From an uncultured bacterium (GTDB lineage Bacteria > Krumholzibacteriota > Krumholzibacteriia > LZORAL124-64-63): a stretch of DNA of 64,000 bases. Where the stretch lies: assembly GCA_963732385.1 (NCBI GenBank), contig CAVSZB010000004.1:1-64000 (forward strand). Reading direction: 5' to 3'. Shown piece after piece: positions 1 to 64,000 of this stretch; position 1 is the first letter of the stretch; each line of letters opens with the position of its first letter. The notes below the pieces were generated by a model. That model saw only the letters and a list, made by a program, of their open reading frames with translations, had not been told where the DNA came from and did no database searches. A program made the translations under genes and the position numbers.

Positions 1-168
1 GATCTCCTCGGCGCGCAGACGTCGTACGACCTCCTCGGGATACGGCCCCGAGCCGACAGCGTCACCCGCGTGCCACACCTCGGCGACCCCCGTGCTCTCC
101 GCCCGCCGCAGCGCAGCGTCGAGGGCGGGCAGGTTCGCCAGCACATCGGCGATCAGGAGCACCTTCAG
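1..168 (-). CDS. Metallophosphoesterase (calcineurin-like, YfcE-type), N-terminal part; runs off window edge
   Basis: Manual translation LKVLLIADVLANLPALDAAL...VWHAGDAVGSGPYPEEVV matches the D-x-H-x-N and GD-x-VG-x-GP motifs (first His is Leu here). Apparent CTG start overlaps the CHAD stop, with GGAGG 7 nt upstream. Not in ORF track. Confidence 0.75.
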   Translation of the reverse strand, partial: MKVLLIADVLANLPALDAALRRAESTGVAEVWHAGDAVGSGPYPEEVVRRLRAEEI

Positions 169-1142
169 GTCGGTTCCTCCCGCGGTGGACGGGGCGCGCC
201 TGCCAACCGCGCCCACACGCCTTCGCCTGCCTGTTCGCTCCACAGCCGGACCAGCGCGTCGTGCAGCTCCGTGCGGCGCTGCAGACGTTCCTCGCGCAGC
301 GCGATCACGCCGGACTCGAGGGGAACGAACGGCTCGATGTGGCTGCAGTAGGCGAACGTACGCCGTCGCTCACGTTCCAGGAAGCGGGGGAGTGTGACGG
401 CCCAGACATCGCAATCGTGCATCTCGCCCAGCAGTTCCTGCAGCTGCTTCGTCGCCCGCAGGGCCGGACGCAGGATCTCCGGGTCGAGCGGCGCGAAGAT
501 CTCGAGGGTGTACCGGAGTTGTTTGGCGGCGATGCGCATTGCGTGATGCTGTTTCGCGGCGTCCGGCGCCGGCACGCAGTCGGCGAGCGCCAGGAGGGAC
601 TCGAATCGCGCCGCCACCGCCGCGCGGGCGATGGTGAATGTGGCCGTGGTAGGCGCGGGCGAGGGGGCGCCTTCCGGTCCCCCCATGGCCGCCAGGAAGT
701 CCCGCAGCGCCGACGCGGTCTTGGCGAACCGGTCGATGGCATCCCCCACGCGGCGCTGACGGCGCTCACGTCGCTGTTCAAGCCGTAGCCGCAGACGTTC
801 CAGGCCGGGTCTGTGCGCCGGTTCGATTCCCGGTTCAGCCAGGCGTGACGACAGGAAGGCGATCAGGACATCGAGATCGCGAGCCCGGCCGAGCGCCCGG
901 GTGAGTCGGCGCAGTTCCCGGTCCCAGGCCGGTCGCCACGCGCGCGGCCAGTGCGGAGCGAAGAGCGCGGCGGCGGCCCGCAAACGCCGGGAGGCGACGC
1001 GCATCCGGTGCAGAGGCTCCGGGTCGGCGCCCCCGCGCACGCCGGACGTTTCCTGAAGCAGGGCGGTCAGGCGCTTGTCGAGTGCCGTCGCGCCCAGCCG
1101 AAGATGGGCCGCATCGCCGCGTTGTTTCCGTGCCTGCCCCAC
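165..1142 (-). CDS. CHAD domain polyphosphate-binding protein
   Basis: LHRMRVASRRLR, LGRARDLDV, HAMRIAAKQLRYTLE and LQELLGEMHDCDV motifs. Start moved to GTG 1142 (GGGAG RBS just after the ppk1 stop). Confidence 0.9.
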   Translation of the reverse strand: MGQARKQRGDAAHLRLGATALDKRLTALLQETSGVRGGADPEPLHRMRVASRRLRAAAALFAPHWPRAWRPAWDRELRRLTRALGRARDLDVLIAFLSSRLAEPGIEPAHRPGLERLRLRLEQRRERRQRRVGDAIDRFAKTASALRDFLAAMGGPEGAPSPAPTTATFTIARAAVAARFESLLALADCVPAPDAAKQHHAMRIAAKQLRYTLEIFAPLDPEILRPALRATKQLQELLGEMHDCDVWAVTLPRFLERERRRTFAYCSHIEPFVPLESGVIALREERLQRRTELHDALVRLWSEQAGEGVWARLAGAPRPPREEPT

Positions 1143-1155
1143 GAACCGCGCTCCC

Positions 1156-3405
1156 TCAGAGGATGGTGTTTGCGCCCGCTCCGTTCGGAACGGCCGGCGC
1201 GCCGGCGCGCCGGCGCGCCAGGTCCATGAGGGCCTGATGAGTACCCGCAGCCGCGGCCCCGACATCGCCGGGCAGCGGTCGCCGCCGCTCGTAGCCGCCG
1301 TCCGGTTGCAGGTCCCACGCCTGTCGATGATCGGCCAGCATGATCTGCAGGATCTCCCAGCAGCGCCGACGGTGGTCCGCGGCGACGACAGGAGCCACCG
1401 CTTCGACCCGGGCCTGGAGGTTCCGGTACATCCAGTCGGCGGAACCGAGGGAGAATTCGCCGTCCACGGGATCCGCCGCCCCGTTGCGGAAATAGAAGAT
1501 GCGCGAGTGCTCCAGAAATCTTCCCACCACTGAGACGACCCTGATGTTGTCGCTCAGCCCCGGTACACCGGGCCGCAGGCAGCAGAAGCCGCGCACGATC
1601 AGGTCGATCTGCACGCCCGCGTCGCTTGCCCGGTAGAGCGCCCGGATGATGTCGCGGTCCTCGAGGCTGTTCATCTTCGCCACGATGGCCGCCGGTCGGC
1701 CGGCCGCGCGGTGCGCGATCTCCTGCTCGATCAGTTTGAGAAATCGTTCCTTCATGCCGAGCGGCGCGACGAGCAGGTGGTGGAACCCACGCGGGATCGC
1801 GCGGCCGGTGAGATGGTTGAACAACTCCATCAGTTCACCGGTCAACTCGGGCCGGCAGGTCAGCAATCCAAGATCCGTGTAGAGACGTGCGGTCTGCGCG
1901 TGATAGTTGCCGGTTCCCACGTGGGCGTAGCAGCGCAGGCCGTCCGGTTCGCGCCGCACCACCAGAGCCGTCTTGGTGTGGGTCTTCAGCCCCACGAGTC
2001 CGTAAACCACATGCACGCCGGCCGCTTCGAGCGCCTGGGCGCTGGCGATGTTGCGCTGCTCGTCGAAGCGGGCCTTCAACTCCAGCAGGCAGATCACCTG
2101 CTTGCCGTCCGCGGCCGCCCGGATGAGCATGTCGATGAAGGGACTGTCGTCGCCGGTCCGGTAGACCGCCATTTTGATCGCGAGCACCTCGGGATCGGCA
2201 GCTGCCGCGGCAATGAAGCGCTCCACGCTGGCGTCGAAGCTGTCGTACGGGTGGTGCACGAGCAGGTCGCCCCGCCGGATCAGCGCGAAAATGTCACCGT
2301 CAAAAGCGGCGAGTTCCGGTGGCACGAGCGGGGTCCAGGGCGGATAGCGCAGGGCTGGGACCGCGAGATCCGCCACGCACTGCAGACCAGTGTGGTCGAG
2401 CAGCCCCGGCTGTACGTAGACATCCCGCTCGTCGAGTCCGAGTTCCTGACGCAGGAAGAGGGCCATGCGCGGGTCTGGATCAGGTCCGAGTTCGAGCCGG
2501 ACCACCTGCTCGATGCGCCGCTGCCGCAACTCCTCCTCGATCAACTCCAGCAGATCGTCGGCGTCCTCCTCGTCCCGCTCGATATCGGCGTTGCGAGTGA
2601 TACGGAACGGCGTCACCCCGCGCACGGTCAGGCCGGGGAACAGGTCGCCGAGGTTGTGTCGCAGCAACTCGATCAGGGAGACAAGCCGGTGAGCCCCCCG
2701 TTCGCCGCCGCCGGCCAGCGGAATCCACGCCGGCAGCATCGCCGGCACCTTGACGCGGGCGAACAGATCCCCTGCCTGCGCAGGGTGGCGCAGCCGGACC
2801 CCCAGGGAGGTGGACAGGTTCGAAATGAACGGAAAGGGATGGCCCGGATCGACCGCCAGCGGGGTCAGCACGGGAAATACATTGGCCTTGTAGTAGTTCC
2901 CCGCCGCGACCTGTTCCGCCGGGGTCAGTTCGTGCCAGTCCAGCAGATGGATGCCCTCCGCCGCCAGGGCCGGTCGCAACTCCTGGCCGAAGCAGCGCGC
3001 CTGCATCGCGAGCATCGGGAGCACCGCGCGGCGGATCAGCGCGAGCTGCCGCGCCGGGACGGGTCGGTGGCCGTGCGCCGGCAGGCCGGCGGCTTCCTGC
3101 CGCTTCAGCCCGCCCACCCGTTTCATGAAAAATTCGTCGAGATTGGCACTGAATATCGCCAGGAAGCGCAGTCGCTCGAGCAGCGGAGCGTCGCCATCGA
3201 GCGCTTGGGCAAGCACACGGCGGTTGAATTCCAGCCAGCTCAACTCGCGATTCAGGAACGGCTCGTCGATTGGCCCCTGCTCGGTGGTGAGGCTGGCAGG
3301 ATTCCGCTGGCCAATGTCATTTGCTGGGAACACTTGGTCCTGCCTCGGTGGGAAAGGCTGGCGGCCGGTTTGCTCCGGATTGTATCCGCCGCCCTGGGTA
3401 TTCAA
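1156..3405 (-). CDS. ppk1: Polyphosphate kinase 1
   Basis: FLNRELSWLEFNRRVL, NLDEFFMKRV, HHPYDSF, ELKARFDE, KTHTK, GRFLEHSRI, SADWMYRNL. Confidence 0.97.
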   Translation of the reverse strand: MNTQGGGYNPEQTGRQPFPPRQDQVFPANDIGQRNPASLTTEQGPIDEPFLNRELSWLEFNRRVLAQALDGDAPLLERLRFLAIFSANLDEFFMKRVGGLKRQEAAGLPAHGHRPVPARQLALIRRAVLPMLAMQARCFGQELRPALAAEGIHLLDWHELTPAEQVAAGNYYKANVFPVLTPLAVDPGHPFPFISNLSTSLGVRLRHPAQAGDLFARVKVPAMLPAWIPLAGGGERGAHRLVSLIELLRHNLGDLFPGLTVRGVTPFRITRNADIERDEEDADDLLELIEEELRQRRIEQVVRLELGPDPDPRMALFLRQELGLDERDVYVQPGLLDHTGLQCVADLAVPALRYPPWTPLVPPELAAFDGDIFALIRRGDLLVHHPYDSFDASVERFIAAAAADPEVLAIKMAVYRTGDDSPFIDMLIRAAADGKQVICLLELKARFDEQRNIASAQALEAAGVHVVYGLVGLKTHTKTALVVRREPDGLRCYAHVGTGNYHAQTARLYTDLGLLTCRPELTGELMELFNHLTGRAIPRGFHHLLVAPLGMKERFLKLIEQEIAHRAAGRPAAIVAKMNSLEDRDIIRALYRASDAGVQIDLIVRGFCCLRPGVPGLSDNIRVVSVVGRFLEHSRIFYFRNGAADPVDGEFSLGSADWMYRNLQARVEAVAPVVAADHRRRCWEILQIMLADHRQAWDLQPDGGYERRRPLPGDVGAAAAGTHQALMDLARRRAGAPAVPNGAGANTIL

Positions 3406-3507
3406 GACCGGCCTTCCGGAACCTGGGTTGCCTGCAATTTAAGGACCATATATATGATAACCGGGAGCGGCAACCGGGTCGGGGTGGCGGCGGTGCCCTG
3501 GCGGGGT

Positions 3508-3534
3508 GCAACTCTGTGCGGCCCCGGAGCGTAA
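3508..3534 (+). promoter_or_regulatory. Putative ECF sigma promoter (GCAACT...CGTAA)
   Basis: AAC-N17-CGTAA about 40 bp upstream of the TPR gene; closely similar element at 9761-9786. Confidence 0.55.
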
Positions 3535-3572
3535 CAACTTTTCAATCCGTGTTTCCGAAGCGGAGGGATTTG

Positions 3573-5060
3573 ATGTTGAGGCACCGCGCGCGCCTGTTCG
3601 CCGTGGTTGCGGCCTTGGTGGCCGGGACCACTGCGTTGGTTGTCCTGGGGCAGGACAGACCCGAATTGACCACCACCTCCCGCCAGGCCTACACGCTCTA
3701 CCTGCAGGGCGAAGAGCGGCTGAACGCCTTCCAGTTCGCGGTCGCGGAAAGTCTGCTGCAGGACGCTGTCAAACTGGACGGCGGTTTCGCCATGGCTCAC
3801 GCGGCCCTTGGCGAAGCGCTTTCCTTGAACGGGAAGAACCAGGCGGTAAAGCGGCAGATCGTGCTGGCGGACAGCCTCGCCCGGCTGTTGCCGCGGGAAG
3901 ACGAGCGCCTGCTTGTGCAGCTGCGTCTGCCGGATTTTTCCGGCAAGGCCCACGTCGTCCGCGATTCCCTGCTCTTGCTGGCGCAGAAGCGTCTGCCCAG
4001 GCACCCTCTGGTGTTGCGGGCGAAGGCTCTGCGCTTCCGCAACCTGGGCGACGCCGAAGAGGAAGAAGCGGCGTGGCGGGAGGTCCTGCGCGCCGACCCC
4101 AACTATGCGCGGGCCTACAACTGGCTCGGCTATCTCGCGGCCGGGCAGGGGCGCTACCTCGAGGCGCTCTCCTACATTCGTCGCTATGCCTTTCTTGCCC
4201 CCGACATCGCGAACCCGCACGACTCTCTCGGTGAGATCTACACATACATGGGGGAACTCGATGCCGCGGAGCAGGAGTACCGGCAGGCGCTCCAGCTGCA
4301 GCCGGAGTTCTACCCCTCGCTGCTCGGGCTGGCGCGCGTCTATCTGGCCCAGGGCCGTCTGCGCCGGGCGCTCGATGTTCTCGACCAGACCCGCGCCCAG
4401 TTCGCAGGGACCGGGGTGGCAGGCGCCATCGACGCCTTCACGGCCGGCCAACTGTTCGAACAGGGCTACCCGGAGTTGGCGTTGGCTCCGCTCGCCCGGC
4501 TCAGCGTCGCCCAACCGAAGAGCGGAGAGGCGGCCTGGACGCGCAGCCTTGCCCTAGCCTACCGGGGGCGCCTGACCGAAGCGCGAACGCTTGGCGATTC
4601 GCTGCTGAGCGTCTGGCGCGCTTCGCCGCGCTACGCCGGACTGGACCTGGAGCGCCGGCGTGTCGAGTGCAACGACCAGATCCTGCGCGCCCTCCTGAGC
4701 GGGGCGCAGCGCGAGCCGACCCAGGAGGTCGCCGCGTGGGGGAAGGCCCTGATCGAGGCGCATCGGTTCCCGCCGCACGAACGCTGGTCGCTGCAATGGC
4801 GCTATGCGGAGAGTCTGGCGCGTCTCGCCCAGCCGGAGGCTGCGCTCGCTCAGACGCGCGAGATCCTGGCCGTCAATCCGCGTCTGATCGGCCCGCTGTT
4901 GCTGCAGGCGCGCTGCACGCTCGACCTCGGTCGTTTGGATGAAGCGCGGGCCGTCTTCGTTTCCCTCGATGCGGCCCTGGCGCGCGCCGATGCCGACCTG
5001 CCGGCGGTGGCGGCGGCCGATTCCCTCCGCCGGCTTCTCCCCGGACGCCCGGTCTCCTGA
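3573..5060 (+). CDS. Secreted or membrane-anchored tetratricopeptide repeat protein
   Basis: N-terminal hydrophobic signal; TPR motifs (DPNYARAYNWLG, PDIANPHDSLGEIY); GGAGG RBS before ATG 3573. Confidence 0.8.
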   Translation: MLRHRARLFAVVAALVAGTTALVVLGQDRPELTTTSRQAYTLYLQGEERLNAFQFAVAESLLQDAVKLDGGFAMAHAALGEALSLNGKNQAVKRQIVLADSLARLLPREDERLLVQLRLPDFSGKAHVVRDSLLLLAQKRLPRHPLVLRAKALRFRNLGDAEEEEAAWREVLRADPNYARAYNWLGYLAAGQGRYLEALSYIRRYAFLAPDIANPHDSLGEIYTYMGELDAAEQEYRQALQLQPEFYPSLLGLARVYLAQGRLRRALDVLDQTRAQFAGTGVAGAIDAFTAGQLFEQGYPELALAPLARLSVAQPKSGEAAWTRSLALAYRGRLTEARTLGDSLLSVWRASPRYAGLDLERRRVECNDQILRALLSGAQREPTQEVAAWGKALIEAHRFPPHERWSLQWRYAESLARLAQPEAALAQTREILAVNPRLIGPLLLQARCTLDLGRLDEARAVFVSLDAALARADADLPAVAAADSLRRLLPGRPVS

Positions 5061-5261
5061 CCGGGGCTGGTCGGTTGCCATTGTGCGCTTGTCACACCTC
5101 GCGCGCGGGTTTTACCCACGGTCGGCAGCGTCAACTTTCTGCTCCCGGCCGGGGAGCGGGGGGCCTATATTTGCCGCGCTCAACCGGCGCGCCCGCCGTC
5201 GGCGTCGCCCGGCGCCGGCCGCGCGCGCGCCCGCGCCGTCAGTTGCCCGAGGAGGAGTCGC

Positions 5262-6785
5262 ATGGCCATCGTTCTGGACGGAAGCGGTCTCACTGTTGAT
5301 CGGTTGGTACGCGTTGCGCGCGATCACGAGCAGGTCGAGCTGCATCCCGACGCGCTCGCGCGGATCAAGGCGTGCCGCGCCATGCTCGAGCGCAAGATCC
5401 AGGCGCACGAGATCATGTATGGCGTCAACACCGGCATCGGAGAATTCTCCGAGGTCGTGCTGAACGATGATCAGGTGCAGCAGTTCCAGCGCTACCTGAT
5501 CTACAACCATGCCGCCGGCATTGGCGATCCCGCGCCCGAGGAGTATGTCCGCGGCGCGATGACCGGTCGGATCAACGTGCACGCGCACGGTAATTCCGGC
5601 TGCCGTCCCGAAATCACCCTGACGCTGGTGGAGATGCTCAATCGTGGCGTCACCCCGTACGTCTGCCAGAAGGGCTCGGTCGGCGCCTGCGGCGATCTCG
5701 CTCCGATGTCGCAGATCGCCCTCCTTTTGATGGGAGAAGGCCAGGCCTGGTATCGCGGCGAGTTGCTGCCGGGAGCAGAAGCGCTGAAGCGGGCCGGTAT
5801 CCCGGTGCCGGGCCTGCAGGCGCGCGACGGTCTGGCCACCATCAACGGTTCGAACCTGTTGACGGCGATGAGCGCGATCCATCTCCACGACACCGACCGC
5901 TGGCTGCGGCAGGCGGAGATCGCCTGTGCCATGACGCTCGCCGGTCTCCATGCGAACCTCAAGCCGTACGACCGGCGTTTGCACGAGGCGCGCGGTTTCC
6001 CCGGCGCGGTGCGCAGCGCTGCTGCGATCATGAAATGCCTCGCCGGCGGGGATCTGCAGACCGGGAAGCTCAAAACCAAGGTGCAGGACGCCTACTCCAT
6101 GCGCTCGACGCCGCAGGTCATCGGCGCGGCGCACGACGCTGTGGCGTGGGCGCGGCTCCAGGTCGAAACCGAACTCAACGGTGTGGGGGACAACCCCATC
6201 TTCCTGCCCGAGCACGATCTCACTCTCACCGGCGCCAACTTCCAGGGTACCCCCGTCTCGCTGCCCATGGACATGATCGGCAGTGCCGTGACGATGGTCA
6301 GCGTGCTTTCCGAGCGGCGGCTCAACCGTCTGCTCAACCCGGCGCTCAGCGTCGGTCTGCCGGCCTTCCTGACCAAAGGCGCCGGCATGTTCTCGGGCCT
6401 CATGCTGAGCCAGTACACGGCGGATACCCTGATCGTCGAGCAACGCATCCTCTCCGCGCCGGCGGCCTGCGCCTCGATCCCCGCGGCCGCGGATCAGGAG
6501 GATTTCGTCTCGATGGGGATGAACACGGCGTTGAAGAACGCCCAGATTCTGCACAACGCGAACGGGGTGCTGGGGATCGAATTCCTGGCCGCGGCGCAGG
6601 CACTCGATTTCCGCGAGCTCGATCCCGGCCTCGGGGTCAGGGTGGCGAAGGAGACCGTGCGCCGGCACGTCGCGCATCTCGATGTGGATCGTCCCCTCCA
6701 TCCGGATCATACCCTCATGCAGGTCGTCGTGGGTTCCGGGGAGATCCTGGGGGCGGTGGAGGCGGCAGTCGGCCCGCTGGCCTGA
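5262..6785 (+). CDS. hutH: Aromatic amino acid ammonia-lyase, histidine ammonia-lyase-like
   Basis: YGVNTGIG, NHAAG, GSVGACGDLAP (MIO site), QDAYSMRSTPQV, DNP, QEDFVSMG. Confidence 0.85.
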   Translation: MAIVLDGSGLTVDRLVRVARDHEQVELHPDALARIKACRAMLERKIQAHEIMYGVNTGIGEFSEVVLNDDQVQQFQRYLIYNHAAGIGDPAPEEYVRGAMTGRINVHAHGNSGCRPEITLTLVEMLNRGVTPYVCQKGSVGACGDLAPMSQIALLLMGEGQAWYRGELLPGAEALKRAGIPVPGLQARDGLATINGSNLLTAMSAIHLHDTDRWLRQAEIACAMTLAGLHANLKPYDRRLHEARGFPGAVRSAAAIMKCLAGGDLQTGKLKTKVQDAYSMRSTPQVIGAAHDAVAWARLQVETELNGVGDNPIFLPEHDLTLTGANFQGTPVSLPMDMIGSAVTMVSVLSERRLNRLLNPALSVGLPAFLTKGAGMFSGLMLSQYTADTLIVEQRILSAPAACASIPAAADQEDFVSMGMNTALKNAQILHNANGVLGIEFLAAAQALDFRELDPGLGVRVAKETVRRHVAHLDVDRPLHPDHTLMQVVVGSGEILGAVEAAVGPLA

Positions 6786-6822
6786 CCGGAACTGGCTGGC
6801 CTCCCTCACGGGGGGCATGAAA

Positions 6823-6850
6823 AGAAGGCCTCCCGTGAGGGAGGCCTTCT
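6823..6850. terminator. Intrinsic terminator hairpin between convergent hutH and tRNA
   Basis: AGAAGGCCTCCC-gtga-GGGAGGCCTTCT perfect 12-bp stem, with an A-run on the left and a T-run nearby on the right. Confidence 0.8.
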
Positions 6851-6857
6851 CGATTTT

Positions 6858-6934
<77 letters not shown>

Positions 6935-6974
6935 ACCGATTCATTTTCGCGGGTTTCCGCCCGCAATCCGGGCA

Positions 6975-7003
6975 AATATAGGCGGTGGTGGCGGGTGTGT
7001 CAA
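6975..7003 (-). promoter_or_regulatory. sigma70 promoter of tRNA-fMet
   Basis: TTGACA-N17-TATATT on the minus strand about 40 bp upstream of the tRNA. Confidence 0.8.
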
Positions 7004-7617
7004 GGCGACCGGCTCTGCCTCCCCGGCTTCCCCGCCGGCCTGACCGCGTCGGAACGAGGGGCGTGGCCGCCTGACGGTTCGAGTGGTTGAGCGGCTGGTG
7101 GATTGACCGGAAACGCCGGCAGGAGGTCGGGCCGGCGTCGACCGGGGACCGCACCGGTTCGCTCGCCCGGCGCGGCCGGAGCGAGGGTGGCGGTAACGTC
7201 GGCGGTGAGCTTTTCCCCGCCGATCAGCTCAATGACTGTCTCGCCGGGCCGTTTCATGCCGTACTTTTCGCGGGCGATCCGTTCCAGCGCCGCGGGGTTG
7301 GTGTTCAGCGCGTCGATCCGTGACTGCAATTCAAGCCGTTGCGCCCGCAGACGCTCCACCTCCTCGGTGGCGGCAACCCGGTCCCGCACCAGCCGGCGGT
7401 GAGTAGCGATGCCATTGTCACCCAGCAACGTGGTGGCGGTCAGCAGACCGAAGCCGAGCGCGATCAGGGCGAGCAGCGGCCAGCGCAGGCTGCGACGCCC
7501 CGGCGGCTGTCCGCGCAGGAAACGTCGGGGAACGTGGGCTCCCTCATCCGCCTGCGGGGCGGAACGCGACGAAACGCGAGCCCGGCGCGCCATCGGAATC
7601 GTAGTCCGCAGATCCAT
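7000..7617 (-). CDS. ftsB: Septum formation initiator (FtsB/DivIC family)
   Basis: TM helix, GDNGI, coiled coil, LERIAREKYGMKRPGE; classic position downstream of eno. Confidence 0.85.
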   Translation of the reverse strand: MDLRTTIPMARRARVSSRSAPQADEGAHVPRRFLRGQPPGRRSLRWPLLALIALGFGLLTATTLLGDNGIATHRRLVRDRVAATEEVERLRAQRLELQSRIDALNTNPAALERIAREKYGMKRPGETVIELIGGEKLTADVTATLAPAAPGERTGAVPGRRRPDLLPAFPVNPPAAQPLEPSGGHAPRSDAVRPAGKPGRQSRSP

Positions 7618-7636
7618 CTGCGACCTCCTGCCGGGG

Positions 7637-8986
<1,350 letters not shown>

Positions 8987-9107
8987 CTAGGCGGCGCAAG
9001 CAGCAGTGTCAAGACGACCGCCGCAGCAGTGGCGGCTGGACCCGACGGAAGTCCCGGTTGACCATCCGCGCGGCCCACCCCTATCTTCGCGCTCCGAGGG
9101 CCGCCTG

Positions 9108-9689
9108 ATGTTTGACCGCAATAGTGACCTGCAGCTCATTCGCCGGTGCAAGCGCGGCCACGAGCCGTCCTTTGCCCAACTGCTCGATCGGTACCGGTCA
9201 CCGGTCTACGGTTTGTGCTACCGGATGACCCGCAACGTCGAGGACGCACGCGATCTGGCCCAGGAGGTGTTCATCAAGGTCTTTTCCCTGCTGGATCGCT
9301 ACGATGAAACCTATGCCTTTTCGAGCTGGATGTTCCGGATCGCGACGAACCACTGCATCGATCATCTGCGGCGCAACCGAATGCGCTTCCTGCCGCTTGA
9401 AACTCAGGCCGGACCCTCGGGCGAGGAGATGGAACTGCCTCTGCCGGACCCCGGCCCGCGGCCCGATCGCCTGCTGGAGCGGAAGGAGGCGATGGCGCAT
9501 CTCGAAGAGATCATCGCCGGCCTGCCGCCTCACTACCGGGTCATCACCCTGCTGCGCCACGACGAGGAACTGTCCTACGAGGAGATCGCCACCATCCTCG
9601 ATCTGCCGCTGGGGACGGTCAAGGCGCGCATCCACCGGGCCCGCAACATGATCATGCAGATCCTGCGCGACCGGGCGCTGGAGCTCTGA
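9108..9689 (+). CDS. ECF RNA polymerase sigma factor (SigW/RpoE-like)
   Basis: DARDLAQEVFIK, FSSWMFRIATNHCIDHLR, LSYEEIATILDLPLGTVKARIHRAR. Confidence 0.93.
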   Translation: MFDRNSDLQLIRRCKRGHEPSFAQLLDRYRSPVYGLCYRMTRNVEDARDLAQEVFIKVFSLLDRYDETYAFSSWMFRIATNHCIDHLRRNRMRFLPLETQAGPSGEEMELPLPDPGPRPDRLLERKEAMAHLEEIIAGLPPHYRVITLLRHDEELSYEEIATILDLPLGTVKARIHRARNMIMQILRDRALEL

Positions 9690-9760
9690 GCCGCGGGGCG
9701 GCGCGCGTTCGCCACGCCGGCCCTGACCTGATCCGGGCGGCAAATTTGGCGGCACCGCCC

Positions 9761-9786
9761 GCAACTTTGTCGGGCCGCATCCGTAA
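9761..9786 (+). promoter_or_regulatory. Putative ECF sigma promoter upstream of the anti-sigma gene
   Basis: GCAACT...CGTAA (AAC-N16-CGTAA), SigW-type geometry. Confidence 0.6.
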
Positions 9787-10074
9787 GGAGCGACTGGCTC
9801 AACAGCTGCAGGCGAACAGTACGTGTCGGGGGATACGACGCCTGCCTGTTGGGGAGGCAGGGCTGGGGGCGGGGACCTTGCGGTCGTCGCCCTCACCCTC
9901 CTCCTGAACGACGAATCCGGTGGCGAAGCGGCTATTGGGCATGACAACGTTGTCAGGCCGGGGAACAGCCGCTATCCGCGGATGCGGTTGCATGGCGGGA
10001 GCGGGCAAGGCAGGCTGGCGCGGCGCCGGGAAAGACATGCGCCGCCCCCGCGACCCGCAGGGAAGGAGCTGGAG

Positions 10075-10593
10075 ATGAACAGAAATCTCAAACAGTCGGA
10101 TCGACCGGACGTCTGCCGCGCCCTGCGCGCGGATTTCCAGGCGTACGTCGACGGCGATCTCGCCCGGGAGCGGGCGCTCGAGGTTTTTCTGCATGCGCGC
10201 GATTGCCGTGGCTGTGCAGCCGAATTGGCCGCGGTCAAGGAACTGTTCGCACATCTGGATGCGTTGCCCCCGGTGGCCGTGCCGGCGGATTTCGATGCCC
10301 GGGTGCTGGCGGCGGTGCCGTACGCCGCCTACCGTGCGATGGAGCCGCTGCGTCGCGAGCGGGTGCCGGTGTTCCTGGAGGAGAATTTCCTGCCCGCGCC
10401 GTTGCGGGCACCCTTCGTACGCGGGGCGGGGGTGGCGCTGGCTGTCGTAACCGGCGCCGGCCTGCTCAGCGGACGCTGGCCCGACCTCGCGGTCGTGGCG
10501 CTGATGGTCGGTCTGCTTCCCGAGGCGGCCGTGCGCCTGCAGCGTCTGGCGCGGCGCCGTTATGGACACGTACAGAGGTCGGAGAGTGGCTGA
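10075..10593 (+). CDS. Zinc-finger (ZAS, HxxxCxxC) membrane anti-sigma factor
   Basis: LHARDCRGC motif, two C-terminal TM segments, follows the ECF sigma; GGAG RBS. Confidence 0.88.
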   Translation: MNRNLKQSDRPDVCRALRADFQAYVDGDLARERALEVFLHARDCRGCAAELAAVKELFAHLDALPPVAVPADFDARVLAAVPYAAYRAMEPLRRERVPVFLEENFLPAPLRAPFVRGAGVALAVVTGAGLLSGRWPDLAVVALMVGLLPEAAVRLQRLARRRYGHVQRSESG

Positions 10594-12025
10594 ACCCCGT
10601 CAGGTGTTCACGTGCCAGCTGTCCTGCCGGGCGTTTCCTGTCCGGCGGGCATTCGTGTTTTTGCTGCTGTTCGCCTGCGTCGTCCTGCCGGGCCGCGCGT
10701 TGGCGGGAAAGGTCCCGCCGGCGCCAGCAGGCCAGTTGCCTGATTCGGCCGTCGCGGAGAGCCTCCGCCTGCGTGTGTCGCGCCTGCGGGCGATCGCTTC
10801 GATGCCCGATTCGGTCAAGGGACAGGCGATCGATGAGGCCCTTGATGAACTGGGCGGGGCGCTGGAGAACCTGACCCAGGGACTGGCCAACCTTGATGTT
10901 CAGATCGAGGACCAGACCATTTCGTTGCGTGACCGGGCTGGCGGCGGACGTGTCCACATCAACATTCCTCCCGATCTTGGCACACGGATCAGCCAGGGCA
11001 TCAGTTCGATCACGGCCTCCATCCTCGACGAGCTCCCGGACACCCTGGTGATTCGCGGCGGATCGGCGCGACCGCATTGGCGTCTGGCGACGCCGTCTGT
11101 CCGGGATGCGGCGACCCGTATCTTCGCGCCCCCTCCCCCGCCGCGGCGCGTGGTGGGTGGCGACGTGGTGCGGGTGTTCGGCGACGTCGAGGTGATGGCA
11201 GACGAGGACGTGCGAGGGGACGTGATCTCGGTGTTCGGAGCGGTCGTAGTCCGCGGACACGTCGATGGGCGCGTCGTTTCGGTGCTTGGCGATGTCCGTC
11301 TTGATGGCGATGCCGAGGTGGGGCGCGATGTCGTGTCGTTGCTCGGCCACCTTGAACGCGATCCGCGGGCCGAGGTGGGAGGCAGTGTGTTCGCGCTCGA
11401 TTCCGGATTGCCCCGCGGCATGGGCGGTTTTCGCCGGCTGTTGTGGGGCGGCTGGTTCGCCTTCGCGGCAAAGCTTCTGCTTCTGCTGGCCACGGCCCTG
11501 CTGATGATGTTGCTATTCGTGCTCGTCCCGCGCGACCGGCTCGATCGGGCGCTCGACGCACTCTGTTCGCGTCCGACGGTCTGTCTGGGACAGGGCCTCC
11601 TCTGGCTGTTCGCAGGCCACCTGCTGTTGTCGTTCCTCATGGCGGTGCTGATCCTCACGCTGATCGGAATCCCACTCGCCCTGTTGCTCTGCGTTGCCTA
11701 TCTGGCGCTGTCTTTGCTCGCGCTGGGGGTGACGAGCCATCAACTTGGCGCCCGCGCGGCGATCGCCTGGGATCTGGGGTGGTCGCACCGGTTCTCGTTC
11801 ACCTTGTTCGGTCTGTTTCTGCTTCATCTTCCGGGCCTTCTGGGGGCGCTGCTGGGACTGGTTCCGGGACTGTGGGGCGTGGCCGGTCTCCTGGTCGGAC
11901 TCGACGTTCTGCTGAGAATCGTCGCGCTGGCCTACGGTCTGGGCGCCTTGATTCTCTGCCGCTTCGGCCGGCGTGCGCTGCCGCCCGCGCCGCCGCCTTT
12001 CGGCTCCGGGGCTTTACCCGGCTGA
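10586..12025 (+). CDS. Membrane protein with bactofilin-like beta-helix repeats and multi-TM C-terminus
   Basis: Repeats GDVVRVFGDV, GDVISVFGAV, GRVVSVLGDV, GRDVVSLLG; several TM helices including LILTLIGIPLA; start uncertain. Confidence 0.75.
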   Translation: MAEPRQVFTCQLSCRAFPVRRAFVFLLLFACVVLPGRALAGKVPPAPAGQLPDSAVAESLRLRVSRLRAIASMPDSVKGQAIDEALDELGGALENLTQGLANLDVQIEDQTISLRDRAGGGRVHINIPPDLGTRISQGISSITASILDELPDTLVIRGGSARPHWRLATPSVRDAATRIFAPPPPPRRVVGGDVVRVFGDVEVMADEDVRGDVISVFGAVVVRGHVDGRVVSVLGDVRLDGDAEVGRDVVSLLGHLERDPRAEVGGSVFALDSGLPRGMGGFRRLLWGGWFAFAAKLLLLLATALLMMLLFVLVPRDRLDRALDALCSRPTVCLGQGLLWLFAGHLLLSFLMAVLILTLIGIPLALLLCVAYLALSLLALGVTSHQLGARAAIAWDLGWSHRFSFTLFGLFLLHLPGLLGALLGLVPGLWGVAGLLVGLDVLLRIVALAYGLGALILCRFGRRALPPAPPPFGSGALPG

Positions 12026-12136
12026 GGCGAAACGCACCGCGGTGTATCGATCCGGCCGGTGGTTCCATCTCCGGGCTTTACCTCCGGGGCGGAGCATCCA
12101 CCGCCTCCGGATGTCGGAACCGGGAACAGACAAGAG

Positions 12137-12168
12137 AAAGGCCGCCTCCCCGCAGGAAGGCGGCCTTT
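12137..12168. terminator. Bidirectional intrinsic terminator
   Basis: AAAGGCCGCC...GGCGGCCTTT inverted repeat between convergent genes. Confidence 0.75.
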
Positions 12169-12187
12169 GGCACAAGGTCACTCCTGA

Positions 12188-12946
12188 TCAGCGGTACAGA
12201 GACTTGAACGTGCCCCAACTGTTCTGCTCGGTCGGGACAAGCTTCTGCAGGGTGACCGCGATATCAAGAGGGTTGACGTCCAACACTTCGATGCGGCTTG
12301 CCGACTGATAGCCGGGGGCGGAGAAGACCAACTCATAGGTGTGGGCCGGTAGCAGCCCCGGGATTGTCAGTACGGACAGCGCGTCGGCGCCGCCCCAGGC
12401 CCCGAGATCGACCGCGGCGGTCTGGTCGCGAACGGCAACGCGGGTGGCGGCAAGCAGAGCGCCCGGAGGTGAAGATCCCGCCCCTTCGTACGTCAGGGCG
12501 GCGCGGATCAGCCCGGGTGCCGGAGTGACCGAGAACTCGAGCGCCAGTTCGTCGAGCGTGAAGGTGGTATAGCCCGGCACGGAGATCGGGGCCACGACGC
12601 TGGGGAGATTCGCGTCGAACAGCAGACCGAATTCTCGGTTGATGTCCTTGCCGTAGTATTTCGGCAGCAGGCTGCCGTCGACCATAAACTGAAAGTAGAC
12701 TGTGGCCAAAGCACTGCTGTTCGCTCCCGGCGCCGGGGGCGTGACGCTCCAGAAACCGTCGCCCGTCAGGGTCATCGGCACGGCGTTGCACTCCGCGCCG
12801 TCGATGTTCCAGACCAGATCGACTCGCTGATGGGCACTCTGGAACGCCGTAGCGGCGGCCGGCAGGAGGATGGCCAGCGCAAGTGCAAAAGAGGCGGCAC
12901 CGCGGCCGCGACGTAACTCCGGGCGGATCAGGCTTCCATCTGCCAT
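12188..12946 (-). CDS. Secreted hypothetical protein with C-terminal WGxxKxxYR motif
   Basis: Signal peptide (LALAILLPAAATA); beta-rich body; ends PTEQNSWGTFKSLYR; GGGAG RBS. Confidence 0.75.
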   Translation of the reverse strand: MADGSLIRPELRRGRGAASFALALAILLPAAATAFQSAHQRVDLVWNIDGAECNAVPMTLTGDGFWSVTPPAPGANSSALATVYFQFMVDGSLLPKYYGKDINREFGLLFDANLPSVVAPISVPGYTTFTLDELALEFSVTPAPGLIRAALTYEGAGSSPPGALLAATRVAVRDQTAAVDLGAWGGADALSVLTIPGLLPAHTYELVFSAPGYQSASRIEVLDVNPLDIAVTLQKLVPTEQNSWGTFKSLYR

Positions 12947-13223
12947 TATCTGGCTCCCGACGGGTTGAGGTGTTGCAATGGTGAATAATTATATCAATCG
13001 AAGCGTGGCCGGGTCAACCGCTTTCTTTGATGTTTCGATTGTCTTATTTCGATAAGGTGCGGTCCTTGCATCGAAATTACGCGATCGGCCACACGGGAAA
13101 TTCCAAGGAACGGCCAGGCGTTTGAGGGTACGATCTCCGTGGCGCCTCGCCTGATCAGACCCCAAATCGCCCTCTGCCGGTAGCAGGACAGCCGGGCGTG
13201 AGGCCTCGAAAGGGATCCTGGTT

Positions 13224-14834
13224 ATGATCGCCGACACTCCTTCTTCACCTTCGCCCGGCAGCGTCGCGGATCGGCTGGTGGCGGAATCTCTGCTGCGCAG
13301 CGCCATCGTGAGCCTCGAACGGGGCGATCACGAGGGGGCTGAGCGGGCCTTGCGGCAGGGGCTGTCGCGGGTGCCGGAACATCCAGGCTGTCTTGCCACG
13401 CTGGCGCTCTGCCTTGCGGAGGGGCAGCGCCGCTACGTCACCGCCGAGCGTCTCGCGGCGCGCGCCATCAAGGTGGCGCCCGGAGAGGCGACAGGATACC
13501 ACGCGCTCGGCCGCATCTATCTGCTCGGTGGGCGGAAGCAACAGGCGTTCCGTTTTCTCATGAAAGCCTGTTCCCTGTCGCCGGGGGATCACCGGGTTTC
13601 GAATGAACTCCAGGTCATGGGGCGCCGCCGTCCCCCTGTCTTCCGCGCCCTGCCCCGCGATCATCCGCTCAACATGGCCTGCGGCAGGTGGCGCGCCTTT
13701 CTCGCCGACGGACGGCATGCCGCCCTGGTCGCAACGCTCATCCTGGTGACGCTCGTGTCGGTCGTGACCGCGGCGTTCTCCGCTCCCGATCCTCAGACCG
13801 AGACGGCGGCCCTGCAGCGGGGGCTGGGGCGCGTGGACTCCCTGCTGGCGGCGCGGGCCTATGCCGCCGTCGTGAGCGAGGTGGATGCACTATTGGCCCG
13901 CGCCAGCCCGTTCGCTGAGCTGACCTGGCAACTGGAGGAACGGCAAGGGGTTGCCCTCCAGCGGCTGGGGCGCTTTGAAGCGGCGGTGGCGGCCTGCGAG
14001 CGGGGACTGAGCCGAGCTCCCCTGGCCGCCACTCTGCACCTCAACCTGGCCAGCGCGCTGATGGCGCTCGGGGAACGGGGCCGGGCGTTCGCGGAGTTCG
14101 AGGCGGCGGTCGCGCTCGACCCTGCTGCGTGGCGGGCGAGGGTGGATTACGGGCAGGCTCTGGCCAGCTACGGACAGGTGGTGGAGGCTCGCCGGGAACT
14201 GGAGGAGGGGGTCCGGCTCTGCGACGGTTGTGCCGGCGCGTCGAGAGCACTCGGTGCTCTTGAGCTGTCGTTGGGCAACTTCGCGGCCGCCCTGACGCCT
14301 TTGACGAAGGCCTGGGAGGCGGCGCCGGACCGGGCTCTGCGCCGGACCCTCGCCCTGGCTCGCCTGCGCACGGGAGACGCGCGCGGCGCCGTCGATCTTC
14401 TGGCGCCCTTCTGGCCTGATTCCCTCGATGTCCAGGAAGGTCGTCTGATCCTCGAGGCTGATCGCCTTCTGGGTGACCCGGCCCGGGCGCTTTCTCTGCT
14501 GACAGCGCTCCAGGAGGTACGGGCTGCCGGGGCCGCCGCTGCTCCGGGCGGTGGAGGGGAAATCGGGGCAGGAATGCCGGCTGTGGGGGGAAGAGCCGCT
14601 TTGGTCGTCGACCCCGAGCTTTGGGGGCTGGCGGCGGTTGTCCTTATCGAGGCGGGTCGCGACCCGGAGGGTCTGCGCGCTGTGGAGCGGGCGATCGTTC
14701 TCGATGGCCGGCAATCCGCCTACCGGCACAATCGGGCGCTGCTGCTTGAGCGGCTCGGGCATCAGGCGGAGGCGCAGGATGAATTGCGTCGCGCGGACGC
14801 CCTCGATCCCGCCTCGACCGACAAGCCGCGTTGA
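13224..14834 (+). CDS. Tetratricopeptide repeat membrane protein
   Basis: N-terminal TPRs, one central TM helix (AALVATLILVTLVSVV), many C-terminal TPRs. Confidence 0.75.
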   Translation: MIADTPSSPSPGSVADRLVAESLLRSAIVSLERGDHEGAERALRQGLSRVPEHPGCLATLALCLAEGQRRYVTAERLAARAIKVAPGEATGYHALGRIYLLGGRKQQAFRFLMKACSLSPGDHRVSNELQVMGRRRPPVFRALPRDHPLNMACGRWRAFLADGRHAALVATLILVTLVSVVTAAFSAPDPQTETAALQRGLGRVDSLLAARAYAAVVSEVDALLARASPFAELTWQLEERQGVALQRLGRFEAAVAACERGLSRAPLAATLHLNLASALMALGERGRAFAEFEAAVALDPAAWRARVDYGQALASYGQVVEARRELEEGVRLCDGCAGASRALGALELSLGNFAAALTPLTKAWEAAPDRALRRTLALARLRTGDARGAVDLLAPFWPDSLDVQEGRLILEADRLLGDPARALSLLTALQEVRAAGAAAAPGGGGEIGAGMPAVGGRAALVVDPELWGLAAVVLIEAGRDPEGLRAVERAIVLDGRQSAYRHNRALLLERLGHQAEAQDELRRADALDPASTDKPR

Positions 14835-14948
14835 CGCCAGTTGCGGGGGGCGGTCTCCGCGTGGCGGCGCACCTTGGCTACAATCTCCAGTTTCAATATC
14901 CAAACCGGCAATTTCGCCGCCAATAATTTGCCATATAATGATGTGCTC

Positions 14949-14977
14949 TTGACGAATTTGTTATATTGCTGTATTAT
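14949..14977 (+). promoter_or_regulatory. sigma70 promoter
   Basis: TTGACG-N17-TATTAT in an AT-rich intergenic region upstream of 15079. Confidence 0.7.
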
Positions 14978-15078
14978 TGTTGTCTGCTAATAGGGGGATC
15001 GGCAAGTCGTTCCGCCTGGCAACGGGCAGGTTCGGGATTTGCTGGCCGGGACGGTCACGGTCAGGAAAGGATGTTAGC

Positions 15079-16074
15079 ATGCATCAATTCGCCGCCGGTG
15101 GTCGACTGGGGCGGGTGTTGACGAACGCCGTGATCATGGTGCTCTCGATTCTTGTGACAGCGGTCGCGCAGGGTGGAGTATGCGAGGCGCTCTCGCCGAC
15201 GAGCGCGAATGTTGTCGGCTTTGGCACCGACTATCTGCCGCGCATCGATTTTCATCCGGGTGAGGGGGAGGCGGATCTCTGCGCCGTGCCGCTGCCGGCG
15301 ACACTGCCGGGCACCCTGGCCCTGCCGCTGTACGCCTACAATCTCCAGGGTGAAGCGTCGGGAGTTCGCCTTCGCCTCGTGGCGTCCGCTGAGATCTCTG
15401 GTTTTCAGCCCGCGTCTGGGGTGACTCTGTCGCGGATGGATGGACCGCTCCAGGACGGGGGCCTCTGGTTCGTCGATCTCGAACTGAGTGGCACTCTGTG
15501 CGGCCCGGCGCTGCTCGGCCAGCTCGAATTGCTGGTTCCCGCGGGTGCGACAACGCTGTTCGCCGACGTGGCCGGCTTCGGAGGCTCCGGATCGCCGACG
15601 GTGACCAATGTCTTAGGTGGTGCGCTACCGGCTGTTTCGCCGCGCCACGGCGTCTACGCTGGCGCCACCGATCTTTACCACTGCCAGCCACCGCTTTGCC
15701 GGGAGCCGCATGCGCCGGTGCGGGGGCTGACCGCCCTGCAGTCGGGTGGTTTCATAATCGAACTTGGCTGGACCGCCGGTGGCGGCGAATTCACGATGAT
15801 CCGCTACCGCTCCGATGGTGTGCCTCCCACGTCGGTTTTTGACGGGGAATTGCTGACTGTCGTGCCGACGATACCGGGGCAGAGCTACGCCGTGATCCAC
15901 AATAACCCGCTGGTCATTCGGTACTGGTATACCGCTTTCGCGGTGAGCATGAGCGGCGATGTCGTGACCCTGGGCAGTCGTCTGGAGTGCGATTCGTTCA
16001 CTACGGCCAGCGTCGATCCGAGCATCCCCGTTACGGACGTCACCTGGGGCGCCGTGAAAAACACCTACCGCTGA
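15079..16074 (+). CDS. Secreted hypothetical protein (FN3-like C-terminal part) with C-terminal WGxxKxxYR motif
   Basis: Signal-like N-terminus, several Cys, ends PVTDVTWGAVKNTYR; AGGA RBS before ATG 15079. Confidence 0.75.
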   Translation: MHQFAAGGRLGRVLTNAVIMVLSILVTAVAQGGVCEALSPTSANVVGFGTDYLPRIDFHPGEGEADLCAVPLPATLPGTLALPLYAYNLQGEASGVRLRLVASAEISGFQPASGVTLSRMDGPLQDGGLWFVDLELSGTLCGPALLGQLELLVPAGATTLFADVAGFGGSGSPTVTNVLGGALPAVSPRHGVYAGATDLYHCQPPLCREPHAPVRGLTALQSGGFIIELGWTAGGGEFTMIRYRSDGVPPTSVFDGELLTVVPTIPGQSYAVIHNNPLVIRYWYTAFAVSMSGDVVTLGSRLECDSFTTASVDPSIPVTDVTWGAVKNTYR

Positions 16075-16244
16075 GCCGAAGCTTGAGCTCCCATCCTTTT
16101 CCTGCCGCCGCCGCAATCTACGCGGCGGCGGTACTTTGGGGGGACGGGGTGGGTTGCCGATTGCCGCGCGCGGACCTCCGGCGTATTCTGCGCCACGGTC
16201 CGCGTTCGCCTGTCCGGCCCGCGTCGGCCACCTGAGGAGCTCTC

Positions 16245-17180
16245 TTGACGCTTGTCAAAGACCGGCTCTGCCGCCTGGCGGCGGCTTCTGCCCTGATTCT
16301 GGGTCTGTTCTCCGGATGTGCCCCCGTGGCGACCAGGCAAGCGTTGCCTGTCTCCCCGGAGCCCTCCCTGCCCGACGCGGCGCGGGAGCCGACGCCGGAG
16401 GTCTGGCGCGAATCTCCTGCTCCTGAGGGGGATTGGCGGCCCCATGTGCTCGCACGCTGCCGCCGTGCCGACGAAGCGCCTCCCGCGGTTGAGCGCGCCC
16501 TCGGTTTTGCCTGGGATCTCTATCGGAACCAACGCGCTGGGTCCGACGCCATCATGGAGTTGGAAATCTGCCTCCGCGCGCATCCCCGCGATGGTCTGTT
16601 GCTGGTCACCTTGGGGCAGATGTACCTGCTGGGCGCTCGAGGCGAGCGGGCCCTGGTGCCTCGCGAGGGGCCGGCGGCGGCAACGCGGCAATGGTCCCGG
16701 ACCCGGGAGCGCCTCCTGGTTAGGGCGGAATCGCTGCTGCGGGAGGCTCGGACTGTGCGGCCCGACGATGGGAGCGTCGAATATTTGTTCGCCGATCTGT
16801 GCACTACCCGTGGCGACACCACTGCCGCGGCCCTGTCGCTGGCTGAAGGGACCCGCAAGTGCCTGCTGCCGCGCAGCCTGGAGATCCTGCGCCGTTATCA
16901 GGGATTGCAGGGTCGGCCGGCCCGGCTCCTCAGCCGGGTGGCCCCCGACTTTCCGGTCGAGGCCGGTCGAGAGGGCAAGTCCGGAGTGGTGGAGCTGGAT
17001 CTTCTGATCGACCCCGCGGGGTTCGTGGTGCAGACCGTGACCCTGGCGAGTCCCGATTCCCGTCTCACCACGGCCGCAGTAGCGGCTCTGCTGGCGGCGC
17101 GGTTTGAACCGGCCCGGCTCGGTGAATATCCGGTCTGGTCGTGGTTGCGCCTGCCGGTTCCGTTCAAAATCATCCGCTGA
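16245..17180 (+). CDS. Lipoprotein with helical (TPR-like) region and TonB C-terminal domain
   Basis: Lipobox FSGC; PDFPVEAGREGKSGVVELDLLIDPAG...RFEPARLGEYPV is TonB_C-like; GAGGAG RBS with TTG start. Confidence 0.8.
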   Translation: MTLVKDRLCRLAAASALILGLFSGCAPVATRQALPVSPEPSLPDAAREPTPEVWRESPAPEGDWRPHVLARCRRADEAPPAVERALGFAWDLYRNQRAGSDAIMELEICLRAHPRDGLLLVTLGQMYLLGARGERALVPREGPAAATRQWSRTRERLLVRAESLLREARTVRPDDGSVEYLFADLCTTRGDTTAAALSLAEGTRKCLLPRSLEILRRYQGLQGRPARLLSRVAPDFPVEAGREGKSGVVELDLLIDPAGFVVQTVTLASPDSRLTTAAVAALLAARFEPARLGEYPVWSWLRLPVPFKIIR

Positions 17181-17334
17181 GCATGGCCCCGGGCCAATCC
17201 CCGGTTGATTTGCGGCCGCCGAAGCCGTTAGTTTATGACAGTTTTCGCGTGCGACTGCCAACCGTCCGCGCGCACGGTCGGACCGTGTCGGCCCGACCGG
17301 CATTGGGTGTCTGTTGCCGGAGGTCATTGTGCCA

Positions 17335-18696
17335 ATGACGCGGTTCAAATCACCTGCCTTGCCGCTCTTCTACTGTGGGCTGCTCCTGGCGACCCTGGTG
17401 GTCGGGTGCTCGACGCGGGAAGATCCCAATGAGACGCTGGCGATGCAGGGCAACCACTCGCCCGGTGCGCTGGTGATGGTCACTACCGACACCTCTTCCG
17501 ACGGTTTCCATTACCTGGAACCCAGCCTCTCGCCCGACGGCTCCAGGATCGCCATTACGGCTGACTGGGCGGCCTTGCCTGTCAGGGGCCCTCTGCCCGA
17601 TCCCATCCCGACTATCCGCCAGCTGGTGCTCGTACCGAATCGTGTCGGCACGCATCCCGAGCAGCGCCTGGCGGATTCGGGCGCCACGCTGGTGCCTTTT
17701 TCTTCGCCGTGCCTCATCGCGGTGGCAGACGCTCGCTGGCTGCAGTATCCCATGCTCGATGACCAGAAGGGTTCGCCCTGCTGGCTGGACGATCAAACCC
17801 TGATTTTCTGGATGCATACGCGGCGCGGCGATCGTCTTTTCCGGGCCGACCTGACCCAGATCGCCATTGTGCCTGAAATTATTTATTACGAGAGTGAGGA
17901 TCTGGTGGAGGAGGGCCGTTACTGGCAGCACCACGATCCGGCGATCTCTCCGGACGGTCAGTGGATCGCCTTTTCGCGCTTTGGCCACTCGCGCATCTCG
18001 CCGGACTCTCTGCAGAGCTATACCAAGCAACGACTCTGGGTCGTCAGCCTGAACAGGACGCCGATAATCGCGCTGCCGTTGACGAGTGAAGGGGCCGTGA
18101 TCGGCAGCCCCGCGTGGTCCGCGGACGGGGGCCGGATCGCGTTCGGCGCCACGCTTGATCTCATCGACGGCGGCTCTTTTTACGGCAGTGAAATATTCTC
18201 CATCAACTTCGACGGTGCTCAGGCCGCCACCGGCACGGTGCCGCTCGACCAGGGGCTCAAGCGGCTCACCTTTACGAGCATTCCCGACGGGAATCCCATC
18301 CCGATCCAGAACAGCAAGCCCTCCTTCAGTGCGGACGGTTCCACCATCGTGTTCACGTCCACGCGACGCGCACCGTCGATCACCCTGCACGATCGTTCCA
18401 TCTGGCGGATCCCCTCTGACGGTCGGCTGGAACCGCAAATCGCTTTCTTCAGCCGGGAAGACGATGTTCAGGCCAGGTTCCTGCCCGGGTCCAACAACGT
18501 CCTGCTGCTCTCGAGCGCCATGGGCTTTCCGACCGAGATGCTCGATCGCGTGGAACTGGAGGCGCGCGCCGAAATCCAGGCGGCTGACCCCCTGCTGAAC
18601 GAAGTCGTGGTGAATCAGCTGGCTGCGGCGAAGCGTACCGAACTGGAGTACTTCGCCCGCATCATGACGCACATTTTCACGTTCCAGGGCTGGTGA
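17335..18696 (+). CDS. TolB-like PD40 beta-propeller lipoprotein
   Basis: Lipobox VVGC; repeats PSLSPDGSRIA, PAISPDGQWIAF, PAWSADGGRIAF, PSFSADGSTIVF. Confidence 0.85.
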   Translation: MTRFKSPALPLFYCGLLLATLVVGCSTREDPNETLAMQGNHSPGALVMVTTDTSSDGFHYLEPSLSPDGSRIAITADWAALPVRGPLPDPIPTIRQLVLVPNRVGTHPEQRLADSGATLVPFSSPCLIAVADARWLQYPMLDDQKGSPCWLDDQTLIFWMHTRRGDRLFRADLTQIAIVPEIIYYESEDLVEEGRYWQHHDPAISPDGQWIAFSRFGHSRISPDSLQSYTKQRLWVVSLNRTPIIALPLTSEGAVIGSPAWSADGGRIAFGATLDLIDGGSFYGSEIFSINFDGAQAATGTVPLDQGLKRLTFTSIPDGNPIPIQNSKPSFSADGSTIVFTSTRRAPSITLHDRSIWRIPSDGRLEPQIAFFSREDDVQARFLPGSNNVLLLSSAMGFPTEMLDRVELEARAEIQAADPLLNEVVVNQLAAAKRTELEYFARIMTHIFTFQGW

Positions 18697-18710
18697 GCCC
18701 GGGGGCAGGG

Positions 18711-19463
18711 ATGTCGGACGAGGCCGCGCTGCGAGCTGAAATGGTGCGGATCGGCCGTCTGATGTATGATCATCAACTCGTCGTCGCCGCCGAGGGCAAT
18801 CTTTCTGCCCGCCTCGGCGGCGATCGTTTTCTGGTGACCCCCGCCGGCCGCTGCAAGGGGCAACTCGACGAGGCGGACCCGGTTCCCGTGGATTACGGAG
18901 GCCGGCCGGCCGGCGGTTCACCCGCGGAGGCCCGGCCCAGTTCCGAGTGGCGCCTGCACCGCGAGATCTACGGCGTGCGAGCCGACGTGGCTGCGGTCTG
19001 CCACGGCCATCCGCCATTCGCCACGGCGTTTGCCGCGGCGGGCCAGGCCCTGGATGGGTGCCTGCTGCCGGAGGTCGTGGCGACGCTCGGCTCGGTTCCC
19101 CTCGCCCGCTATGCCACCCCCGGAACTGAGGAGGTCCCGCGCGCCGTGCGGGATCTGATCGCCGGCCACGACGCGCTCCTGCTGGCCAACCACGGAGTGG
19201 TCGCCGTCGGCGCCACGCTGACCGAGGCGTTCTTCCGGCTCGAGACCGTGGAGCGGCTCGCGCAGGTCACGCTCCTGGCGCGCCTCGCGGGGGGGGAGCG
19301 CCGTCTGGGCGCCGGCGAGGTGGCGGCCCTGCGCGGCGGACGGGACGCGTCGCAGGTGTCCGCGCCGTGCGTGCCCGGGGGCGAGCCACTCCCGGCTGCG
19401 CTGGACGATCTGGTGGAGGGGCTGGTGCGCGGCATCCTGCAGGGGATGGCGCGGCGCTCCTGA
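18711..19463 (+). CDS. Class II aldolase/adducin family protein (FucA-like)
   Basis: EGNLSAR, PSSEWRLH, VCHGHPP, LLANHGVV. Confidence 0.9.
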   Translation: MSDEAALRAEMVRIGRLMYDHQLVVAAEGNLSARLGGDRFLVTPAGRCKGQLDEADPVPVDYGGRPAGGSPAEARPSSEWRLHREIYGVRADVAAVCHGHPPFATAFAAAGQALDGCLLPEVVATLGSVPLARYATPGTEEVPRAVRDLIAGHDALLLANHGVVAVGATLTEAFFRLETVERLAQVTLLARLAGGERRLGAGEVAALRGGRDASQVSAPCVPGGEPLPAALDDLVEGLVRGILQGMARRS

Positions 19464-19483
19464 TCCCGCCGTTGGCAGGACCC

Positions 19484-19522
19484 AAAAACGAGCCGGGCGG
19501 CCCCGAGGGACCGCCCGGCTTT
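19484..19522 (-). terminator. Intrinsic terminator of the porin gene
   Basis: AGCCGGGCGG/CCGCCCGGCT 10-bp stem with an A5 run on the left (U-tail on the minus strand). Confidence 0.75.
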
Positions 19523-19550
19523 CATGTCCGGCAGGGCCGGCGGACGAGTT

Positions 19551-20957
19551 CTAGAACTCGACCTTGGCGCCCAGCCAGCCGTAGAGCAGCGAATCATACG
19601 TGTTGTCGGCGCCGAAATAATCGCCGAACGAGAACATCGCCGCGCCGCCCTCGATGGAAACGCCATCCTCGATCTTGTGGTTCACGAAGAAGTCGATCTC
19701 CGTGCCCACGCTCTTCGAAGTGTAGACGCCATCGACGCTCTCACCCGACATGGAGTGGGGATAGTAATCCCAATAAGAGGAGAACCCTCCCGTGGGCTCA
19801 CCGAGATACGCGAAGTTGTTCCCGTAAGCCCTGTCCTCGTCAGTAGCGAGCTTGAACATGTAGAAGTCCAGCTTGATGTCGGTGCCTTCGAACGGCGTGA
19901 GGCCGCCCGAGAGGCGGATCGTCGCCGTGTTGGACCAGTCGACCATGTCCATGATGCCCATGTACGAGCTGTCGGAGCCGAACGGCGAGAAGAAGGTCTT
20001 GTCCTCGTTGTTGTCGTCGTCGGCGTTCTTCGTGCCGCTGGCGTAGTTGAACTCGGCGCCGATGAACGGCTTCAGCGTCGACTCGAACTCGTAGAACAGG
20101 CCGGTGTAGAAGCCGATCGTCGAGGTGTCCCACTCGTAGTCGGTGCCGTCTTCATCGTGTTCGGTGCCGCTGACCATGAGTCCTTCAGCGTAGAAGTGCA
20201 GTCCGGAGTCGCTCATGTAGTCGAACAGGGCGCCGAACGTGATGTAATTGTCGTTCGCCACGTCGACCATTTCCTCGTCCATGTTCATGTACTGGTAGTT
20301 GTCCATGGACATCATCAGGACGTAGGGCTCGATGTACATGCCCTCGGCGACGTCGAGGTGCGCGTAGGCGCCGCGCAGGTCCAGGTCGCCCGGGTCATTG
20401 TCGTACTTGTCCGTGAAGGTCTCGTTCAGCTTCAGGCAGAGCAGGTCGAGCCAGCCCTTCTCGAACATGTAGTGGCCCTTGAAACCGTCGAAGCGTTTCT
20501 CGGAATCGAACGTCCACTCCTCGGCGCCGAGGACGCGCTCGCGACCGTACGCGAGGGCGAAGCGACCGGCGTAGGCGTCGAAGCCGTTGACCAGGAAGTC
20601 GGAAATGCCGAGATAGCCCTCGTTGAGGACCACGGTATTGCCGTTGAACATCCACTCGCCGGACTTGGTGTAGTAGTACGGGAAGCCGTCAAAGCCCAGC
20701 ACGCGGGTGTTCTGCACCGACATGTTGAACAGACCGCGCTCGCCGATCTCGGTGCTGTAGCCGAGGCGGGAACGCAGGTGCGCGAAGCCGATATTGTCGT
20801 CGTTGTCGCTGGACCAGTCGCTGAAATTCTTGAACCCTTCCCAGCGGTAGCGCATTTCGCCATACATGCCGTCGCCGGCGATCGCCGCGGTGGTGGCCAA
20901 TCCCATCCCAACCAGCATGGCCAGGCACAGGATCAGAAACATGAGTCGCTTGAACAT
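19551..20957 (-). CDS. Outer-membrane beta-barrel porin (alginate export family-like)
   Basis: Signal peptide, GEMRYRWE, GRFALAYGRERVLG, RFDG, GTEIDF, terminal Phe; very acidic and aromatic. Confidence 0.8.
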   Translation of the reverse strand: MFKRLMFLILCLAMLVGMGLATTAAIAGDGMYGEMRYRWEGFKNFSDWSSDNDDNIGFAHLRSRLGYSTEIGERGLFNMSVQNTRVLGFDGFPYYYTKSGEWMFNGNTVVLNEGYLGISDFLVNGFDAYAGRFALAYGRERVLGAEEWTFDSEKRFDGFKGHYMFEKGWLDLLCLKLNETFTDKYDNDPGDLDLRGAYAHLDVAEGMYIEPYVLMMSMDNYQYMNMDEEMVDVANDNYITFGALFDYMSDSGLHFYAEGLMVSGTEHDEDGTDYEWDTSTIGFYTGLFYEFESTLKPFIGAEFNYASGTKNADDDNNEDKTFFSPFGSDSSYMGIMDMVDWSNTATIRLSGGLTPFEGTDIKLDFYMFKLATDEDRAYGNNFAYLGEPTGGFSSYWDYYPHSMSGESVDGVYTSKSVGTEIDFFVNHKIEDGVSIEGGAAMFSFGDYFGADNTYDSLLYGWLGAKVEF

Positions 20958-21065
20958 CGTTAACGCTCCTTCGTGTAAGCCATCGATCTGCTGCTCATCA
21001 AAGGTTCCTCAGGGGTACCTGTCGACTCCTCGCGGGAGCCTGCCCTTTGACTCGTTCGCGATCGA

Positions 21066-22307
21066 TCACCCCCCCTCGTAGAGTGTGGTCAGTCTCTCCG
21101 TGATGGCTGACCAACTGAAACGCTGTTCAATGATCCGCCGGGCGCGCTCGGCCCGCCCGCGGGCGGCTTCCGGCGCCGCCAGAACCCGGATCATCGCCTC
21201 GGCGAAAGTCGCGTCCGCGCCCGCTGTCGCGAGCGCGTCCTCGGCCGAGTCGACGATCCCTTCCGCCCCGATGGGCGTGGTCAAGACCGGGATGCCACGG
21301 GCCATGGCCTCCAGGATCTTGATTTTGATGCCGCCCCCCTCGGCGAGCGGGGCCACGAAGAGCCGGCACTCGCGAAAGAGCGGGGTCAGATCATCGACAT
21401 AACCCAACGCCTGCACCCGCTCCGGCTGCCGGTTCAGCCCCGAAAGAAACACCTCGGAGCCGCGTCCGGCAAGCACAAGATGTGCGAATGCGTGGCATTG
21501 GGCGATGTTAGGCCAGACCTTGTCAACCAAAAATTTTGCCGCCACCCGGTTGGGGCGATGTCCGAAACTGCCGACAAAGAGCAGGCGCGGCGGATCCTGG
21601 GGATCCCAGACCGGGCGGATGGCCTCGGTATCGATGCCCAGGGGCACCGTCACGCAACGGCGGCCTCCTCCCGACTCGAGCAGGGCGCGATCCTGGTCCG
21701 TCACGCAGAGGGTGATATCGGCCCAGCGGGTGGCTGCCGTCTGCAGCCGTTCCCAGGCGCGGGCGCGCGAGGCGAGCAGCGCCTTCAGGGGCGCGTTGCG
21801 GGTGATCTCCGCGCGTCGCCACAGGGGCAGGGCGCCGAGTTCGTGGCTGTTGAGGATCAGGCGCGGACCGGCGGTGCCAGACTGTTCCCGCCAGGCCCGC
21901 AGATCCCGACACAGCAGGGAGAGCTGGTGGTATTCGACCTGGACCACGTCCGGCCGCAGTCGATCCACCACCGCCACGACGGCACGGGAAAGCGCTGGGG
22001 AATGGTATTTTTCGACATAGTAGGGATAGCCTGACTGTCGGCTGCGTAGCCAGGCTCTCGCGCGGGCGGCGGACAGGGTGAGCCGACGCGCGCCGGAGGC
22101 GCCCCGGTCGGAGAAGGGGATGGTGTGGACCTGGACCCCCAATTCGGCGACTTCGTCGACCCGGCCGGCGTCACCCGGGCGCAAAAGAGCGAGCAGATGC
22201 GTTTCATGTCGGCGGGCCAGGTGGCGGGCAAGCTCGCGCACCGAAACCCCGCCGCCATGCCCGACGCGGCGGTGTGGCAGGTAGGGAGATATGATCAGGA
22301 CCCGCAT
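21066..22307 (-). CDS. Glycosyltransferase family 4
   Basis: FVGSFGHRPN, GGGIKIKILEAMARGIPVLTTPIGAEG. Confidence 0.92.
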   Translation of the reverse strand: MRVLIISPYLPHRRVGHGGGVSVRELARHLARRHETHLLALLRPGDAGRVDEVAELGVQVHTIPFSDRGASGARRLTLSAARARAWLRSRQSGYPYYVEKYHSPALSRAVVAVVDRLRPDVVQVEYHQLSLLCRDLRAWREQSGTAGPRLILNSHELGALPLWRRAEITRNAPLKALLASRARAWERLQTAATRWADITLCVTDQDRALLESGGGRRCVTVPLGIDTEAIRPVWDPQDPPRLLFVGSFGHRPNRVAAKFLVDKVWPNIAQCHAFAHLVLAGRGSEVFLSGLNRQPERVQALGYVDDLTPLFRECRLFVAPLAEGGGIKIKILEAMARGIPVLTTPIGAEGIVDSAEDALATAGADATFAEAMIRVLAAPEAARGRAERARRIIEQRFSWSAITERLTTLYEGG

Positions 22308-22329
22308 GTGTCCCGGACCTCCCCGGCGC

Positions 22330-22614
22330 CTAGTGGATCACGTAGCCCTTGGAGATCGCGAGGTCGTCGCGGACTTTGTCTAGGGCGAGTTCCCAGTCGG
22401 GAGTGCCCTCCTGCAGGTAGGTCTTGTTGATGTGCAGCCACTGCGTGGCTTCGGCGTCGATCCGCTCTTCGATACGCATATCTTCGAGAATGAGATTTTC
22501 GATCAGGAAGCGGAACCGCTCCTCCGTGATCTCAAGATCGACATGCTCCTCGTTAAGGAGGGTTTCGCAGATCTGGCGGGCGAGAGCCGCCACCCGTTCC
22601 TCCGTCAGCCTCAT
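22330..22614 (-). CDS. DUF507 family protein
   Basis: MRLTEERVAALA...EERIDAEA...LAISKGYVI pattern; paralog of the neighbouring gene. Confidence 0.75.
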   Translation of the reverse strand: MRLTEERVAALARQICETLLNEEHVDLEITEERFRFLIENLILEDMRIEERIDAEATQWLHINKTYLQEGTPDWELALDKVRDDLAISKGYVIH

Positions 22615-22650
22615 GCCGCGCCGCCTCCGGACGCCCCAGGGGGACTTTGA

Positions 22651-22932
22651 CTAGAGTGTGAATCCCCGCTTGCGCGCCAGTTCGCGCTTCATCTTCTGGC
22701 GCAGCACGGTCAGGTCCATCTCCTGACCCTGGATTTCCCCGCGGTGCGCGTCCAGCAGGCGCTCGACTTCGTCTTCGAGTTCCTCCTCGGCGCGCAGGTT
22801 GGCCCAGATTGTGTCGGCAATCGCGCGTTGCGCCAGATCTGGGCGCGTGACGAGATGCATGTTCCGATTGTCCTGAATCAACTTCAGGATCTTATCGCTC
22901 AGGTATTCGACCTTGCGCGAGGAGAGCCTCAC
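22651..22932 (-). CDS. DUF507 family protein
   Basis: MRLSSRKVEYLS...EEELEDEVERLL...KRELARKRGFTL. Confidence 0.8.
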   Translation of the reverse strand: MRLSSRKVEYLSDKILKLIQDNRNMHLVTRPDLAQRAIADTIWANLRAEEELEDEVERLLDAHRGEIQGQEMDLTVLRQKMKRELARKRGFTL

Positions 22933-23128
22933 AGGATGCCTCCGGGTGTTGGCGCCGCGCGGCGGTTGGCCACGTGGCGGCGACGGCGTCTATCAAAAGC
23001 TTTCGGGCCGGTCTTGGCAAGTGCTTTCCCCTCGACTACCGTAGGGCGCGCCGCGGGAACCGGGGCGGGCCGGCTGCGTTGAAGGCCCGCCCGGCGATCG
23101 TGCCCGGGGCGAGAAACGGAAGGAAGCC

Positions 23129-24115
23129 ATGCCAAGCGATCAAATGCTCGACAGGAGCCGCGCCGGGGAGCTTTCCCGGCGCCTCGAAGAGGTGCTGGCC
23201 GAGGCCGGCCGGGTCATCGTGGGGCAGCGGTCGATGATGGAGGGGCTGCTGCTGGGCCTGGTCACCGGGGGCCATGTGTTGCTCGAAGGGGTGCCGGGCC
23301 TGGCCAAGACGCTGGCGGTGCGCACCCTGTCGGGCGCCATCGACGCCAGTTTCCAGCGCATCCAGTTCACGCCCGATCTGTTGCCGGCCGACATCATCGG
23401 CACCACCATCTATCGCCGCGAGACCGGCGAGTTCACCGTCAAGAAGGGACCGATCTTCCACCAGATCATCCTGGCGGACGAGATCAACCGGGCCCCCGCC
23501 AAGGTGCAGAGCGCGCTGCTCGAGGCGATGCAGGAGCGCCAGGTCACGATCGGCGAAACCACCTTCCCGCTGCCGGATCCTTTCCTCGTGCTCGCCACCC
23601 AGAATCCGATCGAGCAGGAGGGGACCTATCCCCTGCCCGAGGCGCAGGTCGACCGCTTCCTGTTCAAGCTGCGGGTCGGCTATCCCAGTCGCGAGGAGGA
23701 ACGACTGATCCTCGAGCGCATGGCCGGTTGCGAGACGCCGGCGGTGCGGCCGGTGATCGCCCCGCCCGAGCTGGCGGAGATCCGCGCGGCGGTGGGGAAT
23801 GTGTTCGTCGACGAGAAGATCAAGGACTACATCCTCAACCTCGTTTTCGCCACGCGCGACCCCGGAGCCTTCGGGCTGGGGCTCGGGCCGCTGATCGCCT
23901 GGGGCGCATCGCCGCGCGCCACCCTTGCGCTCACGCAGGCCTCGCGCGCGCGGGCGCTGCTGCAGGGGCGGACCTATGTCGTGCCGGAGGATGTCAAGGC
24001 GTGCGGGCACGACGTGCTGCGCCACCGCGTCCTCGTCACCTACGAGGCCGAGGCGGAGCGGCTCACCAGCGACGACGTTGTGACGTCGCTGTTCGAGGGC
24101 ATCGAGGTGCCCTGA
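23129..24115 (+). CDS. moxR: MoxR family AAA+ ATPase
   Basis: HVLLEGVPGLAKT, RIQFTPDLLPADI, DEINRAPAKVQSALLEAM, ATQNPIEQEGTYPLPEAQ. Confidence 0.97.
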   Translation: MPSDQMLDRSRAGELSRRLEEVLAEAGRVIVGQRSMMEGLLLGLVTGGHVLLEGVPGLAKTLAVRTLSGAIDASFQRIQFTPDLLPADIIGTTIYRRETGEFTVKKGPIFHQIILADEINRAPAKVQSALLEAMQERQVTIGETTFPLPDPFLVLATQNPIEQEGTYPLPEAQVDRFLFKLRVGYPSREEERLILERMAGCETPAVRPVIAPPELAEIRAAVGNVFVDEKIKDYILNLVFATRDPGAFGLGLGPLIAWGASPRATLALTQASRARALLQGRTYVVPEDVKACGHDVLRHRVLVTYEAEAERLTSDDVVTSLFEGIEVP

Positions 24116-24117
24116 GC

Positions 24118-25032
24118 ATGGTGCGGCAGGAAACGTCGCCCACCGCCATTCCGCGCGAGATCCTCGAGGCGGTGCGCCGCATCGAAATCCGCGCGCGGCG
24201 CCTGGTCGATGAAACCTTTTCGGGCGAGTACCACTCGGTCTTCCGCGGCCGGGGCGTGGCCTTCCGCGAGGTGCGGGAGTATGTCCCGGGCGATGACGTA
24301 AGGTCGATCGACTGGAACGTGACCGCGCGCGCCGGGCACCCCTTCGTGAAGGTGTTCGACGAGGAACGGGAACTGACGGTGATGCTGGTCGCCGACGTTT
24401 CGCGTTCGGGTCGCTTCGGCACCGGGCCGCGCGACAAGGCCGAGATCGTGGCCGAACTGTGCGGCGTGCTCGCTTTGGCGGCGGTGACCAATCGCGACAA
24501 GGTGGGGCTGGTCCTTTTTTCCGATCAGGTGGAACTGTTCATTCCGCCAGCCCGGGGGCGGGGCCATGTGCTGCGGGTGATCCGGGAACTGCTCGCCGCG
24601 CGCCCCGTCGGGCGCGGAACCGATCTCAACGCCCCGCTGCGCATGCTCGGCTCGGTCGTCAAGCGGCGGGCCACTGTTTTTCTGGTTTCCGATTTCTGGG
24701 CGCCCGACTTCGCCACCTCCCTGCGCGTCGTGACCCGGCGCCATGACTGCGTGGCGGTGCGGGTGCGGGATCCGCGGGAGACCGGGATGGCCCCCGCAGG
24801 GCTGGTGCGCTGGATCGACGCGGAGACCGGTGAGAGCCGTCTCGTCGATACCGACCGCGAGCGGACGCGCCAGGAGGCGGCCGCGCGTGCCGCCGCGCAC
24901 GACGTCGGCCTGAGCCGGCTCCTGTTGCGTCTGGGGGTCGATCTGGTCGAAGTGGACGCCTCACGTTCCTATGTGATTCCGTTGCAGGCGTTCTTCGCGC
25001 GTCGCCAGCGGCGCCTCAGGAGAGGGCCGTGA
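24118..25032 (+). CDS. DUF58 domain protein
   Basis: FREVREYVPGDDVRSIDWNVTAR; follows moxR. Confidence 0.93.
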   Translation: MVRQETSPTAIPREILEAVRRIEIRARRLVDETFSGEYHSVFRGRGVAFREVREYVPGDDVRSIDWNVTARAGHPFVKVFDEERELTVMLVADVSRSGRFGTGPRDKAEIVAELCGVLALAAVTNRDKVGLVLFSDQVELFIPPARGRGHVLRVIRELLAARPVGRGTDLNAPLRMLGSVVKRRATVFLVSDFWAPDFATSLRVVTRRHDCVAVRVRDPRETGMAPAGLVRWIDAETGESRLVDTDRERTRQEAAARAAAHDVGLSRLLLRLGVDLVEVDASRSYVIPLQAFFARRQRRLRRGP

Positions 25033-26129
25033 GGCGCCTCGGGTGGAGTGTCGCGGCGGTGGCCGCGGGGGCGCTGCTGGGTGTTGTCGCTGCCGGCGGC
25101 GACACGCGAGCCGCTACCGGCCCGGCGTCGTCGCAGTCCCCGTCCGATACCGCCACGGCCCTGCTGGCGGGGGTCGCCGGGACGGCCGCTCCCCGCGCCA
25201 TCCTGGTCTGGCCCGATACGGTCTCTTTCGGCGATCCGTTCTGGGTGGCTCTGGCCGGGACTTCAGTCCTTTCCTCCTCTGCTGCCGGCGGTGCGGAATG
25301 GCTGGAGTGGGAATCGCCCGCAGCTGATCAGGGGCGGCGCGGCGCCTGGGCGGGTCCGGCGCCGCCGCGTGGCTGGCCACCTCCGGATTCCGGCGCGCGA
25401 GTGGCGGGCCGCGTGCGCGCGTACCGATCAGGTCCGCTGCGCTTCGGCTGGGCGGGGCAGCCGGATCTTTTCTCCACCGTCGTGAACGTACGCCCGCGTC
25501 TGCCGGCGGCCGCGCCGCCGGCGCCGGTGCGGGATCCGCGAGGTCTGGGCTGGCGGGGCCGGCGTCTGGCGCTGCTGGCTCTCGTCGCCGCCGGCCTCGT
25601 GGTACTGCTGGCGCGGCGCTGGCACCGGCGCCACGCGCCGGTCGGGCCGGTCGATGCTCCGTTGCCGCCGCCTGCCTATCTGGCCGCCGCGCGCGCGCTG
25701 TGCGTGCTGCACGACGAGGCGCTGTCGAAGCGGGGAGAAGGACGACGTTTCCTGGATCGTCTCGCGGGCGAGATCCGACTTTATCTGCGCGCGCGCTACC
25801 GCGTGCCGGCGCCGACTTTGACCCCCGACGAGGTCGCTTCGGCCCTGACGGCGCTCGGCCACCCGGTACCGCTCGCGGCTGCCGGCGAGCGCTTGCTCAG
25901 AGGCTGCGACGAGCGACGATTCGCGCCCGGGGCGGCGACCTCTACGGCCTGCCAGGCGCTGCTGGCGGAGGCGGTCGCGTTGATCGCGGTCGGGAGGGTC
26001 CCGGCCCGCTTCACGGCCGTGCCGGCGCCGCTGTTCATTGAAGGCGAGGCCGCCTGGGCGCGTCTCGGCGCCCTGGCGGGCGTGGGCAGGACGGTCGGAT
26101 CCGGGGACGGGGAGGGGCGCGATGCTTGA
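25029..26129 (+). CDS. Bat-operon membrane protein (hypothetical)
   Basis: Signal-like N-terminus, central TM, LAGEIRLYLRARY helical C-terminus; overlaps flanking genes in the moxR-bat operon. Confidence 0.7.
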   Translation: MRRLGWSVAAVAAGALLGVVAAGGDTRAATGPASSQSPSDTATALLAGVAGTAAPRAILVWPDTVSFGDPFWVALAGTSVLSSSAAGGAEWLEWESPAADQGRRGAWAGPAPPRGWPPPDSGARVAGRVRAYRSGPLRFGWAGQPDLFSTVVNVRPRLPAAAPPAPVRDPRGLGWRGRRLALLALVAAGLVVLLARRWHRRHAPVGPVDAPLPPPAYLAAARALCVLHDEALSKRGEGRRFLDRLAGEIRLYLRARYRVPAPTLTPDEVASALTALGHPVPLAAAGERLLRGCDERRFAPGAATSTACQALLAEAVALIAVGRVPARFTAVPAPLFIEGEAAWARLGALAGVGRTVGSGDGEGRDA

Positions 26130-27111
26130 ATTTGCGTACCCGTGGGTGTTGCTGCTCGTCCCGGCCCTGGCCGCGCTGCTGTTTTTTGCGCGGCGGCGCC
26201 CGCGGGTGCGCGCGGCGCTGCGCCACCCCAGCCTCGCACTGCTGCCGACCGACGCGGGCGGGTGGCGGATCCGCGCGGGGCGGATCCTGTTCGGCCTGCG
26301 CCTGGCCGCGCTGTTGCTCGTGGTCCTCGCGCTCGCCCGGCCGCGCCTTGCGCACAGCACCCGCGAGGTGGAAGGAGAGGGCATCGACATCGTCGTCGCC
26401 CTCGACATCAGTGGCAGCATGCGCGCGCTCGATTTCCAGCCGCAGGACCGGCTCGGCGTCGCCAAGCAGGTGATCCGGGAATTCGTGACGCAGCGGCCGA
26501 CCGATCGCATCGGCCTGGTCGTCTTCGCCTCGCGGGCCTTCACCCAGTGTCCGCTCACCGTGGATCGCACCGTGCTGCTCGGTTTCCTGGACGAAGTGCA
26601 GGTGGGACTGATCGAGGACGGCACCGCGATCGGCCTTGGACTGGCCACCGCGGCGAACCGGCTGAAGCAGTCCACCGCCCTCAGCCGGACGGTGATCCTG
26701 CTCACGGACGGGCTCAACAACGTGCCGACGCTCGAGCCGGTCACGGCGGCCGATCTGGCGCGGGCGCTCGGCGTGCGCGTCTACACCGTGGGCGTGGGGC
26801 GCGAAGGGTCCGCCCCCTACCCGGTCGATGACCCGCTGCTGGGGCGGCGACTGACCCGCATCGAGACGCACATCGACGAGGCCCTGCTGCGCCGGATCTC
26901 CGCCACGACCGGGGGCGAGTACTTCCGCGCCGAGGATCCGGAAGCGCTGCGCGCGATCTTCGCCACCATCGACCGGCTGGAGAAGAGCCGGTACGAGATG
27001 ACCGTGAGCACCAATTACCGCGAATTGATGGCCGTCTGCGGCGCACCGGCCCTGGCGCTGCTGCTGTTGGAGGCGGTTCTGGGCGCCACGCTGCTGCGCC
27101 GGCTGCCCTAG
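26122..27111 (+). CDS. batA: BatA-like VWA domain protein
   Basis: FAYPWVLLL, MIDAS DISGSM, DRIGLVVFA, GTAIGLGL, ILLTDG. Confidence 0.92.
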   Translation: MLEFAYPWVLLLVPALAALLFFARRRPRVRAALRHPSLALLPTDAGGWRIRAGRILFGLRLAALLLVVLALARPRLAHSTREVEGEGIDIVVALDISGSMRALDFQPQDRLGVAKQVIREFVTQRPTDRIGLVVFASRAFTQCPLTVDRTVLLGFLDEVQVGLIEDGTAIGLGLATAANRLKQSTALSRTVILLTDGLNNVPTLEPVTAADLARALGVRVYTVGVGREGSAPYPVDDPLLGRRLTRIETHIDEALLRRISATTGGEYFRAEDPEALRAIFATIDRLEKSRYEMTVSTNYRELMAVCGAPALALLLLEAVLGATLLRRLP

Positions 27112-27124
27112 GGAGGGGACCACA

Positions 27125-29125
27125 ATGCGCTTCGCGGCGCACGGATGGCTGTTCCTGCTTGCAGTGCTGCCGCTGCTCTGGCTGCTGTGGCGGGTCGGCG
27201 ACGGCCGCGCGCGGCGCGCCCTGCACACGCTCCTGGGGCCACGGGCCGCGGAGCATGTTGAGGGGGAGCGGCCGCGTCTGCGGGCGCGCCGCCGCCTCCT
27301 GCTGCTGGTGGCCGGGGGGGCGCTCGTATTGGCGCTGGCGCGGCCGCAGTGGGGGGCGCGCGAGGTGACAATCCGCGAGCGGGGGACCGACGTGGTCATC
27401 GCGCTCGACATCTCGAATTCCATGCTCGCCGAGGATGTGGCGCCGAGCCGCCTGCTGCAGGCCCGGATCGGTCTCGACAGCTTCCTGGCGCGGCTCGGGC
27501 GGGGCCGGGTCGGTCTGGTCCTGTTCGCCGGGGCGTCGTTCGTGCAGTGCCCGCTCACGCTCGACCATGCGACGGCGCGCCTTTTTCTGGGTCAGGCCGA
27601 GCCGGACATGATCACGGCCCAGGGCACGGGGATCGCCCAGGCCCTCGCAACATCGCGCGAACTGCTCGAACGGGGAGCCGGCGCGGGGGTGGCAACGGCC
27701 CGTCGGGCGATCATTCTGGTGAGCGATGGCGAGGATTTCGGCGGCGGCTGGGAGGCGGAGGCCGGGCGCTGCCGGCAGGCGGACGTGGCGATTCTGGCCG
27801 TGCCGGTCGGGGAGCCACGGGGCGGCCTGCTCCCGTTGCGTGACGCCGCCGGCCGAGCGTCCGGCTATCTCAAGGATGACGCCGGCCAGGTGGTGCTCTC
27901 GCGGGCCGATCCCGCCGTGCTCGAGCAACTCGCCCGGGCCACCGACGGCGCGGTCCTGCCGTCGGGCCCCGCGGGTATCGACGTCGACGGGCTGCGCGCG
28001 GAGGTGTTGCGTCTCGGCGAACGTGACCTGGTGGAGCGGCGCATCGCCGCGTACGCGGAGCGCTTCGTCTGGCCGCTGGGGCTGGCCCTGATCTGCCTGG
28101 TCGCGCGCGATCTGCTGTTCCTGCTGCCCCGGCGGCGGCTCGCGTCGGCAGTGGGGGAGCCCCGCGTGTCGGCTGGCGCGGCCCGCGCGCGCTGGCGACG
28201 GCGGCGTGGCGCGGCGCCGGTCGGTATGATCGGTCTGGCCCTGCTGATTCTCGCGGCCTCAGGCGCGCGCGCCGCGCCCACCCCACCCGGCCTGCGTCCG
28301 CCGGGAGCGGTGGAAGCCGATCGCGGTCGCGCCCTTTACCGGGAGGGTCGCTATGAGGAGGCGCTGCTGGCGTTCAACTCCGCGCGGGCGCTGAATCCGA
28401 ACGACCCCCGCCTGACGCTTGCCGTTGGCGAGACCCTGGCGCGACTCGGGCGCTCCCCGGAGGCGGTCGACGAATTCCGTCGGGCGGCGGCTCGCGCGGA
28501 TGGCCCTGATCTGCGCGCTGAAAGTCTTTACAATGCCGGCACCTCCCTGCTCGCGGCCGGGCAGACCGAAGCGGCGGCGAAAGCCCTGCGCCAGTCGCTG
28601 GCGCTCGACCCGGGTCGGGAGGATGCTCTGCGCAACCTCGAGATCGCGTTGCGCGAAGCGGCAAGGCAGGCGCCCTCCCCCGGGGAGCAGAGCCAGCCGC
28701 AGAAGGGGGACGACTCTTCACAGGACAAGGAGGCGGGATCGCCGCAGTCCGGACAGGATCCGTCGTCAGGTGGGGAACCGTCCTCTTCACAGCCATCACC
28801 GGCGGAGGGATCCGCGGGGAGTCCGACGCCGGAGAGCCGGAATGACGAGCCCCGGTCCGGAGCGGAGGGTGGGGCCGCGGACACCCCGTCGCCGGACGCC
28901 GCTCCCCCCGCCGGATCGAGCGGGGCCTCCGGGGGCCAGGAGGGGGCGCCTTCGTCGTCAGCGGAGGCGGCCTCGGCCGCCGGCGGCCGCGCGGGTCCCG
29001 GTGAGATGACCCGGGATCAGGCGCTCGATCTGCTGCGCGCTTTGGATCGTGACGAGATGGAATTGCGTCGGTCGGTTCAGAAACGGGTCAAAGTCGCCCA
29101 GGGTGCCGGGGGGAAACGATGGTAA
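27125..29125 (+). CDS. BatB-BatC fusion (VWA, TPR, low-complexity tail)
   Basis: LARPQWG, DISNSMLAEDVAPSRL, LVSDGE; then TPR (SLYNAG, DALRNLEIA), Ser/Gly/Pro linker, C-terminal KRW. Confidence 0.88.
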   Translation: MRFAAHGWLFLLAVLPLLWLLWRVGDGRARRALHTLLGPRAAEHVEGERPRLRARRRLLLLVAGGALVLALARPQWGAREVTIRERGTDVVIALDISNSMLAEDVAPSRLLQARIGLDSFLARLGRGRVGLVLFAGASFVQCPLTLDHATARLFLGQAEPDMITAQGTGIAQALATSRELLERGAGAGVATARRAIILVSDGEDFGGGWEAEAGRCRQADVAILAVPVGEPRGGLLPLRDAAGRASGYLKDDAGQVVLSRADPAVLEQLARATDGAVLPSGPAGIDVDGLRAEVLRLGERDLVERRIAAYAERFVWPLGLALICLVARDLLFLLPRRRLASAVGEPRVSAGAARARWRRRRGAAPVGMIGLALLILAASGARAAPTPPGLRPPGAVEADRGRALYREGRYEEALLAFNSARALNPNDPRLTLAVGETLARLGRSPEAVDEFRRAAARADGPDLRAESLYNAGTSLLAAGQTEAAAKALRQSLALDPGREDALRNLEIALREAARQAPSPGEQSQPQKGDDSSQDKEAGSPQSGQDPSSGGEPSSSQPSPAEGSAGSPTPESRNDEPRSGAEGGAADTPSPDAAPPAGSSGASGGQEGAPSSSAEAASAAGGRAGPGEMTRDQALDLLRALDRDEMELRRSVQKRVKVAQGAGGKRW

Positions 29126-31779
29126 GGGGTCCCTGCGGTTTTCCGGTCCTGTCAGGACGAGGGAGAGGCGGTCGCGCGCCGGCATTGGGGTTGATCCTCG
29201 CGCTCGGCCTGATCACCCCGTCGGTCGCCTCGGCCCTGACCTGCACGGCGCAGACGGACCGGGCCCGGGTGTCTCCGGGAGAGCAGATTCTCCTGACGAT
29301 CTCCCTCGATGGGACTTTCCAGGACGTGACGCGGCCCGTCCTGCCCCCCCTCGATGGAGTGATCGTGCGGGAAGGGGGCACGAGCCGGAGTTTCACGCTG
29401 ATCGACGGCCAGCGGAAAGTGAGCCTGAGTTTTTCCTATACGATCGAGGTGCGGCGCGACCGATCCTTCACCATCCCGGCGCTCACGCTCCGGGCCGACG
29501 GACAGGATTACACGACCCGGCCCATTCCGATCGAGGTCGTGCCTGGCGCGGGCAGCGGTGCGGCGCCTTCGCCTGGCCAGCCGTCGGTCACGGCGGCTCC
29601 TACCCGGCCTGGCTCGCGTCCCCGCCCGGACGGGAGCGGCGGAAGTCCGGGCGACCCGCTGTTCGTCACCCTGATTGCGGATCGCTCGCGCGTCTGGATC
29701 GGTGAGCAGGTCGTGGTCGCGTTCCGTTTTCACCGCCGGGTGCCGTTATGGGATGCGCCGCAATACCGTCCGCCCCGCAGTGAGGGGTTCTGGCGCGAGG
29801 ATCTCACGCCGGAGCGCAACTTCGCCGTGACGGCCGCCGGCGCTCGCTACGAGGTCACCGAAATCCGGTACGCCCTCTTTCCCACGCGTGCGGGGCGTCT
29901 CATCATCGAGCCGGCTGAGGTTACGCTCCCGGACAACCCGTTCTCCCGCTTCGACCGTTTCTTCGGCCGCGCGACCGCGCCGGAGTTGCCGCGCCTTCTG
30001 CGCACGGGGGCGCTCACCCTGGAGGTCATGGCCCTGCCCGAGCCCCGCCCCGCTGGTTTCAGCGGAATGGTCGCCACCCGCGCGACCCTCGCGGCAAGGC
30101 TTTCCCAGGTGCGGGTGCCTCGCGGCGAGCCGCTCACGCTTACCGTCGAACTCCAGACCGACGGATTCCTGAAGGGCCTGGCGGGAGTGCCTCTGCCGCC
30201 GTTGCCGGGGATCGAAGTCCACGACGCGGGCGATCGCTTCGAGGTCGATCGCGGCGGCGATCGCCTGGTCAGTCACTACCGCGAGGAGAAAGTGCTCGTG
30301 CCCCAGGAAGAGGGGATCGTGCATCTGCCGGCGGTTCAATTTTCCTATTTCGATCCGTCGCGTGGCAGGTATGCCACGGCGCAGGTCGAGCCGGGTGACC
30401 TGAGTGTCGGACCGGGCGGCGCTGGGCGGCCGGTCGCGCAGGTCGACGGAACGGACGTACGGATGTCGCGTGAACCGGCGACGGAGCAACCCGTGCCGAG
30501 ACGTCCGCGGCTGCGCGGACAAGACTTGCCGGTGCGCCCAGGCTGGTGGGCGGCGCTTTTGGCGCCGGCGCTGGCGCTGGGGATGCTCGGTCTGCGCCGT
30601 CGACGGGAGCGCCGCCTCGCGCGTGATCCCGCCGCCCGGCGCAGGGCGCTCGCCCTGGCCGAGGCCCGGCGTCATCTGCGGCGGACCGTCGACGGGGGTG
30701 GCGATGCGGGGGCGCTGTCCGACATTGCCCACGCGATCGCCGGCTATGTCGGCGACCGCACCGGTCGACCGGTCACTGCCGTCGGTGCGGAGGAACTGCG
30801 GGATCACGCCGCGGTTCTCGGGCTCGCCGAGGTGGGGGAGCAGTTGGCGCGTGTTCTGCGCGCCTGTGATGAGGCGCGTTTCGCCGGTCGGGAATCGTTT
30901 GCCTCCCCGTCGGCGCTGGCCGCGGAGGCGGAGCGGTTGTTGATGGCGCTGGAGAACACCGGTCCCAAACGATCTCGATGGTGGCTGCGTCGGCCGCCCG
31001 GCGCGCTTCTGGTGGCCATGGTCTGCGTGCTCGGCCCGGGCACGGCCGGGGCTGGGGAAGCCGGGCGTGACCTGGCCGCCATTGCGCGGTTGTTGTCCGC
31101 AGGCGCTGCGGCGTGCGCGGCTGGCGATGACGCCGCCGCGGTCGCGCGCTATCGCGAGGCCGTGGCGTTGGGAGTGGACGATCCCGCCCTGCACTACAAC
31201 CTCGGCAATGCGCACGCCCGGCGGGGCGAACTCGGCCTCGCGGTCGTCAGCTATCTGCGCGCCCGTCGTCTGGCACCACGGGACCGGGACGTGCTGGCGA
31301 ATCTGGAATTGACGCTCGCGCGGGGGCGGGATCGCGATCTGCTGCCGCGGCGCCTGCCCCGCGGTGTCGCCTGGCTGGCGGCTCTGCCGGGGTCGCTCTC
31401 GCTGGACGAATGGAGTATTCTCACGCTGGCGCTCACGTGGATCTGCGCGATTCTGGGCGCTCTGCGCTGGCGACGGCGCGGCGCGCCGCCGGTCGTCAGC
31501 CGGCTGCTCCGTGGCGGACTGTTCCTGCTCGCCGCGGCCGGCGCGACGACGGCTTTGCGCTTCCATCAGGAACGGGCCGGCGGGCAGGCCGTGGTGGTGG
31601 TTGCCGAGGCGGAGGTGCGCAGCGGTCCGGCGGCCTCCTACCCGGTGGCCTTCCGTGTGCATGACGGTTTGCCGCTCACCGTGCAGGACCGGCAGGAGGG
31701 GTGGCGGCGGATCAGCCTGGGCGGCGCCGGGACCGGCTGGCTGACGACGAACAGCGTCGAGATGGTGCAGCTGCCGTGA
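29119..31779 (+). CDS. BatD-BatE fusion (BatD Ig-like repeats, TPR, SH3-like)
   Basis: YALFPTRAG, FSYFDP, LHYNLGNAHAR, VRSGP...VHDG...GW. Confidence 0.85.
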   Translation: MVRGPCGFPVLSGRGRGGRAPALGLILALGLITPSVASALTCTAQTDRARVSPGEQILLTISLDGTFQDVTRPVLPPLDGVIVREGGTSRSFTLIDGQRKVSLSFSYTIEVRRDRSFTIPALTLRADGQDYTTRPIPIEVVPGAGSGAAPSPGQPSVTAAPTRPGSRPRPDGSGGSPGDPLFVTLIADRSRVWIGEQVVVAFRFHRRVPLWDAPQYRPPRSEGFWREDLTPERNFAVTAAGARYEVTEIRYALFPTRAGRLIIEPAEVTLPDNPFSRFDRFFGRATAPELPRLLRTGALTLEVMALPEPRPAGFSGMVATRATLAARLSQVRVPRGEPLTLTVELQTDGFLKGLAGVPLPPLPGIEVHDAGDRFEVDRGGDRLVSHYREEKVLVPQEEGIVHLPAVQFSYFDPSRGRYATAQVEPGDLSVGPGGAGRPVAQVDGTDVRMSREPATEQPVPRRPRLRGQDLPVRPGWWAALLAPALALGMLGLRRRRERRLARDPAARRRALALAEARRHLRRTVDGGGDAGALSDIAHAIAGYVGDRTGRPVTAVGAEELRDHAAVLGLAEVGEQLARVLRACDEARFAGRESFASPSALAAEAERLLMALENTGPKRSRWWLRRPPGALLVAMVCVLGPGTAGAGEAGRDLAAIARLLSAGAAACAAGDDAAAVARYREAVALGVDDPALHYNLGNAHARRGELGLAVVSYLRARRLAPRDRDVLANLELTLARGRDRDLLPRRLPRGVAWLAALPGSLSLDEWSILTLALTWICAILGALRWRRRGAPPVVSRLLRGGLFLLAAAGATTALRFHQERAGGQAVVVVAEAEVRSGPAASYPVAFRVHDGLPLTVQDRQEGWRRISLGGAGTGWLTTNSVEMVQLP

Positions 31780-33869
31780 GCCGAGTCACCGGGGAGGCGG
31801 CGGGGAACATGCGACGGGAATCGGCCCGGCTCTTCTGGGGATCTTCGGCGGCGGCGCTGGCGGTGCGGGCGGCCCACGTGCTCACGCTTCCCGGCACCCC
31901 GCTGTTCACGCGGCCCACCATGGACGCGGCGGTGCACGATGCCTGGGCCCGCGGCCTGCTGGCCGGTACCTGGCCCGGAGCGGAGCCGTTTTTCCGCGCG
32001 CCCGGGTACCCGTTCTTCCTGGGCGTTCTATACGGCGTCCTGCGGTTGTTCGGCCTCGATCCTGGCGAGCCGGGAGCGCGTCTGGCGACCTTGCTGGTGC
32101 AGGCCTTCATTTCGGCTCTGGGCGCCGGATTCGTGGCGCTCTGTGCGGAGCGCGCGTGGAACCGGCGCGCCGGCTGGCTGGCCGGCGGCATCTTCGCCGC
32201 GCTCTGGACCAGCATCTATTTCGCGGGCGAGCTGCTTTTCGAAACGCTGGTCACGACACTCGTGCTGTGGCTCGTCTGGCGGCTGCTGCGTGACGATGGC
32301 GAGGGGGATGCCACGCCGCGCGCGTTCGGCCTGTTCGGCACCGGTCTGGTCGCCGGCCTTGGTGTGGCCACGCGTCCATCACTGCTGGTGCTCGTGCCGG
32401 TGGTCGTCTTCTATCTGCGGCGCGGGCGGGGATTGCGCTGGCGCTCCTCAGGCTGGGCGGCGCTGGCGATCGGTCTGCTGCTGCCGATCCTGCCGGTGAC
32501 GCTGCACAATGTCGTGCGCGGACATGATGCCGTGCTCATCGCCTCGCAGGGGGGGGTCAATTTCTGGATCGGGAACAACCCGCAGTCCGATGGCCGGACC
32601 GCCATCGTGCCGGGGACGCGGGCGACCTGGCAGGGCGGATACGAGGACGCCATCGCGCTGGCGGAGCGCGAGGCTGGTCACCGGCTTCGCCCCTCGCAGG
32701 TGGATGCGCACTACCTGCGCAAGGGACTTGCCTTCATCGCGCGTGAGCCGGGTCGGGCCGCGCTGCTCACGGCGCACAAGCTGCGGCTCCTGCTGGCGGC
32801 GGGCGAACGGGGCAACAACAACAATCCCTACTTCTGGCGGCGCTGGTCGGCGGTTTTGCGCTGGCCGATCTGGCTGGGGTGGGCGCCGGTTCTCGCGCTG
32901 GCGGTCGTGGGTTTCTGGCGGCGGGATCTGGCGCGGCCGCGCCGGACCCTGCTGCTGGGCGCCGCCGTGTTCTACGCCGGGTCGGTGCTGGCGTTCTTCG
33001 TCAACGGGAGGTTCCGACTGCCGCTGCTGGCGCTGCTCGCGGCGCCGGCCGGCGCCGGGCTGGAGCGGATCATCAGCGGTCTGCGGGCCCGACGCTGGCC
33101 GGACGGTCTGGCCGGTCCCCTGCTGGCGGTCGGGCTGCTGGCTTATTCCGCGTCCGATCTGCTCACCTTTCGCGAGAATCGCGTCGACGCCGATGTCTTC
33201 AGCCGTTTCGCCCTGGGCAATGCCCTGGCCGACAACGGCGACCTCGACGGCGCGCGGCGCGCCTACGAGGATGCGCTGGCTGTGCAGCAGCGTTTCCGGC
33301 TGACGCAGTTCGGGCTGATCGCGGAGCCGCTCTACGCCAGTCTCGGCCGAATCTACCTGTCCCAGCAGCGGACGGCCGACGCCCTGACTCTCTGCACGGA
33401 ATGGGTGCGCGCCCAACCGGCCACGATCACGGGCCGGGTGATGCTGGGCGAACTGCTGTTCCAGGCCGGACGCACCGCCGAGGCGGCGGCGCAGTTCGAG
33501 GTGGCCCTGCGGACGGCCCCGGATGATCAGGGGGCGCAACTCGGCCACGCCTGGATTCTGCGCGCCAATGGCGACCTGGGCGCGGCGCTGCGCCGGTTTC
33601 GCGGTCTGGTCGATGGACCGTCGGGTGTGCAGGCGCTGTTCGGGGCCGGACTCTGTCTCATGGATCTCGAGCGGTGGGGGGAGGCGGAACAGACGTTCCG
33701 TGAGGTTCTGCGGCGGCAACCGGACTACTGGCAGGCGCTCGGCAATCTCGCCGCCATCTACGACCGCTCCGGTCGGCAGGAGGAGGCGCGCCGGGCCTGC
33801 GAAGAGCTGGTCGCCCGTCGTCCCGGCGATCCCCAGGCCAGTCGCTGGCTGGCGGAGCATCCCCGCTGA
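31776..33869 (+). CDS. Integral membrane glycosyltransferase (GT39/PMT-like) with C-terminal TPRs
   Basis: DAAVHDAWA, FFRAPGYP, GGVNFWIGNNP, FFVNGRFRLP, many TMs, TPR tail; start 31776 or 31809. Confidence 0.82.
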   Translation: MSRVTGEAAGNMRRESARLFWGSSAAALAVRAAHVLTLPGTPLFTRPTMDAAVHDAWARGLLAGTWPGAEPFFRAPGYPFFLGVLYGVLRLFGLDPGEPGARLATLLVQAFISALGAGFVALCAERAWNRRAGWLAGGIFAALWTSIYFAGELLFETLVTTLVLWLVWRLLRDDGEGDATPRAFGLFGTGLVAGLGVATRPSLLVLVPVVVFYLRRGRGLRWRSSGWAALAIGLLLPILPVTLHNVVRGHDAVLIASQGGVNFWIGNNPQSDGRTAIVPGTRATWQGGYEDAIALAEREAGHRLRPSQVDAHYLRKGLAFIAREPGRAALLTAHKLRLLLAAGERGNNNNPYFWRRWSAVLRWPIWLGWAPVLALAVVGFWRRDLARPRRTLLLGAAVFYAGSVLAFFVNGRFRLPLLALLAAPAGAGLERIISGLRARRWPDGLAGPLLAVGLLAYSASDLLTFRENRVDADVFSRFALGNALADNGDLDGARRAYEDALAVQQRFRLTQFGLIAEPLYASLGRIYLSQQRTADALTLCTEWVRAQPATITGRVMLGELLFQAGRTAEAAAQFEVALRTAPDDQGAQLGHAWILRANGDLGAALRRFRGLVDGPSGVQALFGAGLCLMDLERWGEAEQTFREVLRRQPDYWQALGNLAAIYDRSGRQEEARRACEELVARRPGDPQASRWLAEHPR

Positions 33870-33887
33870 GGCCGTCGTCCGGGCCTT

Positions 33888-34250
33888 CTACGCTGGTCGA
33901 TAGGAGGCGCAGGAGGTCGGCGTCTCCTGCACCCTGACCTCCACCAGCAGCGGGAGCGCGGGCGATAGCTGGTCATGAATCCAGCGCGCCAGCAGTTCGG
34001 CGGTCGGATTTTCCAGCCCTGAGATGTCGTTCAGGCAGGCGTGATCCAGACGCTCCCGCAACGGCGCGAAAGCTGCCTTGATCTCCCCGAAGTCCACGAT
34101 CCAGCCGCTTTCCGTGCCGACCGGTCCCTCGATCACCAGGGTGGCCGTGTAGGTGTGGCCGTGCAGTCGACCGCAGGGATGCCCGGCCGGGACGCTTGGC
34201 AGGCGGTGCGCGGCGTCAAACGTGAAAGACTTGGTGATCCGCGTCGGCAT
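33888..34250 (-). CDS. queD: 6-carboxytetrahydropterin synthase
   Basis: FDAAHRLP, CGRLHGHTY, DFGEIK, LDHACLND, ENPTAE, ETP. Confidence 0.95.
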   Translation of the reverse strand: MPTRITKSFTFDAAHRLPSVPAGHPCGRLHGHTYTATLVIEGPVGTESGWIVDFGEIKAAFAPLRERLDHACLNDISGLENPTAELLARWIHDQLSPALPLLVEVRVQETPTSCASYRPA

Positions 34251-34458
34251 GTGCGCTCCCGTCCGCGGCGCGGCCGCGCCGCGGGGGTGCGGCGGGGCGA
34301 CGGCGGCGTCCACAAGAATAAGCCGTGACCGGCGGGACGCCAGCGGACAGTCCTGGGCAACCGGAAGTCCCTCAAGCCATGTCTGATCCGGCCGAATGCA
34401 CAGGCGCGGGGGTAGGGCCCCGCCCGCCACGGCCCGTTTCCGACCGACGGGGGATCGC

Positions 34459-36357
34459 TTGTCTGCCGAGGAACGCGAACTGCTGGAATTGCGGCAGGCG
34501 CTACAGGCGCTGGCGCGCCGGGTGTCCGTCGTTGAATCGACGGTAGCGGTGGCGGTGCCCCGCGCCGACGTGGCGCGGGAACGCGAGAAACCGCCCGCGG
34601 CGGCGCGCCCGGCGGCGGCCGCCGACCGTGCCGACATCGTTCCCCGCCGGACCGCGGTGGCTGTGACGCCGCCGCCGGGCCGTGTCGCGGAGGATACGGA
34701 CCCGGAGAGGCCGACGGCCGATTTGCGCGCCGGCCTGGCGGTGCTTGACGCGGCGGAGGATGTCAAGGACTTCCCCCGCTTCTTCGTGCGGCTCGCCCAG
34801 CAGACCGGCCTGGGCATGCTGCTGCTGAAGCGCTGGAGCTCGGGGCTCGAAATCCTGCTCGCCGAGGGGATCGAGCGCAGCCGCGCCGGCGGCGAAGCGG
34901 GTTCCCAGCCGGAAGGTCGCATTCCTGTTCGCGACGACGATCTCTTCGCCGCGCTGGCCGGGGACCACTGTGTCTATGCCGGGCCGGTGCCGGTGAAACA
35001 CTTCCCGCTCGATCTCTCGCTGCTGCTGGGGCGTGGTCAGGATCGCCACATCGTGGTCCTGCCGCTGCCGCTGCGCGGTCGCTGGAATACCTTCATTCTC
35101 CTCGACGCTCCGCACGCGGACCCCGCCGCGGTCGGGGCGGCCGAGCTGCTGGCGCGCTACGCGCTGGCCCGCCTGTTGCTGCTGGAGCACGGCGAGAAGA
35201 CAAAACCCCAGAAGAGCGCGGCGATCCTGACGCAGGAGTTGGCGCGGAGGGGCGGTGCCGGGTCGAGGGGGGAGGTCCCGGCCAGGCCCGTCCCCCGCGC
35301 CGGCACTCCGCCGGGGCGACCGGTCGCGTCCCAGCCGCCCGCGACACCGCCGGCAACACCGTCCGCGACACAGCCTGCGATGCGCGTCCGACCCCCCGCC
35401 ACGGTCCCCGGCGAAGGTCCGGTGCGCTCGCCCGCGGATCTGGCCACGATCCTGAGGGATGTCGGCGACGGGGCGACCGCGCCGGGCGTGCCGCGCCACG
35501 AAGCTGACTCCGAAGAGGCGGCAGCGAACGTGGACCCGGAGGATCTCATCCGTCGTGTCGGTGAACTGCCGGCGCTGCCGCGCGTGGCCAACCATATCCT
35601 TGCCCTGATCGCGGATCCGAACACGACCGCCGGCAAGCTCGAGAAGGCGATCATTCTGGATCAGGCCCTCACCGCCAAGATCCTCAAGATCGCCAACTCC
35701 TCCTTCTACGGCGGGTTGCGCGACGTGAACACGGTCAGCGAGGCGATCGTGCGCCTCGGTTTTGTCACGATCCGCAACTGGACGCTCGTTACGGCGGCCA
35801 AGTCGGTGTTCCTCGACGATGCATCCGGGCCGGCGCTGCAACAGATCTGGCAGCAGTCGGTGTTGTCGGCGATGTCCAGTCAACTCGTGGCCGAGCACGT
35901 GCGCCACTCCTCGCCGGAATCGGTGTTCGTCGGCGGGCTGATGCAGAACATCGGGCAACTGGCGCTGGCGAAGGCGTCGCCGGAACTGTCCCGACAGGTG
36001 CTTGATATGTCCGCGGACGCGCGGGTCCCCTACCATGTGGTCGAGCGCGAGCTGCTCGGGTTCGACCACGGAGCGCTTGGCGCACTGCTCATCCGCGAGT
36101 GGAATCTGAGCGACGAGCTGGAGGAGGCCGTACGCACGCACCATCGCCTCGCCGAGGCCGGAGTGGCGCGCCCCCTCGCCGCCATGATCGCGCTCGGGGA
36201 GGAGATCGCGGCCTGCAGCGGCAGCGTACCGGACGAAGGGCTGACGATCTGGGAGATGAGCGAGGCGGCCCGCCTGCTTGACGTTTCCGAAACGACCTAT
36301 GTCGATCTGCTGGAGAAGGCCCGTCGTCTGCGCATCGATCCGCGGCTGTTCAGTTGA
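34459..36357 (+). CDS. HDOD domain signalling protein with N-terminal GAF-like region
   Basis: LPALPRVA, DQALTAKILKIANSSFYG, ERELLGFDHGALG, WNL; Pro-rich linker; start uncertain (34396-34459). Confidence 0.85.
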   Translation: MSAEERELLELRQALQALARRVSVVESTVAVAVPRADVAREREKPPAAARPAAAADRADIVPRRTAVAVTPPPGRVAEDTDPERPTADLRAGLAVLDAAEDVKDFPRFFVRLAQQTGLGMLLLKRWSSGLEILLAEGIERSRAGGEAGSQPEGRIPVRDDDLFAALAGDHCVYAGPVPVKHFPLDLSLLLGRGQDRHIVVLPLPLRGRWNTFILLDAPHADPAAVGAAELLARYALARLLLLEHGEKTKPQKSAAILTQELARRGGAGSRGEVPARPVPRAGTPPGRPVASQPPATPPATPSATQPAMRVRPPATVPGEGPVRSPADLATILRDVGDGATAPGVPRHEADSEEAAANVDPEDLIRRVGELPALPRVANHILALIADPNTTAGKLEKAIILDQALTAKILKIANSSFYGGLRDVNTVSEAIVRLGFVTIRNWTLVTAAKSVFLDDASGPALQQIWQQSVLSAMSSQLVAEHVRHSSPESVFVGGLMQNIGQLALAKASPELSRQVLDMSADARVPYHVVERELLGFDHGALGALLIREWNLSDELEEAVRTHHRLAEAGVARPLAAMIALGEEIAACSGSVPDEGLTIWEMSEAARLLDVSETTYVDLLEKARRLRIDPRLFS

Positions 36358-36375
36358 CGTCGCGGTCGGTCCCGC

Positions 36376-36963
36376 TCAGCTCGCCGTACCCTCGCCCCCC
36401 TCGCCGGCCGGCGGCTCGAAACAGCGGCGGCAACGCGCCTCGTAAGTGCCCTGGGCGCCGACTACGATCTGATCCAGACTGGCGGTCAGACGCTGGGTGT
36501 GATTGGCGGGGTTGCCGCAGACCACGCAGATCGCGAGTTGTTTCGTGACGTATTCGGCGGTCGCCATCATGGCCGGCATCGGGCCGAACGGACGGCCACG
36601 GTAGTCCTGGTCCAGCCCCGCGACGATAACCCGTTTGCCGAGATTGGCGAGCCGGTTGCAGACATCCACCACGCCCGCGTCGAAAAACTGTCCCTCATCG
36701 ACACCCACGACTTCGGTCTTGTCTTCGAGGCGACCGAGAATGTCGGCGCTCGCCGCGACGACCTCGCCAGGCATGCGCTGCTGGCTGTGCGAAACGATAT
36801 CCGAGGCGTGGAAGCGGTTGTCGAGAGCCGGCTTGAAAACCTGCAGGCGCTGCCGCGCGATCTCGACGCGGCGCAGGCGACGGATGAGTTCCTCGCTCTT
36901 GCCGCTGAACATGGGCCCGCAAATGACCTCGATCCAGCCGATCCTGCCCTGGATGACCTGCAT
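36376..36963 (-). CDS. tdk: Thymidine kinase
   Basis: GPMFSGKSEELIRR, VDEGQFF, AGLDQDY, CVVCG, YEARCRRC. Confidence 0.97.
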   Translation of the reverse strand: MQVIQGRIGWIEVICGPMFSGKSEELIRRLRRVEIARQRLQVFKPALDNRFHASDIVSHSQQRMPGEVVAASADILGRLEDKTEVVGVDEGQFFDAGVVDVCNRLANLGKRVIVAGLDQDYRGRPFGPMPAMMATAEYVTKQLAICVVCGNPANHTQRLTASLDQIVVGAQGTYEARCRRCFEPPAGEGGEGTAS

Positions 36964-37289
36964 TGCCGCCTCCCGCCGCCCGTTCCTCCATGCGCTGTCC
37001 GGATCGCGGCAGAATGTAGCCGACGGAGGCGGTCCGGCCAACCCCGAAGCGGGAAGACGCGCATTCTGGGGGGTTTCGCACCGACCGTCGGGCCGTTATA
37101 ATGCCGTCGGTGGCGACTTGCCGCGCCGAAGCCGATGCAGAAAAATCCACACCCCCTGGCCCGCCGGACGAACGGCCGGATCGTCGACATGAGCCTGCAG
37201 CCTCCCGGGTCCGGACCGTTCCGCCCGGTCGATACCGCGCGTGTGGTCGCCTGCGTAACCGCCGCGAAAACCGAAGGGAGCGTCTCGCG

Positions 37290-38018
37290 ATGAAGGGCGT
37301 CATCCTGGCCGGCGGCCTCGGCAGTCGGCTGTTCCCCTGCACGAAGATCACCAACAAGCATCTGCTTCCGGTTTATGACCGCCCGATGATCTTCTATCCC
37401 ATCGAAGCGCTGGTGCACGCGGGAGTGCGCGACATCATGATCGTCACCGGCGGCAGCTTTGCCGGGGACTTCCTGCAGTTGCTCGGCAATGGCAAGGAGT
37501 TCGGGCTCAAGGAGCTGCATTACACGTATCAGGAGGGGGAAGGGGGCATCGCCGACGCGCTGCGGCTCGCGCAGGATTTTGCCGACGGCGGGCGCATCTG
37601 CGTGATCCTCGGCGACAACATCGTCGAGCGCTCCATCCTCCCCGCGGTCGAGGCTTTTCTGGGGCAGCCGTCGGGCGCGCGCATCCTGCTCAAGGAGGTC
37701 GATGATCCCCAGCGTTTCGGCGTGCCGGAGTTCGCCGGGGACCGCATCGTGCGCATCACGGAGAAGCCGCAGACGCCGAAGTCGCGCTTCGCCGTGACCG
37801 GGATCTATTTCTACGATCACCAGGTCTTCGAAATGATCTCGCGGCTGCAACCATCGCTGCGGGGCGAGCTGGAGATTTCGGACGTGAACAACATGTACAT
37901 CGAGCGCGATCAATTGCAGTGGAGCGTACTCGACGGCTGGTGGACCGACGCCGGTACTTTCCCGAGTCTGCTGCACGCCTCCACGCTCGTGGCGCGCGGC
38001 GGCGCCAACCGGCCATGA
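37290..38018 (+). CDS. rfbA: Glucose-1-phosphate thymidylyltransferase
   Basis: GVILAGGLGSRL, NKHLLPVYDRPMI, RGELEISD, WTDAGT. Confidence 0.9.
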   Translation: MKGVILAGGLGSRLFPCTKITNKHLLPVYDRPMIFYPIEALVHAGVRDIMIVTGGSFAGDFLQLLGNGKEFGLKELHYTYQEGEGGIADALRLAQDFADGGRICVILGDNIVERSILPAVEAFLGQPSGARILLKEVDDPQRFGVPEFAGDRIVRITEKPQTPKSRFAVTGIYFYDHQVFEMISRLQPSLRGELEISDVNNMYIERDQLQWSVLDGWWTDAGTFPSLLHASTLVARGGANRP

Positions 38019-38064
38019 GGCGAGCGGCGCGCGGAATCAACGGGGACTGCCCGGGGAGCGGAAC

Positions 38065-39090
38065 ATGAACATCCTGGTCACGGGCGGGGCCGGCTTCATC
38101 GGTGCCAATCATGTGCGCTGGCTGCTCGCCAACACGGACGACCGCGTAATCAACCTGGATGTTCTGACTTACGCGGGGAATCTCGAGAACCTGGCCGGCC
38201 TGGAGGAGCACCCGCGCTACCGTTTCGTGCGCGGGGACATCGGCGACCGTGAACTCGTGCGAGCCCTGCTGGCCCGGGAATGCATCGAAGCGGTCGTGAA
38301 TTTCGCGGCGGAAAGTCACGTCGATCGCTCGCTCGACGCGCCGCGGCTCTTTCTCGAGACGAACGTGCTGGGTACGCAGAACCTGCTGGCCGCGGCGCGG
38401 GAAGCGGGCATCGACCGCTTTTTGCAGGTCAGCACCGACGAGGTGTACGGCTCGCTCGGCGCCGAGGGTAAATTCACCGAAGCGACACCGCTTGCTCCCA
38501 ACTCCCCCTATGCCGCCTCCAAGGCGGCGGCGGACCTGATCTGCCGGGCCTACCACCACACGTTCGGGTTCCCGGTGGTCATTACGCGTTGCAGCAACAA
38601 CTACGGTCCCTACCAGTTTCCTGAGAAGTTGATTCCGCTGATGATCGCCAACGCCCTCGATGGCCGTCCGCTGCCGGTCTATGGGGACGGTCTGAACGTG
38701 CGCGACTGGCTCTTCGTGGCGGACCACTGTGCCGCCCTCGACCTCGTGCTGCGTCGCGGCCGACCGGGCGAGGTCTACAATGTCGGCGGCGACAATGAGC
38801 TGCCGAACCTCGAACTGGTGCGTACGCTGCTGCGCCTGCTCGACCGGCCGGAGTCGCTCATCGCGTTCGTGGCGGACCGTCCCGGCCACGACCGTCGCTA
38901 TGCGATCGATGCCGCGAAGATCCGCCGCGAACTCGGCTGGGCTCCGGCGCATCATTTCGCGGATGGTCTGGCCGCCACGGTGCGCTGGTATCAGGACAAC
39001 CGGGCCTGGTGGGAGAAGATCCTCAGTGGCGCCTATCGCGATTATTATAAGACCCTCTACGGTCCCGACGGGAGGTACGGCGGTCGGTGA
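38065..39090 (+). CDS. rfbB: dTDP-glucose 4,6-dehydratase
   Basis: TGGAGFIG, LTYAGN, AAESHVDRS, STDEVYG, YAASK, RPGHDRRY. Confidence 0.97.
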   Translation: MNILVTGGAGFIGANHVRWLLANTDDRVINLDVLTYAGNLENLAGLEEHPRYRFVRGDIGDRELVRALLARECIEAVVNFAAESHVDRSLDAPRLFLETNVLGTQNLLAAAREAGIDRFLQVSTDEVYGSLGAEGKFTEATPLAPNSPYAASKAAADLICRAYHHTFGFPVVITRCSNNYGPYQFPEKLIPLMIANALDGRPLPVYGDGLNVRDWLFVADHCAALDLVLRRGRPGEVYNVGGDNELPNLELVRTLLRLLDRPESLIAFVADRPGHDRRYAIDAAKIRRELGWAPAHHFADGLAATVRWYQDNRAWWEKILSGAYRDYYKTLYGPDGRYGGR

Positions 39091-39803
39091 ACGAGGGCCG
39101 GGATGACGGCGGCCGCCGGCTGGATCTGCCCGACGGCCGGGCCACGGCCGTCGCGGCGGAACTGGCCGGCGTGGTGCGCTGCGGCGTGCTGGCCTGCGAA
39201 GGCGTGGCGGTCGGCGACGCCCCGGACCTCGCGTCTGAGATGGCCGTCAGGGCGGTGGAATTGCGGCGGCTCTACCGCGGCCTATCGCCGGGAGACATCC
39301 CGGCTTTGGGTGAAGCGCGCCGGCTCTACCGGGCCGCCGGTGTCGATCCCACCCGGACCCGTCCCTCGTCGGAGGCGCTGTTGCGTCGGGTGCTCAGGGA
39401 GCAACCGCTGCCGCGCGTGAACGCGGCGGTCGATGCGATCAACCTCGCTTCGCTATTTTTTCTGCTGCCGATCGGTCTCTACGATCTTGACCGGGTGCGG
39501 GGCGATATCGAGTTGCGGCGCGGTAACGCGGGCGATGCGTACCCTGGCATCCGCAAGGGCGAGGTCCATCTCGAAGGTCGCCTCGCCCTGTTCGACGCCA
39601 CCGGCCCGTTCGGTTCGCCCACCAGCGACTCCTCGCGGACGAGCGTAGACGAGACGACGCGGCGACTGCTGGCGATCGTGTTCGCCACATCGGCGTATCC
39701 ATCGGCCTCGCTGGCCGGTGATCTCGATCTGCTGGCCGGTCTTGTCCGTCGTTATTGTGGCGGTCGCGTGGCCTGCGTCGGGTTTCTGCCGCGGATCGGC
39801 TGA
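39087..39803 (+). CDS. B3/B4 (PheRS beta editing-like) domain protein
   Basis: GVDPTRTRPSSEALLRR, VNAAVDAINLAS, GLYDLD, GPFGSPTSDS. Confidence 0.88.
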   Translation: MNEGRDDGGRRLDLPDGRATAVAAELAGVVRCGVLACEGVAVGDAPDLASEMAVRAVELRRLYRGLSPGDIPALGEARRLYRAAGVDPTRTRPSSEALLRRVLREQPLPRVNAAVDAINLASLFFLLPIGLYDLDRVRGDIELRRGNAGDAYPGIRKGEVHLEGRLALFDATGPFGSPTSDSSRTSVDETTRRLLAIVFATSAYPSASLAGDLDLLAGLVRRYCGGRVACVGFLPRIG

Positions 39804-39956
39804 AACGCGCCGCCGCCGGGAGAACCGCCACGCATTTCCCGTCCGCCTTTGGCCGTGTTCTCCTGCTGCCTCTCCTTGCGGCAATCGCATCATCACGACG
39901 GTTTTGCAGGCGCTGGTGAACGTGGTCGACCTCAGCCCGGACCTGCGAACGGCCGG

Positions 39957-41333
39957 CTAATGGCGGCCCGGAGGATCGCAGCGGTGGGGGAAACGTCGCC
40001 GTACCCAGACCTCTGCGGCGTCCCGTGTAGGCAGTTCGCCATCGAGTTGGGCGGTCTCCAGTTCCCGCAGGATGCGGCCCAGCAGCGGCCCTGGCGGATA
40101 GCCGAAAGCCAGCAGGTCGGCGCCGCGCAGCAGCGGCGGCGGCGCCAGTTCCTCGCTGGAGAGTTCCACCAGCGTTTCCCGGCAGAATTCCCACTGGCCG
40201 AGTTCGCGGTGGCTGCTGAGGCAGTCGAGCCGGTGCAGTTCGAGATGGTCGGCAAAACCGGGCTGCCGCAGGAAGCGCTTGAGCGTGGACGGCCGCATAT
40301 GCCGCACCTCGATGAAGCGCAGGTGCTGGGCCACCAGGTCGGCCGCGCGTGCCACGTCCGCGGCGGCGTAGCGCAGGCGGCGTCCGATCGCGAGGGCCAT
40401 CTCGGCGCCCCGGGCGGCGTGTCCGTGAAAACGGATGCGGTCCGTGCGGGTGAGCGTGACCGGTTTCGCCACGTCGTGCAGCAGGATCGCCAGCCCGAGC
40501 GACAGCGAGCGTGCCGGCGAATGCCGGAACATCAGCACGGTGTGAACCCAAACATCCCCCTCCGGATGGAATTGGGGCGGTTGAGGGACGCCGCGCATGG
40601 CGTCGACCTCGGGCAGGATGATCGCCAGCAGCCCGCTGGCGGCCAATTCCTCAAGGGCATCGGCCGGCCCCGGTCCGGTCAGGATTCGTGCGAGCTCCTG
40701 GCCCACCCGCTCGGCGGCGATCCGGCGGATCCCCTCGCGGCTCGAAGCGAGCGCCGCACGCGTTTCGCTCGCGATCGTCAGTCCGCACTGCGCCGCCAAA
40801 CGGGGCGCGCGCAGCAGCCGCAGAGCATCCTCGCGAAACCGCTGGCCCGGTTCGCCGACGCAACGCAGCACACGTTGGGCGCAGTCGGCCGCGCCCCCGA
40901 CCGGATCGACGATGACTTCCGCGAGCGGATCGAGGTAGAGTGCGTTGACCGTGAAATCACGCCGGCGCGCGTCGGCCGGGAGCGAGGTGGTCAGGGCGAC
41001 GGAGTCGGGATGGCGCGCATCGCTGTACGGCCCCTCGACGCGGAAGGTCGCCGTTTCCACCAGGCTTCCCTGCTCGACCACGAGCACCACGGGGAAAGCG
41101 GCTCCCGCCTGTCGCGCGAGCGGAAACAGGGCGAGAATCTGCTCCGGAGAGGCGCTGGTGGCGACGTCGAAATCGCCCGGCTCGTGGTCGAGCAGCAGAT
41201 CCCGCACAGCTCCTCCAACCAGATAGGCCTGGTGGCCCGCGGCGGCCAGGCGGCGCACCACGCCCACCGCCGCAGCGGCGGTGGGCGGCAGCGGGCGCGG
41301 CAGAGGGACCGTCGGGATTGCGGGAGACATCAT
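39957..41333 (-). CDS. cca: CCA tRNA nucleotidyltransferase with HD domain
   Basis: VGGAVRDLL, DFDVAT, RRDFTVNAL, EDALRLLRA, HPEGDVWVHT, LLHDVAK. Confidence 0.9.
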   Translation of the reverse strand: MMSPAIPTVPLPRPLPPTAAAAVGVVRRLAAAGHQAYLVGGAVRDLLLDHEPGDFDVATSASPEQILALFPLARQAGAAFPVVLVVEQGSLVETATFRVEGPYSDARHPDSVALTTSLPADARRRDFTVNALYLDPLAEVIVDPVGGAADCAQRVLRCVGEPGQRFREDALRLLRAPRLAAQCGLTIASETRAALASSREGIRRIAAERVGQELARILTGPGPADALEELAASGLLAIILPEVDAMRGVPQPPQFHPEGDVWVHTVLMFRHSPARSLSLGLAILLHDVAKPVTLTRTDRIRFHGHAARGAEMALAIGRRLRYAAADVARAADLVAQHLRFIEVRHMRPSTLKRFLRQPGFADHLELHRLDCLSSHRELGQWEFCRETLVELSSEELAPPPLLRGADLLAFGYPPGPLLGRILRELETAQLDGELPTRDAAEVWVRRRFPHRCDPPGRH

Positions 41334-41405
41334 CCCCCCATATTCTCAGAGCCGTGCGGCGCGGTCAACGCGTGCCCGTACAGGCCCTCTCCGGGAGGAA
41401 GCGCT

Positions 41406-42701
41406 GTGGGACCGCGAGCGATCCTGTTCCGACTTCTGTCGGTGGCCCTGGCCGCGCTCCCGGTGGCGCCTGCGGAGGCTGCCCTGGTGGCCGCTGTGTC
41501 GGGTCCCGATGGCGAAGCGATGCTGGCGCGGGTGCGTACGCTCGCTGCGGCCCCCCTGGCGGGCCGGGGCAACGGAACGCGGGAGGCGCTGGCCGCGGCT
41601 GATAGCATCGCCTGCTGGTTCACCGCCGCCGGTCTCGCGCCGGGCGGTTCGCCCGGATGGTTCCAGGACTTCACGCTGCAGGGCGGCGACCTTGCCGGGC
41701 GGCCGGGCCGCAACGTGATCGGACGCCTCCCGGGCCGGGGGGCGCTCGCCTCCCGCTGGCTCGTCATCGGCGCGCACTATGACCACCTCGGGCCGGTCCG
41801 GGGCGAAGGCGCCGCCGGACGCTACCGCCCCGGCGCCGACGACAACGCATCGGGGGTGGCCGTGCTGGTCGAGGTGGCGCGGTTGCTCGCCGCCGGCGAC
41901 ACGCTCGATGGCGGTCATCCCGACGCGCGCGCGGTTCTCTGCGTCGCCTTCGCGGGGGAGGAGGACGGCCTGCAGGGCTCGGCATTTTTCGTGGGCGATC
42001 TGCCCGCCCCGCGCGATTCCCTCGACGCGATGCTCAACTTCGATTCGGTGGGACGTCTGCGCGACGACCGACTCTATGTGGCCGGCGTCGGCACGGCGGC
42101 GGCGCTGCCCGGACTCGTCACGGCGGCCAACGCCGCGCACGGGCTGCACCTGGAGATCAGTCGCGGCGGGTGGGAAGCCAGCGACCACGTCTCCTTCAAC
42201 GCGATCGGCATGCCGGTGCTCTTCCTCCTCACCGGGCCGCACGAGCAGTATCACACCCCGGCCGACGACTGGCCGCTCGTCGCGCCGGAGGGGCTCGTTA
42301 TCGTCGCGGACTTCGCGCGCGATCTCGCCGGCGGGCTGCGCAGCTGCCCCGGGCCGCTGGTCTACACGGCGGTCGGCGAGCCGCCGCCCTCGCAGCGCGC
42401 CCCGGATTCGCGCGGCGGAGGGGGTGGCGAGACGCGTCGCGCCTGGCTCGGTGTCATCCCGGATTTCGTGGAGGGGGCAGGTGGCGTCAAACTGGCGGGG
42501 GTGATGCCAGGCAGTCCCGCGGCGGCGGCCGGTCTGGTACGCGGCGATGTGCTCGTGGCGTTCGCGGGTCGCCCGGTAGCGGACCTGCAGACGTACACGC
42601 GCGAACTGTACGCGCGCGCACCCGGTGACACGGTGACGGTGGAAGTGCGGCGCGGCGCGACGACCGTCACGTTCCTGGTCGCCCTGGCCGCGCGGCGCTA
42701 G
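41406..42701 (+). CDS. Secreted M28 family peptidase with C-terminal PDZ domain
   Basis: IGAHYDHLG, GADDNASG, AGEEDGLQGS, SDHVSF, YHTP; WLGVIPD...GSPAAAAGL; GGAGG RBS with GTG start. Confidence 0.92.
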   Translation: MGPRAILFRLLSVALAALPVAPAEAALVAAVSGPDGEAMLARVRTLAAAPLAGRGNGTREALAAADSIACWFTAAGLAPGGSPGWFQDFTLQGGDLAGRPGRNVIGRLPGRGALASRWLVIGAHYDHLGPVRGEGAAGRYRPGADDNASGVAVLVEVARLLAAGDTLDGGHPDARAVLCVAFAGEEDGLQGSAFFVGDLPAPRDSLDAMLNFDSVGRLRDDRLYVAGVGTAAALPGLVTAANAAHGLHLEISRGGWEASDHVSFNAIGMPVLFLLTGPHEQYHTPADDWPLVAPEGLVIVADFARDLAGGLRSCPGPLVYTAVGEPPPSQRAPDSRGGGGGETRRAWLGVIPDFVEGAGGVKLAGVMPGSPAAAAGLVRGDVLVAFAGRPVADLQTYTRELYARAPGDTVTVEVRRGATTVTFLVALAARR

Positions 42702-42713
42702 GCCGGCAACGGT

Positions 42714-44510
42714 CTATTGCCCTTCCGGGCTGCCGTAAAGCGTGTCGATCACCTCGCCGTACTTCTTTTGCACGACCCGTCGCTTCACTTTCATCGTCGG
42801 CGTCAGTTCGCCCGATTCGAGCGTGAAGTCGTGTTCGAGCACGGCGCACCGCCGGACCTGGCTGAACGGAGGCAGGGTCCGGTTAACGCGCTCGAGCTGG
42901 CGTTCGTACATGGCGATGATGTCGGGGTGTTTCGCGAGTCCGGACAGATCGGTGAACCCGATCTTGCGGCGGTTGGCATACTTCACGAGGTTCTCGAAGT
43001 TGGGCACCAGCAGGCAGGAGAGATAGGGGCGACGATCGCCGATCACCACGATCTGGCTGATGTAGCGGTTGTGCTTGAATTCGCTCTCGATCGGCTGGGG
43101 GGCGATGTTTTTGCCCCCGGCGGTGACGATCAGGTCCTTCTTGCGGTCGGTAATATAGACGAAGCCGTGCTCGTCGATGTGACCGATGTCGCCCGTGTGC
43201 AGCCAGCCCTCCGCGTCGAGAACCTCCCCCGTGGCATCGGGACGTTTGTAATAACCCATCATGATCTGCGGCCCGCGCGCCAGGATCTCACCATCCCCGG
43301 CGATCCGGATTTCGGTGTCGGCCATTGGCTGGCCCACGCTGCCCAGACGCATGTGCTCGAAAGTGTTCACCGACAGCACTGGCGAGCTTTCGGTCAGACC
43401 GTACCCCTCGAGAATGACCATGCCCGCCGCGTAGAAGAACTCGTTGATTTCCAGCGCCAGCGGCGCGCCGCCGGAAACGAAAAAGCGCAGCCGCCCGCCG
43501 GTGCGCTCCCGCACCTTGCTGAACACGATCCGGTCGGCGACATGGAACTTGGTGCGGGCCCACCAGTGGATCGGGAGCTTCTCGCGCTTGTGCTGCCCGT
43601 AACGCTCGCCCTGTCTCTTGGCCCAGAAAAAGATGTGCTTGCGCAGTTTTGGGCCGGCGAGGGCGGTGCCGAGGATGCGCGCGTAGATCTTTTCGTAGAG
43701 GCGCGGCACGCTCACCACGATCGTCGGCCGCACCGCCAGCATGTCCTGGGGGACCGTGTCGACGGCTTCCGCGTACGCAATCCCGATGCCGGCGTGCAGC
43801 ATGAGGTAGAAGCCGGCCATCCGCTCCAGCACGTGCGAGAGCGGCAGGAAGGAGAGACACCGGTCCGTTGTGAACAGGGGCACGCAGCCGGCGGCCGCCA
43901 GCACGTTTGACACGAAGTTGCCGTGCGAGAGCATGACCCCCTTCGGCTGGCCCGTCGTGCCCGAAGTGTAGATGATGCTCGCGAGATCCTGCGGAGCGAC
44001 GGCCGCCGGTGCCGGATCGGCGCCTTGCTCCTGCCGCAGACGGCGGCCTCTCTCGAGAAGTTCCGCGAAGGTGACCGAGCCGCGCAGTGGCGCCGGCTCG
44101 AAACAGAAGATGTGTTCGATGAAAGGCAGCTCGCCGCGGATGGCCGCGATCTTTTCCGCCTGCGCGGGGGTGGAGAGGAACAGGACCGTCGGTCGGCAGT
44201 CCTTGAGTATGAAGGCGATCGTCTCTGGCAGCAGTGTCGGATAGATCGGCACGTCGGCGCCGCCGTTGCCGAGCACGGCGAGGTCGGCGAGCGCCCACTC
44301 CACACGGTTCTCGGAGAGGATCGCCGCCCGGGTGCCCGGGACGATGCCCGCCTCCGCCAGCGCCAGCCTCAGCGCCTGGACCTGTTCCCAGGCGTCGGCC
44401 GAGGAGAGGGGCGCATAGCGTCCCAGGCGATCCTTGCTCGCGAAGCAGTCCGGACGGGGGCGCTCCCGCACGGCGTTGGCCCAGAGTTCGGGGATCGTCT
44501 GCGGGGCCAT
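42714..44510 (-). CDS. fadD: Long-chain fatty-acid-CoA ligase (AMP-dependent synthetase)
   Basis: YTSGTTGQPKG, EGYGLTES, WLHTGDIG, DRKKDLIVTAGGKNIAP, LTPTMK. Confidence 0.92.
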   Translation of the reverse strand: MAPQTIPELWANAVRERPRPDCFASKDRLGRYAPLSSADAWEQVQALRLALAEAGIVPGTRAAILSENRVEWALADLAVLGNGGADVPIYPTLLPETIAFILKDCRPTVLFLSTPAQAEKIAAIRGELPFIEHIFCFEPAPLRGSVTFAELLERGRRLRQEQGADPAPAAVAPQDLASIIYTSGTTGQPKGVMLSHGNFVSNVLAAAGCVPLFTTDRCLSFLPLSHVLERMAGFYLMLHAGIGIAYAEAVDTVPQDMLAVRPTIVVSVPRLYEKIYARILGTALAGPKLRKHIFFWAKRQGERYGQHKREKLPIHWWARTKFHVADRIVFSKVRERTGGRLRFFVSGGAPLALEINEFFYAAGMVILEGYGLTESSPVLSVNTFEHMRLGSVGQPMADTEIRIAGDGEILARGPQIMMGYYKRPDATGEVLDAEGWLHTGDIGHIDEHGFVYITDRKKDLIVTAGGKNIAPQPIESEFKHNRYISQIVVIGDRRPYLSCLLVPNFENLVKYANRRKIGFTDLSGLAKHPDIIAMYERQLERVNRTLPPFSQVRRCAVLEHDFTLESGELTPTMKVKRRVVQKKYGEVIDTLYGSPEGQ

Positions 44511-44656
44511 GACGGGCCTCCCGGGTCGAAGTTTCAGTGGCAAAGGCGGCAGTACGGAATTTCTGCCGCGTACAGAGGAAGTTGACAATGGCTAGCATGC
44601 CGTGGAAAGGTCTGTCAACGCCGTGTCTGGTACGCCCTGTACGAGGAGGTCTGTCC

Positions 44657-45478
44657 ATGTCTCCGTCGCGCGTCCGGATCTCGTTCGCTGTCATGCGGTT
44701 GGCCGCGTGCGTCTGTCTGGTTGTCGCCGGCGGCGCTTTCGCGCCGGTCCTGGCCGGGCCGTTGGCAGACTGTGAAACCGCGTATCTCGCCGGCGATCTG
44801 GCGACTTCGCGCATCGCCGCCGAAGCCGCCCTGGCCGCCGAGCCCCCCGACGTCGCCGCACACTGGATGCTGGCACGCGTGCTTATCGACCTGGGCAACC
44901 GGGAAACTGCCAAGCCGGCGCGCGAGGCGCTCTATGCCGAAGCGGAGAAACAGGCGCGGCGGGCGACTGAGTTGCAGCCGGCCGACACCTGGGGACACCA
45001 CTATCTCGCGGCGTCGCTGGGCAAACTGGCGCTGAGTGCCGGCGGCAAACGGAAGATCCAGCTTTCGAAGGAGGTTCGCGACGAGGCTGACCGCGCCGTC
45101 GAGCTCGATCCCCGCAACGATCGCTCGCTGCACATTCTGGGCCGGTGGAATCGGGAAATCGCCAATCTCAGTCCGTTCCTGAAGCTGGCCGCGAAGGTGG
45201 TCTATGGCGGTGTGCCCAAGGGGGCGAGCAACGCGCAGGCGGTCGAACTATTCCAGCGCGCCATGGCGATCGATCCGGCGCGGCTGAGCCATCGCCTCGA
45301 ACTGGGCGTGACTTATCTGGAAATGGAACGCGCGCAGGAAGCGATTCCGCTATTCCAGTCCGTCCTCGATCTCCCGGCGTGCGAACCCAACGACGGCGAC
45401 TACAAGGCGCAGGCCGCCAAGCTCCTGCCGAAGGCGCAGCGGCTGGCCAAGGAGCCGCCCCGCGACATTTCGCGCTGA
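44657..45478 (+). CDS. Secreted tetratricopeptide repeat protein
   Basis: Signal peptide; helical repeats (AVELDPRND, AMAIDP); GAGGAGG RBS. Confidence 0.8.
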   Translation: MSPSRVRISFAVMRLAACVCLVVAGGAFAPVLAGPLADCETAYLAGDLATSRIAAEAALAAEPPDVAAHWMLARVLIDLGNRETAKPAREALYAEAEKQARRATELQPADTWGHHYLAASLGKLALSAGGKRKIQLSKEVRDEADRAVELDPRNDRSLHILGRWNREIANLSPFLKLAAKVVYGGVPKGASNAQAVELFQRAMAIDPARLSHRLELGVTYLEMERAQEAIPLFQSVLDLPACEPNDGDYKAQAAKLLPKAQRLAKEPPRDISR

Positions 45479-46653
45479 TGGTGTCCGATCCCCTCTCGCC
45501 CCGGTCGGCGGCGGCCCTGCGCCGCCGACTGCTGGCATGGTACGACGAGCAGGGGCGCCGCCTGCCGTGGCGGGAGCGCCGGTCGACGTACGGCGCCTGG
45601 ATCGCCGAGATGATGCTGCAGCAGACAACGGTCGCTGTGGCCGTGCCGTACTGGGAGCGTTTTCTCGCCCGGTTTCCCGATGTGATCGCGCTCGCTGCAG
45701 CGCCGGGGCCGGAGGTGCTCGCGTCGTGGGCCGGTCTGGGTTACTACCGGCGGGCGCGCGATCTGCACGCGGCGGCCCGCACCATCGTGGCTCGCGACGG
45801 CGGACGCTTTCCGGACAGTTTCCGGGCCTGGCTGGCGCTGCCAGGCATTGGCCGCTACACGGCCGGGGCGATCGCCAGCATCGCCGGTGGCGAACGGGTG
45901 CCTGCGGTCGACGCGAACGCCCGCCGGGTGCTCCTGCGCTGGCTTTGCGATTCGTCCGACGAGGCGACCCGCGTGACGTCCCGATCACTGGAATTGGCAG
46001 CGGCGGTGCTCGTTCCCGTGGATCGTCCCGGCGACTGGAACCAGGCGCTGATGGATCTGGCCGCGGCGCTGTGCCGCCCCATTGCCCCGGCCTGCAACGC
46101 CTGCCCGGCGTCGCCCTGGTGCCGCGCGCGCTCTGCGGGCGTGGTGGACCGCGTACCGTCTCCTCCGGCACCACGCCCGCGTTCCTCCGCGCGACTCGGT
46201 CTTCTGGTCGTGCAGCGCGGAGGTGCGCTGTTGCTGCTCCCGCCGGGCGCGCCGCCGCAGATCGATCCGCCGCCAGGGACGGTTGTCAGCCGCGGCGATT
46301 TCCAGACTCTCACGCGTGGTCTATGGGGCCTGCCCTCCTCTCCGTGGTGCGCCGTGTCCCGACCGGACGCCGGCGATGCAGGGTTCGGACGCGACGTGGC
46401 GGATGGCTGGTCGGCGTGGCTGAATGGCGCGGGCGTGCGCGCGGCGCACTTCCGGCAGAGGGCCGGCGTTTTCCGGCACGGGATCACGACGTTCCGTCTG
46501 GATGTCGTCGTTGCCTGCGCCGAGCTCGGGAGGGAGGGGGGCGCGGGCGTCTGGCCGCCGGACGCGGTCTGGTGGGCGCCGGACGAGCCGCCGCCGCCCC
46601 TGTCAGGCCTCGCCCGCAAGGCGCTCAGTGCCGTCGGCTGCGCGCCGGTCTGA
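45478..46653 (+). CDS. mutY: A/G-specific adenine DNA glycosylase
   Basis: EMMLQQT, WAGLGYYRRAR, LPGIGRYTAGAI, VDANARRV, C-x6-C-x2-C-x5-C. Confidence 0.92.
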   Translation: MVSDPLSPRSAAALRRRLLAWYDEQGRRLPWRERRSTYGAWIAEMMLQQTTVAVAVPYWERFLARFPDVIALAAAPGPEVLASWAGLGYYRRARDLHAAARTIVARDGGRFPDSFRAWLALPGIGRYTAGAIASIAGGERVPAVDANARRVLLRWLCDSSDEATRVTSRSLELAAAVLVPVDRPGDWNQALMDLAAALCRPIAPACNACPASPWCRARSAGVVDRVPSPPAPRPRSSARLGLLVVQRGGALLLLPPGAPPQIDPPPGTVVSRGDFQTLTRGLWGLPSSPWCAVSRPDAGDAGFGRDVADGWSAWLNGAGVRAAHFRQRAGVFRHGITTFRLDVVVACAELGREGGAGVWPPDAVWWAPDEPPPPLSGLARKALSAVGCAPV

Positions 46654-46760
46654 GTCGCCGGCAGCCGTTGCCCGGCGGTGCCGACGCGGCTATCATCGAA
46701 CGGGAATGGTCGAATTTCGCTTGCGGCCCCCCGGCGGTCCGCGTCACCCGGAGAGATGCC

Positions 46761-49700
46761 ATGGACAGCACCGCCACGAAGACAACGAGCGGCGCGCGAT
46801 TGCGCTATGTCACGGCCGCCGCTCTTTTCGACGGCCACGATGCCTCGATCAACATCATCCGGCGGCTGCTGCAGCAATCGGGAGCCGAGGTCATCCATCT
46901 GGGCCATAACCGTTCGGTCCCGGAGGTCGTGAGCGCGGTCCTGCAGGAGGACGCCGACGCGGTTGCAATCAGCAGTTACCAGGGCGGGCACGTGGAGTAC
47001 TTCACCTTCCTGCGCCACGAACTGGATACGCGCGGGCTCCGCCACGTGGCGATCTTCGGTGGCGGTGGCGGGGTCATCCTGCCGGGCGAGATCGCGGCCC
47101 TGCACGCCGTCGGCATCACGCGGGTCTATTCGCCCGACGACGGACGGACGCTCGGTCTCGAGGGCATGATCGCCGACATGCATGACCACGCGCGCGCCGC
47201 GCGCAGCGGCCGGCCGGCGGGGTTGCCGGCCATCACGGCCGGCACGGCCCCCGCGGATGACGCGGCGTTCGCCCGTGCGCTCACCCTGGCCGAGGCGGGG
47301 GAGGCGGTCACGCCGCCGGCGGCTGTGGCGGCCCGCGCTGGACGGATACCGGTCGTCGGCATCACAGGGACCGGTGGCGCGGGCAAGAGTTCGCTGACGG
47401 ACGAGTTGATCCGGCGATATCTGACGGCCCATCCGGAGCAGGCGGTGGCGCTGTTCGCCGTCGATCCGAGCAAACGCCGGACGGGCGGGGCGCTGCTGGG
47501 CGACCGCATCCGCATGAATGCGATCCACGACCCGCGCTGCTTCCTGCGCAGTTTCGCCACCCGCGGCGCCCGTGGCGAGTTGAGCGCTGCCGTCAGCGCT
47601 GCGATCGCGTTGGCGCGCGCCTGGGGATTCGACCTGATCCTGGTCGAGACGAGCGGAATCGGTCAGGGCGATTCCGCCATCGCCGAGATCAGCGACATTT
47701 CGCTCTACGTCATGACCAGCGAATTCGGCGCCGCGACCCAGCTCGAGAAGATAGACATGATCGACTTCGCCGACGTCATCGTCGTCAACAAGTTCGAGCG
47801 CCCCGGGGCGGAGGATGCCCTGCGCGACGTGCGTCGGCAGTACCGGCGGGGCCGCAACGAATTCGCGCGGCCCGACGCGCAGCTCCCGGTCTTCGGCACC
47901 GTGGCGAGCCGCTTCAACGACACCGGGGTCAACGCGCTCTTCGCCTGCCTGGAGCGCCTGCTGCTTTGTGCTCGCGGCAGCCGGCCGCTCGACGCAGGGC
48001 TCGCCGGTCCGGCGGGGGAACCCCGCGCGACGACGCAGGTCGGCACTCTGATCCCGCGTCATCGGGTCGGCTACCTGGGCGAGATTACGCGGGCCGTGCG
48101 GGCGCAACGCGCGCAGGCCGTTCGCGACGCCGAGTTGGTGCGGCGCTGCCAGAACCTGGCCGCGGCGCTCGGCGAGCTGGAGGTCGCCGCCGACACCGGA
48201 TCGCGCGCCGCCGCCGGCGCCCTGCGGCGCCATCTGGAGGCGGCGCGGGTCGCGGCGGGCGAGGCCGTGCTGGCGGAGGTGGCCGGCTGGGAGGACCTGG
48301 TGGCCGGAGCCGCCCGGGACGAGTTGGTGTTCCGCGTCCGCGACCGGGAGGTGCGGACCGCCGCGCACACCGTCACCCTGGCGGGAACGCGACTGCCGAA
48401 GGTGGCGCTGCCGGCCCTCCACGATGCGGGCGACCGTCTGCTCTTCCTCCGGCGCGAAAACCTGCCGGGAGCCTTCCCGTTCACCGCCGGCGTCTTCCCT
48501 TTCAAACGCGCCGACGAGGACCCGCGTCGCCAGTTCGCCGGCGAAGGCGCGCCCGCCCGCACGAACGCGCGCTTCCACTATCTCAGCCGTCACGACGAGG
48601 CCAAGCGTCTCAGCACGGCCTTCGACAGCCTGACGCTTTACGGCGAGGATCCCGACCGCCGGCCCGACATCTACGGCAAGATCGGCGAGGGGGGCGTGTC
48701 CATCTGCACGCTCGACGATATGAAAACGCTCTACGCCGGTTTTGATCTCTGCCACCCCAACACCAGTGTCTCCATGACGATCAACGGGCCGGCGCCGGTG
48801 ATCCTGGCCATGTTCTTCAATACGGCGATCGATCAGCAGATCGCCCGGCGAGAGGCGGACCTTGGCCGTCCGCTCACCGGGACCGAGCTTGCCGAAGTCA
48901 CCGCCCGGACCCTAGCCGGCGTGCGCGGTACGGTCCAGGCCGACATCCTGAAGGAGGATCAGGCGCAGAACACCTGCATTTTCTCCACCGAGTTCGCTTT
49001 GCGTCTGATGGGAGACGTGCAGGCGTTCTTCCTCGAACACGACATCCGGAACTACTATTCGGTCTCCATCAGCGGCTACCACATCGCCGAGGCCGGAGCC
49101 AACCCGATCAGCCAGCTCGCCTTCACGCTCGCCAACGGCTTCACGTACGTCGAGGCATGGCGCGCCCGGGGGATGGAAGTCGACGCCTTCGCGCCCAACC
49201 TCTCCTTTTTCTTCAGCAACGGGCTGGACGCGGAATATACCGTTATCGGCCGCGTGGCGCGGCGCATCTGGGCCATCGCCATGCGGGACCTCTACGGCGC
49301 GAGCGAGCGCAGTCAGAAACTGAAGTACCACATCCAGACTTCCGGCCGCTCGCTGCACGCCCAGGAGGTCGATTTCAACGACATCCGCACCACGCTGCAG
49401 GCGTTGATGGCGATCTTCGACAACTGCAACTCGCTCCACACCAACTCATACGATGAAGCCATCACCACTCCGAGCGAGGAGTCGGTGCGGCGCGCCATGG
49501 CGATCCAGCTGATCATCAGTCGGGAACTCGGTTGGGCGCGCAACGAAAATCCCCTGCAGGGCAGCGCCTTCATCGAGGCGCTGACCGATCTCGTCGAGGA
49601 GGCGGTGCTGCGGGAGTTTGAATGTCTCGACGCCCGCGGCGGCGTTCTGGGCGCGATGGAAACCCAGTACCAGCGGGGACGGATCCAGGAGGAAAGCCTG

Positions 49701-50027
49701 CTCTACGAACACCGCAAGCATGCCGGCGAACTGCCGATCGTCGGTGTGAACATGTTCGTTCGGGAGCGGCAGGCCGTCGAGACCGTCGAACAGCTCGTGC
49801 TCGCGCGCTGCGGAGCCGACGAGAAGGAGGCGCGCCTGGCCGATCTCGCCGCTTTCCGGGCCCGCCACGCGACGGTGGCCGACGCGGCGCTGGCGAGATT
49901 GAGCGAGGTTGCCCTGTCCGACGGCAATGTTTTCGCGGAATTGATGCGCACCGTCCGGGTCTGTTCCCTGGGGCAGATCACCCACGCCCTTTACCAGGTC
50001 GGAGGGCAGTATCGTAGAGCCATGTGA
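46761..50027 (+). CDS. icmF: Fused isobutyryl-CoA mutase (B12-binding, MeaB GTPase, mutase)
   Basis: FDGHDAS, GTGGAGKSS, LLGDRIRMN, ETSGIGQG, RQFAGEG, RGTVQADILKEDQ, KYHIQTSGRSL. Confidence 0.95.
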   Translation: MDSTATKTTSGARLRYVTAAALFDGHDASINIIRRLLQQSGAEVIHLGHNRSVPEVVSAVLQEDADAVAISSYQGGHVEYFTFLRHELDTRGLRHVAIFGGGGGVILPGEIAALHAVGITRVYSPDDGRTLGLEGMIADMHDHARAARSGRPAGLPAITAGTAPADDAAFARALTLAEAGEAVTPPAAVAARAGRIPVVGITGTGGAGKSSLTDELIRRYLTAHPEQAVALFAVDPSKRRTGGALLGDRIRMNAIHDPRCFLRSFATRGARGELSAAVSAAIALARAWGFDLILVETSGIGQGDSAIAEISDISLYVMTSEFGAATQLEKIDMIDFADVIVVNKFERPGAEDALRDVRRQYRRGRNEFARPDAQLPVFGTVASRFNDTGVNALFACLERLLLCARGSRPLDAGLAGPAGEPRATTQVGTLIPRHRVGYLGEITRAVRAQRAQAVRDAELVRRCQNLAAALGELEVAADTGSRAAAGALRRHLEAARVAAGEAVLAEVAGWEDLVAGAARDELVFRVRDREVRTAAHTVTLAGTRLPKVALPALHDAGDRLLFLRRENLPGAFPFTAGVFPFKRADEDPRRQFAGEGAPARTNARFHYLSRHDEAKRLSTAFDSLTLYGEDPDRRPDIYGKIGEGGVSICTLDDMKTLYAGFDLCHPNTSVSMTINGPAPVILAMFFNTAIDQQIARREADLGRPLTGTELAEVTARTLAGVRGTVQADILKEDQAQNTCIFSTEFALRLMGDVQAFFLEHDIRNYYSVSISGYHIAEAGANPISQLAFTLANGFTYVEAWRARGMEVDAFAPNLSFFFSNGLDAEYTVIGRVARRIWAIAMRDLYGASERSQKLKYHIQTSGRSLHAQEVDFNDIRTTLQALMAIFDNCNSLHTNSYDEAITTPSEESVRRAMAIQLIISRELGWARNENPLQGSAFIEALTDLVEEAVLREFECLDARGGVLGAMETQYQRGRIQEESLLYEHRKHAGELPIVGVNMFVRERQAVETVEQLVLARCGADEKEARLADLAAFRARHATVADAALARLSEVALSDGNVFAELMRTVRVCSLGQITHALYQVGGQYRRAM

Positions 50028-50147
50028 GAGCCGGCCGCCGTCTTGCCTTTTTTTATATGACCAGGTGCTGCCTGATTTGACTTTACGGCTCCGCTTTCCC
50101 AGCTTTGTCGTCCGGCAGCAGTAGTGTTGACCTAGAAAGGGTGGCTC

Positions 50148-50546
50148 ATGCTTCAGATCACCCGTCAGACAGAATATGCGATTCGTGGTCTGCAGGAACT
50201 GGCGCGACGCAACAGCGACAAGCCGATCCAGCTCAAGGTCATCGCCCAGACCTGCGGCGTTTCTGAGGCGTTCCTGGCCAAGATCTTTCAGATGCTCTCG
50301 CAGCAGGACATCGTGAAGTCCCACCGCGGGGTAAAAGGGGGTTTCTCGCTCGGCCGCAAGCCGGAGGAGATCACTCTGCGCAGCATAGTCGAAGTGTGTG
50401 AGGGGGGCATTGCGCTGAACCACTGCCTGCGTAGCGTCGATCCCTGTGAGCGCCACGAGGATTGTCAGGTATCCGATGCCTGGCGCAAGGCCCAGCAGGC
50501 GCTCGTCAAGGCGCTCGACGAAACGCACCTGGCCGATCTGCTTTAG
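50148..50546 (+). CDS. Rrf2 family transcriptional regulator (three Cys, IscR-like)
   Basis: EYAIRGL, SHRGVKGGFSL, CLRSVDPCERHEDC. Confidence 0.92.
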   Translation: MLQITRQTEYAIRGLQELARRNSDKPIQLKVIAQTCGVSEAFLAKIFQMLSQQDIVKSHRGVKGGFSLGRKPEEITLRSIVEVCEGGIALNHCLRSVDPCERHEDCQVSDAWRKAQQALVKALDETHLADLL

Positions 50547-51671
50547 TCAGCCAGGTCTCCCCGCTTCGCCGGGAGGCTCCTCTCCGGGGGTGCTTCCGGC
50601 GACAGACGGGGTTGATGATTTTTGGCGCTGCCTCAGTTGCCCGCACGCCGCCGCAATCTCCTGACCACCACTCACCCGGATGTATGCCTGCAATCCCGCC
50701 TCCAGGAGCACGCGCTGGAAGGCGAGCACCTGATCAGCCCCGGGCGGCGACAACTGATCGTCGTCGAGCCGGTTGAGAGGTATCAGGTTTATCTTGAACG
50801 GGCGGCGGGCGACGAGAGCGGCGAGCGCGCGCGCCTCGGAGAGATTGTCGTTCACGCCCCCGATCAGCACATAGCCGAGTGTGACCTTGCGCTGGATGCG
50901 GCGGGCGTACTTCTCGGCCAGTTCCAGAAGCTGTATCAGCGGCGTGCGGGCGGAAACCGGCATCAGGCGCCGTCGCAGTTCGGGTGAAGCGGCGTTGACG
51001 GACAGGGTCAGTCCCACCGCCTGGGGCAGTCGCAGCAGTTGCAGAAGACCTTCCCGGTGCCCGGAGGTGGATATGGTCACCCGGCGGGGCGAGAGACCCC
51101 AGCCGTCGGGAGCGGTGAAGACTTTCAGCGCGGCGGAGACCTGCTCCCAGTTGTCGAGCGGCTCCCCCATGCCCATGAAGACCAGATTGAACCCGCGTGC
51201 GCCGAATCCGGGTGGTGGCTGGGCGGCCAGATCGCGGGCCAGGTGCACTACCTGCTCCTGGATCTCGGCGGAAGTAAGGTTGCGCACGAGCCCTCCCCGC
51301 GCCGTGGCGCAGAAGCGGCACGCCATGGCGCATCCCACCTGGGAGGAGAGGCAGAAAGTGAGGTGGTTCTCCATCGGGATGATGACGCTCTCAACGGTGG
51401 CGCCGTCGCGGAGGCGGAAGAGGAACTTGCGCGTGCCGTCCTCGGCTGCCAGGCGCTCGCTCGGTAACAGCCCCTGCAGGTCGTACAGGTCGGCCAGCCG
51501 GACGCGCAGATCGCGCGGCAGATCGCTGAGGGTTTCCCAGTCGAGTGCGTGCGCCCGGTGCAGCCAGAGCGCCAACTGTCGCGCCCGATAAGCTGGCTGG
51601 CCGAGCCGCTGGAGCAGGGGATCCAGCTCGTGCGCCGGCACGTCGCGCAGCAGCGGTTTAAGACCGGCCAT
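50547..51671 (-). CDS. rlmN: Dual-specificity RNA methyltransferase RlmN (radical SAM)
   Basis: DGTRKFL, CLSSQVGCAMACRFC, FMGMGEPL, AACGQL. Confidence 0.95.
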   Translation of the reverse strand: MAGLKPLLRDVPAHELDPLLQRLGQPAYRARQLALWLHRAHALDWETLSDLPRDLRVRLADLYDLQGLLPSERLAAEDGTRKFLFRLRDGATVESVIIPMENHLTFCLSSQVGCAMACRFCATARGGLVRNLTSAEIQEQVVHLARDLAAQPPPGFGARGFNLVFMGMGEPLDNWEQVSAALKVFTAPDGWGLSPRRVTISTSGHREGLLQLLRLPQAVGLTLSVNAASPELRRRLMPVSARTPLIQLLELAEKYARRIQRKVTLGYVLIGGVNDNLSEARALAALVARRPFKINLIPLNRLDDDQLSPPGADQVLAFQRVLLEAGLQAYIRVSGGQEIAAACGQLRQRQKSSTPSVAGSTPGEEPPGEAGRPG

Positions 51672-51821
51672 GGTTCTCTCTCGTGGCGACCGCGACTCCG
51701 CGCCCGCCGTGAAGGTCCCGCGTCGGGCGATCGATCTTGTCTTGACACCTGCGAGTCGTGCCGGTCAAGCTGGTTAAAGGATACGCATCTTCAGTCACGC
51801 GATCCGGCAATGAGGTAAGGG

Positions 51822-52181
51822 ATGACCTCGGCGGCCGCAAGTCTGCTCGCGCTGGGCGATCCAAATCGTCTGGTCCTTTTGCGCCTGCTGCTCGATCGCG
51901 CTCTCTCGGTCAGCGATTTGATGGCGGCCACCGGATTGGGCCAATCCCTGGTTTCGCATCATCTGGCGGTGCTGGTTCGTGGCGGCTGGCTGACCGCGCG
52001 GCGTCAGGGCCGCCGTCGCGTCTATGCCCCGATCATCGCCGGCACTCCCCTCGCGCCGCTGGCGGCCTGGATCCGCCGTGAGATCCCGGCCGCCGGCGCC
52101 CTGCCCTTGACCATCGCGCCAGTCGCTACCCCATTCGAGCGGGGGATCGGCCATGGCGTGCTCGAAGACTGGATGCTGTGA
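51822..52181 (+). CDS. ArsR/SmtB family transcriptional regulator
   Basis: ALGDPNRLVLL, SVSDL, QSLVSHHLAVL, RRQGRRRVY. Confidence 0.88.
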   Translation: MTSAAASLLALGDPNRLVLLRLLLDRALSVSDLMAATGLGQSLVSHHLAVLVRGGWLTARRQGRRRVYAPIIAGTPLAPLAAWIRREIPAAGALPLTIAPVATPFERGIGHGVLEDWML

Positions 52182-52223
52182 TGCGCCCTCGAGGCTGCGC
52201 ATACCTGCGGGAAAGGACCTGCT

Positions 52224-53588
52224 TTGCGGACCATCCTCGTCGTTGACGACGAAATCGCCATCCGGACGGCGCTCGCCCGGATCCTGACCTATGAGAATTA
52301 CCGGGTCGTGCAGGCCGCTTCGGGCGCCGCCGCCCTGAAGGCTTTGGCCGGTGAGAGCATTGACGCCGTTCTGCTGGACATCAAGATGCCGGGCATGGAC
52401 GGTTTCGAGGTGCTCGATCTGATGGCGAAGTCGCCGGCGCCGCCGCCGGTGATCGTCATCTCCGGACACGGCAATATTGAAACCGCCGTGGAAGCAGTGC
52501 GCAAGGGCGCCTACGATTTCCTGGAAAAACCACCCGACCGCTCCAGGTTGCTGGTTACTTTGGAGAACTGCCTGGCGCACCGGCGCGTGCTTTTCGAGAA
52601 GGAGGACCTCAAGGCGCGGGGCGGTTTTCGCGATCCCCTCATTGGCGAATGTCCCCAGCTGCGCGAGGTGCGTTCTTTCATCGGGAAAGTCGCCCCCACC
52701 GACTCGACCGTTCTCATCACCGGCGAGAACGGAACAGGCAAGGAACTGGTTGTCCGAGCGTTGCACGAGCAGAGCCGCAGGCGCGAACAGGCGCTCGTGG
52801 AGGTGAACTGTGCCGCCATCCCACGCGAGCTCGTGGAAAGCGAACTGTTCGGGCATGAGAAGGGGGCCTTCACGGGCGCGGAGCGCCAGCGCATCGGCAA
52901 GTTCGAGCAGGCCGACGGCGGCACGCTCTTCCTCGATGAGATCGGCGACATGAGCGACGAGGCGCAGGCCAAGGTCCTGAAGGCTGTCGAGGAAAGCCGC
53001 TTCGAAAGGGTCGGCGGCAACGAAACGTTGCGGACCGATGTGCGCATCGTCGCGGCAACAAACCGCGATCTTGCGCGACCCGACTCCGGCTTCCGGCAGG
53101 ATCTGTTCTTCCGGCTCAACGTGCTGGCGATCCATCTGCCGCCGCTGCGCGACCGGGGCGATGACATTCCTCTTCTGCTTGAGTACTTCATGAGGATGCT
53201 CGCTCCCCACCTGAAGACGGTGCCCCGGGAGTTCAGCCCGGAAGCGCTGGCCCTCCTGCGCGAACACAACTGGCCGGGGAATGTCCGCGAACTACGAAAT
53301 CTCGTGGAGCGGCTGTTGATCCTCACGCCGGGCCCAGTGGTGCGTCCGGTCGATCTGCCTTTGTTGCGGCCGGTTCCCGAGGCTGGATCGGAGTTGGACG
53401 ATCTGTTGTCGTGCAAGGAGTTCCAGGATTTCAAGGCCCGGGCGGAGGCACTTTTCCTGCAGGCGAAACTGCGGGAGAATCGCTACAATGTCAGTCAGAC
53501 GGCAGAACAACTGGGAATGCAGCGGAGTAATCTTTACAAGAAGATCACCCGCTATCGCCTGAAAACCCAGCCCAACAGTCAGGATTGA
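52224..53588 (+). CDS. sigma54-dependent response regulator (NtrC/NtrX-like)
   Basis: Receiver VVDDE...LLDIKMP; GENGTGKE, GAFTGA, FLDEIGD, WPGNVRELRN; C-terminal HTH. Confidence 0.95.
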   Translation: MRTILVVDDEIAIRTALARILTYENYRVVQAASGAAALKALAGESIDAVLLDIKMPGMDGFEVLDLMAKSPAPPPVIVISGHGNIETAVEAVRKGAYDFLEKPPDRSRLLVTLENCLAHRRVLFEKEDLKARGGFRDPLIGECPQLREVRSFIGKVAPTDSTVLITGENGTGKELVVRALHEQSRRREQALVEVNCAAIPRELVESELFGHEKGAFTGAERQRIGKFEQADGGTLFLDEIGDMSDEAQAKVLKAVEESRFERVGGNETLRTDVRIVAATNRDLARPDSGFRQDLFFRLNVLAIHLPPLRDRGDDIPLLLEYFMRMLAPHLKTVPREFSPEALALLREHNWPGNVRELRNLVERLLILTPGPVVRPVDLPLLRPVPEAGSELDDLLSCKEFQDFKARAEALFLQAKLRENRYNVSQTAEQLGMQRSNLYKKITRYRLKTQPNSQD

Positions 53589-53622
53589 TCGCCTCGGGGA
53601 GCGGGGAGGCGGGTTCCGGCAT

Positions 53623-53651
53623 TTGACTGGGAAAGCCAACTAACCTATAAT
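53623..53651 (+). promoter_or_regulatory. Near-consensus sigma70 promoter of the small peptide and activator genes
   Basis: TTGACT-N17-TATAAT. Confidence 0.85.
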
Positions 53652-53755
53652 TATGCTTGCCTGATCGGGAGGATCGAGGTGGGCGGCCCGCAGCCGGTTT
53701 CCCGCAGCTTCCCTGGCGGGGCCACCCCACGGCCTCAAGGCTGAGGAGATCCGAT

Positions 53756-54091
53756 ATGAGCAAGATTCGATGGATCCTCGTGACCCTGCTGGCTTTGACA
53801 TTCTTCGGCGCTTCGGGTATTACTCCGGCAAGTGCAGCGACCGCGACCCAGCATCATGACCTGACCTTCGCGCCCGGCTCGACGGTGCTCCCACCGACCG
53901 CCGGAGTACTCGGGGGCGGTGGGGGTGGTGGCGTCACGAATGGCGATCCCGACGACATCATCGAGGGTAATCGCGTGTTTGCTGTGGCTGCCCGATCATC
54001 CACCGTGTCCTTTGCGTCGGTCGGTACGGCCGTACTGCTCTGGCTCAAGGTGGGTGGAGTGACCCTTCTGCTGCGGCGCCTGTTGCCGTAG
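53756..54091 (+). CDS. Small secreted Gly-rich protein with GDPDD motif (candidate signal-peptide precursor)
   Basis: GAGGAG RBS; signal peptide MSKIRWILVTLLALTFFGASGITPASA; G7-VTNGDPDDIIEGNR; hydrophobic C-terminus. Confidence 0.8.
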   Translation: MSKIRWILVTLLALTFFGASGITPASAATATQHHDLTFAPGSTVLPPTAGVLGGGGGGGVTNGDPDDIIEGNRVFAVAARSSTVSFASVGTAVLLWLKVGGVTLLLRRLLP

Positions 54092-54175
54092 CGTTTGAGG
54101 CGATCACTAGTCGGGTGGCGGAGCCGCCGAAAGTGTGGGAGTGATCCATCCACCCACTCGCCAGGGGACGGGTTG

Positions 54176-57100
54176 ATGAGCGAGCAGCCGAGCGGGTACA
54201 GCAGGCATGAGGCGGAATATCCCGAGCGTTCGCACGCGCTCGACGCGGAGGAGTGCGATCGGTTGGAGGAGATCGGTGATCTCAACGCGCAGGCCTCTGC
54301 CTACAGTTCCTCGCTGGAGTACTATCGACGACTACTTGAAGGTGCCACGCTGCGGTTGCTCATCCCGGCCCGTCGGGCAGGAGTGCTGCGCAAGAGTGTC
54401 GATGCCGCGCTGAATATCGGTGATCTCGCCCTTGCGGAATCATTGCTTGGACTCGCTCCCTCTCTCTTCGACGCCGCCGACGATCTGACGGCCGAGGAGC
54501 GCGCCCATCTCCTTGCCCCTCTAATGGGCAGACGGGCCATTCTTCTCTCCCAGCTGGGACTGTTCAGCGACGCCCTGCAGGCCGCCAAGCATGCCTTCGC
54601 CATCCTGGCCGTGACGGACGAACATCGGGAGGTGGCGAACCTGCAGGTGACGATGGGGGCCTGCCACCAGCGCCTCGGACGTCTGGACAAGGCGGAGGAA
54701 TTTTATCTCGACGCACTCTCCAGTTATCGGCGGATCGGAGACGAACTGGGTGCGGCCACGCTGCACAACAACCTCGGGCTGCTCCACAAGAACGCCTGTC
54801 GCTGGAACCGGGCGCTCGATCTTCTCGAGAAGGCGGTAGCCATAGCGCAGCGTCATGGCGCCACACATCTGCTGGCCCGCCTGCACCTGAATCGCGGCAT
54901 CATTCTCGGGAAGATCGGACGTCTGGGCGAAGCTCGCGAGGATCTCGACCGCAGCCTGCGCCTGTCGCGGAGCCTCGGTGACCGGAATCGTCAGGCCAAG
55001 GTCTGTCTGGCCTACGGGCTGCTGGAAATGCGTGCTGGACGGCTCGTCAAAGCCGAGGAGTTCGTGCTTGAGGGCAAGAACCTGGCCGAACAGGAGCGGT
55101 ACCTGCGCGAGGAAACAATCGCCGACGAGTACCTTGGGGATATCCTGCTGCTGCGCGGCGAAACCGACAAGGCGCTCTTCAATTACAGTCTGGGTCTCGA
55201 CAAGAGTCGCACGATCGGCAAGGTCTGTGATCTGGAGGGCGAACTGCTCCGTCGGGTCGCCGAGGCGCAGCGGATGCGGGGCGACCTCGAACAGGCGATC
55301 GAAACCGGCCTCGCGGCGGTGGCGGTCTGCGAGAAGTGCGGCGAACTGTACGAACTGGGATTCTGCCATCTGACACTCGGCCGCGCCCGCACGACCCGGG
55401 GAGACTTTGCCGGAGCGGATGCGGAGTTCAGGCGCGCGATCCAGCTGTTCCGGCAGCAGAACCTGCCCCGACTTTGGATCGATGCGATCCTCGCTTTCCT
55501 TGATGCCCGGCTCGCCACGGCCGCCCAGCCGGAATTCCTGCTGTTGCGCCGCTATCTGAGCGAGGCTCAGGAGAGCGGGAGCGCTGTGCTGGATGACCGC
55601 CTGCTCTGCCGGCTGCAGCAGGGGCTGGCGGAAGTGCAGATGCGGCTCGGCCAGTTCGACGACGCTCTGCTGACGGCCTATGAACTCGAGCGCAACGCAG
55701 GCGGGCTGGGCGATGCCGGGCTCGGCCTCGCGATCAGCGATTTGCGCGGACGCATCGAACGCGCTCTGCTCGGCGACATCGGGAGCACCGAGAACCACCT
55801 CCAGGCGATTTCCGGAATCCCGGGCATCTTCAGTTGGCATGATGCCTCCATCCCGCGCAATCTCACGGCGGTCCTGCGGGCGGGGATGGACCGGGTACGC
55901 GCCGATCATGGTTTCATCGCTCTCGACTGGGCAGAGGCCGGGACACATCCGCTGCGTGTGGTGGCGCGCGAGGGGCTTTCCGACAATCTCTCGGATCAAC
56001 TCGGGCGCTGGTACCGCGAGAGTGTCCCCGCCAGCGTGGATTCGGCGAACCCCGTCCTTTTCTCCCGGCTGGCCGGGGGCGAACCGCTGCTGGCCGCCGT
56101 GCCGGCCCTCCGGGACAGGGCGGCCGGGTGTCTCTTCATGCCGATCACGCTCGAGGGCAGACGATTCGGCGTCCTCTACCTGGGACGCAGCAGCCTTGTG
56201 GGTGGTGAGGTGGCCTTCGGGCGCCCCGCGCTCGACTTTCTGGCGACCTACATGGGCTTTCTCGCACTGTTCCTGTTCGAGAAGGGGCGGGGACGTCTGC
56301 CCGGCGAGCCTCTTGTGCCGGTGGCGCCTTCAGGCGAGGCCCCCAGTTTCGAGCAGATCATCACCGAGAACGAGCAGATGCTCGAACTGCTCGCCCTCAT
56401 CCGCAAGGTGGCTCCCAGCGACCTCACCGTTCTGCTGACTGGAGAAACCGGCACCGGCAAGGGGCTGCTGGCTCAGGCAGTCCACTCGCTCAGCCGGCGG
56501 CACGGAGGTCGCTTCCTGGCGATCAACTGCGCGGCGATTCCCGAAACGCTGTTGGAAAGCGAGTTGTTCGGACACGTCAAGGGCAGTTTCACCGGGGCGA
56601 TCGGCGACAAGCGCGGGCTGCTTGCGGAGGCCGCGGGGGGCTCTGTCTTCCTGGACGAAATCGGGAAGATGCCGCTCAGCATGCAGGGCAAACTGCTTCA
56701 GTTCCTGGACACCAGGGTCATCCGTCCGGTCGGCTCCAACCAGGAGCGCCAGGTCGATGTGCGTATCATCTGCGCCAGCAAATCCGATCTCCACGACCTG
56801 ACGGAACGGGGACTTTTCCTCCAGGATCTTTTCTACCGGTTGCTCGATTTTCCGCTCGTTGTACCACCGCTGCGCACCCGTCGCGATGATATCCAGTTGC
56901 TCGCGCACCATTTCATCGAACGCTTTGCCGGGGAACTGGGGATTGCGCCACCCGGCTACACCTCCTCGTTCATGGATGCGCTGGTGGCGCACGACTGGCC
57001 CGGCAACATCCGCGAGCTGGAGAAGTCGGTCCGGAGGGCGATAGTCCTGGCCCAGGAGGAGCGCGTTCTCAAGCCGGAACATCTGCCGCGTGAGATCGGC

Positions 57101-57292
57101 GCGGGACGGTCGGCAGGGAAGGTCGGCCGACCTGCGCCGCTGCGCGAGACTCTGGCGACGGTCGAATGCCGGGAGATCGCCGAAGCACTCCGCCTGACGC
57201 GCGGGAACAAGTCGGAGACCGCCCGGATGCTGGAGATCAGCTACCCCAATCTGCTCAAGAAGATCCGTTTCTACGGCCTTCAGACTTCCTGA
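54176..57292 (+). CDS. sigma54-dependent activator with N-terminal TPR array and GAF-like domain
   Basis: About 550 aa of TPRs (LHNNLGLLH, LHLNRGIIL); GAF-like FMPITLEGRRFGVLYL; GETGTGKG, GSFTGA, FLDEIGK, WPGNIRELE; Fis-type HTH. Confidence 0.93.
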   Translation: MSEQPSGYSRHEAEYPERSHALDAEECDRLEEIGDLNAQASAYSSSLEYYRRLLEGATLRLLIPARRAGVLRKSVDAALNIGDLALAESLLGLAPSLFDAADDLTAEERAHLLAPLMGRRAILLSQLGLFSDALQAAKHAFAILAVTDEHREVANLQVTMGACHQRLGRLDKAEEFYLDALSSYRRIGDELGAATLHNNLGLLHKNACRWNRALDLLEKAVAIAQRHGATHLLARLHLNRGIILGKIGRLGEAREDLDRSLRLSRSLGDRNRQAKVCLAYGLLEMRAGRLVKAEEFVLEGKNLAEQERYLREETIADEYLGDILLLRGETDKALFNYSLGLDKSRTIGKVCDLEGELLRRVAEAQRMRGDLEQAIETGLAAVAVCEKCGELYELGFCHLTLGRARTTRGDFAGADAEFRRAIQLFRQQNLPRLWIDAILAFLDARLATAAQPEFLLLRRYLSEAQESGSAVLDDRLLCRLQQGLAEVQMRLGQFDDALLTAYELERNAGGLGDAGLGLAISDLRGRIERALLGDIGSTENHLQAISGIPGIFSWHDASIPRNLTAVLRAGMDRVRADHGFIALDWAEAGTHPLRVVAREGLSDNLSDQLGRWYRESVPASVDSANPVLFSRLAGGEPLLAAVPALRDRAAGCLFMPITLEGRRFGVLYLGRSSLVGGEVAFGRPALDFLATYMGFLALFLFEKGRGRLPGEPLVPVAPSGEAPSFEQIITENEQMLELLALIRKVAPSDLTVLLTGETGTGKGLLAQAVHSLSRRHGGRFLAINCAAIPETLLESELFGHVKGSFTGAIGDKRGLLAEAAGGSVFLDEIGKMPLSMQGKLLQFLDTRVIRPVGSNQERQVDVRIICASKSDLHDLTERGLFLQDLFYRLLDFPLVVPPLRTRRDDIQLLAHHFIERFAGELGIAPPGYTSSFMDALVAHDWPGNIRELEKSVRRAIVLAQEERVLKPEHLPREIGAGRSAGKVGRPAPLRETLATVECREIAEALRLTRGNKSETARMLEISYPNLLKKIRFYGLQTS

Positions 57293-57373
57293 CGCGCGCC
57301 AGCCTTTTTTTATAACCTCAGGCCAGATGCGCCCCGTCGTCTGTAAATTGTTTTAATACATTAAATAGCATTA

Positions 57374-57386
57374 TATCAACGACTTG
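57374..57386 (+). promoter_or_regulatory. IHF binding site
   Basis: TATCAACGACTTG matches WATCAANNNNTTR exactly, with AT-rich DNA upstream. Confidence 0.7.
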
Positions 57387-57512
57387 CTCGTTCAGGCCCC
57401 GGGCTGTCAACGATTGAATCAATCGCGGGCCCCGACCTCCGATGAATACCGTTTCATGATTTGTAAATGACTTTTCTACAATAACTTAAGAATTTTCGAG
57501 CGAAGCAGTCTG

Positions 57513-57528
57513 TGGCACGCGGAGTGCT
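57513..57528 (+). promoter_or_regulatory. sigma54 (-24/-12) promoter
   Basis: TGGCACGCGGAGTGCT; GG-N10-GC spacing. Confidence 0.8.
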
Positions 57529-57538
57529 GTACATGGCG

Positions 57539-57883
57539 TCTGAAGGGGCTCTCGTTGCAGGGAAACAGCCGCTTCTCAAGGTCCAGGCCGCTGGGGCGGC
57601 AGAATTTGGGGAGGGATATCCGGGTTCGCGATCCTCACTGCTTACCGGCTGAAAGAGGAGGTTCTCTTCGTGGGTTCTGCCTGCGGGTTCTTGAGAGGTG
57701 GGGTCTTGAGGACCGATCGGGCAGAGTAGAGAGAACCGGCGGAACGGATCCCTCCCCGAAGTTCCATTCAAAGCCTGACCAGTCAGGCACGTGTCGGTGC
57801 GAGGAAAGAGCCGGGCTGGCCTTGAATTGGCGAGATTCAAGGTCGGCCGTGCCGGAACCCCGGCGGGCTCTTTCCTCATTTTT
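57539..57883 (+). ncRNA. Putative highly structured non-coding RNA, family not recognised
   Basis: Begins at the predicted sigma54 +1; multiple long nested stems with G-U pairs valid only on the + strand; ends in a 12-bp stem plus ATTTTT; no convincing long ORF. Confidence 0.65.
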
Positions 57884-58174
57884 CCGTCTCACCGGACCGG
57901 CATGCAGCCTGTTCTCCCCTGTCCTGCGTCATCGGCTGCCAAGTCTGCTCCGCGTCTACTCCTGGAGATCCGCTGGACTCTGTTGAGCACAAAGGGGACG
58001 GTGCCGCCCATCGCGGGCGCACGCCGGCTGGCGGCAGTCGTCCTCTTCCACCTTTCGGGTTGGGGCGGGCTCAGCAATCAAGATCCTCTAATTAAACAAT
58101 TTACGCTGATGCATTCCTCCGCCGCGCACGGCATGCCGCCGTACGGCATCCGATCCGTGGCTGAGCCGTGAGCC

Positions 58175-58190
58175 TGGCACGATGTCTGCG
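58175..58190 (+). promoter_or_regulatory. sigma54 (-24/-12) promoter
   Basis: TGGCACGATGTCTGCG; GG-N10-GC; about 80 bp upstream of ATG 58269. Confidence 0.8.
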
Positions 58191-58268
58191 ATACTCCAGG
58201 GCCCGGCCGTGACACATCACAGGTGCGGTGCGGGGCTGGCGGCGGCGGACGAAGTGAGGGAGGAAGAG

Positions 58269-59150
58269 ATGAAGCTGGCGCAGGCGGTGACCCTGGCGAT
58301 CCTGCCACTGGCGTTGGCGATCTGGCTCGGCGGCTGTTCCGAAGAAGATTGCATCGAGTGCGTGGACCGAGATCCCCCCGCGGTGCCGACCGGAGTGTAC
58401 AGTGTCACCGGAGACGGCCGTATCACCGTGTTTTGGAACGACATCTACCAGAGCGATCTGGCGGGCTACGCCGTTTATCGGGATGACAATGCCGACGGCG
58501 AATTCGAGCATCTCGCCGATCTCGCCTGGGACGAGAATTGGGATCAGACCACCGGCCTGCACCAGTACGTGGACGAACCGGTCACGAACGGCCTGACCTA
58601 CGAGTACGCGGTCGCTTCGTACGACGTGGCGGGGAACGAGAGCGAGCTCAGCTTCGAGGTCGTGCTCGACACGCCGCGTCCCGAGGGGTTCGATGTCGAT
58701 CTCTTCGACCGTCTCGTCACGCCGGCCGCCAGCGGCTTCGACTTCAGCCGCGCTCTGCGGGTCCCGGCTGCGGATGCCACGGCCGACATCTTTGTCGAGT
58801 GGTCCGGAGATGTCCCCTTCGTCTGTGCCGCGCGCAGTGATGTCGAACTGCAGGACTACGGCAACGTGATGACCGACTCGGGCTTCATCGATCTCGATCT
58901 GCTCAGCTACGCCCCCCTCGAGGGCTGGACGGTCGCGCGACGGGTCGAGGCGATTAGGGGCCATGCCTATGTCGTGCGTGTTGGCACTTCCACCTATCAC
59001 TACGCGAAGATCGCGGTCATGGCTCTCGACGGCATCACGGGCTCGATTACTGTTGATTGGGCGTATCAGATCGCCGCCGACAATCGGGAACTGAAGGCGA
59101 TGCCGGCGCCGCCTCGCACGGGAGTCGTCGTCGAAGTGATGAGTTTCTAG
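58269..59150 (+). CDS. Lipoprotein with fibronectin type III-like domain
   Basis: GGAGG RBS; lipobox LGGC; PPAVPTGV...W...DLAGYAVYR...YEYAVASYDVAGNES. Confidence 0.85.
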   Translation: MKLAQAVTLAILPLALAIWLGGCSEEDCIECVDRDPPAVPTGVYSVTGDGRITVFWNDIYQSDLAGYAVYRDDNADGEFEHLADLAWDENWDQTTGLHQYVDEPVTNGLTYEYAVASYDVAGNESELSFEVVLDTPRPEGFDVDLFDRLVTPAASGFDFSRALRVPAADATADIFVEWSGDVPFVCAARSDVELQDYGNVMTDSGFIDLDLLSYAPLEGWTVARRVEAIRGHAYVVRVGTSTYHYAKIAVMALDGITGSITVDWAYQIAADNRELKAMPAPPRTGVVVEVMSF

Positions 59151-59194
59151 GGGCTGCGGCGAGGCCGGCTGAAGGGCCGGCGAGGAGGCGTGAC

Positions 59195-60934
59195 ATGGAA
59201 CATCAGGGATATCGCACTCATCGTGGCATGGGCGGAGTAGCCCGGACCCGTCACGGGTCGGCGCGGCTCTCCCTGCTGCTCGTCGCGCTGTTGCTGGTTC
59301 CCCTTGCCGGAGCGGCGAACCCCGCTGCGAATCCGCCCGACGATGGCGTCGGGCCGAACTGGACCGGCTACGAGACTCAGCCGCTGCGCGTGAACATTAC
59401 GCAAGGACGCGGCGATGGAGATACGTACCGCCGGGGAGAGCAGATCAACATCTTATTCGAGGCGAACCAGGACGCCTACGCAGTCGTCTACCGCATCGAC
59501 TCCGATGGCGGGGTCACCATCCTCTGGCCACGTAGTCGGCTCGACGACGGCTTTGTCTTCGGCCGTCATCAGTACAGCCTGCCGGCCGCCGGGGCGCCCC
59601 GCCTGCGCGCCGGTTCCGAGCCGGGAGTCGAGTATGTCGAAGCCGTGGTCTCCCTGTACCCCTTCGACCTGCGGGATATCGAGGTGGACTTTCATCACGA
59701 GCCCGCGGACGAAGACTATCGCTACGCGGTAGCCGGTGATCCTTTCCTGGCGATGAACGAGGTCAATCACGCGATCACCCGCCTGGAAAACGCCGAGGAC
59801 TTCGTCGTGACGAACTACGTCAGCTACTTCGTCGAACGCCGGGTGGAGCATCCCCGCTACCTGTGCAGTCAGTGCCACGCCGGCGAGAACTACGATCCTT
59901 ACCGTGCGAGCTGCACGATCGCGATTCATCACGACTACGACTGGTCCAACCGCTGGTACGTCCGTTTCGGCTATTACCCGGTCTACCAGTACCCGGCCTA
60001 CTACTATGTCGATCCCTGGAGTTCGCGGCCGTGGATCAACTACTGGTACACCCCCTGGTATGACTGGCCGGGCTACGCGGTGTACGACTGGCCGTTCAGT
60101 TGCTACGTCTGGAACTATTCTCCCTACTGGCATGATGACGCCTGGAGCCGCTGGAAGTCAGGCGATCGTCGCTACACGCCGCTAGACAAGCGCGATATCC
60201 GTGACGAACGCTGGCGGCAGAAGCAGATCGCGCGTTCCACACCGTTCGTCCGCGAGGCGCGTCCGCCGCGCGACGTGGAAGAGGTCCTGCGCACCCGTAC
60301 GAAGCTCGACCGCGATAGGGTCCGCGTGCTGGGGGGCGGGGGCGGCGGACGCGGGGACTTCGCGAACGTGTCCCCCGACCTGCGCCAGCCGGTAACCTTC
60401 AGCGAGGGCCCGCGTCGTGACGCTCGCGAAGGCGGTCTGCGCGTGCGTGAAGACAGGGCACGGGGCGGCCGGGTGCCGCCGGTCGCAGGAGCACGGACGC
60501 GTCTCGGGGACGAACGGCCCGGCCCTGCGCGTCCGGTGTCGCCGGCGCGTGGCACTACCGACCGTGGCGCCATCAGGCCGCTCGATCCACGCAAGCCCGT
60601 CGCTCGTATCTGGTCGGGTGGACGGGGCGGATCGACCACCGAGCAGGGCGAGCGGACAGCGCCCGAGGCCCGTCGTGGGCGCGACACGAAGCCCGTGCGG
60701 GTGCGGGACGGGAGCGGAGAGACGCAGACGCCCGAATCCTCGCGCGGACAGGCGGTCCGCGGCGATAATCGTTCCTCAACCGACCGTCCCACACCGTCGC
60801 TGCGCCGCGAGGATCGCCCGACATCGCCCCCCTCGGCGCGTGCCGGGGGCGGTCCGAGCACAGCGCGTCCGGCGAGTGGCGGAGGCCGGACCAAGGGCGG
60901 CCAGGAAGATAACGGCGAGCAGCGCCGGCGCTGA
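59195..60934 (+). CDS. DUF4384-like secreted protein with CxxCH, Tyr/Trp-rich segment and Arg-rich disordered tail
   Basis: YRRGEQINI...DAYAVVYRIDSDGGVTILWP; CSQCH; GAGGAGG RBS. Confidence 0.8.
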   Translation: MEHQGYRTHRGMGGVARTRHGSARLSLLLVALLLVPLAGAANPAANPPDDGVGPNWTGYETQPLRVNITQGRGDGDTYRRGEQINILFEANQDAYAVVYRIDSDGGVTILWPRSRLDDGFVFGRHQYSLPAAGAPRLRAGSEPGVEYVEAVVSLYPFDLRDIEVDFHHEPADEDYRYAVAGDPFLAMNEVNHAITRLENAEDFVVTNYVSYFVERRVEHPRYLCSQCHAGENYDPYRASCTIAIHHDYDWSNRWYVRFGYYPVYQYPAYYYVDPWSSRPWINYWYTPWYDWPGYAVYDWPFSCYVWNYSPYWHDDAWSRWKSGDRRYTPLDKRDIRDERWRQKQIARSTPFVREARPPRDVEEVLRTRTKLDRDRVRVLGGGGGGRGDFANVSPDLRQPVTFSEGPRRDAREGGLRVREDRARGGRVPPVAGARTRLGDERPGPARPVSPARGTTDRGAIRPLDPRKPVARIWSGGRGGSTTEQGERTAPEARRGRDTKPVRVRDGSGETQTPESSRGQAVRGDNRSSTDRPTPSLRREDRPTSPPSARAGGGPSTARPASGGGRTKGGQEDNGEQRRR

Positions 60935-61153
60935 TCCGGACAGGTTGCTCGTCAATTGTTCCCCCCAGCCGCCGGTCGGGGGGGCGCGGATCCGATCCCT
61001 GAAGAGGTTGGCAGCCAAGGGGAACGGGAGCCGCGACAGCCGACCGGCGGTGGTCATCAATGCCGGAGGGGACCGGGGTGAAGCTGTTGTCGATCAGGGG
61101 CGACAATATCGGATCCCCGGCCCTTCCGGACTCTTTCGTCGGCTGACCCTGCG

Positions 61154-61183
61154 TTGACGGGGTCGGCCGTTCGTCCTTATAAT
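61154..61183 (+). promoter_or_regulatory. sigma70 promoter
   Basis: TTGACG-N18-TATAAT upstream of ATG 61242. Confidence 0.7.
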
Positions 61184-61241
61184 CGCCACATCTGTGGCCC
61201 GCCCGCGACGAATCCCCGCGCGACCCGTGAGGAAGATCGGC

Positions 61242-64000
61242 ATGCCGAAGTCGCCCAGTTCCCGGATCGGTGTTTCCGTGCCACATCCTGTCCGATGCCG
61301 GCGTTGGTGTGCGCTCCAGGCCGGTGTGATGCTGGTGCTGCTCGTCGCGGCCGTCGCCGTGCCGGCCGCTCCCGGGCCGTTGTCCCGCGCGCCCCGGCTG
61401 TTGCCGTCGGCGGTGCGGGAGGCCCTGGCCGAGCGGTCGGCACCGCTGCTCGCTGACGGTTCCCGTACCCTGCAACGCCAGCGTCTCGCGGGAGTCAGCC
61501 CCGCGGATACGCTGTCAGTGGTCGTGCTGCTCTGCGACTTCGCTGACAGTTTGCTGTATGGTCGGTATGGCACGGTTCCGGGCGAGTTTCCACCGCCCCG
61601 GCAGAGCGATTTCTACTATGCGGCGCACGACTCGCTTTTTTTCGCGCATCAGTTTGCCGACGTGGCCGCGTACTTCGACGCTGTCAGCGGCGGGCGTCTC
61701 ACGGTGCGCTGCGCGGTCGTGGGGGCCGTGGCGAATCTGGCCCGGCCGATGGGCTGGTATGGCGATCACCCCTTGGCGGGTGAGCAGCCGGTGTTGCTGG
61801 CGCGGGACGTGATCGCGGCACTCGACAACAGGGTGGACTTCTCACGCTTCGACACCGTGGTCATCGTACACGCGGGAGCGGGTGAGGAAACCGATCTGCT
61901 GAACGATTCGCCGGAACAGATCTACAGCACCTACCTCGGCCCCGAGGACTTTGCCCGCGCGGCGGAAGATACGATGCTGACCCGGCCTTACCTGCCCACC
62001 GACGATGTCGATGGGGGGGGGATCCGGTCGTTGTGAATCAGGTGCTGGTGCTGCCGGAAACGGAATTCCAGGATCCGTTCGCCGGTTTCGGCGGCTACTT
62101 CGGCTCCCTGGGGGTCTACTGTTTCGAGATTGGACTGCGTCTGGGTATGTTTTCGCTGAGCGACTTCACGCCGGCGGGGCATCCCGACAGTCAGGGCGTG
62201 GGCGAATTCGACCTGATGGGCTACGGACTGTTCGTTGGCGCCGGCTTTATCCCCTGCCAGCCTTCCGCCTTCAACAAGCTCCTCATGGGCTGGATCGAAC
62301 CGTATGCCGTCGAACCGGGCGCCGGAGGGGTTTGGCGTCTGGATCCGATCGAGAGTGCGACCGGGGATTCGCTGGCGGCGCGGGTGGAGATCGGCGGACG
62401 GGAGTACTGGCTGCTCGAGTACCGCCTGCAGGATCCTGACGGGAACCGCATCTTCTCCTTCGCCGGTGATCTCAACGGCAACAATATCCCCGATTTTCTG
62501 GACGCGAATTCGGCCAACGGTGATGGCACCCCGACCGGTTTATTCGATCCCGCGACCGACACGCGTGAACTGCTGACCGGCGCCGAGTGGGACTTCTTCA
62601 TGAGCGAGAACCAGGCGCGGCAGCCAGGCGTGAAGGGAGCCGGCAGCGGGCTGTATGTCTGGCATGTCGACGAGGGGGTGATCACAGACGCCATCGAGGC
62701 GGAGGGAAGTCTCTTCAACTCCGATCCGCGCCGTAAGTCCGTCGATCTGGAGGAGGCCGACGGCATCCAGGATCTCGACTCGCGCCAGCCCTCGGAGTAC
62801 ATGCTCGGTGGCGACTTCGACAGCTTCCGGGGCGAGGACAACGCCACGTTCGGCCCGACGACCAACCCCGACAGCCGCTCAGCCGGCGGCGCCTGGACCG
62901 GCGTGGTGATCGATCAGATCGCCAACGTGGTGGCCGACTCCAGCGCGATCTCCACCGTCCCGCCACGGATATTCATTCGCTACGCCGACCATCTGACTTT
63001 CCGCTGCCGGCGAAACGAACCGGACACCGGCCCCGTGTTGGGCGTGGAGCGGCGGCTGGACGGCGTCGATCTTGCCGGTTCGCACCTGCTGGCGGTGGAT
63101 CTCGACGCGCCGCCCGATGGCCGGCTGGAGATCGTCGCCGGAGGGGCGCGTGGCGAGGTTTTCGCCTTTGAGTCGGACCTGTCCGAGCAGTACGACGGTG
63201 ACGCCACTCCCGCCACCAGCGGGATCCTGGCGATCGGGACCGACGCCGAAGGTGTGCCGGTGCGCTGGAACGGGCCTGCCGCCGCCGGCGATCTCGACGG
63301 GGACGGTCGGCAGGAGATCCTGCTCTGCGGACCGCATGGTCTGTACGCTTTCGACGGTGAGGACGGTCGTGAGCTTGCCGATGGTGACGACGATCCGGAC
63401 AGCTTCGGGCTGCTGGCGCCTCTGGAGCATTGCGCGCTGCCTCCGGTTCTGATTCCCGCCACAGGCGGTGTCGAGGCCTATGACCCGGGCCGCAGCGTCG
63501 TGGCCTGCGTGGTCGAGACGTACGGTGAGCCGGCGCGATCGCGTTTGCGCTGGTTCGACGCCGACGGACGGGACGCTCTGCCGCCGCTGTTGCTGGGGAC
63601 CGTCTCCGTCCTGGCGCCACCGACTCCGGTTGCCGCGACGCGTCTGGCGCTCGCGGTGGTGGATACGGCGACAGGAGAGTCGACGTTGCGGTTGGTCACG
63701 TGGGCCCCGCCGGCGACACCGGTCGTCGCGGCGACCTGGCCGCTCTCCCTGACCCCGGGGACGGCGCCCCTGCTGGCGGTCGTGGCCGAGGGTCCGCTGC
63801 GGGGCGCCGTGATCGTGGACTCGGAGGGTGCGGCCGAGACCGTGTGGTGGAACGAAAACGAGGAATTCGTGCGGCGGGATGCCTGGCCGATCGACTCACC
63901 GGTGCGCAGCCCGCTGTCGGCCGGCTGTGCTTATGTTGGCCAGGGGAGTCTGGCGAGAGTGACGGTTGTGGGCGCGCCGCTTACCGGCTGGCCGATGCGT
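61242..64000 (+). pseudogene. Large secreted M6 (immune inhibitor A)-like metalloprotease homolog with FG-GAP repeats; frameshifted at the G9 tract 62013-62021; runs off window edge
   Basis: Frame 1: VVLLCDFAD, YFDAVSGG, VDFSRFD, IVHAGAGEE. Continues from 62021 in another frame: VLPETE, FDLMGYG, SAFNKLLMGW, EYWLLEYR, GLYVWHVDE, VDLEEADG, AGDLDGDGRQEI. Confidence 0.75.

Follow-up and report, generated by a model that had tools for sequence, protein, structure and literature searches.

In Vibrio, the sigma54 activator LuxO directs the production of the Qrr sRNAs, which in turn repress the mRNA of their own activator at the ribosome-binding region and require Hfq, as set out in excerpts of the respective report (PMC2632942). 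In Myxococcus, the sigma54 promoter of the sRNA Pxr is located approximately 260 nt downstream of the activator gene pxrR/nla19 and the loop of the first stem-loop is essential, with a feedback of Pxr on pxrR going unmentioned in the excerpted passages of these two reports (PMC5568312, PMC5684412); the pxrR-pxr layout also appears in a further source (PMC11928866). Equally, the sigma54-dependent RNA gene crcZ of Pseudomonas is located directly behind cbrB (PMC8871633), and two loop-loop contacts of OxyS with the start of the fhlA mRNA, which block translation, have been proposed in Escherichia coli (PMC2946933). With respect to signal input, the RRNPP systems, according to the excerpted part of the source a feature of Firmicutes and their elements, combine a propeptide gene with an adjacent gene for an intracellular receptor (PMC10075063).

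The locus described here shares aspects of these layouts. The window, that is, the whole stretch of 64,000 nucleotides analysed from an uncultured member of Candidatus Krumholzibacteriota, carries on its plus strand a structured non-coding RNA of ~345 nt (57539..57883), with ends deduced from promoter and terminator, which starts 247 nt past the stop codon of a gene for a sigma54 enhancer-binding protein and ends ~385 nt before a lipoprotein gene. An unrecognised structured RNA on the plus strand preceded by a sigma54 promoter had been proposed in an initial annotation, and this proposal is supported. The -24/-12 box is indeed found as TGGCACG-N5-TGC at 57513..57528 (plus strand) and recurs in 71 of 71 homologues, where, taken as the best-scoring 16-mer within a 50-nt search zone, it retains the GG, the A and the TG in 71 copies each and the C in 70, at exact spacing. 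All nine stems listed initially were located at their coordinates, eight of them fully paired, with the single bulge described for the helix 57602-57617/57748-57764, and the ATTTTT tail following the closing helix lies at 57878-57883. Folding of the plus strand yields -175.2 kcal/mol (z -6.13), a stability equalled by 0 of 100 shuffles, as compared to a z of -2.56 for the minus strand of the region. Two of the stems hold for the sequence of the window but not for the family: 57568-57575/57593-57600 is paired in only 204 of 413 homologue cells (49%), its 5' strand pairing instead with the 5' end at 57542-57549 in 280 of 418 cells (67%), and 57773-57778/57783-57788 falls into a variable insertion (57773-57788) with 69 of 141 cells paired. 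On the other hand, a side hairpin at 57632-57636/57655-57659 with an inner ACCGGC element, which had escaped the initial annotation, is conserved and 88-89% paired.

Homologues were collected within the family of the window (f1); eight further sampled families of the phylum are designated f2 to f9. BLAST detects the region in 8 of 40 relatives, all of the same family and with conserved gene order, and iterative nhmmer searches over 110 loci, anchored on the lipoprotein gene or on a motif (39 matches in the motif search, seven of them without the RNA), gave 71 distinct full-length copies of 299-396 nt (median 327) with a mean pairwise identity of 55%. A covariance model of the core recovers exactly one copy in 78 of 91 family genomes and in 53 of the 55 near-complete ones. 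In a plain MAFFT alignment, 30 of the 35 core pairs have changed on both sides, a count as high arising in 0 of 500 shuffles, and values are far lower when partners are slid, a control partly favoured by construction as the core structure was drawn from the same alignment with hand edits. Equally, double changes are seen in 10 of the 11 pairs of the 3' seed hairpin. Some records carry unexpected titles: a full-length homologue near the genus of the window resides on a 2067-bp contig titled Chromatiaceae (L070), which is probably mis-binned, and RNAs from records titled Fibrobacteraceae or Gemmatimonadales are identical to those of f1 genomes.

The RNA opens with a 5' hairpin (57542..57575, plus strand) that carries CAGGGA at 57558-57563 (60 of 71 homologues) and is replaced by a different hairpin in f6. 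The core three-way junction (57602..57764, plus strand) consists of the closing helix, the side hairpin 57632-57659 and a long arm, which ends in the invariant loop (G/U)GUGGGG at 57697-57703 (consensus A(G/U)GUGGG(G/A)U, present in 71/71), and the 3' three-way junction (57801..57883, plus strand) comprises the seed hairpin with its equally invariant loop GGCGAG (57829-57834; 71/71), a small hairpin, the closing helix and the U-tail as terminator. Three G-rich loops are kept among the 71 homologues, the two invariant ones included. In the window, a 12-bp alternative helix 57569-57580/57690-57701 can form because its 5' strand resembles the loop. A reading of a GAGGUG loop as Shine-Dalgarno mimic was discarded, as several homologues read GAUGUG. 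The orientation, originally argued from G-U pairs, is borne out by 305 G-U versus 95 A-C cells in the model-fitted alignment of the homologues, and a U-tail with at least five T in 9 nt is found in 69 of the 71. The strand assignment relies on promoter, U-tail and G-U excess because folding z-scores alone are insufficient across homologues (median -4.65 for the plus and -4.7 for the minus strand, 24 of 71 tested). Open frames on both strands of the window could suggest a coding sequence or a DNA repeat, with ORFs of 143 and 141 aa as the real feature; this explanation has next to no probability left, as the coding variant is refuted by frame statistics, with no reading frame conserved among the homologues (a stop-free frame spans the region in 19/71 on the plus and 21/71 on the minus strand) and loop-to-loop distances distributed as 25/24/22 across the three frames, and as the G-U excess and the single copy per genome also speak against it.

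Comparison with Rfam 15 returned no match to the RNA even at E values up to 10, the sole match at gathering score in the window being a tRNA-Met (6858-6934, minus strand), and 14 loci of other families gave chance-level matches only. RNase P, 6S RNA, tmRNA and SRP RNA had rightly been set aside, with a full-score copy of each residing elsewhere in the genome. The best two matches of the Pxr model RF01812 (E values of 0.05 and 6.4) lie in other parts of the genome; sequence homology to Qrr was not found via Rfam, nor did BLAST against phages and plasmids give a match. Likenesses to RNase P, a group I intron P element, a T-box, a c-di-GMP riboswitch and the 23S P-loop, seen by eye, were not accompanied by a model match. 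A described regulatory RNA of Krumholzibacteriota was not found in the main texts of openly accessible publications; the Latescibacteri literature provided no covarying RNA motif, the Eisenbacteria literature one CsrA paper, and 25 of the 88 publications on Krumholzibacter, judged by their titles, are ecological or genomic. The RNA family is real, new and undescribed; supplements of large motif surveys could contain the RNA.

The gene preceding the RNA (54176..57292, plus strand; start codon according to our own gene call, assignment by Pfam and homologues) encodes a sigma54 enhancer-binding protein with an N-terminal TPR array, an AAA+ domain and a Fis-type HTH, which is presumably the activator of the RNA and at the same time its target. 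A palindrome TATAAA-N5-TTTATA at 57342..57358 (unstranded), identified by motif search in the upstream regions of the family, is the candidate activator binding site and would be bound by the neighbouring activator. A weaker copy at 57405-57421 is recognised by eye, and in the family two copies are located at a median of -198 and -135; out of sample, the palindrome was recovered in f3, f4, f6, f7, f8 and f9 and partly in f2 and f5. With a scoring matrix that included the copy of the window itself, the palindrome reaches 12.2 here versus at most 1.2 at the remaining sigma54-like boxes listed between genes of this genome (25 found). As none of these other boxes possesses a strong copy of the palindrome, the RNA is probably the main output of the activator. 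Metatranscriptome contigs from two studies, covering 57571-57721, 57704-57854 and 57657-57793 and thus all within the predicted RNA, differ from the window at 3, 8 and 3 positions; coming from runs chosen with a stretch of the window, bearing neither strand nor transcript ends and compatible with DNA carry-over, they provide a weak hint of expression. A contig of another run, which extends from the activator gene across the promoter to 57566, points to DNA or read-through and adds no support, and missing contig cover on the flanks carries no weight as evidence.

Downstream of the RNA, a predicted conserved lipoprotein with no assigned function (58269..59150, plus strand) is a syntenic neighbour whose adjacency is not required. 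Its gene is preceded by a second sigma54 box with its own palindrome (58175..58190, plus strand; downstream of 67/71 homologues). A location on the same strand ~385 nt upstream and constant synteny in f1 and f6 might indicate that the RNA is the 5' leader, a riboswitch or attenuator, of the lipoprotein gene, a reading that is extremely improbable considering that the RNA has its own terminator, that a separate sigma54 box precedes the lipoprotein gene in these 67 loci, that other genes follow in f5 and most of f2 and that Rfam riboswitches do not match. The lipoprotein gene is not the neighbour in any f5 locus nor in most f2 loci, yet the RNA still resides behind the activator gene there; the RNA therefore goes with the activator. 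The palindrome upstream of the lipoprotein sigma54 promoter reads TGTCCCC-N-GGGGACA in the family (window 57885-58190), which suggests a different activator, with the NtrC-type gene 52224-53588 as a candidate. Further downstream (61242-64000), the abutting ORFs 61329-62036 and 62033-64714 (own gene call) look like one secreted protein, which we take to be metallopeptidase-like, without a match in Pfam; a split gene or an assembly frameshift is possible.

Upstream of the activator gene, an ORF of 90-125 aa is present in 91 of 93 loci and in all nine families, with a GD(P/A/G/D)D acidic motif in all but one of the 91. In the window, this gene (53756..54091, plus strand) encodes a small exported protein of 111 aa, a candidate pro-peptide ligand with a signal-peptide-like N-terminus (called by a hydrophobicity rule), a G-D-P-D-D-x3-G motif, of which G63 and D64 are invariant in 48 aligned sequences, and a hydrophobic C-terminal segment. 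A sigma70-consensus promoter TTGACT-17-TATAAT, read from the window at 53623..53651 (plus strand), probably drives the peptide gene together with the activator gene. In a complex model, residues 63-74 are placed in the TPR groove of the activator (numbering from codon 2) against conserved asparagines with a score of 0.72, the best of three controls scoring 0.00, a mark that 116 of 157 solved and 2 of 215 mismatched pairs reach; at least 65% of contacts are shared between runs, and the pLDDT of the partner is 45-48. The TPR array resembles the TPRs of kinesin light chain and LGN, some of which have been solved with peptides, so that the model may pass by likeness. The ESM Atlas holds no match for the small protein, homology of the receptor part to Rap, NprR, PlcR, PrgX, Rgg or AimR was not found in Pfam or in the best 60 of 78 PDB matches, and the Opp/Dpp-type binding protein encoded in the genome is common and non-specific. 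Judging by this model, the signal received would probably be a peptide released by cleavage of the small exported protein, and peptide sensing by the TPR domain is a prediction.

A related RNA behind the same TPR-sigma54 activator gene is found in all nine sampled families, each time folded, behind a sigma54 box and with the GUGGGG loop, though on a scaffold that varies. With the GUGGGG loop demanded upon extraction, the RNA was obtained in 92 of the 94 genomes that have the activator leader, the two misses (G181, G182) being without downstream DNA; G135, with an activator without promoter and RNA, was excluded from the leader counts, and wrong or short RNA segments retained in at least four of the 47 f1 genomes (G006, G007, G067, G085) may affect the f1 values. 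Such a promoter or RNA was not found at three paralogous control activators. The f1 core covariance model recognises f6 in 9/9 and nothing in f2, f3, f4, f8 and f9; its weak matches in f5 and f7 (two) were rejected as apparent coding sequence without sigma54 box or synteny. In f3 and f7, the sigma54 RNA is reduced to ~145 nt, and the module with the GGCGAG loop constitutes a separate ~90-nt gene in f3, f7, f9 and at two f8 loci, preceded by a sigma70-like TTGAC box in f3, f7 and f9, with none recognised at the two f8 loci. This ~90-nt RNA (L191, L194, L200, L209, L210, L211, L217, L273 and ~30 metagenome loci among L223-L270) folds into a three-way junction in which one loop reads GGCGAGAU and another, rich in C, reads ACAUCCCCUCC; it is without a match in Rfam. 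In f2, both loops are found inside a single sigma54 transcript, the GGCGAG junction is missing from the f4 locus, and a stand-alone ~90-nt second RNA was not found in the genome of the window. Because the 3'-domain model R2 matches the ~90-nt RNA weakly (best E 2e-4, most 0.008-0.6), homology of the module rests on position and loop motif. A 14-mer search also matches 14 of 90 f1 genomes, and the inspected off-locus matches (5 genome loci of other families, ~20 metagenome loci) are mostly coding-like. In the activator tree, the split forms fall into one clade with support 89 (midpoint root). The f5 loci (L285-L290, L293-L297) harbour a rearranged RNA of ~280-300 nt with the extra conserved loops UUGGCAG and UGGGGAA as well as CUCCUCUCC, a stretch rich in C; a sigma70-like box and an unrelated gene come after this RNA.

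Complementarity connects the RNA to the start of the activator mRNA. The leader hairpin (54147..54178, plus strand) hides the Shine-Dalgarno sequence GGGGA (54164-54168) and displays in its loop the target CUCGCCA (54157-54163), whose CUCGCC is complementary to the GGCGAG loop, an arrangement as in a kissing complex; across 45 distinct family leaders, the target is unpaired with a mean probability of 0.91, as compared to 0.15 for the Shine-Dalgarno sequence. Positioned just 5' of the latter, CTCGCC is found no further than 32 nt from the activator start in 45/47 f1 genomes (the two exceptions read GTCGCC), 8/8 in f6 and 6/7 in f2, amounting to 59 of the 62 genomes of the families with the GGCGAG loop in the sigma54 transcript, as compared to 0 of 32 in f3, f4, f5, f7, f8 and f9 and a background of 63 in 2992 leaders of the own genome. 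Control leaders, chosen since the own copy had the site, show it in 1/30 (sucC-like) and 3/30 (pta-like). A CC(A/G)C 2-4 nt upstream of CTCGCC in 43 of 47 f1 leaders is possibly a second site, for the GUGGGG loop.

Where the sigma54 transcript is without the GGCGAG loop, other parts of the RNA are complementary to the start region. CCCCAC, complementary to the GUGGGG loop, is present in 6/6 leaders of f5 and 0/88 of the other families, against a background of 31/2992. For f4 and f8, the 5' loop can pair with codons 3-6 in 14/14 over a length of 9-13 bp, mostly with an unbroken core of 9-11 bp, and in f3 the 5' tail pairs over 10-14 nt across the AUG in 7/8; in 5 of 8 f3 genomes the RNA also matches codon 2 at its synonymous third base. 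Duplex energies within the same genome are -17.3 (f3), -18.8 (f4) and -17.4 (f8) kcal/mol as compared to about -8 to -12.6 kcal/mol with leaders of other regimes, and for none of 8 representatives from f3, f4, f7 and f8 did any of the 60 shuffled leaders reach the score of the real one. The short seeds, on the other hand, are insignificant by energy, with 13/60 and 11/60 shuffles as good in f1, 26/60 in f2, 30/60 in f5 and 20/60 in f6. Complementarity to the start region is thus seen by energy in f3, f4, f8 and one f7 genome and by conservation only in f1, f2, f5 and f6; with a duplex of 6-7 bp in f1, where energy is not significant, the target case rests on conservation and the family-wide pattern. 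In a two-loop energy scan the activator leader ranks 16th of 2992. As the f1 seed loops are invariant, base-by-base compensation is not seen, and seed-flanking bases do not covary with the target. The pairing regimes occupy separate branches of the activator tree; genomes being related, approximately four regimes are independent. The GUGGGG loop finds a partner in 1/7 f8 and 4/7 f4 leaders, and its main partner may be other than the activator leader. Among further candidate targets, the sites in the sucC-like and pta-like leaders and in the leader of the peptide gene are not conserved, and CTCGCC occurs in 3 of 68 lipoprotein 5' regions. Hfq was not found in 101 of 101 phylum genomes searched, by a search whose control was positive in 5 of 14.

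From these observations, the RNA probably acts in trans, by base pairing, in a feedback on its own activator. The TPR enhancer-binding protein would bind the upstream palindromes and fire the sigma54 promoter, and the 345-nt transcript folds, as seen from covariation, into a rigid scaffold that shows short G-rich seeds in hairpin loops. The GGCGAG loop is predicted to kiss, in vivo, the CUCGCC that the activator mRNA presents in the loop of its hairpin over the Shine-Dalgarno sequence, probably assisted by pairing of the GUGGGG loop with CC(A/G)C 2-4 nt upstream. The likeliest outcome would be that ribosomes are kept from loading, a negative feedback that does not involve Hfq, and the RNA probably has further targets besides the activator. 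Repression as the predicted sign is favoured since the AUG or early codons are covered in homologues.

The same pairing might instead have the opposite sign in this lineage, with GGCGAG docking and GUGGGG invading the anti-Shine-Dalgarno strand at a bulged purine, which would open the hairpin and turn translation on in a switch-like positive feedback. In the f1 folding model, accessibility of the Shine-Dalgarno sequence within the conserved hairpin that hides it is 0.15 when free, 0.12 with the loop site bound and 0.67 with both sites bound, so that control in f1 could go either way, and the purine of the frequent CC(A/G)C can pair with the loop U as A and as G. However, the f3 RNA covers the AUG and the f4 and f8 RNAs codons 3-6, and pairing at such positions normally blocks initiation; a 345-nt RNA beside the Shine-Dalgarno sequence should furthermore hinder the 30S subunit, and the conserved C residues are also accounted for by pairing inside the mRNA hairpin. 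Activation is considered unlikely.

It is likewise unlikely that the main job of the RNA lies elsewhere, in its scaffold or in pairing of GUGGGG with another RNA, with the feedback on the activator as a side function. All nine families keep GUGGGG, including those in which the activator mRNA is paired by other seeds, the scaffold is far bigger than a seed carrier requires, and the C-rich loop of the ~90-nt RNA pairs, by eye, with GUGGGG at 9 of 11 positions. Yet a further conserved target did not emerge, two candidates having failed, the ~145-nt RNAs of f3 and f7 indicate that most of the scaffold is dispensable, and another job is compatible with the feedback rather than exclusive of it.

A protein-sequestering RNA in the manner of CrcZ or CsrB, with the loops as protein sites, would agree with the gene layout, which is that of cbrB-crcZ in the excerpted source (PMC8871633), with the presence of CsrA in 55/55 near-complete family genomes and with the single CAGGGA element (60/71), which resembles a CsrA site. 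GGA is, however, not enriched, with 9.8 observed versus 11.4 in shuffles (40 of 71 RNAs), and of the two well-conserved GGA positions (67/71 and 46/71) the second is located in a helix. AANAANAA, which we take to be the CrcZ motif, is absent in 54/71 and occurs once in 17/71. The negative Hfq search, the position of csrA, which shares the flagellar fliW cluster with an antagonist of its own, and the matching sites in the activator mRNA, which sequestration leaves unexplained, equally speak against this alternative, which is judged very improbable. In the genome of the window, csrA is found beside fliW (G000:C7:478000-493000) with three flagellin-like genes nearby on the opposite strand.

Feedback by base pairing as the preferred reading makes this system a new variation of the sigma54 activator-sRNA feedback design. 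The extended proposal, tentative and rather short of even probability, is a phylum-wide signalling module in two-membrane bacteria, in which an exported GDPD pro-peptide would be sensed by a TPR-sigma54 activator with a large, Hfq-independent RNA as its main output, with the RNA kissing the activator mRNA and thereby controlling its translation, at least three swaps of seed and target, a split into a sigma54 and a sigma70 RNA in one clade and one invariant loop. A large, covariation-supported RNA family with a specific, testable target is added to a phylum without regulatory RNA in the searched literature. The natural seed and target swaps come close to an evolutionary compensatory-mutation experiment, a rare support for sRNA targets in uncultured bacteria, and the family might serve as a model for Hfq-free loop-loop regulation and for fusion and fission of sRNA modules. 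If the peptide input is true, Gram-positive-style peptide sensing and Vibrio-style sigma54 sRNA feedback would be united in one circuit.

By the features compared, the RNA belongs to none of the known systems. The loop logic is that of Qrr and LuxO, with complementarity to the start region of the activator mRNA and predicted repression. The Qrr sRNAs are, however, ~100 nt long and LuxO is switched by phosphorylation, whereas the RNA here is ~345 nt and multi-domain with seeds in loops, the sensor is a TPR domain and Hfq was not found in the 101 genomes. As with Pxr, the activator gene is directly followed by the sigma54 promoter (distance here 247 nt); in contrast, Pxr is 108 nt with three simple stem-loops and a two-component activator, and its Rfam model does not match the locus. 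CrcZ is of similar length and sequesters Hfq/Crc, unlike the RNA here, for which Hfq was not found, whose scaffold is tightly paired and in which no A-rich motif is repeated. The predicted pairing is like that of OxyS with fhlA, and FhlA is likewise a sigma54 activator, but OxyS is not known to be transcribed by the protein it represses; OxyS is furthermore Hfq-aided and unrelated in sequence. RRNPP receptors are TPR proteins, and the AimP-AimR-AimX arbitrium system has an RNA, AimX, as its output. Like in RRNPP systems, a gene for a small exported candidate propeptide adjoins the TPR activator (91/93 loci), but the putative receptor is part of a sigma54 AAA+ activator, the neighbours are of lipoprotein and outer-membrane type and the precursor retains a hydrophobic C-terminal segment.
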